Source: Eledone cirrhosa (lineage: Eukaryota). From it: a stretch of DNA of 64,000 nucleotides. Within the stretch, counting starts at the first letter, position 1. Each line of letters opens with the position of its first letter. The translations under genes and the position numbers were made by a program. The DNA is taken from positions 35,092,001-35,156,000 of the forward strand of contig OZ024743.1 in assembly GCA_964016885.1 (NCBI GenBank). The letters are read 5' to 3'. The notes under the pieces were generated by a model. That model was given only the letters and a program-made list of their open reading frames with translations, was not told where the DNA came from and did not search any database. This document shows positions 1 through 64,000 of this stretch, one piece after another.

Positions 1-214
1 GTCAGTCACATCTCAACATCAAAGCCAGAACAAATACAATGAAGCATTTAATCTAATACTCTAAGGAGATTGTCAATTCATCACCTGAAAGAAAACCCAT
101 CAAGTGATAAAGTAAACTGATGAAATAGAAAAAATAGTTTCTTTGACATTTATTTCATGTAAAATTATTGCAATATTTCTTTACATTCTCTCAAGAAAAA
201 ACAAGAAATCTGTT

Positions 215-540
215 TTATACTACAAGGCCAAACTGCAGTGAAAGGAGGATCTGGGGATGTCTTAAAAGACATTGTTGCTGTGAATGTGGTACGAGTGAAT
301 CCAAAACATAGTTTCTGGCCATGCATCGGTGTAATAAACAAATTACAATTAAATGCTATGTTACCAAGTGTTTAGAAATACATTTCTTGACTATCATAGT
401 TTAGCAGAACAGGACCTAGAGGAGTAAGCCTCAATTAGATGACCTCAGTGTGGTGAACACCAGTGGCTACAGATGTTCGACAATGGTTTGGCACACCTGC
501 TCCAGTTAACGGAGAAATCAATGAGTATGCAGGTGTGGCA
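215..540 (+). mobile_element. Highly degenerate R4/Dong-like non-LTR retrotransposon fragment (zinc-knuckle region)
   Basis: Stitching across frames gives CCECGTSE..(N)IVSG..., resembling the CxxC..ETxxHIxSGC motif of RLE-type elements; many stops. Confidence 0.25.
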
Positions 541-3500
541 AGTCACATATATTATAGCCATTAGAAAAAGCAAAATGAATGTTTCACCTTCGATGGAGGA
601 ATGACTCAAGAAGAAGAAAAGATATTCTTTAAATAAAAGAACAAAAAATTATCAAAAATATTAGAAAACCTGACTACAATAGCTTATTAACTTTATTAGA
701 GTGAAAAGGACAACTTTACAATTTTAATTAAGAGTCAAGGAACTAGGACAAATTGAAAGGCAGAACTGCCAAGTGGCAATCTGATTTTATTGCTGTTGAT
801 GTTGCTGAAAAGGTTTATTTTGTTAAAATTCTATAATTAAAGCAAACAAATAAGTGAACAATAATTTTAAAAATTGTATGCTGTTTTGAGTAGCAAGCTG
901 TCACTTAGGTAAGGCATTGGAGAAAATACTCTATAATGTTTAATTTTGTCTATGTTATGAATTTAAATCGTGCCACGAGTGATTTCGCCTTTCAGCATTT
1001 AATGGTACATAAAATAAGTACCAGTAATAAACAACAATTAATTATTTCCATAGTTGGCAAAAATCATGCATAGTAAAAAGAATTCATTTTGAAAATCAAT
1101 CAGCTGTCATTGTTTGCTTAATTGAGCTTGAGTCATTTAGATTCTTTTCTACATATTAAACAAAAATAAAATGTTGATACATGTTATAGAGCCGTTTACA
1201 CAACTGTAACTTCTTTTTCAACCCAAGTTTCAAATTAAATGAAATTTACAGCTCCCAGCTATGCAAGTTTAGCTGGCTTCCTACAATGTTACATCCCATG
1301 GGAGGTTCCTTGGGTGTTTTCGTGATAAAGGCCCCAATCCTATCATGAAAAGCAGTGTGAAATCAAGTGTTTCGCTCAAGAACACAATGTGTTGTCCAGT
1401 CTAGGAATTGAACCTACAACCAACCCCCTAACCACTAAACCAGGTGCCTTCATCTTCAAAACCTAGTTTACCGTTAAGCTTTCTATTCCATATTTTAGAC
1501 ACAGACACATCCTCTTGAAATCTCCCATATATCCAAATCTCCCATGTATCATATCCAAATTATGTGCAAACAGATGAGATGTTTATAGTTATTCACTTTA
1601 TTCAATGTAATAGTCAAATTGTGTGCAACAAATCTCCAGCTGTTTTAAAAAGAAGACCATCTGTTTTAAAACATCAATATTTGTTTGTACAGCATGTCAT
1701 ACAATAGAGAAAGGTGATTTGCAGCTATAAACATTAACTAAATACTCTTCTTGAGCAGAGTTGTCCATAATGGCAACTACATTACAATTTCATCAATCAT
1801 AACACTCCACCCTTCACCCACATCCTAACACCCCACCCTACATATGCACATCTCCCTCACCCCACTGTAAAGTGGTCATTTTGGTACCACAGTAAAAAGC
1901 TCCCAGTTCACACTGTAAATGTGGTTGGTGCCACAAAAACCAAACCAGAAACAGTTCTGTATGAGCAACACATGATCATTTGATTTGGTTTGTTTCACAG
2001 CGGGGCAACTCATCTAACCCATGCTAGTGTGGAAAAATGGGCATTAAACAGTGATGATGATGATGACAGAAATGCCTGACCAATGACAGATATAACATCC
2101 AGAATATTATGAAGCTGCTGTGTTAGTATCTATATACTATCAATATATTGTGAATTCCATAATAAGAACACCTACTACCTTTATATATTCTCCATAATCT
2201 AAATATTAGATTCACTGATTTCCCTAGAGACAACTTTCCTTTTGGCTTTGACTCTAGTCTATTCAAACTTAACTTCCTTATTCCTTTTGGGACCAAACTA
2301 TTTGAAACCAGCCCAGGCTCTATGATACGAAACTGTTTCAAAGTGACTATATGTATCTAAAAACTTACCAACATGTATGTAAGAATGTTTGTTAAGTTGT
2401 GATTTCAGCACCAGGTAAATAAGGAAGTTATTTCACAAATTCCCTTCAAATTCTTGTGGTTATTTTCATGAGAAATATAGTAACAGAGGGTTAAGCTACA
2501 TACTACTTAATTTCCAGCTGATCTGATATAATTTATGATGACTAGTATGACCTTCAAAGAATATATAAGATTATTTCTAAATTTTTCTCTAAACAAAAGA
2601 CTACTGATATTTATCTAGGACGTCAGTAATGTAGAACGATTCAACATGTTTACATCTTATTTCTTGAGAGGTTTTAGGTTCAATATAATTGCCTGGCAAT
2701 CTGTTTTATTTTTTCATATCTACTAACTTCACACAGTTGTCAAAGAGCCAATAAAAGAAAATTTAGATGTTGGATGAAAATCAGAAGTTGTATTAATATA
2801 GAGAAATGTTGAAATAGTGAGTAATAAATGAAAATAATAGTTTAAAAGGAACATACAAAGAATGGGTAGCAATTTATAGAAATGTAGCTTATTTTAAGAA
2901 TATCTTGTTTTCTCTTTATCACTAATTATTTTTTGTTTAATTATATATTATTATGTCTATATCCTGTGGAAATTAGAAAGGCATTGAAAGAAGAGAGAGA
3001 GAGAGAAGATCAGATTTAGTACAATTAATTTTTCTACAGATTTAATATTAAGAAGAAAACATTCGAAAGGAATGGTAGTTTATAATTGATGATGGACATG
3101 TTAAAGAGAACAATATGACAATCAGGTTGAGATGCTGCCACAAAACTAAAAAGCAAATGAACTGATAACATTATTATTAGAAGGCTAGCATACTAAAAAA
3201 AAGATGTGTGAATAAAAACAAATATATTTTTTAGTATTGTGACAAGAACCAAAATCCATTCAATTCAGATGAGATAATGTTGAGGATATGTAGGTTTCTG
3301 ATAAATCCACAAGACATTACCTATTCCAGTGTATTTCTGGAAGATCCTTGAAAATGATGTAATGGAAAGTAGTAACAGAGTATTTTATCTTTGCTGAGGG
3401 ACCACACCAGCTTCTTGCTGCTTAAAATTAGAGACACATGATCTCTGCTGCAGTGTGCAGATAAAGATTCACATTGATAGAGCTAAGAGATAAGGCCTAG

Positions 3501-6429
3501 AAGTATTTTTTTAAAAATAAGAATGATGTTATCAGTAAATAAATGTATAGTTAGGTGAAGACAAAGAGATGAAACCAGAGTTGAAGAAATGAGAAAACTC
3601 TGAAAACAGAATTATATATGGCTCCAAGAATACTTGAATAGATAAAAGTAAACTGTTCCTAATTCAACTAATCAATATTTAATTACACCATAAAAGTGTA
3701 ATAGTGTTAACTTGCTGATTTTACCTAATGAAACACCTTTAGCCCTCAAATTCAGGAAAATTAGTACCTTTACAAGTGAAGCCAATGGTATGATTTGAGC
3801 AATGACAAGTCAATAAAACATTATAATTCACACTTGTAAATTATACTCCTCCTTTTACTCTTTTTACAATTAGGCAGAAAAGGACAGCCAGAATTAAGTG
3901 TATTGGACATATACTCAGTATCAGTGACAGGAAATAAACTATCAACCCAATAGCTGCAAAAGTCAACACTCTATCATCTATAGCAGCTGTGATTATCATT
4001 CAAGAATTATTGAGGTAATACAAGGGAGTACTTTAAATGTCTCATGTGTGATGCAAACATATAAAAATAAAAGAGGAGAAAAGGTTGACCTAATTTAACG
4101 TATATTTCAAACAATGTAATATCTCCTTAAAAGAAGTAAAAAGGTTTCTCTTTAAAAAAAAACCTTTCTTTGACGATCCATTGAGTTTACACTTCATAGG
4201 TTATGAAAAAAGTTTACTAATACTCATACATAATGAGTATATGCATGTGTATGGGTGAATGCATGTGTGTGTATAAAATCAGTTTTATGTCCATTTTCCA
4301 AAGGGCATGGGTTGAACAATTGAAAGCAAAATTCTAATGCCAGTAGAACATTCTTGGCACCAACCTTCACTCATTTTTTGAGCAGTGTATCTTTGCACAT
4401 GTAACTGGTGAACAACAGGACCTCTACTTAGGTAGATAATAAAACACAGAGACACATGTATATATACATATGTATATGACTGGGTTTGTACAGCTTTTGG
4501 CTACCAAACTTGCTCATATGGCATTAAGGTATTCATTGGCTTGGAGCTATAGTAGAAGACACTTGCCCAAGGTATCATAGAATGAGATAGAATCAATGAC
4601 CACATGGTTACACTGTGAACTTCTTACCTAGACAGCTATATACTGGCACACACGTGCGATTGGTAAATCTATGCACATGTATATTGAGAAATTTAGTAAA
4701 AGAGAGCTTAAAAACAGTGTACATATGAGTATGCATGTGTGAGTGAGTGTGTAAGAGTGAGTGACACGTGTGGTTTATTTATTATAAATCAAAGATAAGG
4801 GCTGATAAATATCCAAAGAAAACTTTCTAAAAAAAGACTTTTCACAGTCCAATAACCAAGAGGTAAACTATCTATATTTACATAGCAAACACCCCCTTTA
4901 AAACAACATAGCAATCTGTTTGCACTCTAGTCATGTACATGTATCATTCTCCACTACACACCAAAGCATAGGAAGTAAAAAGGGTCAGATATTATTTCAA
5001 AAGGGAAGGGAAAAAGTATGGTTTAAATGGAACTGATGGAACCATTTCAGTAGTTTACACCTGCCCCTAATGTTTGCACCTGATACTACTGGCCTATGCA
5101 ATATTAAACGATAGTAATAATAATAATTACGTTCAGTTTTTTCAGACCCCTTGTGGAGAATGAATGCTTTCAGCTTTGGTTACTTTCACAGTAATATAAG
5201 TTTCCCACCCCAATGTAAAAAAAAAGTAATAAATAAAATAAAAAGGGACTAGATGATTAACACCAGATTCAGAACAGTAAGTAATGACAAAAGACCAAGA
5301 TGATTAAATATACACCTTTTTCCATAAAAATATAGCATCAAAAACCTGCATGTGACTTATCTAATAGACCGACATTCAAATATATACATTACAAATTGAG
5401 TTATGACTTATTCACCATTGCTGGTGCGACTTATTTCATGCATAACAGACAAGTAAACTACAAACCAATGTAAAACATAGAAAAAAAAAAACTGTTAACC
5501 CTTTTGTGACTATATTTCAACTTAATAACAAAAGACAAATTATTTAACTACTGAAATCAAATATTTGGTATGTAATAATAAGATTTGAGTCTGAGGTTTA
5601 AATTTAAATCTGAACACTTTAATAGAGACGGTTTTGGGTATGTTGGTATTTAAAGTGTTAAATATTGATGGCAGTGATGATAAGTAAATTACTGACAGGA
5701 CTACAAAGATAATTAGCACGATGGTTATTTATGCTTATTACATTAATTTTCTTCACTGTTTTCATATTAGATGGTTGTACAAGTAGAGACATTTATCTGT
5801 TTTCAGAAACTGTTGGAACAAACTTGAATGCTTATGTGTGGTTGAGGCTAGATATACATGTAATAAATTAGAATCATACAAGATGTCTTTTCCAAGAAGA
5901 CACACAGTGTTATGCTTGCAACATGGCTTTAATTCTGATTCTAAGATATTTACAATATGATTTGGGTTAAAAGTTTTAGTTTCAAAAGTTAAAATTGGTC
6001 TCAATCCTAGAGCCTCATCAGGCTAGAGCCTATACTAGTTTCATGAGGTAGGTATTACATAACTGAGAGTACAAGACTCATCCACACCTCCCAGACAGGA
6101 CACTGGTCTGTTGAAAGGCTAACCATTAGCTGCTGCTGGCACTCATTTTTCTGAATAAGTGAACTAGAGCAATGCAAAATGAAGTGCCTTGTTCAAGGAC
6201 ACAATGTGTTACCAAGTCTGGGGATCAAACCTATAACCCTCATTGGGAGCCCAACACTCTAAATATATCAAATATTTAATAACACGTGTCATAAATTATA
6301 TCTTTTTACAGACCAAATTCTAGAAAAAGAAGTTATATGTATCAATGAAGCAATAGTTAAAATATAAAATTGAGTGATTCACCAAAGGGATAATATTTGA
6401 AGAAGAAAAGAGAACATAATCAACATAAA

Positions 6430-6720
6430 CCATGGAAAGCATGTGGCCTAGTGGTTAAAGTGTTGGACTAATGATCCTAAGATTGTGGATTCAATTATTG
6501 TCTGTGGGGAAACCCTGCGTGAGTGGAGACGCATGACGGGGGGTTCAGCAATCGTAGATCTAAAGTCGGCATACTTGCAATTGCATATAGATGAGAAGCT
6601 CTGGCAGTATCAGCTGGACACGACACTTCATTTTATGTTGTTCCAGTTGACTCAGCAAATAAAAATAAAAACTGAGTACTTGCAGCAGCAGCTGGAGGAT
6701 TAAACACTGCACAGACTGGT
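6430..6720 (+). mobile_element. Degenerate CORE-type SINE interrupted by an LTR-retrotransposon RT fragment
   Basis: A-box tggcctagtggttaaag, B-box-like ggattcaatt, then the CORE-like ttttatgttgttccagttgactcagc after a ~115-bp insert. Confidence 0.6.
6500..6616 (+). mobile_element. Gypsy-like reverse transcriptase fragment
   Basis: Translates VCGETLREWRRMTGGSAIVDLKSAYLQLHIDEKLWQYQL; DLKSAYLQL matches the RT motif DLxxAYxQ. Confidence 0.7.
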
Positions 6721-7327
6721 GTCCAGTCTTTTCATAAGAAAACACCTATGAGATGTAACCTACACAGGTGTGAGCTCTAACAAGAACAGCATTGATATTA
6801 GAATATACATGTAAAGAAAAAAATGTAAAGACAGAGGTGAAGAATTCTACTGATTGGATATTTTGCTATAGAAATGCTGAAAGTTCCAACAGAAGCCATT
6901 AATAGCAGTAGTAGTAGTAGAGTCAAAATATCAAGCAACCAAAATAGATGTAATTGCTTCTATCAGAATAAGTGCAATAAGGAATATCACCATATGTTCT
7001 TAGTGAACCATAAGACTTGCTAAACTTTATTTTATTTTTAACATATATCTATATATATAACAGACATATACAATTACCTTAATTATCTGCAGATTTAAAA
7101 CTGAAGAAAATCTTCTACCTACTTATTTTTAACTTTTGATTAACAAAAACACTTTAAACCAAATTACGCATCATCTAGATGTTGGTTATGAAAGGAATCA
7201 TGTAAAACTCTTCAGTAAAATTGAGTAAGCTCCTTGCTTAAACAACCAGGTAACTTTAAAAGAAAAAACTAGAAAAATAACATAATACCCAAATAAACCT
7301 TGAATTTTTTTCTTGTGGACATCTGAT

Positions 7328-7553
7328 TAACCTTTTGATACCAAGCCACATGAAACTGTCCCTCCTGGTTCTATTATATAAAGTTGTTTATTTTAAAATG
7401 TTCACAATTAAATATATATCTTCCAGTATGATTTTATGTAAGAACTTTTGTTAAGTTATGTTACAAAATCCCTCCTAATTTTTTTTATTATTTCCAAAAT
7501 TATTTGAAAATCATAAGCAATATCTCTTATTAGACATAAGGTAATGAAAGGGC
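7328..7553. mobile_element. piggyBac-like MITE family 1 (related copies ~2290-2494, ~5495-5660, ~12044-12325, 13944-14325, ~30719-30945)
   Basis: ttaa-cc(c)tttt..tacca left end and ggtaatgaaaggg right end; shared internal tttatgtaagaac..tgttaagttatg. Confidence 0.55.
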
Positions 7554-7567
7554 TCATGATTAAGTGT

Positions 7568-8391
7568 TCATCATCATTATCGTTTAACGTCCATCTTCCA
7601 CGCTTGCATGGGTTTGGACGAGAATTTTCCCGCTTGAGGCCAGATTGGTTGTCTTGCTCGCATGGGACTGTCTGGCGGGTTTTCTACGGCTGGATGCCCT
7701 TCCTAACACCAACCACGTTTACAGTGTGGACTGGGAGGTTTTTACCATGTTACCTACACGGCCACATTACAGCGTGGACTGTGTGTTTTTTTTTTGTCGT
7801 GACACCTACACGACCTCATTTATTTAGGACTGGATGTTGTGGTACCAACATAACTTTACATTGAAAGGGGTGGTGTGGATGGGGTGGGGGTATTTTTGTT
7901 AGAGGTGCCTACTGACTGTAGGTTTCGCTTTGTACTTAGGCAAGGCGGGTCTTCTGTATTACTGTGTAGCGCCAAAGATCTCGGTCCAGTGACATTGTCT
8001 TGGAGAGGTGTAAGTGTGTGAGGTCAGAATTTATCAAGTCGTCCCAGGTTTTTCTGGGTCTGCCTACTCCGTGGCTACCATCTATTTTTATCGCCCTGCA
8101 CTTTTTTATACAGCTGTCGTCTTTCATGCGCATCACGTGACCATACCAACGTAGCCTTCTCTCGAGTAAACAACATCTGATCCCTCTCATTCCTAATTTC
8201 TCCCTTAGTTCGTTTATGCTTTGCCGTTCACGTATATTACTATTACACATCCAGCGGAGCATGCAAGCTTCGTTTCTCTCCAGTCCGCGTATATCCTCTG
8301 TACACAATGCCTAGGTTTCACTGCCATGTAACATTGCTGTTCGTATGCAGGCATCATACAGCCTGCCTTTCATTTTTAGAGAGAACCCTTT
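7568..8391 (-). mobile_element. 5'-truncated RTE-clade LINE (ORF2 C-terminus, 3'UTR, (GAT)n tail)
   Basis: ORF 7936-8307 has RRLRWYGHVMRM...GRPRKTW; close paralogue of 59383-60617. Confidence 0.93.
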
Positions 8392-8410
8392 AGTTATTGC
8401 ATTATATTAT

Positions 8411-8601
8411 TTGGTGGATTGGCAGTATCGGTAGAGGGTCGGACGCTATGCTTTGATGCATAGAGTTACGACCCTTGCCATTCTGAGTTCAAATCCCACC
8501 GAGGTTAACTTTGCCTTTCATCCTTACTGGGTCGATAAAATAAAGTACCAGTAATGCACTGGATCATTGCTGGCCTTGTACCAAAAGTAGAAACAATTAT
8601 T
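8411..8601 (+). mobile_element. tRNA-derived SINE family B (Meta/MESC-like core, tentative)
   Basis: A-box tggcagtatcggtag, B-box gagttcaaatccc, core gcctttcatcctt..gggtcgataaaataaagtaccag, tail tggccttgtrccaaaagtagaaacaattatt. Confidence 0.8.
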
Positions 8602-11600
8602 TGTTTTTTTCTTAGGAAACCTGACAAAGACATAAAAGTTTTTTTTTATTTTACGACCTAGTCAGTGGAGGTAGGGGGCAAATCTGATTATATTATTGCA
8701 GGACCTCCTGGACTAAAAAAAAGGGGGAGGTAAACCACAAACTGGAGAATGTTTGCAACAGCATAGATTGTCAAAAGCACCCAAGAGTTAAGCAGTGGTA
8801 TTAAATTGGGTGAGATTAAGTCAGTCCTCTACAAAAATAACACTTCCAACACAAACAATCAAACTTGGTGCTACTTGAGTGAAAGCCAACAATCCTTAAA
8901 ACACAATGAATGCACAGTTTTAAAAGAGGAAAAAAATCTTTGCTGATGAAACCAACACAATTTCCAATCATTAAATAACACTCCTTGATTTGGTTTATTG
9001 TTTACATAAACAAGCAAAGGAATTAGAATAATCAGAAAACATCTTGCTTAATGCTCTAACACTTTTGCTAATCCACTGCTCCTGGACTGATCAGTACTTC
9101 AACTCCAAAAGGATGAAAAGCAATTGACTAGAACAGAATGTGAACTCAGAGAGTAGCGAGCTGAAACAAATACTGCAAAGCATTTAAACTGATGCTCTTT
9201 ATAAGTCTGCCAATCGTATACCTTTACCCACATGATGATTTTATTTACACAACAGCCAATTAACATATTCTTTAATCAACCTCAGGTATCTTGTTTTTAT
9301 ATATAAAATTCATTTCTTTGTCTCAACATTGAACCCACAAACCTTGATTGCAATCTCCCAAGGATTTGGCACTAATATTCACTTCAGTTACATCAAATAT
9401 AGGTTATCACAAAGAGAACATTTTTTCATTCACAAACTACAATTCCACAGAGAGGCTTCAAACTACCTTGATAGATAATGGTATGCCAAAATAAGGACAC
9501 CATTATTACATTTTATCATTTAGGTCAATAGACGTTTTCTTTAATATAAATCTTTGCTCAGGTTCCCAAACTTACTAGTGTCAAAAAAATAAAATAAAAT
9601 AATAAAAAATAACACCTCTGACAAAATATTAACTATCGGATAAATTTAAAGTTAAATGTTTTGATCAAGAATGTCATAAAATATTTACTGTGAAGTAGTA
9701 ACTGGTACAACAGAGGTTACAGAGGCAAATTTTATAAAGAAAAAGTCAATTAAATTCTTTTTACAATTATATTAACTTCTTTCATAGACACAAAGCTTCA
9801 AATTTAAGGGAAGGAACAGTACTTGACTGTTACTTATTTTATAAACCCTAGAAGGATGTAAAGCAAGGTTAATCTCAGTAAGAGCCATAAGTAAATAATG
9901 CCAAGCATTTCGTCTAATGATTCTGGCTATGTACATTATTAGTATCTATTTTATTGATTTAGAAACAATGAGAAGTGATGTTGGCAAAGCCAAAGTGATG
10001 TTTGAGTGCAGAACAATGATGTACTGAACTAGATATTCTAATGCATTCAGTGCTCTGGTTTCACAACTATCTCTAACATCCTCTAGCATCTTAAATATTC
10101 AGAGTGAAAAATAAAAATAAAAACATATGCCATCATGTCAGAGAGAAATATTTACTTGACAGAGCAATGTAGTAAAACTTAGACATATTGCTTCTGAAGC
10201 AACAAGAAAGTTTTCTAATAAAATCAACAGATAATTTTATCATGTGTGTCACATTAAAACTATAACAGTGAAGGAACCTAACTACTGCAATTTTAACAAT
10301 CTTAGTATATTGTTTATTGTTGTTTTTTTCTTACTGCAATACTTAAGAGTTAGTGCAAACTGTACAGCATTAAAATTGATGCTTTACTGTTCAAAGTTCA
10401 AATCTCACAATGATCAACACTACCTTTGATTCTTCTAGTGTCAAAATATGTAGCAGTATAATTCTAGGGTCAAATCAGTAATCTTAACAGAAAAAGGAAG
10501 ACGGGTTGTGGTGTAATTTGAGATACTCTTTAGGAGTATCAAAAAAAGAAGTGGGGTTGAAAAATTTAGTGCAGAATTTATCATAAATTTAAAAGCTCTA
10601 GTTGACATTGTCTTTCAGGGTCAACAAAATAAGTAGCTGTTATACTCTGTAGTTACAAAAAAACTAGTTGTGCTCAGTAAAAAAAAATTAATACAATGAG
10701 TCTACATCTTACATGGTCATTTGGTTCCCCAACCAACTCTGTTATTCAAAAACTGCATATGTTCATGATCGGGGTCGATATCAATGCTCCCCTACATAAG
10801 TGGTGCAATATCATATGAAACAGAACATTTTACAGCTTTACTTAAATTTTTTTTTATATTTTCCAACCAAGTATGTTCAAAACTACATAAGTTAAAATTG
10901 TGTAAGATGGAGGTCAACTGTATTGCATTTGTAAAGTTAAATATAGCAATTTAAGCAAAAGGTAAAGTTCTATATGAACTGGATATGCAAGCTGATTTAA
11001 ATCTCCAGTTGAAACCAACTCACTTCACTTGTATTGCTTATGCCATTGAGAAAAGTATGAATGCAACATAATCTCATTATTCCCCTCATCTATAAAACTT
11101 TCCAATATTATTGAGCTATAAAGGAGTTTTGTGATGGTAGTTTTAGGAGGACAGTATGTCATTAACTTGTTTGATACCTTGTTGCCTGAAACATCCATGG
11201 TTCTATGATACAAAGCTGTATATTCTAAAGTGTATATAATTATCTAAACACCTTCCACATAATTTAATCTAAGAAACTTTGCTAAGTTATGGCCCAAGCA
11301 TCAACTTAGTAATGAGAAAGTTAGTTTGATGAGATAGATAGCTATAATATTAAATCTCTCCAAATTCTTAATTTTTTAAATTTATTCAAATGCAGTGTCT
11401 TTCATTAGAAATAAAGTGACAAATGAGTTCAATGAATGGCCTTGGATGAGGGGCAGTGCAAGTAGCAGAATGCATGTAGGAATTAGTTAGAAATGGAACT
11501 GGGATATTGCCAGCAAATCTGCAGGAGCAGAACCTGTTGTAAGAAAGCAAGGTGAGTACACTGAGTTTTATTTATAAGTTAATGTAAGCTACTAATCCAT

Positions 11601-12898
11601 TATGTAATAAATAAATAAATCATACTTGTGTCCTAATTATAATAAATTAAAAAAGTTAACTTAATACAGTTAATCAGTATTTAGAAATTAGATAAATTGC
11701 AAATCCTATAAGTAATTAACGTAGCTCCTGCTGCTTTCTCTTTCTTTACCAAATATTATCAAATATTATCATTGCAAATAAAATAAAATTCTATAAGGTA
11801 TCATTGAACTTACATGAAATGAAAAGTTAATGTAAATTTTGATGGCCTCATATGAGGTTGCATCTCAGGGGAGGTTTCTTGAGTATCTTAATGATAACAG
11901 TGCCACTCCTATCTTGAAAAGTAATATCAAATGAAACATCTTTCTCAAAAACACAATGGAATGCTTAGTCCAGGAATTGAAATTATGATCCCTTAACCAT
12001 TAGGCCATGCATCTAGCTTTCAATTAATTTCCTTGTGCTCCTTTTAACTCTTTTCATTACCATATGAAAATCATAGAAAGACTTCTATGATTTTCAAATC
12101 CTGAAAATAATCAAGAATTTCAGATGGATTTAGTAATATGACTTGAAAAACATTGCTTCAAAAAGGACTCCATAATGAGCATTAAGCTTTCCATGGGGCC
12201 TGCAATGCCAGTTCCTGTTTTAGCAGTGGAAAATGACTATAAAATGTTTGCTTGCATAAACACCTGAAAACAATTTTGTATCATAGAATCAGGTTGTTTC
12301 AGATGATTTGGTATCAAAAAGGTTTATGATAGAATTTTATTCTAAGACACAAGGCCTATTACTTAAATTTTTTTCGTCAACTCTAGGTGTAAAAGGAAGA
12401 ATTGACTAGTGATATGAATGAGAGAAAAATTAGTGTTTAAACTAATACTAAAATCTCCTTAAAATATTCTGGAGAAGCTCCATTACTTTATTATATTATA
12501 ATTGTGTGTGTGTAAAGACAATAGACCATAAAAACTAGTGTGTTTTAACCCTTGCCGACATGAAATACTAATGTAAAATAAGTTTTGATGAGAATAGTTG
12601 TGAAAAAAAAATGAAAATTATTTTTAGGAATAAAACAATGTAGAAAACAAATACCAACTACCTGAATAAAAAAAAAAAAAGAGAGAGAAAAAAATAAAAA
12701 AATAAAAATGATACATTATCCACTCATAAGGAAATGAGATCTTAAGCTTTAAAAAGAATTAATTGATATCTTTTATAAAACCAGTTTAAATTACTAGGCA
12801 GAAATTGATCAATTACTGAACTAAGCATTCCACAAAAGGTAAATTGCATATAACACACCAGTCTTTAAAGTTGAGGTTGAAAATAATAACAATAATAA

Positions 12899-13385
12899 TA
12901 ATTGTTTCTACTTTTGGCACAAGGCCAGCAATTATCCCAGTGTATTACTGGGATAATTGTTGGCCTTGTGCCAAAAAGTAGAAACATAATAATAATAATT
13001 GTTTCCACTTTTGGCACAAGGCCAGTAATTTCAAGGGAAAGTTGATTATATCGACCCCAGTGTTTTACTGGTACTTTATTTCATTAAACCCGTAAGGATG
13101 AAAAGCAAAGCTAACTGCAGCGAGATTTGAACTTAGGACATAACAGGCCATAACGATATACTGCAAAGCATGTTGTCCGATGCTCTGCTGATACTGCGAA
13201 TCTACAGGCAATAATAATAATAATGGTTTCTGATTTAGGCACAAAGCCAACAATTTTGGGGAAGGGGAAAGTCGAAAGCTAACCTTGGCGGGATTTGAAT
13301 TCAGACTGTAAAGGGACGTAACTATATGCCACAAAGCATGTTTCTGACGTTCTACTGATATTGCAAACCCACAGGCAATAATAAT
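12899..13385 (-). mobile_element. Cluster of SINE family B copies with an inverted tail palindrome
   Basis: Repeated gtttc.acttttggcacaaggccag tails separated by (aat)n; B-box reverse complement gatttgaact. Confidence 0.8.
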
Positions 13386-16300
13386 AATGTCTTTTTAAAA
13401 CATCATTACCTTGCCCTAAATTCTTTTTAAATGCTTACTTTAATGATTAGTCACCAATTTTAACAGTATAAAAAAATATTCAAATAATTTGGGCTCAAAT
13501 CATCATCATCATTTTACATCCGTTTTCCATGCTGGTCAGATTGCTTGAGGGCCATGCCAAGCTCATACAATCCATTTTAGCAAAGTTTCTACAACTGGAT
13601 ACTCTTTCTAATGCCAACCACTTTACAGAGTGTATTGGCTGCATTTTATCATGGCTTCTGCACTACCACTTACAGTGTACTAGATTCATTTTGTCATGAC
13701 ACCAACACTACTGGAGTATAATAAAATTGCTATTCTTTGGCAAGTTATTTTTATTGAAACAGTTTATAAGTTTTATATTAGAATTGTTAATCATTTAACA
13801 AGGCTAATGCCAAATTTCTCATTTCATATTAGGGATGTGTTTTAACCATCATTATAAGTCCCATTATTTTGGGTACAGACTTACTAACCAAACAATTGAT
13901 GATTCATATATACTGTTACCAACATGTGATATATCTGTATCTCTTAACCCTTTTCATACCAATTTGCTTAAAACCCTCCTTCGCTCTACAATACTAAACT
14001 GTTTTAAAGTGTTTATACTTATCTAAAAACTTCCATCATAAATTTATGTAAGAACCTTTATTAAGTTATGTTCTAAACACCAACTTAATAATGAGAAAGT
14101 TGGTTATATTACTAAATCCCTCCAAATTCTTAATTATTTTTTAAATTATTTGAAAATAATAGACAACAGATAATTTTCATTAGCAATATGGTAATGAACA
14201 GGACTGGAGCTTCTATCATCCAAGTAACCTCCTATGAGATGTAACTAAATCACTCCAAATTCTTGATTATTTTCAAAATTATTTGAAAATCATAGGCATA
14301 AGAAATATGGCAACAAAATGGTTAAATGACTGCAATTGGTAAGTTCAGTGGCTAAAATGCTTAAATAATATGAAACATAAGCTACCCAAACAGCTATTGA
14401 AATACCACTATTTTCATAATAAACTAACAAGCAACAACAGCTGTTCATAATCAACTGATGACAATATATTTCAAATTAAGCAAATTTTATTGTAACAATT
14501 AATAACAAAGCAAACTGATAAATGCAAAGCCTTTGCTTTATGAAAACTAGACCACATTCTAAAACTATATAAAAAAAATTCAATATTTAGTTATTAATAA
14601 ACACTAAAAATTGGCCCTATGACTACATTCGATATCAATATTTTAATTAAACCGTAGCTGTTAATTTCACCTAGGTTTTCTACTATTGTTTTAAAACAAC
14701 AATGAAATCGTGTTTTAAATTCCCGAAATTACATGAAAAGTAAATTTTTTATAGAATTTATTAAGCATCTAACATTTTGGAAAGATAGTATATGTCATTG
14801 AGTGAGTAGTTTAGGACTAAATATTGTACAGGTAATAAGTTAAAAAGAAAGTATAGAAAGTCGTCTTTGACTCTCATTAGCATATAACATTTAATATTTA
14901 AGAGCAAAATAGAATACCAGTTGAGTAGTGGGGTTCATATGATTGACTGATATTAGTATCATTTCAGCTATCCTGAATGAATCTTCTTAGTGCTGCTTAC
15001 AATTCAAGGGCAGATGAAAGAGTAAATCCCTAACAGTCAGAGCATTCCCGTACTTTCTTTTGGGCTTTTTATTACATGTACAGTATCTATTTGTGCCCTC
15101 TTATTAAATGAACTGTCTGTTGTGTAAAGATCACATTTCCTCTATTTTGGACATAGTTTTACAACTGGATACCTTTACCTAGCATTAATTTCCCTCAAGT
15201 GAGTTACATATACAGTGTCTTTGCATCTGCATGGGTGCTCTCATTGGCAGAGTATAAAGTTGTCACTGCAACTCAAACCCTGGAATCTTATAAAAGAAAG
15301 ACACGTCAAATGTGGTCTTGGGTGTAATATGCTTGAGAAAAAACAATGATCACAGCTGGAATGCCCTTTTATTTTTGAAGTAAGTGATATCTATTTTGGT
15401 CCAGAAATAGAGGGATCATTACCCAGGAGGGCAGATAGAATTTTCAAACTTTTTAAAAATATTAATACAATAAAAATAAAACCCTTCCTGTTTACTACAA
15501 AATATACAGTTCTGATGTTTACTATTTAGAGTAAATTTCCCTAATGGTAAAATAACTCTAAGAAGATTATACTTGGGAATTATACATCCAATCAGATTCA
15601 TACTATGGCAGCTACATAACTAAATAACATATTATACTGTTTAGTAATTTTGCCTCGGTAGTTATTCCTCTCTTTCTCTTAGTTGTATCAGACAAGGCTA
15701 CACGTAAATTTTTATCAGTTTTGCAGGTCATGAATTCACTAATCATCACAATTATGTTATATATTGGAGTCAATAGTAGTTGGAGGATGCAAAGTTAGTA
15801 AAGCTTTAACATTTGGAAATGACACAGAAATAAAAAAGAAGGGCATACACTACATCTGTAAATAGATAGACAAATAGATGAAGATTAAAATTTCTAATCT
15901 TAATCTAAGGAGGGCTGGAACTTAAGTTTGGAAAGCATGTAGGCATCAATAACATTGGCAGATGTATGTAGGAGCAACGACTATACATCTGGTACATACC
16001 GTTAGTAAAATGCTGGAAGGTATATGTCATTGAGTTATAAGTCAAATAAGAATTGATATCATCAACTGATCTGAAATTACTGGACCTTAGCTATAAATTT
16101 GTAAATGCCTCCTTAAACCATGGGAGACTTTTAAAGACCAGCGTTTAGCTCCAGTTCTGTGAAGCAGATGAGGGCTTAATCTTGCTCATGAAAGGTCACC
16201 AATACACAACAGCTAGCATTCCATATGATTCATACTTATTCTCAAGAGCAATATAAACTAAGACAATGTAAAATATAGTGTTTTACCTCTAAACATATTT

Positions 16301-16648
16301 AAATGCTTGCAGTGAATTTGATCTCATGACCTCACTTTTACTACAGATGATATAGCATAGAACTGTAGATACACTTGTTTCGTGTCAGCATATAATGATG
16401 ATGATGAGGAGGATGAAGTAAAAAGCAAAAGAATAAAAGCAAAAGAATATAAGTAAATAAAACATGGTTTGGGGGAGAATTTCAGTACAACCATGTTGTG
16501 TAGGTAATTGGGGCAGTTTAAAATACAAGCTGCATTAGAATAAAAATGATATTCAAAATAACAGAAGTGAGAAAATTTGGGTGTTACCTTTTCTAGTCAT
16601 AACAAATGAATCACAGTAATATATAAGTTGCGTTATCTCACGGAAGTG

Positions 16649-16649
<1 letters not shown>

Positions 16650-16708
<59 letters not shown>
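16650..16708. repeat. (TG)n microsatellite
   Basis: Seen directly. Confidence 0.98.
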
Positions 16709-16710
<2 letters not shown>

Positions 16711-17200
16711 GGGTGCAACAGAAGGGACAACCCTTGCTGAAGATAGGATATTGAAAGATTTAAACATAATTATATTCATTATCATCTACATTTTCTGCTC
16801 CTCTGAACTACAACCAACATCTGTTCCTTTAAATCAGTCAACTTTATCCAGCTCCTAACTTTTCTCTACATAAACTGAGTTTTAAATAAATTTATCCACC
16901 TCTTCTCCATGACTATCAGATTCACTATTTATCTATGTCCACCAGTCTTAAGAGGGTTAAAGTAAGCTACAGATACTAACTTTCCTTCTCAAACTATTTA
17001 TGAAACAAAAAAAACATATTCCTCTTTGCATAAAAAAAAAGAATTGATAAAAAGGGCATGTTCCTTTTAGATGTCACCGATATTTTGTACCAGTAATTTC
17101 TATCCAATTAATCCTACCTTTTCATATCACATAATCACCTTAATCTTGTCGCTATAAACTTAGTTAAAATTATTTCATTTTTCATATCAACAGTCAGAAA

Positions 17201-17290
17201 TACCATCTATACTCATATATAAGCCGAGAAATATGTGACAAAAATTTTGATGGTAAAATAGGGTTGGCTTATATTCGAGGTCAATACTTT
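17201..17290. mobile_element. pogo/Tigger-like MITE remnant
   Basis: tactcatatataagccga ... ttggcttatattcgag inverted pair, resembling pogo-type TIRs. Confidence 0.45.
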
Positions 17291-18009
17291 GCTTATTTTC
17301 ACAAACTTCGAATTTTACATAAATGAGGTGCTAAAATATTTTCGTTTTGGAGGTAAATATTACACCAGTTACACTTTGGAAGTCTTTATGCTTTTAACGT
17401 TAATTAAACTGAACTCCTTCAATAGGGCCCGTCGGAGATTGGTAAAAAATCATTATATAATGGAATTGTGAAACAAAAACTATACTATAAACAACACTTA
17501 AAGCATTTTTAATATCAAAACTTCATAAATATATTCTCCACTCATGAGAATTTCGAAACCATATCATCTAAAAATAATGTGTTGATTATACATGGGGTTT
17601 GAATTTTTGCCTATTTCTCTCTTTTTCAATATTATCTTTCAAAACGAAGGGCTCTCATCTTGAAGCAGAAAACTTGGGAGAGAAGCAAGAGAAACCATAA
17701 ACATGTAATGAGCTCTGTAGATAAGGGTCCACAACTTAGCTTCATTTCCCATTTCTTGTTCTTTGTTGTCCATATTACACTTTATATTCAAACTGTTTTT
17801 TGAAAGGTGGTGTTTGCACATAGATAAAATACACACTCCCTACCAACTGATAATAGCTACACATACCAAAGAAACAGTTTTACATTACAGCTTCCATACT
17901 CATGAATAATATTAAAACTCTTCAAGTTGCTAAATTCTAGGATTTACCATATCTGAGGATCTGACAAAACTTTGATGATCTTTTACAGTGACCTTTCTTA
18001 TCTAATAAT

Positions 18010-18290
18010 GAAGGCACATGTCTTAGTGGTTAGTGTTGGCTATACAATCGTGAAATTATGAGTCTGATTCCTGGACTGGATTCCTTGATTTTATGTTGCT
18101 CCAGTTCACTCAACTGGAAAAGAATAAGTTGCCACATAACTTGTGCCAAGCTGCATTGGCCCTTGGACAACATTGGTGGCATGGAGATGGAAAACTGGTA
18201 TGCATGGGCAGCAAAATCACCTTGCCCAGACTTGTGCCTCAGAGAGGAACTTTCCAGGTGCAAATCCCAAAGTCATTCATGACCAAAGGG
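18010..18290 (+). mobile_element. Degenerate CORE-type SINE
   Basis: aggcacatgtcttagtggttag head and ttttatgttgctccagttcactcaactg core. Confidence 0.6.
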
Positions 18291-20380
18291 AGTCTTTATG
18301 CTTTTATTTACCAAATAACATTAATTAAACTGCACTCTAAAAACAAGGTTTTTTCATCAAGACCAGAAAATATTTCAAATCTGATAAATTGTTGACATTC
18401 TATAAAGCTAAAATGTGACACATTGAAATACTGCTCACATGAATATACACATAGTGTATCTAAAAATTGGCCATTGAGCTCATTGGCAGAAACTCACTGA
18501 CAGATATGCTACAACTACTAGTTCACAGATGTACTCTATCATCTATTACAATAGCAATAGTCACTTTTACTCTGGAACAAATAAGCTATGTACTTCAGCA
18601 CTCCAAACATTTTGTCTGATACTACTGATTCTGCCAACCTACTACCCTTCAACTAATGGATATCACCATCATTTAACTCTGGTTTCCTTACTAGCAGAGT
18701 CGGAAGAGTTATCTCCAACCAAGTCAGTACTTAATCAGAGCTACTGAGCTGATGGGTTAACCAACATCAAAAGCAAAAAGTTGAAAAATATTTTATTTCA
18801 CTTTTAGGAAAACCATAGATATTTGAGTGATAGAGACGAATATTCACTTAGACAAACAATTAAGAGCTGAGTCAAGAGCCAATACAGTAAGCGTGATGAA
18901 GAATGGGATCAAATGAACTCAGGCTATTTTGAATAAGCAATGCCACATAGTAAACTGAAAATGATGTATCGATGAAAATATAAACAATGCTCTTATGAGA
19001 GCACAATATTTTAAATATGGGAATGAGTATAAGAAATTAAAGAAGTGCCATAAATAGGTAGTTGTTGATAAACCATACCATGAATGGGTAATTATCCATA
19101 CACATCTAGAGGGAAGTAGTTTGACCTGAAGAAGTTGAGCATTAGAATTAGAGGACTTTTGTTTTCTACAAGCACAGAGACACAACCATCAGCACAACCT
19201 CTGAGTGATATGTAATGTGCACATACATAAGTATTTTCTTATAAGCTGATGAAGATTTGTTCTTTGGTGCCCACATGCATCGTCAAAAGGGACACGAGGT
19301 ATTTTGTTCAATTCAGCTATTTATTACCTACCATCAAGTGTGTGTGTGGAGAGAGAGAGAGAGAGACGAACAAATATTGAAGACAATTGTAAACATATTT
19401 CGGACCCAATACATTAGGTTTTTATTACATGAAGCTAAATTCCAACTAACTTTATGGGGTTCGAAGTAAATATGCACTGCTTATCAGCAAGATGGAAAAC
19501 AATGAACTCAGCTTCCCTATATAATTCTAAAATTAAGGTGTAAAAAGTCGATTAAATCGACTTTCCCGTTCTCTCTGAAATTGCTGGCCTTGTGCCAATA
19601 TTAAAAAAAGTGATTAAGTTGAATTTAGTTTTGCCTATTATCCTTACGGTGTCGATAAAATAAATTACCAGTAACGTACTCGAGTCGATTTAATCGATTG
19701 TGTGTCCCCACCAAATTTCTGGCCTTATGCCTAAATTAGAAACCATTTTATTCGTGAAAGTAGAAAAAAGATCTAGTGATTGAAAAAGCAGAAAAAAAAG
19801 AAAGAAAAAAAAACGCATGATATTGGTTGTGAAGAGTTGATAGGATTTAGGGACAACTGTAAAGTTGGAGAAAACAATATAAAACTGTTGGCGAAGGATG
19901 GGCGAAAGTAGATAGATGACGAAGATAACAGTGATGTGTAGCAAATAGTAAATTTACTCGGTAAATTAGTCATACACAGTTGAGTCAACAGAGAAAGAAA
20001 ACAAACAAGATACACGTGGTCGTTTTTATTTTACTATAAAGTTAGTTGTATTGTTAACACCAGGTCAAACATTTATTAAAGGCTAATGACCCTCTCCTGT
20101 TTGGTTTTCAGACACTATATCCAACGTGTCCTTTTTTTCTTTCTTTTTTAAAAGTGCGATTTGAGGGTGAATTGGCTGGTATTTTTAGCTAGTTGAGAGA
20201 CTGTAAAGAAGTCTTTTTGATCGATAAAGCTGGTGTGTCTGAAGCCACTGATTTCGCTTTAATTTAGCAATTATTCAATTGTTTCTTTATTCAATTATTG
20301 TGTTCTACCTAAGTAGTTATATAATTTATGATAAAAACTGTATAAACATATTTACAGTAACAATAATAATAATGATTTTA

Positions 20381-20890
20381 ATAATAATAATGATTTCTAG
20401 TATAGGCACAAGGCCAGTAATTTGGGGGAGAGGGGAAAGTCAATTAAATTGACCCCAGTGTGTGACTGGTACTTTATTTTATCGACCCCGTAAGGATGGA
20501 AGGCAAAGTTAACCTCGGCGGGATTTGAACTCAGATCATAAAGGGCCGTAACTCTGCTGCAAAGCATAGCGTCCGACACTCTGCCGATACTGCCAATCCA
20601 CCGCCTTAACGACAATAATAATAATAATTTCATTTATTGGCCACAAGGGCCGACATGTAGGGACAAACAATAATAATGATTTCTACAATAGGCACAAGGC
20701 CAGTAATTTGGGGGGAGGGGAAAGTCGATTAAATCGACCCCAGTGCATTACTGGTACTTTATTTTATCGACCCCATAAAGATGAAAGGCAAAGTTAACCT
20801 CGGCGCGATTTGAACTCAGAATGACGAGGGCCGTAATTCTATGCGTCAAAGCATGGTGTCCGACCCTCTACCGATACTGCCAAACCACAA
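20381..20890 (-). mobile_element. Two tandem SINE family B copies
   Basis: Near-full copies at ~20381-20612 and ~20670-20890 with core ctggtactttattttatcgacccc.taag.atg.aaggc. Confidence 0.85.
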
Positions 20891-23800
20891 CAATAATGAC
20901 AACTATAATGACGGCAATAATAATAAAAAAGGGAAAGGAAAGAATAGGGAAATATAGAGAAAAAAGAAAAAGAAAAAGAACGGGAAGGGGGGTCGCTGGC
21001 TAGAGCTCTGGTATCGCAGAAGAGGGGGGAGGGGTTGAAAGATTATTTACAATTTTATAAGGAAAAAGGAAAGAAAAAGGCAGCATCAAACCGTGAAGTC
21101 TGGCAAGGGTGAAGTACTTTAACTACGTGCTTATTAACAACATAATTAACAAATAAAATCAGCTCATAACATGATAACATAAACAGTATTATATAAAAAA
21201 TTATTAAAGAAAAGAGCACTTGAAAATATCGATTAGTTGAGACTATCAACAGTCGGTTTCTGTATTTATCGTTTGCATATATATATAATATAGTTTTTTT
21301 CCAAATTGGTAATAAGAACTGAGGTTAGTTATTCAATGAGGTACGTGTTTGTGGTTCAAAAAGTTTGCTTAGGGTTTTTTTATTGTTTTGTTTGGTATTT
21401 TTCCAATTTCACTATAGGAAGAAACAGGTTACAAACAGTGCAACGAAAATTTTGACATCAAGGAATACGTGTTGTAGAGTGAATATAGCAGTTTTGGAAA
21501 AAAGCTTAAATGACGATGTAACTACTTTATTTACCATCACCAGTGACTTTACTTGTTTGCATTCGCATATTATGCATGGTTATAGGGGAAAATTTGGTAA
21601 CAATAGATTTCTGTTTTAAACTAAAAAAAATGCATATAAAATTTACGTAGGAAATTGGCAGTATTCCAATTTTGGTAAAAATTGGATAGAATCAAATATT
21701 AGAGTATTACTGTTATTGATTTTATTAGCACATTGATGTTGGTAGCAATTCAATTTAAAACTCAAATTGACGAAAGTAAAATGTGTAAGGCCACTCCCCA
21801 ATCTTTTCTAAAATGTAAAATATAACATAGGCATTTTAATTTTTTTTCATGTAAAAATAATCTCTTTTCTAGGATTCAAGTTACTTAATTATGACCTTAA
21901 CAAATATGACCATATAAAGTTGTTCACGCTCAATAAAAATAAAAATTTAGTGTAAATTCTGTTTTAGTTATGTGGCATTTCTTCGGAGAATGAGATGACT
22001 ACCAATACGAGCTCTTGAATTTCTTGTTATGGTCTAGTAATAAACAAATAAAAATTTTCCTCTTTTCGAATGAGGGTCAAACGAGTGTGCCACGACGTTT
22101 ACAAATTACATTTCTAGCATACGTGATGATAAACTTCCTCTACTGACAAGTATGCGTGTAGCGTCAGCTAACAGAACACACTACTTACTATTACATGTAC
22201 TATTGTTATCATCCTTATTAAGGCAGTGGTTTAATGGAATCGTTAGAACATCGGACAAAATTGCTTTGCAGTATTTTTTACGGTATTCCGAGGTCGAGTT
22301 CGTACATCCTTTCGGAGGGGGGGGGGGGGGTTATAAAATAAATACCAGTTCCAAATCTTCTATTATTTCTGACCTTGTGCCTATACTAGAAATTATTATT
22401 AGTATTTTTAAAAAAGGATGGTGGAATAGCAGAAATGGTAACCTGGCAGAGCTAATTTATTTCTTATGGTATTTAGTTTCGGTCTGATTTTAAATTCCAC
22501 TGGGGTCGATTTTGGTTTCTATTCCTCTAGGATCAATATATTAAAAAAAAAGCATCTGTACACTCCCCAAAATGTGTGGCCTTAAGCCAAGATATTCTGA
22601 ATGCACAAGAAAAAACTTTCGCGCACGTTTAGCTAGACAACCACCAATGAAAGTAATTTGTAGAAGTGCCAGTCGTTTTCGACTCTGAATCGAAATCATT
22701 TCATTTTAGCCACTAATATCCTTAGGAAAATCATTAATAGTTACAACACACTATTCCCCAAACTGAACCAAAAAAGTTGTAACGGAATAAATAAAGCAAC
22801 AACGACCTAATTTCGAAACAAGACAGTCACAACTTCCTTTTACCATTCTTCAAAAAATATATATATATCTCAGCTTTCATATCTATGCAAATAGAAGTGA
22901 AAGAAAAGAATAAGATTCTATCTATGATTAATAGTTTAGAAGATATATTCTGCAAGATGTAAGATAGAAACATGAAATAGATTCTCAATGATTGTAATAA
23001 TACACCCAGCAGGTTGGTGGTTGGTAATGGAGAAGTTTTTATAACTTGTTCTGTGGTTTATTAATTCCGTTGCACTAAGGATTGGTTATGATACCAGAAA
23101 TAAACATTTCGTCACATCTTTTTATTAAAACCAAGTCTCATAAATGAGGAACGTTTAGAAAACTTCAAAGTAAAAACAAAATGATAATGAAAACAACGGG
23201 GATAGTAGAGTAAAAATCAGACGACATGATATTGGTTTCTGATTTTTTTTTTCCAGTAGAAATATAGATGTGCCATCACACATACACAGACATAAGGATG
23301 GCGGTGCTGTTGATGATGGCGAAAAAAACTAGGGCAACGGGAACGAGTAGGTGTCCAGCCCACGATAAGTTTCAAAAACGCGTTTTGGCGCATGCTGGAT
23401 TCGCCTACACAGTGAGATGATGCATCATAATACCATTTACAGTCACAGCTGGCACCACTACATGTAGGTACACACTGCTAAAACAACGTCGACCTATTTA
23501 TTTTCTTATATTGTAAACTGATGAAGTTGAAGAGTTTACCAGACAAAAAACAAAACAAATAAAAAAAACTTTAGATAATATATAATGGAAGACAAGAGAG
23601 AATCAAAACGAGAATACTTTCTTAGTGACAAGCGAGAGAAAAACAAACTAACGAAGCGTGACGGCAATAACAGCCGCAGAAAGAAGGAACTATGTAGACA
23701 TGTAAATAAAAGAAAATTTAACACTCCTCTTCACCCAAAAATAAAACTAATAAAAGAACATGCTTAAAATATTTATCAGTATAAACAATACAAATGAATT

Positions 23801-24088
23801 AGAAATAGTTAATCTGTATATAATAATTTTAAAAATTGATTTACTAGTCGCGAATGCTTTTAAGGATTTGTAACCTATGCCTTCGAGAAAACGATGTACA
23901 ATATATTCCAATTTATATATGATTTTCTTGTATTTTAAACATTGTCTAAGACACTTCGTTTTACTTGCAATGGGTTAAATTCCGTCTACATAAGGGTAAA
24001 TTCGCTGAGTCTAAATATATATATATATATACTGTGCCTTTTGTTTTGTTATTTTTAGTTATTTGTTTACCTTTTACATACATATATA

Positions 24089-24186
24089 CAGGGTCTCCCA
24101 AAAAATGTACACACATTTCAATAGCAATCTAATAAATATTACCTGTACAGGTAATTAAAATGTGTATACATTTTTGGGACACCTTG
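24089..24186. mobile_element. Tc1/mariner-type MITE (a third TIR copy at ~24219-24265)
   Basis: ta-cagggtctcccaaaaaatgtacacacattt ... aaatgtgtatacatttttgggacaccttg inverted ends. Confidence 0.7.
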
Positions 24187-24334
24187 CGCGCGCGTGTGTG
24201 TGTGTACACACGCACACACAGAGTGTCCAAAAATGTATACACACTTCAACAGCATTCTAATAAATAAATGAATACAAATATATTCAGACTCAGCAAATTT
24301 ACCCCTATGTAGACGAAATTTAACTCCACCGAGT

Positions 24335-25090
24335 AAAGCTCAATGAGTAATGGTACACGTTAAACCAGACACCACTGTGGAGTTGAAAGGTCGAGCAAAA
24401 TCATGCCAGATGATGCTGGTCAAGTTGTCCGAGGTCATGTTGCACTAGATGGCATCCCATTTGTTTTGGGAGGACTGGACATCTACAAAGGGAAGAGGGA
24501 GATGGACGTCTGCAGAATGGAAGCCGAGTTGGTTCCATGTCACCGAGGGTGCCTTGCGTTCCCCGATCACAGTAGATTCCATTGTGTTGATGAGGAAACA
24601 GTAAGCGGTCACTGATGAAAGAAATACCAGCAAGGCTAGTGAGACTTGAGACCGAGGCCACCATATCTAACAGGTAAAATAGCCTGTTGCCATCCAGTGT
24701 CATCAAACCAGCCATTGCATATCTTCTCAGCAGCCTGTCAGATACAAGCATCAAGGTCTTTGAGTAGAGATGCATTGCTGTAGCAGGAGGCATTGTGGAG
24801 GATATATAAAAGCTTTGGCATGGCAAAGCAGCTCCTTAACAGGAAGAGTTGCGGATGGGTGCTGATCAGGTGCAGTCTGTTCATTAGAATTTCAAGCTGG
24901 AGAAGCCTGGATCTGAGGGTGGAGTAATGGCATGTGGGAGGATCAATGAACCGAAGATAAGGACGCATTCTTTAGAGGTCACCTGCACCTAGTGGAGTAA
25001 TGATCGCACTTCCGAGACAGAGGCAGTGAAGCCCTCTGCATCGCAACTGATGTACATGACCTCTCAAGACCAATCCTCTCCAGAGCAGGA
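24335..25090 (-). mobile_element. CRE-like RLE-type non-LTR retrotransposon fragment (RT thumb region)
   Basis: Translates LFLLRSCFAMPKLLYIL...WQQAILPVRYGGLGL...HSGVWF; PxxxGGLG motif; stops and frameshifts present. Confidence 0.75.
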
Positions 25091-25739
25091 ACCATAAGTA
25101 AAGACTGTGAAACAAAGAAAATTGGTAATGGCCCAATCACCATTTAAACATCATGGTAGAATGGCAGTTAAGGAAACTATAGGAGTAAAGAAGTAATCAG
25201 AAGAAGTAATAACTATAGGAGTAAAGAAGTAATCAGGCATGGTTAAAATTAACCCTTTAGCAAAATAAACTGAGATCGATATCTTGACTAAGCGATAGCA
25301 GTTATGCAACTCCATCGTATTAGTATTGATAAAATACATCCATTCTGCCATTTGTCATACATCTGCTCTCCATGCTTTTATGAGGTGGAGGGGGTCATCA
25401 CAATCTTAGTCAGTTCTCATTTAGAGTTAGAGCAAGACAGGTCGAATGGTGTCTCATAAATGTTTCGTTTTGGGCATGGTTTCTACAGTTAGATGCCCTA
25501 CCATTTTATGGGATGTACTGGATGTGTTTTATCATACATATAAATAAACACATATATACACATTAAATGAAAAAATGAAATTTACAGTTCACACTTGTGA
25601 AGTTTTGTCTTGTAGGTGGTTTCTTGGGTGTTTTAATGATAGAGGCTCCAATCCTATCATGAAAAGCAACATGAAACAATATCTTGGTCAAGAACAGAAC
25701 ATGGTATCTGGTCCAGGAACGAAACTCATGACATATGCA

Positions 25740-27896
25740 CATACATATACATCGAACAATTCACCCAACATCAGAAACTCCTTACATCCTGCTAGATACT
25801 CATCTCAATCAGGACTAACAAATGAACAAAGGGACCATTTCTATGATATTGTCATACAGGACTACCTCAATAAAGAATGATAGTGACTTCATTATTATGG
25901 TTGGAAACTTTAACAGACAAGTTGGGTAATACCATAATTACTGAGGATATGATACAAAAAATGAGGAGATAGCAAAACTCCTGGAGTACTGTGATGTATT
26001 TGATCTTACTATTTGCAACACTAATTTCAGGAACCCTGCTAGCCACAGGTGATCACACAAGGAAACAGGATAGACAGCTATTTGTAACTACTAAGACTTT
26101 ACTTGAAGAATATACTACTCAACAGAGACTAATAATTAGTGGTACCATAGTAAGTAGACAGACCCAGAGACACAGAACTATCTGAAAAAGGAATACATGG
26201 AAACTGAAAGATTATACATGTTGTGCAGGAGATAGTAACTGTATAGTGGACAACTATGAGTTTTTATGAGACAATTTGCTGTGAGACAGCCCAGATTAAT
26301 GATAGTAATATATTTGCAACCATGATGACTTGGTGGAATAGTATATTAGATAGAGCCATGAAAACTAAAAGAAGTTTGCTCCAAGTGGATCCAACTGACA
26401 ATAACAGCTATACAACCAAAAACATAATTAAGGATATGGAGGTAGAAATAGCAGCTGAGCTGGCAAACAGTCACTGAGATGCTTGAAAATATCTGGCAAA
26501 ATAAGACATATGCTAGTCACTTGCATAGTCAATCAAATAATATAGAGAAATGTCATTTCAAATTACTTGAATAACTGTATAACTTCCAGCTGCTACAATA
26601 TCAAAAACATGGCTCTAAAAAAAACACAAAATAGGCCTCAATTTAATGGATCAGGTTATGAAAGTATCAGGAAAAGTTACAGGGAGGGAATTAGATTAGA
26701 TGAGATGCAATTTAGTTTTTTGCCAGACAGGATACCATCAATGCTCTCTTTCTAGTTAGATGACTGCAGCAGTCTTAGGAAAGAGTAAGCCATAATGCCT
26801 AGCATTTGTTGATTCGGAGAAGGCATTTGACAGTGTAGCCTGGTGGTCATTAAATTAACTAGGTGTAGTTTGGGTGGCTTGTGAGAGTTTTGTCAGGGAT
26901 ACTATCAGGAAAGTAAAAGTTGTTGATGAGTACAGTGAGGAATTTACTATGCAAGTAGGTGTCCATCAAGACTCAGTTCTCAAGTTCTTATTGTTTATTA
27001 TAGTTCGTTAGGTCATAAGAGGGGAGTTTAAGGCTAGGTATCCATAGAAACAGTACAGCAATGACCTAGTTCTCATAGCAGAGTCTGCTGAAGATTTAGA
27101 GAAGAAATTTCAAACATTGACGCAAAGCTGAGAAGTTAGAAGCTATGAAGTAAAAGACAAAACCCCTTGCAGGAAAGCAGACTGGTCTCTACTGTTATCT
27201 GGTTCTGGCAAGTAGACATGCTTGATATGCAGAAAAGTGGTAGGTAGGAATTCCATACTGTGTATCCAAATGTAAATTATAGGGTTCACAAGGTGTAGTG
27301 GAATCATAAGCAGGTTGACAAGGAAGGAAGACTTCATGCACAAGAGAAGTAAGCAGCAAGAGTATGCATGAAATAAATTCTTTCAAGTGCCCAGGAAGCT
27401 GCATAGAATTAGACATGAAGGTGGGTGCTCCAAAAGCAGAAGAGCCAGTAAGACCAGATTGTTAAATGTTTAGACAGCTATTATATCTACTGGCAACAGG
27501 GATTCTCTTTACAACTGAAGGGCAATTTGTAAGAGACATAGTCACTGAATGTTGAGGATGTAGAAAGGTTGGAAAGAAATGTGATGAGCACTCTTTACTG
27601 GATATATTATGTTAGTGTATAGAAAATTACAGAGCATAAATAAAATGAGAGAATAAGGGAGTATAAGAGAAAGAAGATGTAATGTGCAAAAAGAGAAGAC
27701 TGTGCTGGTGAGCACATGATGCATATAGAGAATAACAGATAGATAAATAAGTGCTAAATTATCTAAGTAGAAGGGCTCTCCAAATGGGTAAGAAATAAAG
27801 GCTGAACCTCAGGCAACAGATGAGAAGGGACTGCAACAAGTGGTGTTCTGTATTGGAGAAAACCCACTATAAAAATGCTAATGATGATGATGATGA
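25740..27896 (+). mobile_element. Old, degenerate near-full-length RTE LINE (APE, RT, PHD-like finger, tail)
   Basis: YSSQSGLTNEQRDHFY (APE), IRLDEMQFSF, FVDSEKAFD, VGVHQDSVL, DLVL, remnant of C..CRK..GRNSILC, ends in (gat)n. Confidence 0.85.
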
Positions 27897-28439
27897 TACA
27901 TACACGTATATATTTTTTGGCAATATTCCTAAAACAAAGTTAGTGAGTTGTTTATGTGTAGACAAAAACAAAATACAATGAAAACAGCAATAACGTATGG
28001 TTGGTACACGTGTAATTAAGTTTGGAACTGTGGATGGAGAAGAAATTCTAAACTGCCTCAAGAACTATTACTATTAGTCTGTCTGTTTGGTAAAAATAAA
28101 ATATACCAGTCTGTGGGTATTAGAAACAATCAAAACGAACTAGCTTATGTGTTGCTGAAAACACTTAAAATGAACCAGCCATTTGTTTATTACATAACAT
28201 CATCTGAATACACAAACTATGTACAAGACAACAAGAGAGCCTGTACATATTTGTTTGACCCACTAAAAATAGCAGCCACATCTCCCTCAATTCACACCCA
28301 ACCATCTAGAAAATAGAAAGGTACACTGAATATAATGTCAGGGAAAAGGGGAATCAGTCTAATAAGTTTGCTTGTACAAGGCCAATGCAAGACAATATTT
28401 CTCATAAATACAGTTAGGTTAAAGAAGGGGCTGTGCCCA

Positions 28440-29650
28440 TGACTTTTACAAGCTTTCATAGACTGATGAGATATTGTTGCAGGTTAACTTTAGCATGAAA
28501 GACATTTGCATGAAAAGAATTCCAGAGGGACAATGTTCTGCAAAAGAAAGACTGACATATTGGTTAGTGCAGGGTCTGAGAGTCTGAACACAGTATAGGT
28601 GAGAGGAATGAGCTGGGAATGAACTGAGGCTATTGTAATAGTGGTAGAAAAGGCAGAGATGAGACAGCATCTGTGAGTCAAAGACTAGATCAGTGACTCT
28701 CTATCAAATAGACGAGTGACATTTTTCTATTTGCAGTCTAGGATCTCTTCGTATGTGTGGAAGCAATACTCCATTGTAGGTTATACCTGAACCTTCTAAA
28801 AGATCTTAAATTGTTATGGTCTGAATTAATTTCTGGTTCAGAAGAAAAATGGCAGTCTTTTAGATACAATTCTAGCTATGTTTTGGATATGTGTTTGCCA
28901 TGAGTGATCTTTAGTGAGAGTGAAGCCTAGCAAAATATTACTCACTGCTATAGTTCAGTTGTCTCCATCAGTCTTCTTCAACGCAATCAGATTGGCTGAG
29001 AAGAAAAAACCATGGGCATGGCAGAGGAGGTCAACTCAGAAAAGACTTCGTTGGAGAAGTAATTGACTAAAGCAAAGGTATTCTGGCCTTAGTGGAGTAT
29101 GACGGGAGTAGATCTCTTAGGTGGCCACGATGTAGGCCATCAACTCCACTACTGTTGCTCCTTGAAAAGCTACCACATCTTCACTGGATACAGTGAAGGA
29201 GATATCACTGGCAGAGGCTTGAAAATTCCTGATATCAATCAGGGCGTCCAGCTGCTTAAGGCAGAAAGTGGCCAGGACATCTGGTGTGGACTAGAGTACT
29301 GTGTCACTCAAAGACAGCGCAAGCACTGCAGTAGAAACGTCGCCCTCAATCAGTTCACAATTAACTGTCATGGAGACATTTCATACAGTTGGAAGAAGAC
29401 TGTGTGTGGTGTTGGAGCAGGTGGGCAGAAGAAGAGAAAAGAGAGGGTTGTTGAATGGAACTGGCAGAAGGAAGCAATATCGCTCCTGAGCCTCCAAGTC
29501 AGGGAGGGTTCAGAAACCTCCCTAGCTATCAGGATCCCAAGTGCAAGTATCACAAAACTGAATAGTTTGTTCCAGTCTTACAGGCTGTTGGTGTTAAGCG
29601 ACTGGTCGATGAACGTCACTAGTGCTTCAGTCAGAAGAGTGCAAACAGCT
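28440..29650 (-). mobile_element. Possible degenerate APE-type LINE (CR1/L2/Jockey-like)
   Basis: GC-richer block; minus-strand fragments such as WRLRSDI and ISGIFK only weakly resemble APE motifs. Confidence 0.3.
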
Positions 29651-30232
29651 TTGGTGATCCTAATATTCTCCAGTACAGCCTGAGGCTAGAGGTTGCAACC
29701 AAATCCTTTCCCAGGCTGAGTGGTTTTAGGCCATTTTACAGAACTAAACAAGAACACAGGAATGGATATATATACATACACACATACATACACACACACA
29801 CATTGAATATAAGTGTTGTGTTTCAAATGTATACCATTTAATGTGTGTATGAGCATGTGCATATATATATATAGAGAGAGATTAGATAGATATACATACA
29901 GAGCTGCAATTATTTTCCAAGAAATTGCCCACTAGCTGATTCAATTCTTTCCCACACAATAGTGGATACTACTGCTGGTATGTATATAATACATGTATTA
30001 TTTTAATGGCTTCTATCAATGGAATGTGGCCATGTCTGAAGCATTACTTTCTGGAATATAGTTGACCACACTATTTTATCAACATTGGAAGGTTGAAAGG
30101 CAAAAATGGACCTGGGTAGGATTTGAACGCAGAAGATCATTATCAAATATATACAAACTATAATATTTTGTTCAACGTTCTACTGATTATGCTACCTATT
30201 CATACACACACACACATATATATACATATATA

Positions 30233-30434
30233 TGGAGTGTTTGTGGTGCAAAGGCTGGGAAGACCACAAATCAAGGTAGTACTATATGCATGAGATACAA
30301 AGTGGGTATATTGAAGAAGTAGAATCTCAACTGCATGCCCAGCGCTTTTCAGCTTATTCTCTACCCATGAGAAAGCTAGAGTGAACAAGCTGAAACTGCA
30401 GGGCTCGCAGTCGAGATTCTACCCGTTCAATATA
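30233..30434 (-). mobile_element. PLE-like remnant: degenerate inverted repeat with a hammerhead 3' half plus tail
   Basis: Arms ~30307-30362 and ~30378-30434; GAAAC-tgc..gca-GTC at 30392-30412; tail homologous to 58806-58882; (TA)n on both sides. Confidence 0.65.
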
Positions 30435-31645
30435 TATATATATATATATATAATGTCTGGAATGAGATTCTGCAGATCCGTTTAATTCATCTTAGCATAA
30501 TCATATTCTACATAAGTATGTAAGAGATAAATAGATACGTTATATAAGATAAAAAACAAAGTAAAGGAGGTATAAATTATGTAGCAGGCAGAACACACAA
30601 CCAAGAAGTCATTTCACTGAAACATACTATATTTACATATACTAAGATTCATTATAGTTATCTTATACTATTACAGATATACAAATCCACATTCTAATGT
30701 TTGAACTCCCCCATATGTCAACCCTTTTGTTACCATATTACTAATGAAATCTACTGCTTATGACTTTCAAATCATCACTAATTGTGGGAGGGGTTATAAT
30801 ATAACTACCTAGTTCATTATCAAGTTGGTGTTTGGAATGTAAGACATAAAATCATGACGTAAAATGTTTAGATAGATATAAGAACACAATAACAAATAGT
30901 TTTGCATCATAGAATCATAGCTGGTGGGCATCAAAAGGGTATTAAACAACAACGTAGAAGGCCAGGATAGTATAACTAGAATAAATAAGACGTAATTAAG
31001 ATTAAGGAAACAATAATATTTATGATATTGAAAAAGTGGCGAATGGTATATCAAAGATCCAAATTATCATTTTGTATAAATGTTTCTAACATACATGACA
31101 GGTGTTTCATCAATAGAGAAGTATTTAATAGAATTAATATTCAAAGGTTGGCTTAATTATATGGAACAACTAGTATAGTTAATTACAATTCTATTTACAT
31201 CTAGGATATAAAAATATAAATCGACCTCAGTTACTTGGCTAATACTGTATTTTATCGATTTGTGGAGTATGAAAATCAAAATCGGACTCGGTGGGATTCG
31301 AACTCAAAACGTAAAGAATTGTTAATTAAATATAATGCATTGTTCGGTGCTCTAACGATTGTGTTAATCTAAAGTTTTCTGACACATACAATAAGGCCTC
31401 AGATTTGTGGGGTCGATACAGTTGAAAACATCGACGTGAATACCTAAGTGGTACTTTTATCAATGGTACAATTCCACTCTGGTACTTGAATTATTACTTA
31501 TGTTATCGCCAACCCGGCGGAATTTGAATTCTGACTGAGATTCTCAACCCTTCATTAGCTTGGTATATTTCGCCATTTAACTCCTTTCTCCAATGCAAAA
31601 ATATTATATATATATACTTGCTATGTATGTATATATATATATATA

Positions 31646-31677
<32 letters not shown>

Positions 31678-31762
31678 GCTGATAAATGAAACAAACACAA
31701 CACGGGAGGCAATTTTTACAGTTATATTAGGTTCACGCTTGGTGGAAATGGAGGTTTCGGGG

Positions 31763-31767
<5 letters not shown>
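31678..31767 (-). mobile_element. Tail-only PLE-like insertion in (TA)n
   Basis: Minus strand caagcgtgaacctaatata matches caagcattaacctaatata downstream of the hammerhead at 50370-50405. Confidence 0.5.
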
Positions 31768-31801
<34 letters not shown>

Positions 31802-33067
31802 CATAGCAAGTATCTTACATGTCAGACTTTCCATATTCCCCTTATGTCATTATGTAATATGACCCCCCACTATACATCAAAAAGGATTGGTCCATTTGAG
31901 TTATTCTCCTTGACTCATTTCAATCTTATGTAGTTCGTTTCAGTAATTTAAGTTTCTGAGTTCAAATCCCATAACGGTTGATTTTTACATTTCAACCTGT
32001 ACTTGACATGTACTAGTGTCGATTACATTTTCTACACTCCTCTAGATCTATATTTGTAACATTGTGCCAATGTTAGTAATAGTAAAGGTCTTAAATTTAG
32101 GCACAAGGTCAATAATAATTGTTTCTAATTTAGGCACAATTTGGTGTGAGGGGTAAGTCGTTTAAATCCACACTCAATAATTGACTGGTACTTTATCTTA
32201 TCGATCCTGGAAATGTGAAAAGCAAAATTGAATTCGTTCCGCTGATATCCCAAGTGATACTTTTTTTTTAAGATATCAAAACATATCACACAATCACGAA
32301 GATTTATTCCACGTTTAATATCATAACGGCCACACACCATTGTCAATGTCACAATTGCCTGTTATTGTAAACTACACTTATCGTTTTCTCTCGACGAGAC
32401 GAATCAGCAACATAGTTTCCACTCCAAGCGGTGAAGCAGTTTATTTATTTAACTTTCATTGCTAATGCTGTAGAAACATCAAACTAAATCATTAGATCTT
32501 AAGATACTGTAAGTACGCACTCGATATAATTACATCTTTCACCTACAACTATCATCACCTTTACACCTCTTTCTTTCTCTCTCATCTTGTTTCGTATGAG
32601 AGAGAAGACGCAAACTCATGATGCAGTACATCATCCCTAAACACAAACACAAAAGATGTGTGTGTACTTTCTTACGTTAGAGATGAGACAATATTGAGAT
32701 GTATGCTAATGTCTTTTCAAAGAATATAAGCAACAAAAATAAAACTACTAGCAAAATTAATTTTCTGAAGAGACTAAGTTACAAGATCAAAAGGGGAGAT
32801 GGGAATAGAAAGCGGGGGATTGCAAGTAACCAACATAACGTGTATACTGAATATACATTATAAGAGACCGGCTATACCTAGGTAGGTGCGAGATCTAACA
32901 ACGAACACACACACACATGGTAAAGACAGCCATAGGCTTGGGAAGTCTTTATGTACCTTAAGTATTTAATCTGATCACTCTTAATGTCAATATGTAAACT
33001 ATTAGGAGAGAATGCAAGGAGACATTTATTCAAATCCTGTGTACTATCTTTTCAAACACATTCACAT

Positions 33068-34150
33068 ATAGGATGGAATTAGAAAGTTCCCAGATCATGT
33101 CTAAAAACATTACTCCAGTATTTCAGTAAATAATGTATTTCATATATTATTGATATTTGGGCACCAACCCCTTTGAAATGGTGTCTGAGAATATACACAG
33201 CGGTCTGCCTTAAAAGAAGCCCCCGAAGGCTGTCGCAAAGCGGCGCCCCATCAGTTTCAATTGCATTTTCGGAAACATGGCGAAATCACAGGGGTATTAA
33301 GGTAAGGCGAATATAGAGAGATTTCTGTCAAAAAATGAGCGAGCGTGTTGTGATGCAACGGCCAATTGCAGTTGAACCATACTTCCAGTCTTTTTAGTCG
33401 CACATCTCTCAAACACCTCAAAACATCAACTAAAAATGAGAATTCATCGTATTGCTGAGAGAAACAAATTCTCAGTGAACAATGCCTTCGATGTTGAAAA
33501 AAAGGATGGGCGTGCTTTTCACTGAACTCCAGACAGATCTGGTACGCTTTGTTTTGTTTTGTTTTTTGTTCTTCCATTGCGATGACTGCTGTTTTGTCTC
33601 CGGATCGTAGCCATAAACGTCAACTTTCATCAGCCGTGATGAATTGGGTCCCAGTTAAGCCTTTTTACCAAACACAAGGCTTATATCAAGACGCTGCTAC
33701 TTTTCATCGAATGTCGAAGGACAAACTTCGCAGAAACGCATGCATGTCAAGTTTTCCTTGAGAATCTCCTGGCAGATTCCAATCATGTGAGAGAGCTAAT
33801 GGATTGCTTGGCGACAATGCTCATGGATAAGTTCACAAATGTTGTCCACATTCTCTAGTGTTTTGCTAGTGGACGGTCGCCTTCGGTGTTTATCATATTG
33901 AACCGAAACTCGGCCTTGAAACATGTCCCAATCAAAAATCTGTGTTCGACTTACAGAATGTTCATCAAAAGCTGACGAAGCATTTTGAGGATCTTGGTGG
34001 TAGATTTACCGAGCTCCATGCAAAATTTGATGCATGTTGCTCAAATTTGTCGTGGATCGTAAAATGTATTTATGATGGAACATTTGTACATGGCATGAAA
34101 CCTATTTGTAGACTTACCAGTGATCATCAACTGCACACGCATTTATACCG
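33068..34150 (-). mobile_element. Mariner transposase relic
   Basis: VDVLRCLRDVRLKRLEVW..WPLHHNTLAH..YSPYL resembles the mariner HHDNAxxH and PYSPDL motifs; TIR-like ggatggaattagaaagttcc at 33071. Confidence 0.8.
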
Positions 34151-34391
34151 AACAGTATAATTATAGCACATGCAGTTAAGTGACAAATTAAATTCACAGT
34201 ACCAACAGAAGAATATGTGCGTATGTATGTATGTGTGTGTGTATATATATATATATATTCTTGTTCTATGAACGCTATTGTTCCAAACCAAACATAGATA
34301 ACTATTAAAAAATATGAAAAAATCTTTAATAAAAAGTCAAACTTGGGTACAGTCGTGTTTTCAATAAACATACTTGAAAAAGAAGCTGTTA

Positions 34392-34533
34392 CCTTGTATT
34401 GAGTACTTTATAATCGACAGAGTTTACGTCTGTTTTCACCAACAGATCATCATTATATTTTTTTCTCTTATCAACCATAAACACATCATTATAGGGAGCA
34501 TTAGAAAGGAGATTCTTGAATAGGAGTATTTAA
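34392..34533 (-). other. Candidate exon, possibly the first coding exon (MVDKRKKYNDDLLVKTDVNSVDYKVLNT)
   Basis: Minus-strand cctgtag acceptor and aag|gtaac donor; ATG-led open frame to the donor; no homology recognised. Confidence 0.25.
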
Positions 34534-35859
34534 CTACAGGAATTCAAATGAAGATAAACATCTAAATGGAAAAACACCCTAAAATACAGTTTTCCGAGTA
34601 TTCATTACATTAATATTAATGTGTGTGTGAACGAAACAGTTCTAGTCCTGTAAAAGTCATGTCTACATAAAATATAGATGTTTATACTCTAACAAAATAT
34701 TAAATACCTTTTTTAACTGTGGTCATTCCCCGATCCCCATCGGGACTCCATCCTTATTTATATACATACAACGATCACTTTTTTTTAAATATTTGAACGT
34801 CACTAATATAAAGTGTAGTTGTATTTTAGTCCCACATCAGTCCTAAATCCGCATACCTAAGTCAAAGGCATGATCCCATGTTTACCTCAAGCACAGTGCA
34901 TCGGGGATTAAATTATTTCATGTGCCAAGGGATATTTGAATGCTATTTCTAACAGTTCGAGCGACCACGTAGTAACTCCTCTCTGGGATAAATATTCGTT
35001 AGCTGATTTGTTTTAGCAGTCAAATTACAATATAACCCACAACTCAACATGGGAACTTGAATCAGCTAGAAATAGAGACGATATTGCCCTCAAATAAGAG
35101 ACACGTTGGTCATTTTAGTCTCTGATGTACAAAAGACGGAGTGGTCAAGACTGGAGTGTCTTTGATCGTAGATCTGCTCAATCAGGTCTAGCTTGAGGTT
35201 CAACAACAAGATTAACTCCAAACTTGATAAAAGTTTAGAGAGTGAAATATAATAGACAGTGAGAGTATGTTTGTGTATACACATCTGGCTTTAGGAAAAC
35301 TTCCCCAAGCAAGTATATGTATATATAAGCAACACAAGTATATATATGATAGAATCGTATGCAGCAAGAGAAATAAATCTTATTTATTAGTGAAGGATGG
35401 AGGAACCAAGAACGAAAGAAACAAAAGTCAAACACCAATCTGTCAATCTTTAAGAGAAATAACATAAATATAAGTTTGCTAAAAATCAAACAGGATTTTG
35501 AATAATATCTATAATCATTATAGTGAACTGAGGTTTGTAGATCGCCAATATACAAGGAACTAAATTGTCAGTCAAACAAAACAATTGCACCATAAATAGA
35601 GGAGACGAAGAGAATTGATGGGAGGAACTGATGAAGATTCTCAGACATGCCAAAGCTTCGAGGATTTTTTTAAAACACAAAACAAACTGTAACGTATTAA
35701 ATTATAAACGAAGGATTAAAACCTACCTAACTTCCATGGTAAATCAGTGCTAATATGAACGATTTAAGCAATTAAAAATTTGGTCGGGGTATCTGTATGA
35801 CCCCCTTCGAATAAATCACTTATGTAGCGCATTGTTGCTACCAAATTGTAACGGACACT

Positions 35860-35945
35860 TTCCAAATTTCCGCCATTACTTGCGGGGTTAGTTTTGTTTT
35901 CTGAGAGAGAAACAGAGGGAAAGTATGAGCATGCGCAATCGGGTT
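35860..35945. promoter_or_regulatory. Candidate housekeeping promoter
   Basis: Local CpG retention with YY1-like ccgccatt and NRF1-like gcatgcgca; minus-strand donor tag|gtaggt near 35727. Confidence 0.35.
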
Positions 35946-37469
35946 AAAAATTGTTTTTCAGTTATCTGCCCTCCTCTCTATATCTTTTACTATTTCTTTT
36001 ATTACTCACTCGCTCTTTTCTCCGTCTCTCTCTCATTCTATCTTGCTCTCTTTTATTAGTCTCATATCAATTTCTTTTTCTTTATCTCACACATATGTTC
36101 TGTCTGTCTCTCTCCGTTCTTCTCTTCATTAATCTTTGTTCATCCTCTCTTGTTTACGTTTTAGTTGGCTCAAGTTTTCTTTCTCCTTTCATTTCCAAAT
36201 TAATCGCTCCCTCTCTCTTCATTAATTTATTTTGCATCTTCTATTCTTATATCCGCCTTCTCCTTTGCTTCAATTCGTATTTTTGCTTACTCTTAACTTT
36301 GCCTGCTTCTTTTAACACACTCTTTTTTCTTCTTTGAAACATCTCATTATTTTTATTTTTAATATTCCCTCAGTTTCATTCCCTTCTGTATCATTTAACT
36401 AGGTCTTTCTCGTTAGTTTTTCCTCTCACTTCTATCCAATTAACTTATTTCGTCTCTCTTTCTGTCTCAGTCCATCTACCTAAATTGGCTAGTTCTCTCT
36501 TTCATTTTCTTCAGCTTTCATTTTCTTCAGCTTCCGTTCTTTGCCTCTCTTCCTCCTTCCATTCTTATACAGTACACCCTATTCCCCCCCCCCCTCTCTC
36601 TCTCTCGTGTGTGTGTGCCTGTTATTCTTCCTTGTTCTTTTTTATATTTAGGAGAAATGATCTCATTTTAATTTACTTTCGAGTTTTTTTTTAACCTTTT
36701 CTCTCGCCGAAAAAGTATATTTTAGTCAGATATATGGCATCCAAGACACAAATTAGAATAAAACCACTAATTTTATTAGAATTCTTACCGTTGAAATTCA
36801 GAGTTGTATTTTTGATAAATCTTCATGTTGTTTTCTTAGTTTCTGCCTTCACAATTCCACGTTTCTTTAAATAAAAATATATAATTTCTAAAATATTCTG
36901 CTTTACTATATGTTCAAAGAGTAATCTAATATGTTTTAACATACTTTTTTTTTTTTTTTTGTCAATATTTCGTTGAAGAAGGTAATCTTATAAATTAGTA
37001 AACAAATAGCCATAAATAAATGTTAGTGCCCCACCCACTCACAGACGTTGCTCTTCTATAATTTTCTTAATGCATATCTTTAAATGAAATTTTGCAGATA
37101 TACATTTTCGTGGTGTAAATTATGACTGTATTGATCACGTTTTAAAAGAATTCATTATTTTTTCTAATACTTTTATTATTATATATAGATAAAGATTTCG
37201 TTTACTGAATACTTTCCATTTGTTTGTAGTCGGCTAAACAAACTTCTTTTTATGGTGCCCAACAATTTCATGTTGATAATATCAATTAGGATCATGTCAT
37301 ATTCATATAATATTTTATTCAAACTACAAATTGTTTATAATTCTTACTGAATGAAAATATAAACACATATAATAAATACAATTACTTATTGCTTGAAACT
37401 TCACAAATATAATGCGCAAAAATATATAATCTAAGCGAGAGAAAACAATAACAAACAAAATCAACAATC

Positions 37470-37915
37470 CGCCACAGTTTTTGAGGCAAGCCAACACTCT
37501 CGCAACATTACTGCGGGTGATGGCGAGGCTAAGATGCTGAAACAACCAGGCACCCTCACGGGCATCACTGACATCTTGGTAAGGCAAGAACTTCGTTATA
37601 AGCGGCCTAGCTCCACCAAACGTCTCGAACGCCACAGGCTGAAAAAAATAGTTATTTGATAGTTCCCGGTATTTTAGGATTTTATTCCGTTCAGTTATGG
37701 AAACAGTGACCTTCGCATTTACCACGAAATCCATGATGTGGGAGGGAACAAAGGAGTCACTGACTGTGGTGTCCCAGATGAGACATCTGCCTCTTACCCA
37801 GGGACAAAGGGTAAGACCATGTGGTCTCTTCACATTAATTCTGGATAGTCCATCCGGCTCCAGAACAGAGAGGATAATTACCCGAGTTAGGGCCTGCTTA
37901 ATGTTCATGTCATAT
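37470..37915 (-). mobile_element. CRE-like non-LTR retrotransposon, restriction-like endonuclease domain fragment
   Basis: EPDGLSR..KRPHGLTLCPW..GRCLIWDTTVSD...KILKY...FQPVAFETFG matches the RLE RPD..D..K.KY..P..ETxG pattern. Confidence 0.85.
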
Positions 37916-37952
37916 TTTCTAAAGGAAAGCAATCAATGAATTACAAAAATAG

Positions 37953-37984
<32 letters not shown>

Positions 37985-38233
37985 CAGACCGGCCGACCTC
38001 TAAAAGCCCAATCGGGAAGTATCATGAAAAAAAGGACCCCAAAACGGGGAGAAATGAGGCAAAAATGGGTATATTTTACATAATTGTTTCTACTTTTGGC
38101 ACAAGGCCAGCAATTATCTTAGTGCATTACTGATAATGAAAGCTATACCCATTTTCACAAGAGAAGACATCTCTCACCCACCTCAAAATGTGTGGGAGAT
38201 CTCCCTGTTGGACGGGGAGAGTTGACAGGTCTG
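37985..38233. mobile_element. TA-flanked MITE containing a SINE-B tail fragment
   Basis: TIRs cagaccggccgacctc and gagttgacaggtctg; nested SINE tail at ~38080-38135. Confidence 0.6.
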
Positions 38234-38572
38234 ATATATATAATCAATATAATCGTATGAAAACGTAACTGCAAAATGTCATTAAAAATAGTGTATTATT
38301 AAGAAAATACTGAGGAAACAAAGTAGGGAGGTTATGTCAACAAATAATAGTGATTCGTCATATGACGAGTAATTTCGGGGGGTATACTGTTGTCATTGTG
38401 TGTAACGTCAGGCAATGTTACATACTTAAGTAAAACAATAATTTCATGATGTTTATACAAAATAATGAAATGAATACAAATTTTAAACATAAAAGTAGCT
38501 ATTAACTTTAAAATAGTTGAAAAAGAAAAACAAATCTCTCATTTGTATATTTGCAATGAATGTTATCATAAA

Positions 38573-38885
38573 AATAATTGTTTCTACTTTTGGCACAAGG
38601 CCAGCAATTAACCAGTGTATTACTGGTACTTTATTTTATCGACCCCTTAAGGATGAAAAGCAAAGTTAACCTCGGCAGGATTTGAACTCAGACCATAAAG
38701 GACCATAACTCTTTACTGCAAAGCATGGTGTCCGACTCTCTACCGATACTGCAAATCCACCAATGATTTCTACTATAGGTACAAGGCCAGCCTTTTTGGG
38801 AAGGGGAAAATCGATTAAATCGCCCCAATGCATTACTGGTGCTTTACTTTATCGACCCCATAAAGATGAAAGGGATTTGAACTCA
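38573..38885 (-). mobile_element. Two tandem SINE family B copies
   Basis: Same head, core and tail as 8411-8601. Confidence 0.8.
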
Positions 38886-39547
38886 ATACAATTAATACTG
38901 CAATACTCTGATAAGCGTAGTAGGGAGTTAAAAAACATCAAAAAGTTTCCAATTGAGCTATATTTTCAATATATAAGTTAATTGCTCGAATATTTAGATT
39001 CGTACAAATGGTATATACATTTTCCCTTCATTCATTGGTTCCTATATCCATATGCATATATTAACAGTTTAACTTAACTCCGCTTTACCACCAGTTTCAA
39101 GACGAAAACAAGTTTCTCCAATGCATTGGATGATAAGACATGTTTACTTTTTGAAACTGAAGTTGCGAAGAATGCAAATTTGATCAAACTGTTAAGATAA
39201 ATACTCTCAACTTCCACATAATGTGTTGATTGCTCTGTTCTTTCATTTGTACACAGGTGTATATGTATATATGCATATGTAAACGTGGTTGGTGTTAGAA
39301 AGGGCATTCAGCTGTAAAATACCCAGCCAAATTTACAGTCCTTGTCGGAGCAAGGTGGGACATGGCCAACCCTGGCATGGACACCTCATCTAACTCGTGT
39401 AAGCATTGAAAAATGAACATTAAACAATGATGATGATATATATATATATGTGTGTGTGTGTGTGTATGTGAGTGTGTGCATGTGTGTGTGTGTCCCACAT
39501 ACACACACACACAAAATCAATGTTTCAAAATGTTTTTCTTTTTTCAG

Positions 39548-39677
39548 ATGGATAATAGATACAAGTTGACAAACTTAAAACTATTTGTTCAAGGAAGAAA
39601 GAAATACAAACCTCTGAAGCTAATTTAAAATACAGCCTTATAAGTGATATGTTACTCCAATGCTACAAACTTCACAA
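39548..39677 (+). other. Candidate non-coding or UTR exon
   Basis: Strong acceptor tttttcttttttcag and donor caa|gtgagt; all three frames contain stops. Confidence 0.35.
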
Positions 39678-40016
39678 GTGAGTAAAATTAACAGCTGTAA
39701 CCTTAATTCTGACTTGATGGTTCAGAGTTCAAATGCCAAAGTGAAACTAACATTTCATTCTGTAAAGGTATGTTCATGAGTTTGAACAGAAAGAGGTGAG
39801 AGAATTCTGGCAGGATATGGTCGGTTTAAATGCTAATGGGTTAATGTACCTTCACTTAGAGACTCTGATATTATAGATAAAACAAATCAAAGCTTTTCTT
39901 TGACAACCACAGGAATATATGACTTTTTTTTAGAAAATTTAAAGTTTTTCAATGTTTGTTCCTAAGCTACATGACACCACCTAATTTATTAGTATCACAT
40001 TAGTATCACATTTTGT

Positions 40017-40096
40017 TGCTCTTCTTCTTCTTCTTCTTCTTCTTCTTCTTCTTCTTCTTCTTCTTCTTCTTCTTCTTCTTCTTCTTCTTCTTCTTC

Positions 40097-40133
<37 letters not shown>

Positions 40134-40213
40134 CCATCACCACCACTATCATCATCATCACCACTACCATCATCATCATCACCACTATCATCATCAACAT
40201 CATCATCACCACT

Positions 40214-40253
<40 letters not shown>

Positions 40254-40261
40254 CCACCACT

Positions 40262-40292
<31 letters not shown>

Positions 40293-40345
40293 CCATCACC
40301 ACTATCATCATCACCACTATCATCATCAACATCATCATCACCACT

Positions 40346-40382
<37 letters not shown>

Positions 40383-40860
40383 CCATCACCACTACCATCA
40401 TCATCATCACCACTATCATCATCAACATCACCATCACCACTATCATCATCACCATCACCACTATCATCATCATCATCATCACCACTACCATCATCACCAT
40501 CATCACCACTATCATCATCAACATCATCATCACCACTATCATCATCATCATCATCATCATCATCACCATCACCACTATCATCATCATCATCACCACTATC
40601 ATCATCAACATCATCATCACCACTATCATCATCAACATCATCATCACCACTATCATCACCACTATCATCATCAACATCATCATCACCACTATCATCATCA
40701 TCATCATCATCATCATCACCATCACCACTATCATCATCATCATCACCACTATCATCACCACTATCATCATCAACATCATCATCACCACTATCATCATCAT
40801 CACCACTATCAACATCACCATCACCACTATCAACATCACCATCACCACTATCATCATCAG
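40017..40860. repeat. Compound trinucleotide tract: (CTT)n followed by (CAT)n with CAC/TAT/CAA variants
   Basis: Seen directly; recurring caccactatcatcatcaacatcatcat subunit. Confidence 0.98.
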
Positions 40861-40872
40861 CAGCATTATTAT

Positions 40873-41680
40873 ATGAGGGTGGTAGATTGGCAGAACCATT
40901 AGCGTTTCAAACAAAATGCTTTGTTGTATTTTTCGAGATTCTGAGTTAAAATCCCAGCGAGATCAACTTTCATCTTTCTAGATAAAATAGAGAACCAGTA
41001 AAGGGGTTTGATTTAAGTTTCTCCTCCCCTTTAAATTGCTGGCCTTGTGCCTAAAGTAGAAACAATTATTATTATGGATTGGTGGTGGATTGGCAGTATC
41101 GGTAGAGGGTCTGACGCCATGCTTTGCAGCATAGAGTTACGGCCCTTTATAGTCTGAGTTCAAATCCCACTGAGGTCAACTTTGCCTTCCATTCTTACGA
41201 GGTCGATAAAATAAAGTACCAGTAATACACTGGGATAATTGCTGGCCTGGTGCCAAAAGTAGAAACAATTATTATGGATTGGCAGTAATGCTAGAGCATC
41301 GGACACCATGCTTCGCAGCGTAGAATTACAGTGGCCCTTTACATTCTGAGTTCAAATCCCACCGAGGTTAGCTTTGCCTTTCATTCTTACAGGGTCGATA
41401 AAATAAAGCACCAGAAAGTACTGGGGTCAATTTAATCGATTTTCCTCTCCTCCTTCAAATTGCTGGCCTTGTGCCTAAAGTAGAAACAATTGTTATTATC
41501 AATTCTTTTTATTTTTATAAGGCGGTGGATTGGCAGTATAGAGTTACGGCCCTTGCCATTTTGTGTTCAAATCCCGCCGAGGTTGACTTTGCCTTTCATC
41601 CTTACGGGGTTGATAAAATAAAGTACCAGTAATGCACTGCGTAATTGCTGGCCTTGTGCCAAAAGTAGAAACAATTATTA
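40873..41680 (+). mobile_element. Head-to-tail array of four SINE family B copies
   Basis: Four tails tgctggcct.gtgcc.aaagtagaaacaatt ending near 41070, 41272, 41492 and 41678. Confidence 0.88.
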
Positions 41681-41982
41681 ATTCTTTTTATAAAGAGTTG
41701 TTATCTTTATAGTTTCTGATAATGCTTTGACTTTGGATATATAAATATATATAAGTGTATATATATATATATATATATATGTAAATGTATGTGTATATAT
41801 ATATATATAACCATATCTTCACATACACAAACATATGCACACATATACTCACTCTAAAACGCGCACAGTAACACAATCACATACATGAATTAACTTCATT
41901 CATATGAATTTTTTGCACACCTCCACAATAAGTGTGTATCAAGTGTTCTTGTGTTTTTATACAAAAAAAAATAAAAACACAT

Positions 41983-42023
<41 letters not shown>

Positions 42024-42431
42024 TTATCATCATCATCATCATCATCATCATCGCTGCTTAACGTCTTATTTTCCATGCTTGCATAGGTCAGATGGTGTCA
42101 GATGGGGCCAGTTGGGCATGCCATACCTTGCTCAAACAGAACTATATTTTGGCCAGGTATTTTTACAGCTGGATGCTCTTCTTACTAACACCAACCATGT
42201 TTATATGTATGTATTTATGCACAAGGACATGGTAATACTCGGTTTGGTGCCTAATTGCGGTGTTAGCTCACTGGGAGTGAGAGACTCCTAGATTTTGAAG
42301 CAGGGCTGAGCTGGGGCTAAACAAAACATATGCAATATCCAGCTATTTTTTCAGTTCATTCATGTTGAGTATTGCATATATAAATTAACATTATATACAA
42401 AAGAGTCAAGAGAACTCTCCTGTTGTGTTAA

Positions 42432-42651
42432 TCCTTTCACATTCAAACTGGCCATATCCGGCCAGGATTCTCTCACCTCATTCTGTTCAAACCTGCTGTA
42501 ACCAGCCACTCATACTTATATTAAAGTATTGTTCTTGACATATATAATATCAAAATCTCATAGATTCGATATTATGTGCGATATTATGTGAGGTAAAGCC
42601 TTTACTGTGAAAATACAATAGTATATATAGAGTAATGTAAATGCTAAAGGG
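42432..42651. mobile_element. piggyBac-like MITE family 2 (paralogue 63086-63304, partial ~39720-39844)
   Basis: TTAA on both sides (42428-42431, 42652-42655); ends tcctttcacatt and aatgctaaaggg. Confidence 0.75.
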
Positions 42652-43154
42652 TTAAGGGCATAACAACATCTTTAGTGTTGATGAGCTACATGATAAATAC
42701 ACCCAGTACACTCTGTATAGGGGTTGATGGTAGTAAGGGCATCCAACCATAGAGAAACCTACTCTTTTTTCTCTCTCTCTCCCTCTCTCTCTTGAGTGTG
42801 CCAACATCAACAATTATAATGACAACAGTAAGGATGGTAATGATAATGATGATGGTAATGATGGTGATAATGATGATGTCATCAGTGAAGGTGAGGTGAA
42901 TAAGAGCAGCAGAAAGATGAAGAGGAACATCCCATCGTGGGGCTGGTAGTAATTGGAGATTTGTCATCAAAAGCTGTTATGCAGCATTACTAATTAACTA
43001 AACAGTACAGCATATTGTCAGATCCTTTCTATACTGCCAACCCTCCCACCCTGAAACTCATGTAACTTAGGCCCCATTACCCCATTCTCCTCTCCTCTAC
43101 ATGCAATAACACTTCATGAAACAACATGAAAAACAAAACCAGATTATCCAGATT

Positions 43155-43162
43155 ATGTATGT

Positions 43163-43227
<65 letters not shown>

Positions 43228-43420
43228 TAAATATATATATAAATATATATATATATAAGCACACACATATATACATAAATATACTTATACATAGACATAT
43301 ATATACATACACACGTACATACAGTTACACTTGTATGTATATATATATATATATATATGTATATGTGTATATATATATATATATACATATATACATATAT
43401 ATATATATCATCATATATGA
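43155..43420. repeat. (TA)n-rich microsatellite
   Basis: Seen directly; source of the spurious YIYI ORFs. Confidence 0.95.
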
Positions 43421-43878
43421 TGTGTATTTATGAGTAAAAAACGTACATGTACAATGTTTATCAAATCCCAAATCTTATCTTGGTATCTCTGTGGTTGAAT
43501 AACAATATCTTATTAACTGTCCCACAACTCTGTGTGTGTGTGTGTATTTGTGTGTGTGTGTGTGTTTGCATGTGTGTGTGTGTGTGGATTTAAACCTTTA
43601 AAGTGAGATGTATGTATGTCACTGTTAAGTGCTTGTATGCATGTAAGAAGCCTAAACAACCCAAATGAAAGTCAATTTAATTTACTAACAGTTCCACTGG
43701 CATCTATTGGCAGTTTACAAGAGTTTATATTATAGTAACTGTACAGCCTTTTTATCTGACTACATGAATGCTATACTCTGTCAAAAACATTCTAACATTC
43801 TATGTAGAATTCATGGAACACAAATGTGAAACAAAAAGGGTTATGGATGTTCTAAAATGCTTCATTCATACCTGAAAT

Positions 43879-43985
<107 letters not shown>

Positions 43986-44004
43986 CCTATACATATACAT
44001 ATAT

Positions 44005-44352
44005 AGGCACATGGCTTAGTGGTTAGAGCATTGGCCTTGCAATCGAAAGGTTGTGAGTTCAATTCTCAGACCGGGCGATGTGTTGTTTCCTTGAGCAAGA
44101 CACTTTATTTCACATTGCTCCAGTTTACTCAGCTGTAGAAATGAGATGATAGGGACTGGGGTCCATATCATTCCACTGCAAAGTGGTCGTGCAGGTGCCA
44201 CGGCAAAAAAGCACCCAGCACTCACTGTAAATGAGGTTGGTGTTAGGAAGGGCATCCAGCTGTAGAAATCAAGCCAAAATCAGTTCCCGTCCCACCCTTG
44301 CAAGCAGAGAAAAAGCGGACGTAAAATGAAATGATGATGAAATGATGATGAT
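44005..44352 (+). mobile_element. Young CORE-type tRNA SINE (family A) with RTE-derived 3' tail
   Basis: A-box tggcttagtggttagagc, B-box gagttcaattct, CORE-like tccttgagcaagacact, tail ggttggtgttaggaagggcatcc...ggacgtaaaatga(tga)n shared with the RTE 3'UTR. Confidence 0.9.
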
Positions 44353-44505
44353 ACATATATGGACGTTAAACAATGATGGTAATGATACATATATAAGATA
44401 AGAGTAAAACTTCAGGTAGAGAGATATGCCAACAAAATTTCAAGCTCAATGTAGTTCGACAATCAGCAAAGAGAAAAAACCATTCATCTGAGGTATAATC
44501 TATAG

Positions 44506-44704
44506 CAGGCATGTCAAACTGAGTGTCTGCCGAGAGCCACATGGGTCACATATGTGTTGTCTGAGGGCCACACACGATAATTAATTGCGCACATTACAAC
44601 TAATTTTTAATTTCAAATTACAAAGATAAAACATGCTCGCACTGTAAAAACCTTTGTGCAGGCCGCAGGTGTGCTTGTAAAGGGCTGCATGTTTGACATA
44701 CTTG
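44506..44704. mobile_element. hAT (Charlie-like) MITE
   Basis: TIRs caggcatgtcaaac and gtttgacatacttg; 8-bp TSD atctatag/atctatac. Confidence 0.85.
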
Positions 44705-46031
44705 ATCTATACGGTATATGGAATTAAACTTTGAGAAAACAAATCCGATGTGTTTTATGAATTCAGATGTACAGAGTACTTAACTAATAATTATTACGTT
44801 TTTATTTGCCACAATGGATAGAAAAATGTGATGGAAAAAATTCAGACATTCTATCTGTCATACATATGACTCAACAAGAAAAAGATAAAAAAGGAAAATG
44901 TCAAAAAACTTGCTCAAGTTCTGTTATTATATAAAAGAATCTGAGCTATATAAAAGAATCTGAACTATACTGACGTAAACACATTGAGCTTTAAACTGCT
45001 ATTACTCAATAAATAAATTCAATGAACCTTGGTTCAGAACATCAACAGTTCATATTTAAAAGATATATTTAGAGAGAGAGAGCCATATATCGTTTGAGAA
45101 ACACATAGTATTTTGTACACATATATGATGCAAATAATATTCAGGAAAAAAACATACTTTGAGATGGAAAAGTTATATCTTCCTTACAGTACTGTTTCAG
45201 GGTTCAAAAAACCAATGCAAATCAATCTGAGTAATCAATTGTCGATTACCAACTATAGATTTTGGTAAAGCAAACAGAAGACAAGGAATTATTTATCAGA
45301 GGAAATTGTCTTTACATATGTCCCACACTGTAAAAAAATACTTTTATATCTGTCGAGAGGAGAGAATCTGTCTAGGCTTCCAATCTACATTTTGTCAAAA
45401 AAAAAGGTTTAATGACGAGAGATGTAAATAGAACTGAACGATGTATCAGCTAAAAAGAGCAGCGAAATATCAGTCACAGTTGAAGCAACTTAACAAATTA
45501 ATAAATTTGGAATTGTTATATACTATGTACATATATATGTATAATGCTATGTTGGCGCACCTATACTAAATTTTCATATATTATATATCGATCTCTTTTG
45601 ATATTTATGCTCCTAGCTTGGTTGAGTAGTTTTTTTGTGAGAGAGTGTGTATGTGCTATTTCTAGTGTACCATGTACCAGTTTCATTCTATCGAATGTTG
45701 TAATTTTATTTTTATTCTACATGTGGCCTGAGCAATGGCTGACCTCCTGTTCTTTGGGAACTAATATTTTTCTAGAATTTCAAGATGTCTACTGATGATT
45801 GCTAGCTCTTGGCTTCACTATTTGCTGATAATCAACGGTAAATGTTGATGGTTTCTGCGGTAGGAAATGGTACTGTATAAGTCTTATAAAACTTAGTGGC
45901 TCTGTAAGTATAATACTATATTGTTCTCTGCAAAATATTACATATGTGGTTTCCTATGATATCAGCAGTGTGCAACCACCCTGAGATCTTGGATTTATTT
46001 CTTCTCTTTTCTCATTGAATGATCATAAAGC

Positions 46032-46032
<1 letters not shown>

Positions 46033-46076
<44 letters not shown>

Positions 46077-46693
46077 TATCGTTTAACGGTTTTCTTCCAT
46101 GCTAGCATGGGTTTAGACGGGAGTTGTCCTACTTGAAGCAAGAATGGTCGGGTCACCATGTCTCGCTCGTATAGGACTGTCTGGCAGGTTTTCTACGGCT
46201 GGATGCCCTTCCTAATACCAACCACGTTTACAGTGTGGACTGGGAGGTTTTTACCGTGTTACTTACACGGCCAGATTACAGCGTGGGCTGTGTGTTTTTT
46301 TTGTCGTGACACCTACATGACCTCATTTATTTTGGACTGGATGTTGTGGTACCAACATAACTTTACAGAGAAAGGGTGGTGTTGGTGGGGGTGGGGGTGG
46401 AGTAAGGGTAGTGGGATGGGGTATATATTTGGTTAAGAGGTGCCTACTGACTGTAGGTTTCGCTTTGTACATAGGCAAGGCAGGTCTTCTGTATTACTGC
46501 GTAGCGCCAAAGCTCTCGGTCCAGTGACATTGTCTTAGAGAGGTGTAAGTCTTTCATGCGCATCACGTGACCATACCAACGTAGTCTTCTCTCGAGTAAA
46601 CAGCATCTGATCCCTCTTATTCCTAATTTCTCACTTAGTTCATTTATGCTCTGCCATTCGCGTATATTACTACTACACATCCACCAGAGCATG
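46033..46693 (-). mobile_element. 5'-truncated RTE LINE with an internal ~105-bp deletion
   Basis: Paralogue of 7568-8391; RMKD is joined directly to LHLSK. Confidence 0.9.
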
Positions 46694-46732
46694 GAGCCAT
46701 ATGATCGATATATATTATATATCAATCTCGTT

Positions 46733-46770
<38 letters not shown>

Positions 46771-46773
<3 letters not shown>

Positions 46774-47798
46774 AGATAGAAAAATGCGTACAGCAAAAAA
46801 AAGTAATATTGTTGGAATATAAACCTTTAAAAATACAGGACAAGAAACTAAAATAAAACTTTAAAAGAATAGGACAAGAAACTAAGATAAAACTTTAAAG
46901 AATTGGACAAGAAATAAAAAATTTTACAATAATATTAGTGGCAAAATTTTTATTGGTAAAAAATCGAGTTCCACATTCATAGGCTCTGGGTTCCATATTC
47001 AGAGGTCGTCGTCAGACCGGGGGGATCATTTGATCCTGGTTTGAACACCAATTGGGCCATAACCATACCCCTATTTCATCATTCGGCGACACGCCTCATG
47101 TGTCATGCATAATGTGAATGGACCCATGGGCCCATGAGCACAGATCTTGAGCAGCAGCGGACGGTCTTGTCGTCCTGCTCATCCTTGATCTTGACCAACC
47201 CGTCCATCTTCTCCTTGCATCTTGTCCTTGAGTTCAAGTCCGGCAGTCCAGATGAATGCATGCCACAGCTTTCTGGTACAGGAAGGGGGAGCAGGAGGAC
47301 TGGAGGGATGACGGGACAGAGGGAGGGAGGACCGGTAGTCGGTGTCAGAGTCGACATCTTCTCCATCTTCGTCTGGTGTTGCGGGACCAGAAGTGCATTC
47401 TTGGAGGAGACCTGCAGCTGCATCGGCCAATTCTTCTTGCAATGGTCATTCTGATAGAGCAGAACTGCTCAGCCAACCAACCCCAACCAGAACCAACCGC
47501 TCAGGGGCAACGCACAATGAGAGCATGACAATTATTATGCACTAATCAAGAAGATACTGGGGCATAGCACAGGAAACGAATAAAAAAATTTTGCCACTAA
47601 TATTATTGTAAAATTTTTTATTTCTTGTCCAATTATTTAAAGTTTTATCTTAGTTTCTTGTCCTATTCTTTTAAAGTTTTATCTTAGTTTCTTGTCCTAT
47701 TCTTTTAAAGTTTTATTTTAGTTTCTTGTCCTGTATTTTTAAAGGTTTATATTCCAACAATATTACTTTTTTTTGCTGTACGCATTTTTCTATCTGGT
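46771..47798. repeat. Long inverted repeats (46771-46954 and 47579-47798) with 34-bp internal subrepeats
   Basis: accagatagaaaaatgcgtacagc... versus ...gctgtacgcatttttctatctggt; the motif ggacaagaaa occurs 3 times on the left and 4 times (reverse complement) on the right. Confidence 0.95.
46955..47526 (-). pseudogene. Decayed GC-rich ORF of unknown function between the inverted repeats
   Basis: One frame runs MLSLCVAPE...QEELADAAAG...DEDGEDVDSD...IWNPEPMNVELDF with four TGA and one TAG stop, consistent with C-to-T decay of CGA/CAG codons. Confidence 0.45.
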
Positions 47799-48071
47799 CT
47801 ACTATTTTTTAAGGCAATGCAAGCAACAACTATCTAATAATTAAATGATCATAGTGAATTACTGACAAGTGATTGACATTTTAAAGTTCTTTTGAGTATA
47901 ATTGCAATCTAATTGAGGCAACTGGCTTAATAACAAAGCTAGTAAATCATGAATGCATTTGAGATGATTAGTGCATAATAGTGAATTGGTGAAACTTGTG
48001 CATTTCAATGGTGTTACAACAATAGATGTAAGTTATATAGTAGTAATACTTTATCATTTTAACTTTTTAGA

Positions 48072-48431
48072 ATGGACAAAAACCCATGCAAAGAAATGAC
48101 TTTGACTGCAGTGATTCTCTCCAATTTACTTACAAAGCAAAATGTGGTCAAATACCTTATCATCTCTGATAAAATGCCCATTGAATCACTGAAAATCGGA
48201 TGCATGGAATTCCTCATAAAATGCACCTATGAATCGGAAGCCATCACATATATCAATGGATATAGGGAATTGTTCACACTGGAATACCATCACTTCATTT
48301 GTGACTTCATCAGTTATCTCCACGATTATCTCAGACACCCAATGCCATTGATGAGAGGTGATCCAATGTGTGAGCATGTAACTAATCTTATAGAAGTTGT
48401 TATCGACCACCTGGCTTTTAGTGACATTTGA
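48072..48431 (+). CDS. Orphan 119-aa protein within the unknown element
   Basis: ATG-to-stop ORF of normal complexity; upstream gtaagt...ttttag 43-nt intron-like segment (48028-48070); downstream aataaa near 48517. Confidence 0.45.
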   Translation: MDKNPCKEMTLTAVILSNLLTKQNVVKYLIISDKMPIESLKIGCMEFLIKCTYESEAITYINGYRELFTLEYHHFICDFISYLHDYLRHPMPLMRGDPMCEHVTNLIEVVIDHLAFSDI

Positions 48432-48611
48432 CTGATTTGACTGATAATGATGTATTTTTAAAAAGTATGTGTACATTCTTGTTACTATTTTAAGGCAATG
48501 CAAGCAACAACTATTTAATAAAATTTAAATTTAAAAATGACCATTGTGCATTACTAGTATGATGACATTTTATTAAGTCACAAAATTAGTCAGTCAGCCA
48601 TAGAACAAGGA

Positions 48612-48836
48612 TCAGGTGGCAAAAACATTGGCAAAAATTTGTGTCAATTTAAGATTTCCAACATTGTTCAAATGAATCATATCTGGTTTGAAGTCAGATT
48701 TGTCAAATTTCGACCAATTTTCAATGTTGGGAAGATTGGGCAAGTTCAATTTTTGAATCATTTCTTTCATGCAGTAATTAAACTTTTCCAAACGTCGTCA
48801 TTTCTGGATTACCTCCCCTAGCGTCACGCTTACTAC
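48612..48836 (-). pseudogene. SGNH/GDSL esterase-like C-terminal remnant
   Basis: VVSVTLGEVIQK*RRLEKFNYCMKEMIQ...DFKPDMIHLNNVGNLKLTQIF; DxxHLNxxGxxKL matches SGNH block V. Confidence 0.65.
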
Positions 48837-49141
48837 TCACTCACTTGAACACAAGATTTATCAGCAAACTTTGATTATAAACTTTTTCCCGCTGGACCAA
48901 ATTTCTAGATTTTTAAGCCAAAAGATGCGTAATGATCTACTGTTCATGCTCATATAAGTTTTATCTCAGTTAAATAAAGTAGAGCCTCGCTGTACTGTCG
49001 TAAACAGACGATTGCCAACGAAAACACAACCACAACAATATTACTAAACGGACTACCGTCCGTTTAGGATATATATATATATATATATTTCATCATCATC
49101 GTTTAACATCTATCTTCCACGCTAGCATGTGTATATATATA

Positions 49142-49185
<44 letters not shown>

Positions 49186-49607
49186 TACACATACTCACAT
49201 ATATATATACAAACATCAACATGACAGTTCAGTCATAACAGAAATATGATCAACATCCTAACTACAAATTGATCTATTTATGTATACAAAAATCTAGGTG
49301 AACTCTGTTTAGCTAAAGTACATATTAAACTAACAACATCTACATCAACAAAACTAACAGAATAATCTCTTTTTGATATTTTCTTGGGGTCGTGGGTAAG
49401 AATCTAATATCAATTGTTACAAATCCTCTAATCTGTTGGTTATGTTTGTTTTAGATTTAAATTTTGATTTGAATATTTTTCTTATTACACATTATTATCC
49501 GTTTGAACACACACACACATACACACATGCACATTTACATACATAGACAGACAAACACATACATATTTACATGCAACATCCCCACACACAAGTACATATA
49601 TATATAA

Positions 49608-49738
49608 ATAGAGATATGTAAAATCCCGACTGCTTGGTACCGCGGTCAGGATTTGACATATCTCTATATCCATTCTACATCTCCCCATGTATCGAGTACT
49701 CACATGATTAGTGCCCCCTCCAACTCAGAATTGCAGCC

Positions 49739-49740
<2 letters not shown>
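49608..49740 (+). mobile_element. PLE-like remnant: inverted repeat centred on hammerhead stem III plus tail
   Basis: 26-bp arms 49608-49633 and 49642-49667; GTC at 49645-49647; tail tatccattcta...tatcgagtact homologous to the 58806-58882 tail. Confidence 0.6.
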
Positions 49741-49816
<76 letters not shown>

Positions 49817-50242
49817 ATGTAGGAGGTGAGTTTTATTGTAGCACAATAAAGCAATGCAAATATCGGATAAGTAGCACTCTACAGTTTGTAGGACTGGAGT
49901 ATAAATAATATAAGATCAAAAGATGGTTAAAAGAGTTCCAAGTATTTTATTATGCGCATTTCAAAAACAAATATCATCATGGGATGATATCTGCGTTCTC
50001 ATCAGATAAAATAGGGATACATGATATGAAGCTTAAAAAGCACTTGTGAATAGTGAAGTTTTAAATCAACATATATGTTGATTTAAAACTTCACTATTCA
50101 CAAGTGCTTTTTAAGCTTCATATCATGTATCCCTATTTTATCTGATGAGAACGCAGATATCATCCCATGATGATATTTGTTTTTGAAATGCGCATAATAA
50201 AATACTTGGAACTCTTTTAACCATCTTTTGATCTTATATTAT
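49817..50242 (-). mobile_element. PLE-like remnant: 338-bp perfect palindrome (49905-50242) plus ~88-bp tail
   Basis: 169-bp arms with no spacer, centre 50073|50074; a hammerhead in each arm; (TA)n flanks. Confidence 0.85.
50134..50204 (+). ncRNA. Type-I hammerhead ribozyme (mirror copy 49943-50013 on the minus strand)
   Basis: Stem I tattttat/ataaaata; CTGATGA 50142-50148; 16-bp stem II; GAAA 50185-50188; palindromic stem III ATGCGCAT; UH site T50195-A50196. Confidence 0.85.
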
Positions 50243-50369
50243 ATATATATGTGTGTGTGTGTGTATATATATATATATGTATGTAAAAGGTAAACAGAAA
50301 TAATAACACAATCAGTACAGTATATGGAATGAATATATTAGGTTAATGCTTGAAATAGCAGGAAGAGGG

Positions 50370-50405
50370 TCTTAACGTTTCGGATGCTAGTCCTCCATCA
50401 GAAGA
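50370..50405 (-). ncRNA. Minimal hammerhead ribozyme, variant core (PLE-like remnant ~50281-50500)
   Basis: tctt-CTGATGG-a-gga-ctagca-tcc-GAAA-CG-TT-aaga; palindromic AACGTT stem III; core A9 replaced by G. Confidence 0.65.
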
Positions 50406-50527
50406 AAGAATGAGAAATAAGATAGATTGAAGGGATGGGCGGGTTGGAATTTGAAAAAATGTCTTTAGATAAAAATAACAGGTCCTTTCATGTTGACATC
50501 TCACATGTATGTATATATATATATACT

Positions 50528-50847
50528 GGAGGCACATGGCTTAGCGGTTAGAGCATTGGCCTTGCAATCGAAAGGTTGTGAGTTCAATTCTCAGACCGGG
50601 TGATGTGTTGTTCCTTGAGCAAGACACTTTATTTCACATTGCTCCAGTTTACTCAGCTATAGAAATGAGATGATAGGACTGGGGTCCCTATCATTCCACT
50701 GCAAAGTGGTCGTGGAGGTGCCACGGCAAAAAAGCACCCAGCACTCACTGTAAATGAGGTTGGTGTTAGGAAGGGCATCCAGCTGTAGAAATCAAGCCAG
50801 AATCAGTTCCCGTCCCACCCTTGCAAGCAGGGAAAAGCAGACGTAAA

Positions 50848-50882
<35 letters not shown>
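50528..50882 (+). mobile_element. Young CORE-type SINE family A
   Basis: Near-identical to 44005-44352. Confidence 0.9.
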
Positions 50883-50926
<44 letters not shown>

Positions 50927-53900
50927 GTGTGTTTGTGCTGTCATAATCATCATCAACGTTATCATCATCAATTTTATGTCCTCTTTTTCATGCTGATGTG
51001 ACTTTTTGAGGCAATGTTTAATAGCCAGATACCCTTCTTGACTCTTCTAGTAACTTCTTGCAATATACAATGGCATGGTGTACCTATTCCAAACCTGTGA
51101 AACCCACAATCTATCTATCAACCGGATGTAATTTTGCACATAAATGTGTGTGTGGTTTGTGTGTTTGCATATATATATCATCATCATTTTTACATTGACT
51201 TTCCATGCTGACATGGGTTGTATGGGACTTTTGAGGAAATGCATTACAGCTGGTTGCCCTACCTGATATTAACCCTGTTAGTCACATACACATACATATC
51301 ACTCAAGGATATGTATGTGTATGTGAGTAAATATCATTATCATATATATATATATATATATATGCTCAGAGTTTTATGAAATGAAGCAGATAAGAGATAA
51401 ATCTTTGTCTGTATAGAATGCCAGTCTATATTGCAGTTAACTTTCCTAAATAATCTGGTATTATTCTTACCTGATAGCTAGAGGAACTGAAACAATGATA
51501 GATAAAAGTAATTTGACCAGAAACATGATGAAATACCTGAAGTTTTGACCTTTTGATTTACAAGCAGATATTACAATGCTTTGTTGGTTTTGTTTCTGCT
51601 CAAAATGATATGCAAACAGCATAAACCCCTTTATATATGACCATTGTCCTCTAACTGCCAATGTCTTCTTTAGAGAGTTACAACTGCATGGGTTCCCCTT
51701 ATTTGTTGCCATTTATTACAGGAAAAGCATCAGACAGCTCTTTTATAATGTAGGCAGTGTCTACCATGACTCCAATAACGTTATTAGGCATACCCAGGTT
51801 TTGAGAATATTATCTTAGGGCTATCTTCAAAGGATCCGTGTTTCCTGTCTCCTCCTTTTCTTGATTTGATGCAGAAATATTTTGCTTTGTTTTTGATTTG
51901 CTTTGGATTTTTTATTATTGTTGTTCTTGTTGTTGTTGTTATTTTCCACACATGCTGCTATCAACATTAATCTTCCATCATGCTTGGTGTATGATTTATG
52001 CATGATATTTGCAGATCACCAGGATGATAGGTAACTAAGATAACTAGATTAAATGACAGTAATCCATGATGATGAATCTTCCACTGGTTTTGATGGTAAT
52101 CATTCAGTTTTTCAATCAACTGAATGTCCTACTTGATAAATTAACATATACTAACTTTCTCAATGAGATACTCTTTAGATTCTTCAAGAACATTAATGAT
52201 GGTTACTCTAACCTATTTTCTTATAATATTAATAATAATAATAATAATAATGAAATGATTGTGTACAGTGCTCAGGTGCACTACAGCTCATCAAAGGTGC
52301 ATGTATAGTACATAGAATAATGTACAAATGTCAGGAAAATGAACAGTGTATGAGTCATGAAATACATGTGTGTGTGTGTGTATGGAGTGGGGATATCAGG
52401 TATCATCATCATCATCAGCTTTGATATCGAATTCTTGACTAGCTAAGTAGCTCTTAACTTAATTCTCAGACAGAATCGATGTGCCACAGAGTGACACATT
52501 ATGACAGAGTCTGTCAAGGCTTGGCTACAAATAACAGGTTTAATCTATCTGATAGATTGTTCACAGTTTCCATTGACTCAATTCCACTCACTGAACCTCA
52601 TGATAGTGAAACAAGCTTCATAACCACTCAGCTATTTCTGTATCCCAATAATTCATATTATGCCATTGGTACTGTGTTGAGTCTATGACCAAGATATTTA
52701 ACACTTAATGATCAGGTCCATCAAATTATAAGTAGTAGATACCATAGAATATAATGACCCAGGGAGAGATGCAAACCAACAAAATAATCTTTAGATGTAT
52801 GTTCTATTTGCTAGAAATAGCAGCTAAATATCTCTCAAAGTATATTCTACTTATCATTTTAAATAAGGAAAGGACACAGTTAAAAAGATGAAATTGTCAT
52901 GGCTGGAATACCATTGACTATAGATGTGTTCAAACAGGGTTTACATAAAGCTAAATAACAACAGTAATATCAGCAACAACAACAACAACAACTGTATTTC
53001 AAGATTGTTATCTTGTTAGCTCACAGAGTTATGTTCGAGTCTTGCTTGGAAATTCAACCATTATAGAAACCCTAGAAATGTGACTGACTCAAAGTTTAAT
53101 TCAGTCACTATCTCCATGATGCTATCATTATCATTATTGTCATTGAGTGTTTCAATGTCTATTTTCCCCCTCTATGTTTACCATGGTAAAATACGCATAG
53201 TACACTCTGCAAACTGAATGGCACTAAGAAGTGCATCCAACTATAGAAAGTGGGCCAAAATAAGGAACATATGAGCAAGATATGGTTCTCCAACCTGTTC
53301 AACCCATGTCAGCATGGCAAGCAGAAGTAAAATGATAATGATGAGGATGATGCATGGTTTAATAGCACTTTTCATATCAATTCTTTGCCATTTCATCTTT
53401 GAGGTTAGATATCAAAGATCTAACAATACTACTTCTTGTGAATGGGATTGAGTCAATGGAAACTGTGTGGAAGTCATTGAATAGATATTGCTCCTGTGAT
53501 TCCAAGAGCCAGACTTAGCACACACAGTCATGCTTAGTTTGCTTCAGGATTAAGTTAAGTATATAACCTATCTCTGGAATACTCAGCCAGTTACACTATA
53601 ATTTAAAAAGTATTCAACTCATATTTGTTAAGATTAACTCTTGAAATGATTCAGCAAAAAATATCTAAAAAACAGAGTTTGTTACTTCAAATGTTTATAG
53701 TATATTTACTAGTTGACAGATCATTGTGAAAATTAGCAATACAAGTTTTAATATGATGCAATCAAAGTGCTGTTTTGTAATTTTTCAACAATATTTTGCT
53801 AATGTAGTTTCATGCAGTACAGAATGTTATGTGTGAAATAATTGTTTCTACTTTAGCCACAAGGCCAGCAATTACCCAGTGCATGACTGGTACTTTATTT

Positions 53901-54114
53901 TATCGACCCCGTAAGGATGAAAGGCAAAATGAACATTGATTAAACACCTAGAATACTTTTTGTGGAAGAGTATTTTAGGTGTTCACTACTATATATATAT
54001 ATGTGTGTGTTTGTTAACGCCTTCACATACGTCTGTTTGAATATGTGAATGTGTACATGCAGATGTGCTACTATATATTCATGCGTTTGAGTGTCATTAT
54101 CTCTGTTATTGAGC

Positions 54115-54139
54115 TGGCCTTGTGCCAAAAGTAGAAACA
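54115..54139 (+). mobile_element. 25-bp SINE-B 3' end with 19-bp target-site duplication
   Basis: attatctctgttattgagc at 54096-54114 and 54140-54158 flanks tggccttgtgccaaaagtagaaaca. Confidence 0.85.
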
Positions 54140-54272
54140 ATTATCTCTGTTATTGAGCATATATATGTGTGTAAATGTGTGTATGTATGTGTGTAAATGT
54201 GTGTATGTATGTGTATATATATATATGTGTGGATTTCTGTTTATGTATGCTAGCAAGGAGAACAAACACGAT

Positions 54273-54314
<42 letters not shown>

Positions 54315-54362
54315 TCATCATCATCATCATTTTACGTCCGCTCTTCCCTGCTTGCAAGGGTG

Positions 54363-54434
<72 letters not shown>

Positions 54435-54440
<6 letters not shown>

Positions 54441-54848
54441 GATATTAACAAATGGAGACTATCTTTATAAAACCATATCTATTTTATTATACATATTTCA
54501 AGGATACCATGTTAAATTATGGTATGCTTTCATCAGACAAAATACAATATATAACAGTTTTATAAATAAATATTGACAGGGATGTCTTCCAAAAGTAACG
54601 GTTGCATTTTGAAAGGGTATGTCAATATTTATTTATAAAACTGGTATATATTGTATTTTGTCTGATGAAAGCATACCATAATTTAACATGGTATCCTTGA
54701 AATATGTATAATAAAATAGATATGGTTTTATAAAGATAGTTTCCATTTGTTAATATCGTATATTTACTCCAAATACTTGTCGAGTGCTTTATATCAGTTA
54801 TAAAAATATTTGCTTGTTGTATCCCAACAATTTAAATAGAACTTTTGC
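54435..54848 (+). mobile_element. PLE-like remnant: 144-bp inverted repeat (41-bp spacer) plus ~85-bp tail
   Basis: Arms 54435-54578 and 54620-54763 with 2 mismatches seen; a hammerhead in each arm; (TA)n flanks. Confidence 0.85.
54654..54718 (+). ncRNA. Type-I hammerhead ribozyme (mirror copy 54480-54544 on the minus strand)
   Basis: Stem I tattttgt/ataaaata; CTGATGA 54662-54668; stem II aagcataccat/atggtatcctt; GAAA 54699-54702; stem III ATATGTAT; UH site 54709-54710. Confidence 0.8.
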
Positions 54849-55524
54849 ATATATATATATATATATATATATCAAGTGTTAAACTAATATATATATCTTC
54901 ATTGTACTGTGTCGTTTGCTTTGTTGTTTTTTGTTTACTTTTCACATACATAATTTGTGTATATATATATATGTGTGTGTGTGTGCGTTTGTACCATATA
55001 AATTTGAGTAATCATGCACGTATGGGTATATATGTTTGTGTGTGAGTTTAGATGTGGGTGGATATGTGTGGGTGTCTATCTGCAAGTGTGTGTAACAGTA
55101 ATCAGGTGAGGTAAGAGATCAGTAAAATCATTTAAGAGACATCAGATGTTTGTTGGCAGCTGAGACTGAGGTGTTAGGGACATGTGATATCAGTAGTGAT
55201 GGTGGTGTCAGTAATAGTGGTGGTTGGTGGAGGTAATAGTAGCAATAGTAGTGATAGTAATGGTGGTGGTGTATGTAGTGATGACAATAGTGGTGGTGTA
55301 AATAGTGATGGTTGTCTCAGTAGTGATGCTAATGATAGTGCATGTTGAGATGCTGGTTGTTGTTGACTTCAAACCCACCCCGATTAAAGGCATTTTGGTC
55401 TGTTTAAGTATATCTAGGACTACATTATCTTTTTATGTTCTTTTCTTTCTAAATGGCTATATGTCAGGTAGGATTTGAGGAACATTTGGCCGTTATTTCT
55501 AGCAGAACAAACGCTCATATAGAG

Positions 55525-56232
55525 CAGTGGTTCTCAAACCTTTGGGGCCAGCACTCCCTTCACAGCCATGTAGTACCCTCAGCCCCCCCCCCCCCCCCCC
55601 ATTTCCAGAGAGACCTGTCTACATGCAAATTCTAAATAATATGTAATAAATAAAATCGTTAATTTATATATAATAAATAATATAATATATAGTAGGTATA
55701 AATAAATATTATATATTTTTTTATTTTACTATATTTATATATCATCATCATCATCATCATCATCATCATTTTACGTCCGCTTTTCCCTGCTTGCAAGGGT
55801 GGGACGGGAACTGATTCTGGCTTGATTTCTACAGCTGGATGCCCTTCCTAACACCAACCTCATTTACAGTGAGTGCTGGGTGCTTTTTTTTCCGTGGCAC
55901 CTACACGACCACTTTGCAGTGGAATGATATGGACCCCAGTCCCTACCATCTCATTTCTACAGCTGAGTAAACTGGAGCAATGTGAAATAAAGTGTCTTGC
56001 TCAAGGAAACAACACATCACCCGGTCTGAGAATTGAACTCACAACCTATCGATTGCAAGGCCAATGCCCTAACCACTAAGCCATGTGCCTCCATCTATAT
56101 GTATCATTTGATACATATATCATCTCTACTGCACCCCCTACCATCGCCCCCTTAGGTCCCAGTGCCCCCCTGGACCTTCTCAATGCTCTCTCCTCCGGGG
56201 GTGTGGGGTAATGCCCACTTTGAGAACCGCTG
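55525..56232. mobile_element. hAT (Charlie-like) MITE with a nested SINE-A
   Basis: TIRs cagtggttctcaaa and tttgagaaccgctg; perfect 8-bp TSD atatagag (55517-55524 and 56233-56240). Confidence 0.92.
55742..56092 (-). mobile_element. Young CORE-type SINE family A
   Basis: Reverse complement of 50528-50882. Confidence 0.9.
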
Positions 56233-56742
56233 ATATAGAGGCTCCCATGCCGGTGTGTAGATGGTAGTAATGTCCTTAAGTATGTCAGTGATGGTGTTAG
56301 TGTTAATAATGGTGATGGCATCATTAATGGTTGTTGTTATTTAGCCCAAGGTCAGCTCAGTTCAAGAAGACCTATGATTAAAGACATCCCAGCCATGATC
56401 ATCTCAACTGTTTTTCTATGTGCAGAGAAACCATGATCATATTATCCAACATTACAGTAGGATGTAATTTGATTGAGATTTCGCTGCTATTTCTACTATT
56501 CCTTAGTGTCACTCGAGGGAGATAGTGTCTCCAATAATGGTGGTGTCTTTGATGGTTATAGTATTCTATTATGGCGCGCGGGGGGGGGGGGGGGGGGGGG
56601 CATCATGGTATTTTGTTATTCTTATGGTTGTTCTTACTGCTACAGCAGTGTTTTTGATGATGGTGGTGGTAGTGGTGATGGTGGTGGTAGTAGTGATGGT
56701 GGTGGTAGTGGTGATGGTGGTGGTAGTGTTTATCAACACTAG

Positions 56743-56912
56743 TGGTGATAATGGTGTTGTTGTTGTTGCTAGTGGAGGTGATGGAGGTGGTGATGGTGGA
56801 GCTGACACTACCATCATCAACACCAGTGATAATGATGGTAATGTCAGCTCCACCATCATCACTATCACCACCTCCAACACCTCCACTAGCAACAACAACA
56901 CCATTATCACCA
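56743..56912. repeat. ~76-bp-arm inverted repeat in a (GGT/GAT) low-complexity tract
   Basis: tggtgataatggtgttg...gagctgacactaccatcat versus atgatggtaatgtcagctc...caacaccattatcacca. Confidence 0.85.
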
Positions 56913-57744
56913 TCATATGTTTATCACCATCATATTCAACATGCTTATCACCATCATATTCAACACCATTCAAAGTTTGTCCAAAAAGAGAACACTTCCA
57001 TGTGGTTACTTAACCTACTAGAAATAGTAACCAAATCTCCATTGAACCACACTCTATCATCTTAAAAAAAAGGAATCTATTCCTGGAAGATAGAAAAAGT
57101 CAGTTGGAGTGGTCATGGTACCAGACTTGCACCATCAGTTTTGACATGCTGGTCACTGGCCTCTGTTCTGCATCACTAACAACATGCAGAACGTCAATGC
57201 TAGAACACTGAATGAATTTTATACAATCATTTATTCCTGCTCGCTTGGGTGTCATTTGTTTGCTAGAGAGCTTACATACTATATTTACTGTGCATATTGT
57301 ATCATTTATCTTCACGGTACAGGCATTGGTGTGTGGCTAAGGAGTTCTCTTTGCAATCATATGGTTCTGGGTTCAGTCTAACCCTGCGACACCTTGGATA
57401 AGTGTCATCTATTATAGCTTCAGGTTGACCAATGCTTTATCAATGAAATTTGGCAAAATGAGACTACAGAACCTCATCATATATGTGTGCGTGTATGTGT
57501 ATATGTGCATGTATGTGTGTGTGTGCCAATGTCCGTGTTTGCATTTATGTCTGTGCTTATGTCTGGGCAGAGGTGGTGAGAACTGATCTCAAATCACTGA
57601 AACTCATTGAGATGATGACATAGGAACACAAGTGGAGTGATGCTGTTCTGAAAAGAACCTATCCAACCCATGCAAGTGTGGTGGAAAAACAGACGTAAAA
57701 ACATTGATAATGATGAGGATGATGATGATGATGATACATATATA

Positions 57745-58786
57745 CATCATCATTGGCAGCTCAGTCTCAGGAGACCATGCTAAATGTGCCTGGAGTTATA
57801 TCTAGTCACTGACATCGTCTGCTGTGACTGTGCAGACTGACCCACGAGTAACAGTCTTTGTTGCACTTGGTTGTTGGTATGTCTGTGATGTGCTTTTTTC
57901 AGTGCTGGCTGAGCAGGGAATTTATGATTGGAATCCTGGCACATTGTAGGATGTCATTGTGTAGGATATGGTCATGCCAGCTGATTCTGAGGATGTGTTT
58001 GAGACACTGTATGTGGAAGACATTGAGCTGACGTTCTTGCCTCATGAAGGTGCTCCAGGTTTCATGTCCATAGAGCAAAGTGCTAAGAACACAGGCCTAG
58101 TAGACTCGGATCTTGGTGTGTTCTGTCAGTGCCTTGTTCTCCCTCACCCTGATGGTGTTTGACTTCCCAAGCCACCTGTCAAGTTAAATATCAGGTGAAA
58201 GAGTGTTGTTGATTGTAGACCCCAGGTAGGTGAAGTTGTCCACAGCTTCCAGAGTGACACTATCGATTTTGATTTTGATTGCGGTGGCCATATTGACATC
58301 CTGTGAACTGACGTTGGTCTTCTTCAGGCTTATAGTAAGCCTGAACTGCTTGCAAGCATCAGCAAAGCAATCACTCAGTTTCTGAAGAGCTTCCTCAGAG
58401 TGAGCCACAAGGGTGCTCATCAGCAAAAAGCATCTCCCTGATGAGCACCCTCCTCACCTTAGCTTCCGAGTGCAGCCATGATAGATTAAAGAGTTTTCCG
58501 TCTGATCTGGTGTGCAGGTAGACACCGTCACTGGACGTGTCAAAGGCATAGGACAGGAGCAGGGAGAGGAATTCCCAAAGATGGTCTGTGCCAGCTCACA
58601 GCCCTGCTTAACACCACTGTTGATGGGGAAAGGATGTGAGGAAAATCCATCATACAGGACTGTTCCCTTCATGTCAGTATGGAAAGAGATCAGTAGGCTG
58701 TGGTGTTTTGGGGGCCAGCTGATCCTCTTGAGAAGTTCAAATAGGCCCTTTCTGCTGACCAGGTCAAAGGCTTTGGTGAGTTCTAT
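57745..58786 (-). mobile_element. RTE (BovB-like) LINE RT fragment, a second RTE family
   Basis: IELTKAFDLVSR, SGVKQGC, AHSEEALQ, LTISLKKT, FTYLGS motifs; frameshifted. Confidence 0.9.
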
Positions 58787-58805
58787 ATACATATATATAT
58801 ATATA

Positions 58806-58988
58806 ACGAAGGAAATGTGGTAAGGAACCAGGTGGACCATAACTCACCAAAGTACTCAATACTTAGGGTAGTAGAGTGGGTAATAGGAACGAGTAAGACC
58901 CCGACGGCTGAGCTCAAGCCGTTTCGACGGCTAATTCAGAATTAGCCGTCGAAACGGCTTGAGCTCAGCCGTCGGGGTCTTACTCGTT

Positions 58989-58993
<5 letters not shown>
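58806..58993 (-). mobile_element. PLE-like remnant: 111-bp palindrome centred on hammerhead stem II plus ~77-bp tail
   Basis: 55-bp arms with a 1-nt centre at 58938; GAAAC-ggct..agcc-GTC at 58951-58973; no CTGANGA; (TA)n flanks. Confidence 0.75.
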
Positions 58994-59045
<52 letters not shown>

Positions 59046-59329
59046 ATATGTGTGTCTTTATCCGTTTGCAAATGACTATCATGATAAAGTTGATCACTAT
59101 GAATAATAGTTGAGAAAATTGAGAAAGTACTACTGGAGGCAGAACAAAAGGTGGACAGAGATGTCCATATTGTTTTTTAACCCGCATCTTTTGGATGTCA
59201 GACAAATGTGATAATCATCTATGTTAAAAAGCTTCTGACAAGATTTTAAAGTTGTAGCTCTAAGTGTAAACAACAGTTGATATAAGAAACATTGGGAACA
59301 TTTTGAAATTTCATATATATATAGTATTC

Positions 59330-59382
<53 letters not shown>

Positions 59383-59386
<4 letters not shown>

Positions 59387-60617
59387 CAAAAGGACTTAAA
59401 ATTAACCTGGCTAAGACCAAAGTTCTAGTTTGTAGGAAAGAAAACAAGGCGGCGGTCCCTTCTGGGAAATGGTCGTGCTCGGTATGTAGGAAAGGCGTAG
59501 GTAGAAACTCCATCTTATGTCCTAAATGCAAAGTATGGGTGCATAAAAGATGTAGTGGGATCACAGGTAAGCTAACTAAGAACATAGACTTTACATGTGG
59601 CCGGTGTTCTGGTGCAATAAGTAGCAGCAAGTGCCCACAAAATACTAGCTCTTTCAATTGCGCAGAGGGTTCTATAGAAATAGTGGACAGCTTCCGTTAC
59701 CTGGGCGATAAAATCAGCAGTGGGGGAGGGTGCTCTGAAAGTACTGTAGCTAGAGTCAGAACTGGTTGGAAAAAGTTCAGAGAGCTTATACCACTATTAG
59801 CTGCTAAAGGGTTCTCCCTAAAAATGAAAGGCAGGTTGTACGATGCCTGCATACGAACAGCAATGTTGCATGGTAGTGAGACCTGGGCATTGTGTGCAGA
59901 GGATATACGCAAACTAGAGAGGAACGAAGCTTGCATGCTCCGCTGGATGTGTAACAGTAATATACGTGAACGGCAAAGCATAAACGAACTAAGGAAAAAA
60001 TTAGAGATAAGAGGGATCAGATGTTGTTTACTCGAGAGAAGGCTGCGTTGGTATGGACACGTGATGCGCATGAAAGTCGCTAGCTGTATTACAAAGTGCA
60101 GGGCAATAAAGATAGACGGTAGCCACGGAATAGGCAGACCTAGAAAAACATGGGATGAGCTGATAAACTCCGACCTCACACACTTACACCTCTCCAAGAC
60201 AATGTCACTGGACCGAGACCTTTGGCGGTACTCAGTAACAGAGAAGACCCGCCTTGCCAGTAGGCATCTCTAACAAAATACACCCCGTCCCGCCACCACC
60301 CACACCACCCCGTTCTATGTAAAGTTATGTTGGTGCCGCGCCATCCAGGCCGAAACAAATGAGATCGTGTAGGTGTCACGACAAAAAAACACACAGTCCA
60401 CGCTGTAATGTGGCCGTGTAGGCAACACGGTAAAAACCTCCCAGACCCACACTGTAAATGTGGTTGGTGTTAGGAAGGGCATCCAACTGTAGAAAACCTG
60501 CCAGACAGTCCTATGCGAGCAAGACAATCACTCTTGCCTCAAGTGGGACTACCCCCGTCCAAACCCATGCAAGCGTGGAACACGGACGTTAAACGTTGAT
60601 GATGATGATGATGATGA
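59383..60617 (+). mobile_element. 5'-truncated RTE LINE with uninterrupted ORF2 C-terminus (59383-60273), PHD-like finger, 3'UTR and (GAT)n tail
   Basis: GLKINLAKTK, FRYLG, GSETW, RRLRWYGHVMRM, GRPRKTW motifs. Confidence 0.95.
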
Positions 60618-60761
60618 TATATATATATATATATTAAAAAGAATACTAAACATGAATTTGTTTTCAATTCTTATCTTTTTTGTTTTACTTTCCATATGTT
60701 GTAATTAGCTTCATAGCTAATAGATAATGTATACACATTACTTTATGTATTTAGTTTGTAA

Positions 60762-60816
<55 letters not shown>

Positions 60817-60894
60817 TATATATAACGTTAAACTAATATATTTCTTCCATGTACTGTGTCGTTCGTTTTGTTATTACTGTTTACCTTTTACATA

Positions 60895-61000
60895 CACACA
60901 CATACATACATACATACATACATACATACATACATACATACATACATACATACATACATACATACATACATACATACATACATACATACATGCATACATA
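60895..61000. repeat. (CATA)n microsatellite
   Basis: Seen directly. Confidence 0.97.
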
Positions 61001-61178
61001 TATAACTGAAGCAGTACAAAGAAAACAATACTGCTGTGTTTAAATGTTATATAAACTTTCTGTGGAACTGGTGAATGGTTACCACAGTTGGTGTATGCAG
61101 TAAAGAGGTAAAGAGTGAAAGAAAGTTAGCTGAATTAGGTAAACCTGAACATTGTTTAACTCACAGTGTTTGATATTT

Positions 61179-61266
<88 letters not shown>

Positions 61267-62099
61267 GCTTTTATTAGTAGGTTCATGACAAGACTTGCGA
61301 CTGTGGTGAGTGAGGATCTCTTGTTATCCAATGCTCCATGGGGAGCAAGAGGAAGTACCTATTTTAGCACAGTCCTCATATTACTAGGGACTGGGCCTTC
61401 GGATTTAATTTACCACATTCCTGATGATAATGAAACTAATTCCTCTTCTTGGCCTTTTTTAAATTTATATATATTTACTTCATATGAGGGAATATAATGT
61501 GAAGCTAGTTGAGATGTTAATACCAAAATCTGAAGAATGCATTACAAATTAAAAGCATCAGTGACCTTAACAGATGAGGGTTACTGTTGTTATTTAACCC
61601 TAGGCTAAGCCTGATTGGACAGATCTATGGTCAAAAGTATTCCAGATGTGAACATTCCATCTTTTTTTATTACCATAGTGTTACCAGGGCTACATTTTCA
61701 AATATTGTGTTCAATTTTTTTTTAGACATTTGTGATTTGATTAGACTTTCATGGTATTTGTTGCAGGTTGAGCAACTCTTGTTAGTTCGAATAGATGAAT
61801 GTTTACACACACACACACATATATACATGAAGAGTATAGAAGTGAAAATTGTTTAAATCAAAGCCCTATAAGTGAAGTGGGGTGTGTGGTATGTATATTC
61901 CCTCTTTCCATATGTGTCTCATAAAGAAATGAAAGGTTTATATTAAATTTAGATTTGTTATTTGTATTTAATTATATAATTATTTATCTTAGGCATTCAT
62001 GCAGGAAATGCCACTTATTTATATATATATATATATATATGTGTGTGTATGTGTGTGCGAGTGTGTGTATTTATATGTATATATATAAAAAGGTGACGA

Positions 62100-62139
<40 letters not shown>

Positions 62140-62162
62140 CCATACATACACACATACACACA

Positions 62163-62215
<53 letters not shown>

Positions 62216-63085
62216 GCATGTGTGTATGTGTGTGTGTGTGTATGCATGTGTGAACAAAGGGTAGAAGCGGAAATACCTGAGGGGAGTGTTTTGCATGATG
62301 TGTACATATACAAATAGAGTCTTGCATTCTATATACTGCAAGTGAAAAGACTTCAATCATTTGAAATTATACCCATAGATTCAAGACCCAAACTCTCTTT
62401 AAGAGTGGGTTTAAATCCAGAAAAGCAAGCGAGGGAGATAACTCCAACAGTCAAAATTAATCTAAATTTTTTGGAACATTTTTTACACAATTCAGAGGGA
62501 GTGGATCAAAAATTATGTTTGTTGCTTTCACCAATTTGGCATTAAAACAAGGTCCACTCCCATTGTCTAGCCCTAGCAAAACAAAAGTTATTTCACTTCT
62601 CTTCTATTTCTATCCCCACCTTCATAAACTACCATAGGAACCCTTATGTGGTGTCTTGGGCTGCTAGATACTGCAACCAAATTTTATTGAAATCACAATC
62701 TACCATTTAAAAAAAGGGACCCTTTATATGATGTAGCCCAAGGTTCATAATACACGAAAAAAAAAAATGATTGGATGGCCATGGCTTGAATACTTTTGAT
62801 CATATTTTGTTTGATCAAGTTGATTTGGAGCAGAACAACCGCAACAACAACAACCACAACAGCAACAACTTTCTACCTTCAGAATGGTAGCAAACTAAGG
62901 TCATTCTTTCCAATCAAAAATGATTTGATAGCATATACCATGCTTTCCCTAATGATTTTATGTGCAGACACCAACAGTATTTTGGCCTTCTTCCTATTGA
63001 CTGAGCAGAACATTCAGGATGTAACTCCTAGAGGGAGAAAGGGCTGCACCAACACTTGACTTGTATTTTGTTTACTGATCTTTAA

Positions 63086-63304
63086 TCTTTTAGCATTTAA
63101 ACTGGCCGTATCTGGCCAGAATTCTCTCACTTCTTTCTGTCCAAACCAGCTGTAATCAGTCACTCATACTGATGTTAAGGTATTGTTCTCAAAATAAATA
63201 ATACCAAAATTTCATAGATTCGATATTATAAGATAATTATGTGAGGTAAACCCTTTACTATGAAAATATAATAGTAAATATAGAGAAATGTAAATGCTAA
63301 ATGG
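63086..63304. mobile_element. piggyBac-like MITE family 2
   Basis: TTAA on both sides; paralogue of 42432-42651. Confidence 0.75.
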
Positions 63305-63348
63305 TTAAAGAATGAAAGGCAAAGTAGACCTTGGTGAGATTTGATTAC

Positions 63349-63943
63349 TTAGAGCAGGGAGACAGAACAAATATCCCAAAACATTCTATGCAAGGGTCTA
63401 ATGACTGTTGACTGCTTTTTCAAGAGGGTACTGAAGATAAAACATATTGACTATGTTGTCACCTGGAGAAATTTCACAAAAACTTGAAAGTATCAGAAAC
63501 ACAACAGAGCAAAGTCAAACTGAAAGACAGATTGAAAATATGGATGAAAATATTTCTATTCATGAGCATAAAGATCAGATAGAACAAATAAAACAAGAAA
63601 TTTTCAATGAACTTGGAAAAATAAATTATATTAGTATGGGTGAAAGAGAGTCCTTGCAAAAATTGACAAGCAACAACCAGAAAAAAGACTCATAAATACT
63701 GAAAAATGAGGTTGCTAAAGCAATAATTGAAGAGATGAAGCCTGATACATCAGAACTGAATTTATTTAGATTTTATCACTTAGAGTAGAGAGACAGAACA
63801 AATATCCAAAAATATTCTATCCAAGGGTCTAATGACTGTTAACTGCTTTTTCAGAACGATACTAAAAATAAAACGTCACCAGGAGAAATTTCAGAAAAAT
63901 TTGAAAGTATCAGAAACACAACAGATCAGAGTTAAGCTGAAAG
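63349..63943 (+). repeat. Local direct duplication (~170 bp, period ~431) overlapping an R4-like ORF N-terminal fragment
   Basis: 63349-63525 aligns with 63780-63943; the intervening frame reads ..ISMGERESLQKL..NEVAKAII..TSELN, resembling R4/Dong ORFs. Confidence 0.55.
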
Positions 63944-64000
63944 GAAATATGTGTTAAGGAAAAAGCAAAAAGAACACAACACTCACAACACTCACAAATC

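Follow-up and report, generated by a model that had tools for sequence, protein, structure and literature searches.

A gene-less Helitron-like element of Eledone cirrhosa with a likely HLE2-clade parent and HLE1-like ends

What kind of element occupies 2.3 kb of a 64,000-nucleotide stretch of Eledone cirrhosa DNA (contig OZ024743.1, positions 35,092,001 to 35,156,000; hereafter the window), in which long inverted repeats, an orphan open reading frame (ORF), an esterase-like remnant and a hairpin lie side by side and no transposase is visible? The original prediction placed an unclassified multi-ORF element at 46771..49068 and considered it a fragment of a large cargo-carrying element or of an endogenous virus. 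Judged from its nucleotide sequence and that of its relatives across the genome, the unit is a Helitron-like (rolling-circle) transposon, gene-less and internally deleted, of which the genome has several hundred young copies, and a family with exact ends, a known parent and several deletion classes now replaces the label of an unclassified multi-ORF element.

Extent, copies and target site of the repeat unit

The repeat unit spans window positions 46772-49069 (2,298 bp) and reads 5'-TC...CTGG-3' on the minus strand, as delimited by collinear copies, junction counts and the occurrence of the same termini on copies bearing the family's replicase-helicase (RepHel). All of the modules first described together make up this one unit, so the proposed extent stands while its exact ends do not, A46771 and T49070 being host bases. 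Three genome searches returned 645, 540 and 813 first-look candidates, 40 of which were scored in each, and the scored matches were 91-99% identical. Alignment was collinear in 33 of the 33 other loci compared (93-99% identity), and the three modules co-occurred in all of them, showing that they are not independent, unrelated repeats. The unit has inserted independently with both family termini, and a reading of it as a broken fragment is not supported. The 274-nt 5' terminal block (48796..49069, minus strand) is common to all structural variants and to the RepHel-bearing parent and has a median identity of 98.5% among 33 copies. The family probably adds on the order of a megabase to the 3-Gb genome. 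A search of the whole window against Rfam gave nothing at the gathering score, with sub-threshold matches only on (TA)n and (TG)n.

The (TA)n tracts reported on both sides of the unit are one microsatellite split by an A|T insertion: TRF finds (TA)18.5 on the left (46735..46771), ending in the host A46771 that adjoins the element, and on the right a tract at 49070..49088 that begins with the adjoining host T49070 and is called by TRF as (TA)10 at 49069-49088. Distinct junctions from other copies agree, reading A|CC on the left in 22/22 cases and AGGA|T on the right in 31/33. The same counts hold for the minus-strand ends TCCTAAACGG...CTATCTGG, which have the 5' TC and 3' CTRR of HLE1. Insertion between a host A and T, often inside (TA)n, is likewise the A-T target of HLE1; only 14 of 22 junctions have a T immediately 5' of the host A, which does not match the T-T target of HLE2.

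Paralogous empty sites show precise insertion without target-site duplication, and this support covers two independent insertions. The first is an empty site at L008 2994|2995, compared with the insertion in L005/L006; the second is represented by L081 5270|5271 and L075 1916|1917, compared with the insertion in L028. In each case the two host bases, A and T, stand next to each other without any duplication. For the insertion in the window, contigs of runs X1, X4, X5 and X6 failed to span the site and yielded no orthologous or allelic empty site; transposition events, circle junctions and polymorphic empty alleles were not observed.

Terminal signals, the RepHel-bearing parent and clade membership

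The predicted terminal hairpin lies at the 5' end of the element, where a stem-loop with a 10-bp stem and a 4-nt loop (49044..49067, minus strand) stands 2 nt from the TC end. The terminal 100 nt fold at -15.4 kcal/mol (z -3.98), none of 200 shuffles being as stable, and the pairing is kept in a sister subfamily, C13x, through a compensatory G-C to C-G change. Abutting the hairpin is the left copy of a 13-nt asymmetric terminal inverted repeat (ATIR), AGTAATATTGTTG on the minus strand (49033..49045), whose right copy (46802-46814) falls within the outer arm of the long inverted repeat. These copies, at element nt 25-37 and 31-43 nt from the 3' end, match exactly and are both unchanged in C13x; the repeat is AT-rich, and its length of 13 nt was reached by 2 of 200 shuffles. 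The pair corresponds to the short (12-16 nt) terminal or sub-terminal inverted repeats of HLE2, while the stem-loop, at the 5' end of the RepHel sense strand, has the arrangement termed 'HLE2-reverse' instead of the standard HLE2 placement.

At the 3' end there is no 16-20-nt hairpin near CTGG (last 100 nt -2.7 kcal/mol, z -0.33, with only a 3-bp stem), and thus no counterpart of the HLE1 palindrome of that length ~10-12 nt upstream of the end. The 3' end is an arm of a 180-218-bp inverted repeat, and the inverted repeats with 34-bp subrepeats that had been described are borne out. The outer arm (46772..46951, minus strand; alignment from 46768) is the element's 3' terminus with 3.0 34-bp units, and the inner arm (47584..47797, minus strand; alignment to 47801) is an inverted copy of it with 3.9 units by TRF; sub-alignments of the arms cover 132 nt at 99% and 136 nt at 95%. 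The sequence ...ggtctact, which had been likened to a Polinton terminus, sits at the inner arm and not at an element end. The spacer between the arms (46952..47583) is GC-rich as stated (52-56% GC versus 20-25% in the arms), but the decayed ORF that was read in it is not upheld: Pfam finds nothing there, the spacer is not conserved in C13x, and its median identity among copies is only 93%. Among the literature matches listed, nothing relevant concerned Helitrons with long inverted repeats or foldback ends.

These signals allow the same family to be read in the opposite polarity, with a canonical HLE2/HINE-type layout on the window plus strand, RepHel antisense and TC...CTGG as a coincidence. 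The plus-strand order of a sub-terminal repeat, its inverted copy and a stem-loop 2 nt from the end does fit the HLE2 scheme as outlined in PMC11417382 and PMC4067079, and antisense RepHel genes are mentioned for some Helentrons (PMC4067079, PMC5148889). However, the target is A|T and not T|T, the 5' repeat would lie 30 nt from the end and not 2-4 nt, and TC together with CTRR is found on the RepHel sense strand in both subfamilies (CTGG in one, CTAG in the other). We consider this reversed reading unlikely and retain the polarity given by the RepHel sense strand.

Copies of ~12.6 kb that bear RepHel have ends identical to those of the 2,298-bp unit. The reported lack of a transposase holds for the window copy but not for the family. 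One such parent copy, C28b, spans 4301-16928. On one strand the longer copies encode in order DUF6570, Rep, PIF1 helicase, UvrD_C, UCH and then a three-exon SGNH-like gene, beyond which they have the antisense ORF119 and the 3' inverted repeat. In copies C2a, C12a, C28a, C3a and C2x the family's 5' block and 3' part enclose ~9 kb of coding sequence, and these copies, like C28b, combine the family termini with Rep (HUH) and a PIF1-type helicase. Pfam detected DUF6570, Helitron_like_N, REP_ORF2-G2P, PIF1, UvrD_C_2 and UCH in parent-family ORFs, eight of which were scanned (three of C12a, two of C2a and three of the sister copy C13x); a 323-aa ORF of C2a gave nothing. The eight contain no Exo_endo_phos, the AP-endonuclease that is fused to RepHel in Helentrons, and UCH follows the helicase instead.

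The window copy differs from this parent at a deletion junction (48794..48796) where ~10.3 kb, comprising the RepHel-UCH region and the 5' part of the SGNH gene, is absent, so that what remains of the parent beyond the 5' block is confined to the final 59 SGNH codons, the antisense ORF119 and the 3' inverted repeat. Reverse-complement element nt 1-250 and 276-1438 map to C28b 4301-4550 and 14909-16045, and a 3.56-kb variant retains 1.26 kb of the sequence missing here. On this comparison, 46772-49069 is probably a complete non-autonomous copy of the family, likely mobilised in trans by the family's replicase-helicase. Across 21 RepHel places at ≥91% identity no open frame exceeds 1,174 aa, and all that were sampled are broken; the assembly therefore offers no more than a candidate source. 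A frame of 1,904 aa, followed after one stop by another 507 aa, is the best and comes from the sister subfamily at 89% identity. Two other potential autonomous partners were rejected: 36 HLE1-type loci sampled around Helitron_like_N matches share neither sequence nor termini with the family, and an intact DUF6570 family (ORFs of 2,230-2,245 aa) has no termini in common with it and ~65% nucleotide identity.

Ends and proteins point to different clades. In the HELIANO scheme, TC/CTRR ends with an A-T target denote HLE1, and short inverted repeats with a T-T target denote HLE2; the same account proposes a DUF6570-bearing RepHel as an HLE2 marker and lists UCH beside it (PMC11417382). An FWR Rep signature, like DUF6570 and UCH, is reported for HLE2 and not for HLE1, and within HLE2 it is subgroups c/d that carry UCH. 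The RepHel of our family carries DUF6570 (Pfam E 1e-12 to 5e-18). Its Rep motif, FWRLEYQQRGAPHIH, reads RGAPH with FWR upstream, whereas a same-genome HLE1 family without DUF6570 has WMFSIEWQKRGLPHAH, reading RGLPH. The parent thus lacks the features of an HLE1-type RepHel (no DUF6570, and L between G and P in Rep motif 2), and its G-x-P residue, A, is neither the S of Helentrons nor the L of Helitrons. Overall, the parent Rep is 61% identical in amino acids to another DUF6570 family and ~25% to HLE1 Reps. By these domain and motif markers the family likely belongs to the HLE2 (Helitron2/Helentron) clade, with ends and target that are HLE1-like.

We had at first taken the unit for a plain HLE1 derivative, an idea dropped when a DUF6570/UCH RepHel parent with the same ends was found. 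A version of it, in which the DUF6570/UCH region of the long copies is a nested or captured HLE2 fragment, would account for the textbook HLE1 ends and target, and HLE1 families that end in CTAG and target (TA)n are numerous in this genome. It is nevertheless very improbable, since at least six RepHel-bearing copies, located at different places, join the terminal blocks at the same points (95-97% identity), the 36 sampled HLE1-type loci do not share the family's termini, and the diverged subfamily C13x (77-88% nucleotide identity) repeats the layout, with a TC start, a hairpin in which one pair has changed in a compensatory way, an unaltered 13-nt repeat, a CTAG|T junction and a 3' end that recurs in inverted form.

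An HLE2-clade assignment with such ends recalls the proto-Helentron, which combines an HLE2-like RepHel with a Helitron-like 3' CTAG and A-T insertion, a combination also found here (CTAG in C13x), with TC at the 5' end. Whether the family is a recently amplified lineage of proto-Helentron type, joining an HLE2-clade replicase (DUF6570, UCH, FWR) to TC...CTRR ends, A|T targets, and 'reverse' signals (5' hairpin and 13-nt repeat), and having in addition a spliced SGNH esterase gene of its own and a 3' end copied in a long inverted repeat, is in our judgement evenly balanced. If this is true, the clade of a Helitron-like element does not fix its end type or its choice of target, and hundreds of 98-99% identical copies would form a natural system in which to map the Rep features that set ends and target.

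Related systems and a possible transposition route

The family resembles the canonical Helitron (HLE1) in its 5' TC, its 3' CTRR (CTGG here, CTAG in the sister subfamily) and its A-T insertion without duplication, as well as in having a RepHel parent, many deletion derivatives with only the ends in common, and carried gene pieces. It differs in having no 16-20-nt hairpin ~11 nt before the 3' end; it has instead a 5' hairpin and a 13-nt asymmetric repeat, its 3' terminus recurs as an inverted copy of 180-218 bp, and its parent protein carries DUF6570, UCH and the FWR Rep signature. The arrangement of the terminal signals is closer to that of the 'HLE2-reverse' elements FoHeli3/4/5 of Fusarium oxysporum, which are described as having a DUF6570-type RepHel, a hairpin at the 5' end but none at the 3' end, the left short inverted repeat immediately downstream of that hairpin, and the right one close to the 3' end (PMC5148889, PMC11417382). 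In the same accounts, those elements start with TGCCT, end with CTCCTGT and have no established target preference, whereas the family described here has TC...CTRR ends and an A|T target in a 3-Gb genome, and in addition a long inverted repeat, UCH and an SGNH-like gene.

The descriptions of proto-Helentron-Pi from Phytophthora infestans (PMC4067079, PMC11417382) give it an HLE2-like RepHel that lacks the endonuclease domain, a 3' end in CTAG, a true 5' end with a stem-loop, extra genes, and insertion between A and T with no duplication, all of which have parallels here. According to these descriptions, however, it has TT at its start, short inverted repeats on either side of RepHel, and SET and TIR domains, whereas our family has a 5' TC, both long arms 3' of RepHel, and UCH and an SGNH-like gene as cargo. 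In the current scheme, as set out in PMC11417382, the proto-Helentron is the sole exception described and is reported from Phytophthora only; HLE2 protein markers with HLE1 ends in a young high-copy family would widen that exception. Non-autonomous Helentrons (HINE/DINE-1) are also high-copy and gene-less, with sub-terminal inverted repeats, a terminal stem-loop, internal tandem repeats and a microsatellite association, but unlike the present family they are described as inserting in TT, with 12-15-bp repeats 2-4 nt from the 5' end and partners with an endonuclease domain (PMC4067079).

These features are consistent with a rolling-circle route in which RepHel of the ~12.6-kb parent, likely supplied in trans to gene-less copies, would nick at the 5' TC beside the terminal hairpin and 13-nt repeat. 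The strand, presumed to be the one that reads TC...CTGG, would then be peeled off up to CTGG and pasted between A and T. The 180-218-bp inverted copy of the 3' end may serve, along with the hairpin and the 13-nt asymmetric repeat, as a cis signal for recognition or termination. The near-identical copies would provide material for testing which of these cis signals and which Rep residues decide nicking and target choice.

Internal modules and their origin

The convergent SGNH-like remnant described at 48612..48791 (minus strand, 59 aa) corresponds to the last 59 codons of exon 3 and includes block V, DMIH. The piece, or exon 3 alone, matches Pfam Lipase_GDSL_3 at E 0.008 and 16.9 bits, below the 27-bit cut-off; an Atlas search gives leads, a PDB sequence search gave chance-level matches only and no SGNH, and a protein-database search, including longer lengths, found no relatives. 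In parent copies, the motifs IVGDS, PGARQG, VGSND and DMIH, matching blocks I (GDS), II (G), III (GxND) and V (DxxH), follow in order across three exons separated by two GT-AG introns of 55 and 57 nt, and the window copy retains block V alone. The SGNH reading likely holds for a remnant. All 150 scored genome matches to the piece were copies of the same transposon family. Diverged matches (80-85% identity) considered as a donor gene proved to be older copies of this family, and a donor was not found; the gene appears to belong to the element. It echoes the unexplained association of the texim genes, predicted SGNH hydrolases, with Helitrons of bony fish (PMC4021074), a likeness drawn from their description; here the gene sits in a family with HLE2 markers, and the window copy keeps only its last 59 codons.

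Given an inverted-repeat module that resembles a foldback element, and SGNH domains noted in CR1-type LINE ORF1s (PMC4021074), one might regard the locus as several unrelated repeats that came together by chance, for instance a foldback MITE beside an esterase piece from a LINE ORF1 and a further repeat. This has next to no probability: besides the SGNH matches and the co-occurrence of modules noted above, the inverted-repeat module continues into position 47802 and beyond in 31 of 31 other copies and is found alone in none, it has no flanking target duplication, and the outer ends of the unit do not match as inverted repeats, so that neither the terminal inverted repeats nor the duplication of a cut-and-paste foldback element or MITE is present. 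Equally negligible is the reading as a piece of an endogenous virus or of a giant cargo element (an Athena/Terminon-type Penelope-like element (PLE) or a Polinton), which an SGNH remnant with no transposase in 2.3 kb had suggested and which is right as to descent from a larger, ~12.6-kb mobile element with cargo (UCH, SGNH-like gene), but not as to a broken fragment or a virus, because the unit is complete with both family termini, inserts by itself and exists in hundreds of copies, the eight scanned parent-family ORFs give RepHel-UCH domains and no RT, GIY-YIG, pPolB or integrase, and there are no AG...CT inverted termini or 6-bp duplication of Polinton/Maverick elements. The comparison with PLEs, Athena/Terminon, LINE and DIRS elements gives way to a Helitron-like (RepHel) family, Pfam finding no RT or GIY-YIG in the window ORFs and both ends being sharply defined, where such retroelements would show 5' truncation or tails.

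The imperfect direct repeat that was said to bracket a 119-aa ORF is present, with plus-strand copies of ~90 nt at 47800..47883 and 48483..48572 (76% identity over 95 columns, with a 34-nt core at 97%). The enclosed orphan, ORF119 (48072..48431, plus strand), is antisense to the element sense strand. It had no Pfam match, and protein-database searches, including longer lengths, returned no relatives; Atlas gave a weak BTB/BACK-like lead (scores 0.90-0.92). The structure prediction that had been advised for the ORFs reached, for ORF119, a mean pLDDT of 49.8 with AlphaFold2 run without an alignment. ORF119 is without sign of selection, its 74 distinct variants splitting 26/21/27 by codon position; an apparent bias (59/22/91) came from three window-private differences counted in every copy and was gone when distinct variants were used. 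We predict that ORF119 and the SGNH remnant are passive leftovers in the window copy, and in annotation neither ORF119 nor the SGNH stub of such copies should be called a gene.

One repeat unit in several length forms

Direct reading of w46400-49500 (w, window position), together with tools for repeats, ORFs, composition, folding and tandem repeats, recovered every feature listed in the original prediction and established the anatomy of the element, a 2,298-bp unit with its sense on the minus strand (w46772-49069). The tandem-repeat tool places (TA)18.5 at w46735-46771 and (TA)10 at w49069-49088. Two inverted-repeat arms (w46768/46772-46951 and w47584-47801; sub-alignments of 132 and 136 nt at 99% and 95%, respectively) contain 3.0 and 3.9 units of 34 bp and have 20-25% GC, as against 52-56% GC in the 632-bp spacer between them. 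The remaining features are an imperfect direct repeat (w47800-47883 and w48483-48572; 76%, with a 34-nt core at 97%), a plus-strand ORF of 119 aa (ORF119, w48072-48431), a convergent minus-strand ORF of 59 aa with a DxxH-like 'DMIH' (w48612-48791), and a stem-loop with a 10-bp stem (w49044-49067), for which folding was equalled or bettered in 0 of 200 shuffles.

When the 3.0-Gb genome that contains the window was searched separately with each of three 'modules', 645, 540 and 813 first-look candidates resulted. The 40 matches scored for each were full length, with identities of 88-97% for the inverted-repeat module and of 98-99% for the remaining two. The parts were collinear in all 33 fetched loci besides the window, and a further 20 of 20 inverted-repeat copies continued into w47802 and beyond, making 31 of 31 with 11 among the fetched loci. 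Because the parts are collinear and joined in this way, they are not independently occurring repeats, the outcome that the original prediction had named as telling against a single element; in these loci the modules were never found apart.

Besides the 2.3-kb form of the window itself, the variants include a 3.56-kb form with 1.26 kb extra at w48794|48796 (7 loci), a 1.44-kb form without w47942-48795, and a form in which 477 nt of different sequence follow w48017 (11 loci in the further set of 20 inverted-repeat copies). The copies are young; their median identity to the window is 98.4-99.4% in sequence other than the inverted repeat and falls to 93% within the GC-rich spacer. Word depth in the Logan contigs of sequencing run X1, ~1,450-2,700 for pieces of the element versus 7.3 for the unique right flank, points roughly to a few hundred copies. 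Runs X5 and X6, labelled as two other organisms, also contain the family at ~98-99% identity, including the short-type joint 47941|48796; the family is therefore either common to closely related species or has been transferred among them.

A breakpoint at w48796-48798 (element nt 274/275) is common to three deletion classes: w48794|48796 (window type), w47941|48796 (short type) and w48210|48798 with an AAAT filler, the last from a single contig of run X4. The 3.56-kb form continues uninterrupted through this point. The shared breakpoint could reflect a hotspot, derivation of one class from another by nesting, or template switching. Two independent copies (loci L022 and L035) end at w47601-47612, within the inner inverted-repeat arm, and have unrelated flanks.

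ORF119 had no match in Pfam and no relative in protein-database searches; its Atlas leads were BTB/BACK-like (0.90-0.92), and its predicted structure was all-helical at low confidence. Its frame is unbroken in 29 of 36 copies, and its 74 distinct variants (26/21/27 by codon position) comprise 21 synonymous, 49 non-synonymous and 4 stop changes; as judged from these sequences, its intactness reflects the youth of the copies and not selection. The ORFs of the GC-rich spacer had no match in Pfam and no other support, so that the decayed ORF originally read there was not sustained.

Ends, target site and empty sites

Alignments of the copies all terminate at the same two bases. Among distinct junctions over all fetched loci, the window included, the left junction was host-A|CC in 22 of 22 and the right junction AGGA|T-host in 31 of 33, and these counts define the element on the minus strand as 5'-TCCTAAACGG...CTATCTGG-3', with a host A before it and a host T after it. 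Two insertions sit in older repeats of which uninterrupted copies exist elsewhere: locus L008 is the empty site for the insertion in L005/L006 ('...ATGTAA|TATTCATT...'), and L081 and L075 are empty sites for that in L028 ('...catatatata|tgtacgtatgg...'). In both comparisons A lies next to T in the empty copy, demonstrating insertion with zero duplication and zero loss. Since a tract of at least (TA)4 occurs no more than 12 nt from 7 of 22 left and 11 of 33 right junctions, the (TA)n flanking the window copy is a single target split in two. TC...CTRR ends and insertion at A|T free of duplication define canonical Helitrons (HLE1), as described in PMC4067079 and PMC11417382. The copies in L004 (C1:14.57 Mb, long type) and L028/L086 (C6:43.53 Mb, window type) share a single A|T position within one host repeat, through either an insertion hotspot or the spread of a repeat already bearing a copy.

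The RepHel-bearing parent and its SGNH-like gene

Candidate matches to Helitron_like_N in the genome number at least 3,704, and 36 sampled HLE1-type loci with this domain had no sequence in common with the family. DUF6570, proposed in PMC11417382 as a marker of HLE2 (Helitron2/Helentron), gave 54 matches, several of them 5-9 kb on the 5' side of family copies. Loci fetched around these matches contain the family's 5' block and 3' part enclosing ~9 kb of coding sequence, as in copy C28b (12,628 bp, 4301-16928); C2a, C12a, C28a, C3a and C2x are partly truncated versions. The termini and the flanking A and T of these parent copies are identical to those of the window copy, which establishes its parentage: the 3.56-kb form is the parent minus ~9.0 kb and the window copy the parent minus ~10.3 kb. 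The original prediction was thus right in deriving the unit from a larger, cargo-carrying element.

Sense-strand ORFs of the parent matched DUF7486, DUF6570, Helitron_like_N, REP_ORF2-G2P, PIF1, UvrD_C_2 and UCH in Pfam. A search with the Rep region found 23 places at ≥89% aa identity, with largest open frames of 1,904 aa (sister subfamily, 89%), then 1,174, 964 and 938 aa; because the last three are the largest in the closer group, no intact copy of its RepHel (the Rep and helicase protein of Helitron-like elements) was seen among these places. The sister copy, C13x, encodes 1,904 + 507 aa in a single frame with one stop, and its domains are the same as the parent's.

Downstream of UCH, the sense strand of parent copies has three exons carrying IVGDS (block I), PGARQG (II), VGSND (III) and DMIH (V), separated by 55- and 57-nt GT-AG introns whose lengths agree with the observed frame offsets. 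Exon 3 alone matched Lipase_GDSL_3 with an E of 0.008, under the Pfam cut-off, and the Atlas leads for this piece were GDSL clusters; searches of PDB and protein databases yielded no relatives. Taken together, these results make it likely that an SGNH-type gene belongs to the element, so that the SGNH remnant of the original prediction probably stands on the blocks seen in the parent, its Pfam match falling short of the cut-off. The 9-kb deletion breaks the gene within block I, and only its last 59 codons remain in the window copy. Because 150 of 150 scored genome matches to exon 3 were copies of this Helitron-like family, no donor gene was found among them. An SGNH gene borne by a Helitron, texim, is described from bony fish (PMC4021074).

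Class and proposed mobilisation

The protein markers of the parent indicate HLE2. PMC11417382 describes DUF6570 and UCH as 'almost exclusively' HLE2; in the parent family the Rep motif is FWRLEYQQRGAPHIH, and an 'F/Y-x-R' triplet is given as the Helentron signature in PMC4067079. An HLE1 family of the same genome (STPRs, CTAG end) has the Rep motif WMFSIEWQKRGLPHAH and lacks DUF6570, and the parent Rep is 61% identical to that of another DUF6570 family as against ~25% to HLE1 Reps. Despite these markers, the ends and target of the element are HLE1-like.

Further HLE2-like parts of the cis layout are a stem-loop 2 nt from the 5' end and an inverted pair of 13-mers, one (element nt 25-37) adjoining the stem-loop and its exact inverted copy lying 31-43 nt from the 3' end; a match of this length was attained by 2 of 200 shuffles. 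The order of 5' stem-loop, left repeat and right repeat, with no 3' hairpin, is shared with 'HLE2-reverse' elements (FoHeli3-5) and with the Phytophthora proto-Helentron, which has a longer spacer (PMC11417382). The latter inserts between A and T and ends in CTAG (PMC4067079), and was found only in Phytophthora among the genomes examined by the authors of PMC11417382. Folding of the element's 3' end gave no short hairpin before the CTGG end; its last 180 nt recur inverted 0.6 kb upstream.

C13x, at 77-88% nt identity to the family, retains this whole cis layout, including TC, the hairpin (in which one G-C pair has become C-G by compensatory change), both 13-mers, and a CTAG|T end. Its inner inverted arm has changed in step with its terminus, and the spacer between its arms is unrelated to the family's. 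This conservation is the main, if indirect, support that the hairpin, 13-mers and inverted arm matter, their roles being putative. As a non-autonomous deletion copy, the element belongs to a Helitron-like family in which HLE2 protein markers go together with ends and a target of HLE1 type, the layout being 'reverse' and proto-Helentron-like. An origin from a PLE, Polinton or virus, as first suggested, found no support.

Helitron transposition starts with a nick at the 5' end by the HUH nuclease of RepHel; once the helicase has unwound the DNA, the strand, closed at its 3' end, is inserted into the target. By analogy, the window copy would be mobilised in trans by a RepHel from its own or a closely related family, with the 5' hairpin and 13-mer, and the 3' end and its inverted copy, serving as recognition and termination signals. 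The polarity of the element could also be opposite to that proposed.

Other Helitron-like and repetitive sequences were encountered. A young HLE1-type autonomous family of ~6.7 kb (L070+L071, L080+L081, L084+L085 and L074+L075, on C2, C4 and C1), 97-99% identical among copies, has an ORF of up to 1,718 aa with STPRs and Helitron_like_N and a canonical 3' hairpin with a ...CGCTAG|T end, and is likewise located in (TA)n. A second DUF6570 (HLE2-type) family (L137-L142; C3:72.98 Mb, C5:5.37 Mb, C14:27.66 Mb) has uninterrupted ORFs of 2,230-2,245 aa, copies 98-99% identical and a Rep with ~61% aa identity to the parent family. The best Helitron_like_N matches, in an open frame of 362 aa, recur on one strand at a spacing of very roughly 70-210 kb (C20:3.5-5.2 Mb, C27:13.0-15.5 Mb, C19:35.4-39.9 Mb, C16:0.5-0.8 Mb), which suggests large tandem or segmental repeats bearing a Helitron Rep fragment.

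Directly left of the element, w46063-46700 is a very abundant short repeat starting TCATCATTATCGTTTAAC..., probably a SINE-like family, with a word depth in run X1 of ~0.35-1.8 million versus 7.3 for unique sequence; a second copy begins at w49087-49135, and others lie near several element loci. A perfect palindrome at w49900-50247 has two 174-nt arms, 99% complementary with zero spacer, and next to another family copy (L038/L040) lies a related sequence.

Follow-up and report, generated by a model that had tools for sequence, protein, structure and literature searches.

Palindromic half-hammerheads in Eledone cirrhosa as probable insertions of a Penelope-like element primed from both strands of a (TA)n target

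Introduction

Penelope-like elements of the Hydra clade, which carry a C-terminal endonuclease (EN+), were described by Craig et al. 2021 (PMC8557442). In the available text of that paper, the tail and the inversion were ascribed to endonuclease cleavage, and run-off at the RNA start was not mentioned. The Anolis element Poseidon was studied in vitro by Frangieh et al. 2024 (PMC11167929). Both strands of an AT-rich target were cut and extended, two internal start sites of reverse transcription bracketed the tail near the junction of the pseudo-LTR and the ORF, and a dimer was predicted. The later steps (second strand, inversion and tandems) were left open in the accessible part of that report. 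The transcript of Drosophila Penelope begins within the upstream pseudo-LTR (Schostak 2008, PMC2377424). To explain the junction palindromes of Penelope elements, Arkhipova et al. 2013 (PMC3846280) put forward self-priming on an antisense template. Minimal hammerheads have been reported from Penelope-like elements and from non-LTR retrozymes (Cervera and De la Pena 2014, PMC4209133; bioRxiv 10.64898/2026.07.22.740005). In PMC4209133, tandems were explained by circular RNA, which is an alternative to jumping between templates.

In this study, we analyzed a palindrome in a window of 64,000 nt of Eledone cirrhosa DNA (contig OZ024743.1, positions 35,092,001 to 35,156,000). A preliminary description had proposed that a cDNA ended within a ribozyme stem, folded back and primed its own second strand.

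Results

The palindrome consisted of two perfect 55-bp arms (58883-58937 and 58939-58993) around a 1-nt centre at 58938, with (TA)n flanks on the left and right. Each arm read GAATTAGCCGTC-GAAAC-stem III-GTC-GGGGT, which is the 3' half of a type I hammerhead. Coordinates were counted from the hammerhead cut site, which was set to 0. The tail-side arm (minus strand) corresponded to -34 to +20 of the parent element and contained the 3' strand of stem II, GAAAC, stem III, GTC and the 3' strand of stem I. The tailless arm (plus strand) covered the same -34 to +20, with GAAAC at 58951-55, stem III at 58956-70 and GTC at 58971-73, and it ended at GTTCC/TAT. A tail of 77 nt (58806-58882, minus strand), corresponding to +21 to +97 past the cut site, was present on a single arm, and its counterpart in the parent continues into the beginning of the ORF. 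The tail-side arm and the tail matched the parent at 127 of 132 bases. The last three bases of the left (TA)n target (58784-58805) matched the TAT at the tail end of the element, and the right target was read from the sequence at 58991-59049.

The absence of a CTGANGA half and its replacement by the reverse complement of the 3' half, as first described, were confirmed. Neither strand of this copy carried both core halves with stems I to III; the 3' half alone was present, on both arms. An Rfam search of the window gave no hammerhead, only microsatellite-driven miRNA noise. All 40 scored matches, which were the best matches to the query, contained the whole 188-bp unit at 98-100% identity. This meant that the palindrome was not a chance arrangement. 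TA-rich runs were found on both sides in all 30 near-identical copies, and the exact junction of the window was found at 513 sites in the genome.

The tail end had 21,124 exact matches in the genome, and the hairpin of the window was one of more than 20,000 short insertions of a ribozyme-bearing element. For an unbiased sample, 97 copies were taken by position, from the first matches on C1 (97 of 100 places) and with one tail variant. Five of the 97 spanned the whole ribozyme. The locus L144 held a full-length parent with a unit of 3,542 bp. It comprised an inverted truncated copy with the tail, a partial direct copy and a full copy ending at GTTCC/TATA, and the tail was present on the inverted copy only. 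A 786-codon open frame contained reverse transcriptase (RT) and GIY-YIG motifs. In the 719-aa ORF, FDIESYY was at 253, YRDDG at 348 and VIYQC/YIG at 591/606, so that RT was followed by a C-terminal GIY-YIG domain; DKTG (117), RWR, CNCPDRSIC (572), CNLC (670) and CKH (698) were also present. A homolog search gave 2054 mostly unnamed proteins. Look-alike clusters carried GIY-YIG, RVT_1 and HTH_animal. A direct Pfam scan of the ORF gave 0 families, and a sequence search of the PDB gave no significant match.

The locus thus combined an RT and C-terminal GIY-YIG ORF, a pseudo-LTR tandem, an inverted 5'-truncated copy and a one-sided tail, which are the features of EN+ Penelope-like elements. By its motif set, compared with the definition in the available text of PMC8557442, and by its (TA)n targets, the parent is a putative Hydra-clade element. 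It shared RW(K/R), DKT, the CxCX5C linker and the endonuclease CxxC and CxH with that clade, as well as the pseudo-LTR hammerhead, (TA)n targets, tandem and inverted 5'-truncated copies and the one-sided tail. In contrast, the unit was 3,542 bp (generally less than 3 kb in the parts of PMC8557442 at hand) and the tail was approximately 77-80 nt (30-40 there). Stem II of approximately 53 nt, a [C/T]TGA[G/T]AA core and the dominance of stubs of approximately 190 bp also set the present family apart from the clade as that text presents it. The Neptune clade was rejected, since the linker was CxCX5C and not CX2-5CxxC with CCHH, and the motif set matched Hydra in the same text. A non-LTR retrozyme was also rejected, because the stubs were head to head with half hammerheads and were not tandem units with complete hammerheads. 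The architecture of the element is already known, and the element behind this short palindromic insertion is of a known kind. In this respect the preliminary description was borne out, as it had pointed to inverted 5'-truncated ends of a hammerhead-bearing Penelope-like element.

Some other loci of these families were observed. At L146 (G000:C1:6670900-6678000), copies of the same hammerhead end enclosed an RT frame of 452 codons that differed clearly from the ORF of L144; it belongs either to a nested element or to a second lineage that is autonomous. Stubs of related families stood side by side in the same TA runs at L007, L019, L020, L028, L071, L129 and L140. This indicated that TA tracts were reused as targets.

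The native hammerhead was ACCCC-[C/T]TGA[G/T]AA-G, stem II of approximately 53 nt, GAAAC, stem III, GTC and GGGGT. Three-stem folds with the variant core were obtained in L080/L144, L068 and L072, and this was not the lowest-energy fold in L059 and L097. A genome pattern search for a parent with stem I and CTGANGA gave zero matches. The 15 matches to CTGANGA-gap-GAAAC and the 6 matches to TGATGAGTCC were rejected as parents because they were junction sequences or chimeras. Of the parent that had been anticipated, the RT with a GIY-YIG ORF was found, and the core proved to be the variant and not CTGANGA.

The 12-bp hairpin of the window had been assigned to the hammerhead's own stem II. However, the 5' strand of stem II in the parent was GATCGGCTATTT, approximately 76 nt before the cut, and the 5' strand of the 12-bp hairpin was an inverted copy of its 3' strand. 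Any inversion just before GAAAC yields such a hairpin, so it is a product of the inversion and not stem II of the ribozyme. Copies ending at +1, the predicted cleavage product, numbered 82, against 28 at 0 and 9 at +5. These ends give modest, indirect support to the predicted hammerhead cleavage after GTC.

The window contained further palindromes. An element of an older relative family with the same plan was located at 30222-30432 (minus strand), with its tail at 30222-30309 and the tailless, plus-strand arm as the longer one. It had been described as showing the same pattern as the focal palindrome, but its tailless arm contained ACCC-ATGAGAAA-GCT..AGC-T-GAAAC at 30363-30397. The 5' core half, ACCC-ATGAGAAA at 30363-30374, was present, which meant that this arm extended past the stem II loop. 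Relatives showed CCCTTGAGAAA. Another older relative was located at 49608-49745 (plus strand), with a tail at approximately 49668-49745. Its arms (49608-49667) met at the palindromic stem III loop, as originally noted, and the homology of the tails of the three elements was likewise seen, with ACCCA/TCCA...AGTACT common to all. For the two older families (30.3 kb and 49.6 kb), copies were chosen by their similarity to the query, and such a sample cannot place a start.

Two further families had a whole CTGATGA hammerhead in each arm. In the family B palindrome (54435-54855, plus strand), with 1,908 tail matches in its family, the hammerhead was canonical; the arms (54435-54578 and 54620-54763) were followed by the tail, and the axis was upstream of the ribozyme. 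A fourth family was represented at 49817-50247 (minus strand) by a near-perfect palindrome of 348 bp with 174-bp arms (49900-50073 and 50074-50247) and a probable tail on the left. Its axis lay approximately 70 nt upstream of the core. At 46768-47801, inverted repeats of approximately 180 bp, A/T-rich with internal tandem units, flanked a GC-richer core of 630-770 bp, which looks like a different mobile element.

The outer ends of the focal family were fixed at +20 for the tailless arm and +97 for the tail arm, each at TAT. The inner ends piled up. Among the tail arms, 56 of 97 (56 of 92 short ones) ended at -45 to -33, where a uniform distribution would give 10% (P ~4e-32; three values in this set were corrected by hand). 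The same interval held 50 of the 60 tailless-arm ends. Only one tail arm (of 97) and one tailless arm (of 60) ended at the native stem II apex; three tail arms and two tailless arms ended in stem III, and seven and one, respectively, near the cut. Junctions were mostly unique, with short homologies or small insertions. A minor class of 563 sites was centred on stem III; snap-back would account for it, and so would annealing between two cDNAs. The expected peaks of inversion centres were found in part: the distribution was non-uniform and included this minor stem III class, but there was no peak at the stem II apex.

The wall was located at T[T/C]AGTCC, with A at -40, and this site fits the initiator consensus, which we take to be YYANWYY. 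The wall was read straight through at 3046 sites. Long copies among the 100 matches listed had T (88), C (12) or G (0) at -41. In contrast, G-AGTCC occurred 3045 times and the form with A 599 times, and part of the 3045 derives from the CTG of the opposite arm. The extra G was found in both arms at the -40 wall at 147 sites, against 2 for A, and the same both-arm test at -37 gave 0 for G and 0 for A. Reading such a G as a copied cap is based on other reverse transcriptases. Among the matches listed, 31 of 50 double-G junctions had a single A/T centre and only 2 had no centre; these centres may point to some fold-back of one end. The inner ends were spread over approximately 12 nt, and approximately 9 arms in the 60-copy table ran 2-4 templated bases past -40, suggesting several starts or some chance matches. 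The wall is probably the 5' end of the RNA, with the start site and the cap deduced from DNA.

In the focal family the wall happens to lie within stem II, and in family B it lies outside the ribozyme. By eye, 8 of 30 family B copies ended approximately 90 nt upstream of the core, and 1 of 30 had its centre in the loop of the true stem II. Of 50 listed family B junctions, 5 had an additional C following the A of CCACT, in three distinct sequences. At L212 (~1250-1290), a 15-bp inverted repeat was located at the family B wall with unrelated coding-like sequence upstream, which may reflect a short fold-back with a subsequent jump. The claim that ribozyme structure sets the breakpoints did not hold, because the main pile-up was at the probable RNA 5' end and the axes in family B and in the 49.9-kb palindrome were outside the ribozyme.

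The two arms were compared in 60 inverted copies. The tailless arm was longer in 18, the tail arm in 17, and the arms were equal in 25. In 12 of the 60 the tailless arm was longer by at least 5 nt, and in 6 the arms did not overlap; the 30.3-kb element of the window was also a tailless-longer case. Such copies could not come from snap-back of one cDNA. Fold-back alone is insufficient, because the tailless arm formed from a tail-primed cDNA can never exceed the tail arm, and a cDNA that lacks the tail has none to pass on. Deletions that struck a longer palindrome unevenly at a later time could leave copies resembling the tailless-longer ones. Diagnostic variants were mirrored between the arms at 150 of 155 sites (70 expected), which indicated that both arms usually came from one RNA or one source. 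This mirroring also fits copying of one arm from the other. The second copy in L129 had differing haplotypes between its arms at two linked sites. The tail was present on both arms in L063, L263 and L267, meaning that both primers began at +97.

Among 30 ORF-bearing copies, 6 started at -43 to -34, and in 15 an intact hammerhead was present upstream. Pieces of the ORF start, in sense orientation, were joined directly to -43, -40, -39, -37, +1 and +1, and further sense pieces were joined at -40 and -39 (L054, L126). The joins at -43 to -37 and at +1 suggest jumps by an RT that has run off either of two kinds of 5' end. Run-off copies jumping to other RNA ends may explain the pseudo-LTR tandems; a jump to the -40 to 0 repeat at a cleaved 3' end would give such tandems. 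Alternatively, long copies could arise by priming at an uncleaved 3' end or on a circular template, the latter being treated in the accessible part of PMC4209133. Tandem arrays of at least four full-length units were observed at L248-L251 (G000:C1:91.47-91.49 Mb) and at G000:C1:437.20-437.21 Mb, with spacings of 3,542 and 3,531 bp.

Discussion

We consider it likely that the palindrome is an insertion of a Hydra-clade Penelope element for which both strands of the (TA)n target primed near the probably capped 5' end of the RNA and the copies ran off and were joined. Reverse transcription would be primed by both target strands close to that end. Two short cDNAs would then run off the RNA, and joining of their ends would give the inverted stub. 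The fold points would mark the joined run-off ends of two cDNAs and not a snap-back on a ribozyme stem. Instead of being joined, the run-off cDNAs may jump onto other RNA ends.

In the twin priming of LINE-1, two primers at one target site lead to an inversion. The internal position at which the second primer anneals varies in that case, and there is no overlap between the arms. In contrast, both starts were fixed here and the arms overlapped. In LTR elements, a short cDNA, the strong-stop DNA, runs off the capped 5' end and then jumps in the first strand transfer, and a tRNA primer, RNase H and integrase are used. Here the target would be the primer, and no RNase H or integrase domains were seen among the motifs checked.

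There was a biochemical likeness to Anolis Poseidon, with two start sites, extension of both strands and an AT-rich target. However, according to the available text of PMC11167929, the start sites in Anolis are non-homologous to the target and there are no reads for hammerhead-cut ends; here both starts ended in TAT matching (TA)n, and a minor class was present at +1. The elements in the part of PMC3846280 at hand also have head-to-head inverted pseudo-LTRs, junction palindromes, an optional tail and an Inr-like motif in the pseudo-LTR. Unlike the model proposed there, the arm asymmetry and the extra G favor two target-primed cDNAs from sense RNA. The hammerhead was of type I with a palindromic stem III loop and was located in a pseudo-LTR, as in the accessible text of PMC4209133 and bioRxiv 10.64898/2026.07.22.740005. 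Unlike the non-LTR retrozymes of these sources, the stubs had the 3' half only, were head to head and were products of an autonomous element. In the literature covered, which consisted of main texts with few from subscription journals, no paper linked Penelope-like elements to strong-stop DNA, twin priming or a G derived from the cap, or described run-off at a capped end with two primers in these elements, and we found no earlier mention of the extra G or the jumps.

The explanation first offered, in which one cDNA stalls in a ribozyme stem and self-primes, with hairpins setting the axes, is very improbable. The 12-bp hairpin is absent from the parent, and, for the one sequence variant tested, the genome contained a single copy of the product that exact fold-back at the apex of the native stem II would give. 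The 12 tailless-longer and 6 non-overlapping copies among the 60 have a geometry that is impossible from one cDNA, the axes of family B and of the 49.9-kb palindrome are outside the ribozyme, and the untemplated G and the fixed stop at +20 are left unexplained. This explanation would suit the 563 stem III-centred junctions, the single family B copy in 30 centred in the stem II loop, the common single-base centres and the mirroring at 150 of 155 sites. Self-priming was not a new idea, as it had been proposed for rotifer Penelope palindromes in the available text of PMC3846280. As the main route, snap-back of a single cDNA is already refuted; it is a possible minor route. An unlikely variant keeps the run-off at the capped 5' end but has the RT or a host repair polymerase often build the second arm by folding back that single end, so that a minority of copies would be primed from two sides. 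The extra G at -40 agrees with this variant, as do the symmetric one-base centres (31 of 50 among the matches listed), the short templated insertions at the junctions of L096, L128 and L136 and the near-complete mirroring. However, fold-back predicts zero tailless-longer copies, and 18 were observed against 17 tail-longer ones. It would also have to stop precisely at +20, where full-length direct copies end as well, and the double-G count is near the expectation for independent arms (a rough estimate of ~180).

Instead of a transcription start, the wall might reflect stalling of the RT, or breakage of the RNA, where stem II has its A/U-rich tip. It is on the 3' side of a predicted apical hairpin, and some arms pass -40 by a few bases. 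We regard this as improbable, because the extra G is specific to -40, the site fits the initiator, 3046 sites read straight through and the wall of family B is outside the ribozyme. It is scarcely credible that the palindromic unit spreads as a non-autonomous element, with a few palindromic masters being copied in full. The 513 sites with the window's junction, and its presence in 40 of the 40 best matches, would be expected of masters, but 513 is approximately 2% of the tail count, junctions mostly differ among unbiased copies, and the window's junction was found on four mirrored haplotypes. Among the copies examined, no subfamily combined a rare junction with a mutation confined to one arm.

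Joined run-off of two target-primed cDNAs is therefore preferred for the stubs. A wider, hybrid Penelope cycle is proposed more tentatively, at somewhat less than an even chance. The promoter would start the RNA within the terminal repeat, here within the hammerhead, so that the 5' copy would be disarmed. Both target strands would prime near the capped end and give strong-stop DNAs. Successful jumps would give pseudo-LTRs and tandems, failed jumps would give palindromic stubs, and the tail would be the gap between the two start sites.

The young family would archive thousands of aborted events. The start site, the cap signature, the pair of primers and the template jumps to which these events point are each testable with the existing in vitro system. 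Its genomic evidence bears unusually directly on a step of Penelope replication that is still open. Caution is needed because hairpins at such junctions arise from inversion, not from ribozyme stems. At L031:1293-1565 and L039:1295-1560, an arm of the focal family was head to head with an inverted hammerhead-like arm of another family, and the two junctions were nearly the same. These chimeric junctions may represent mixed-family two-sided priming or a propagated chimera.
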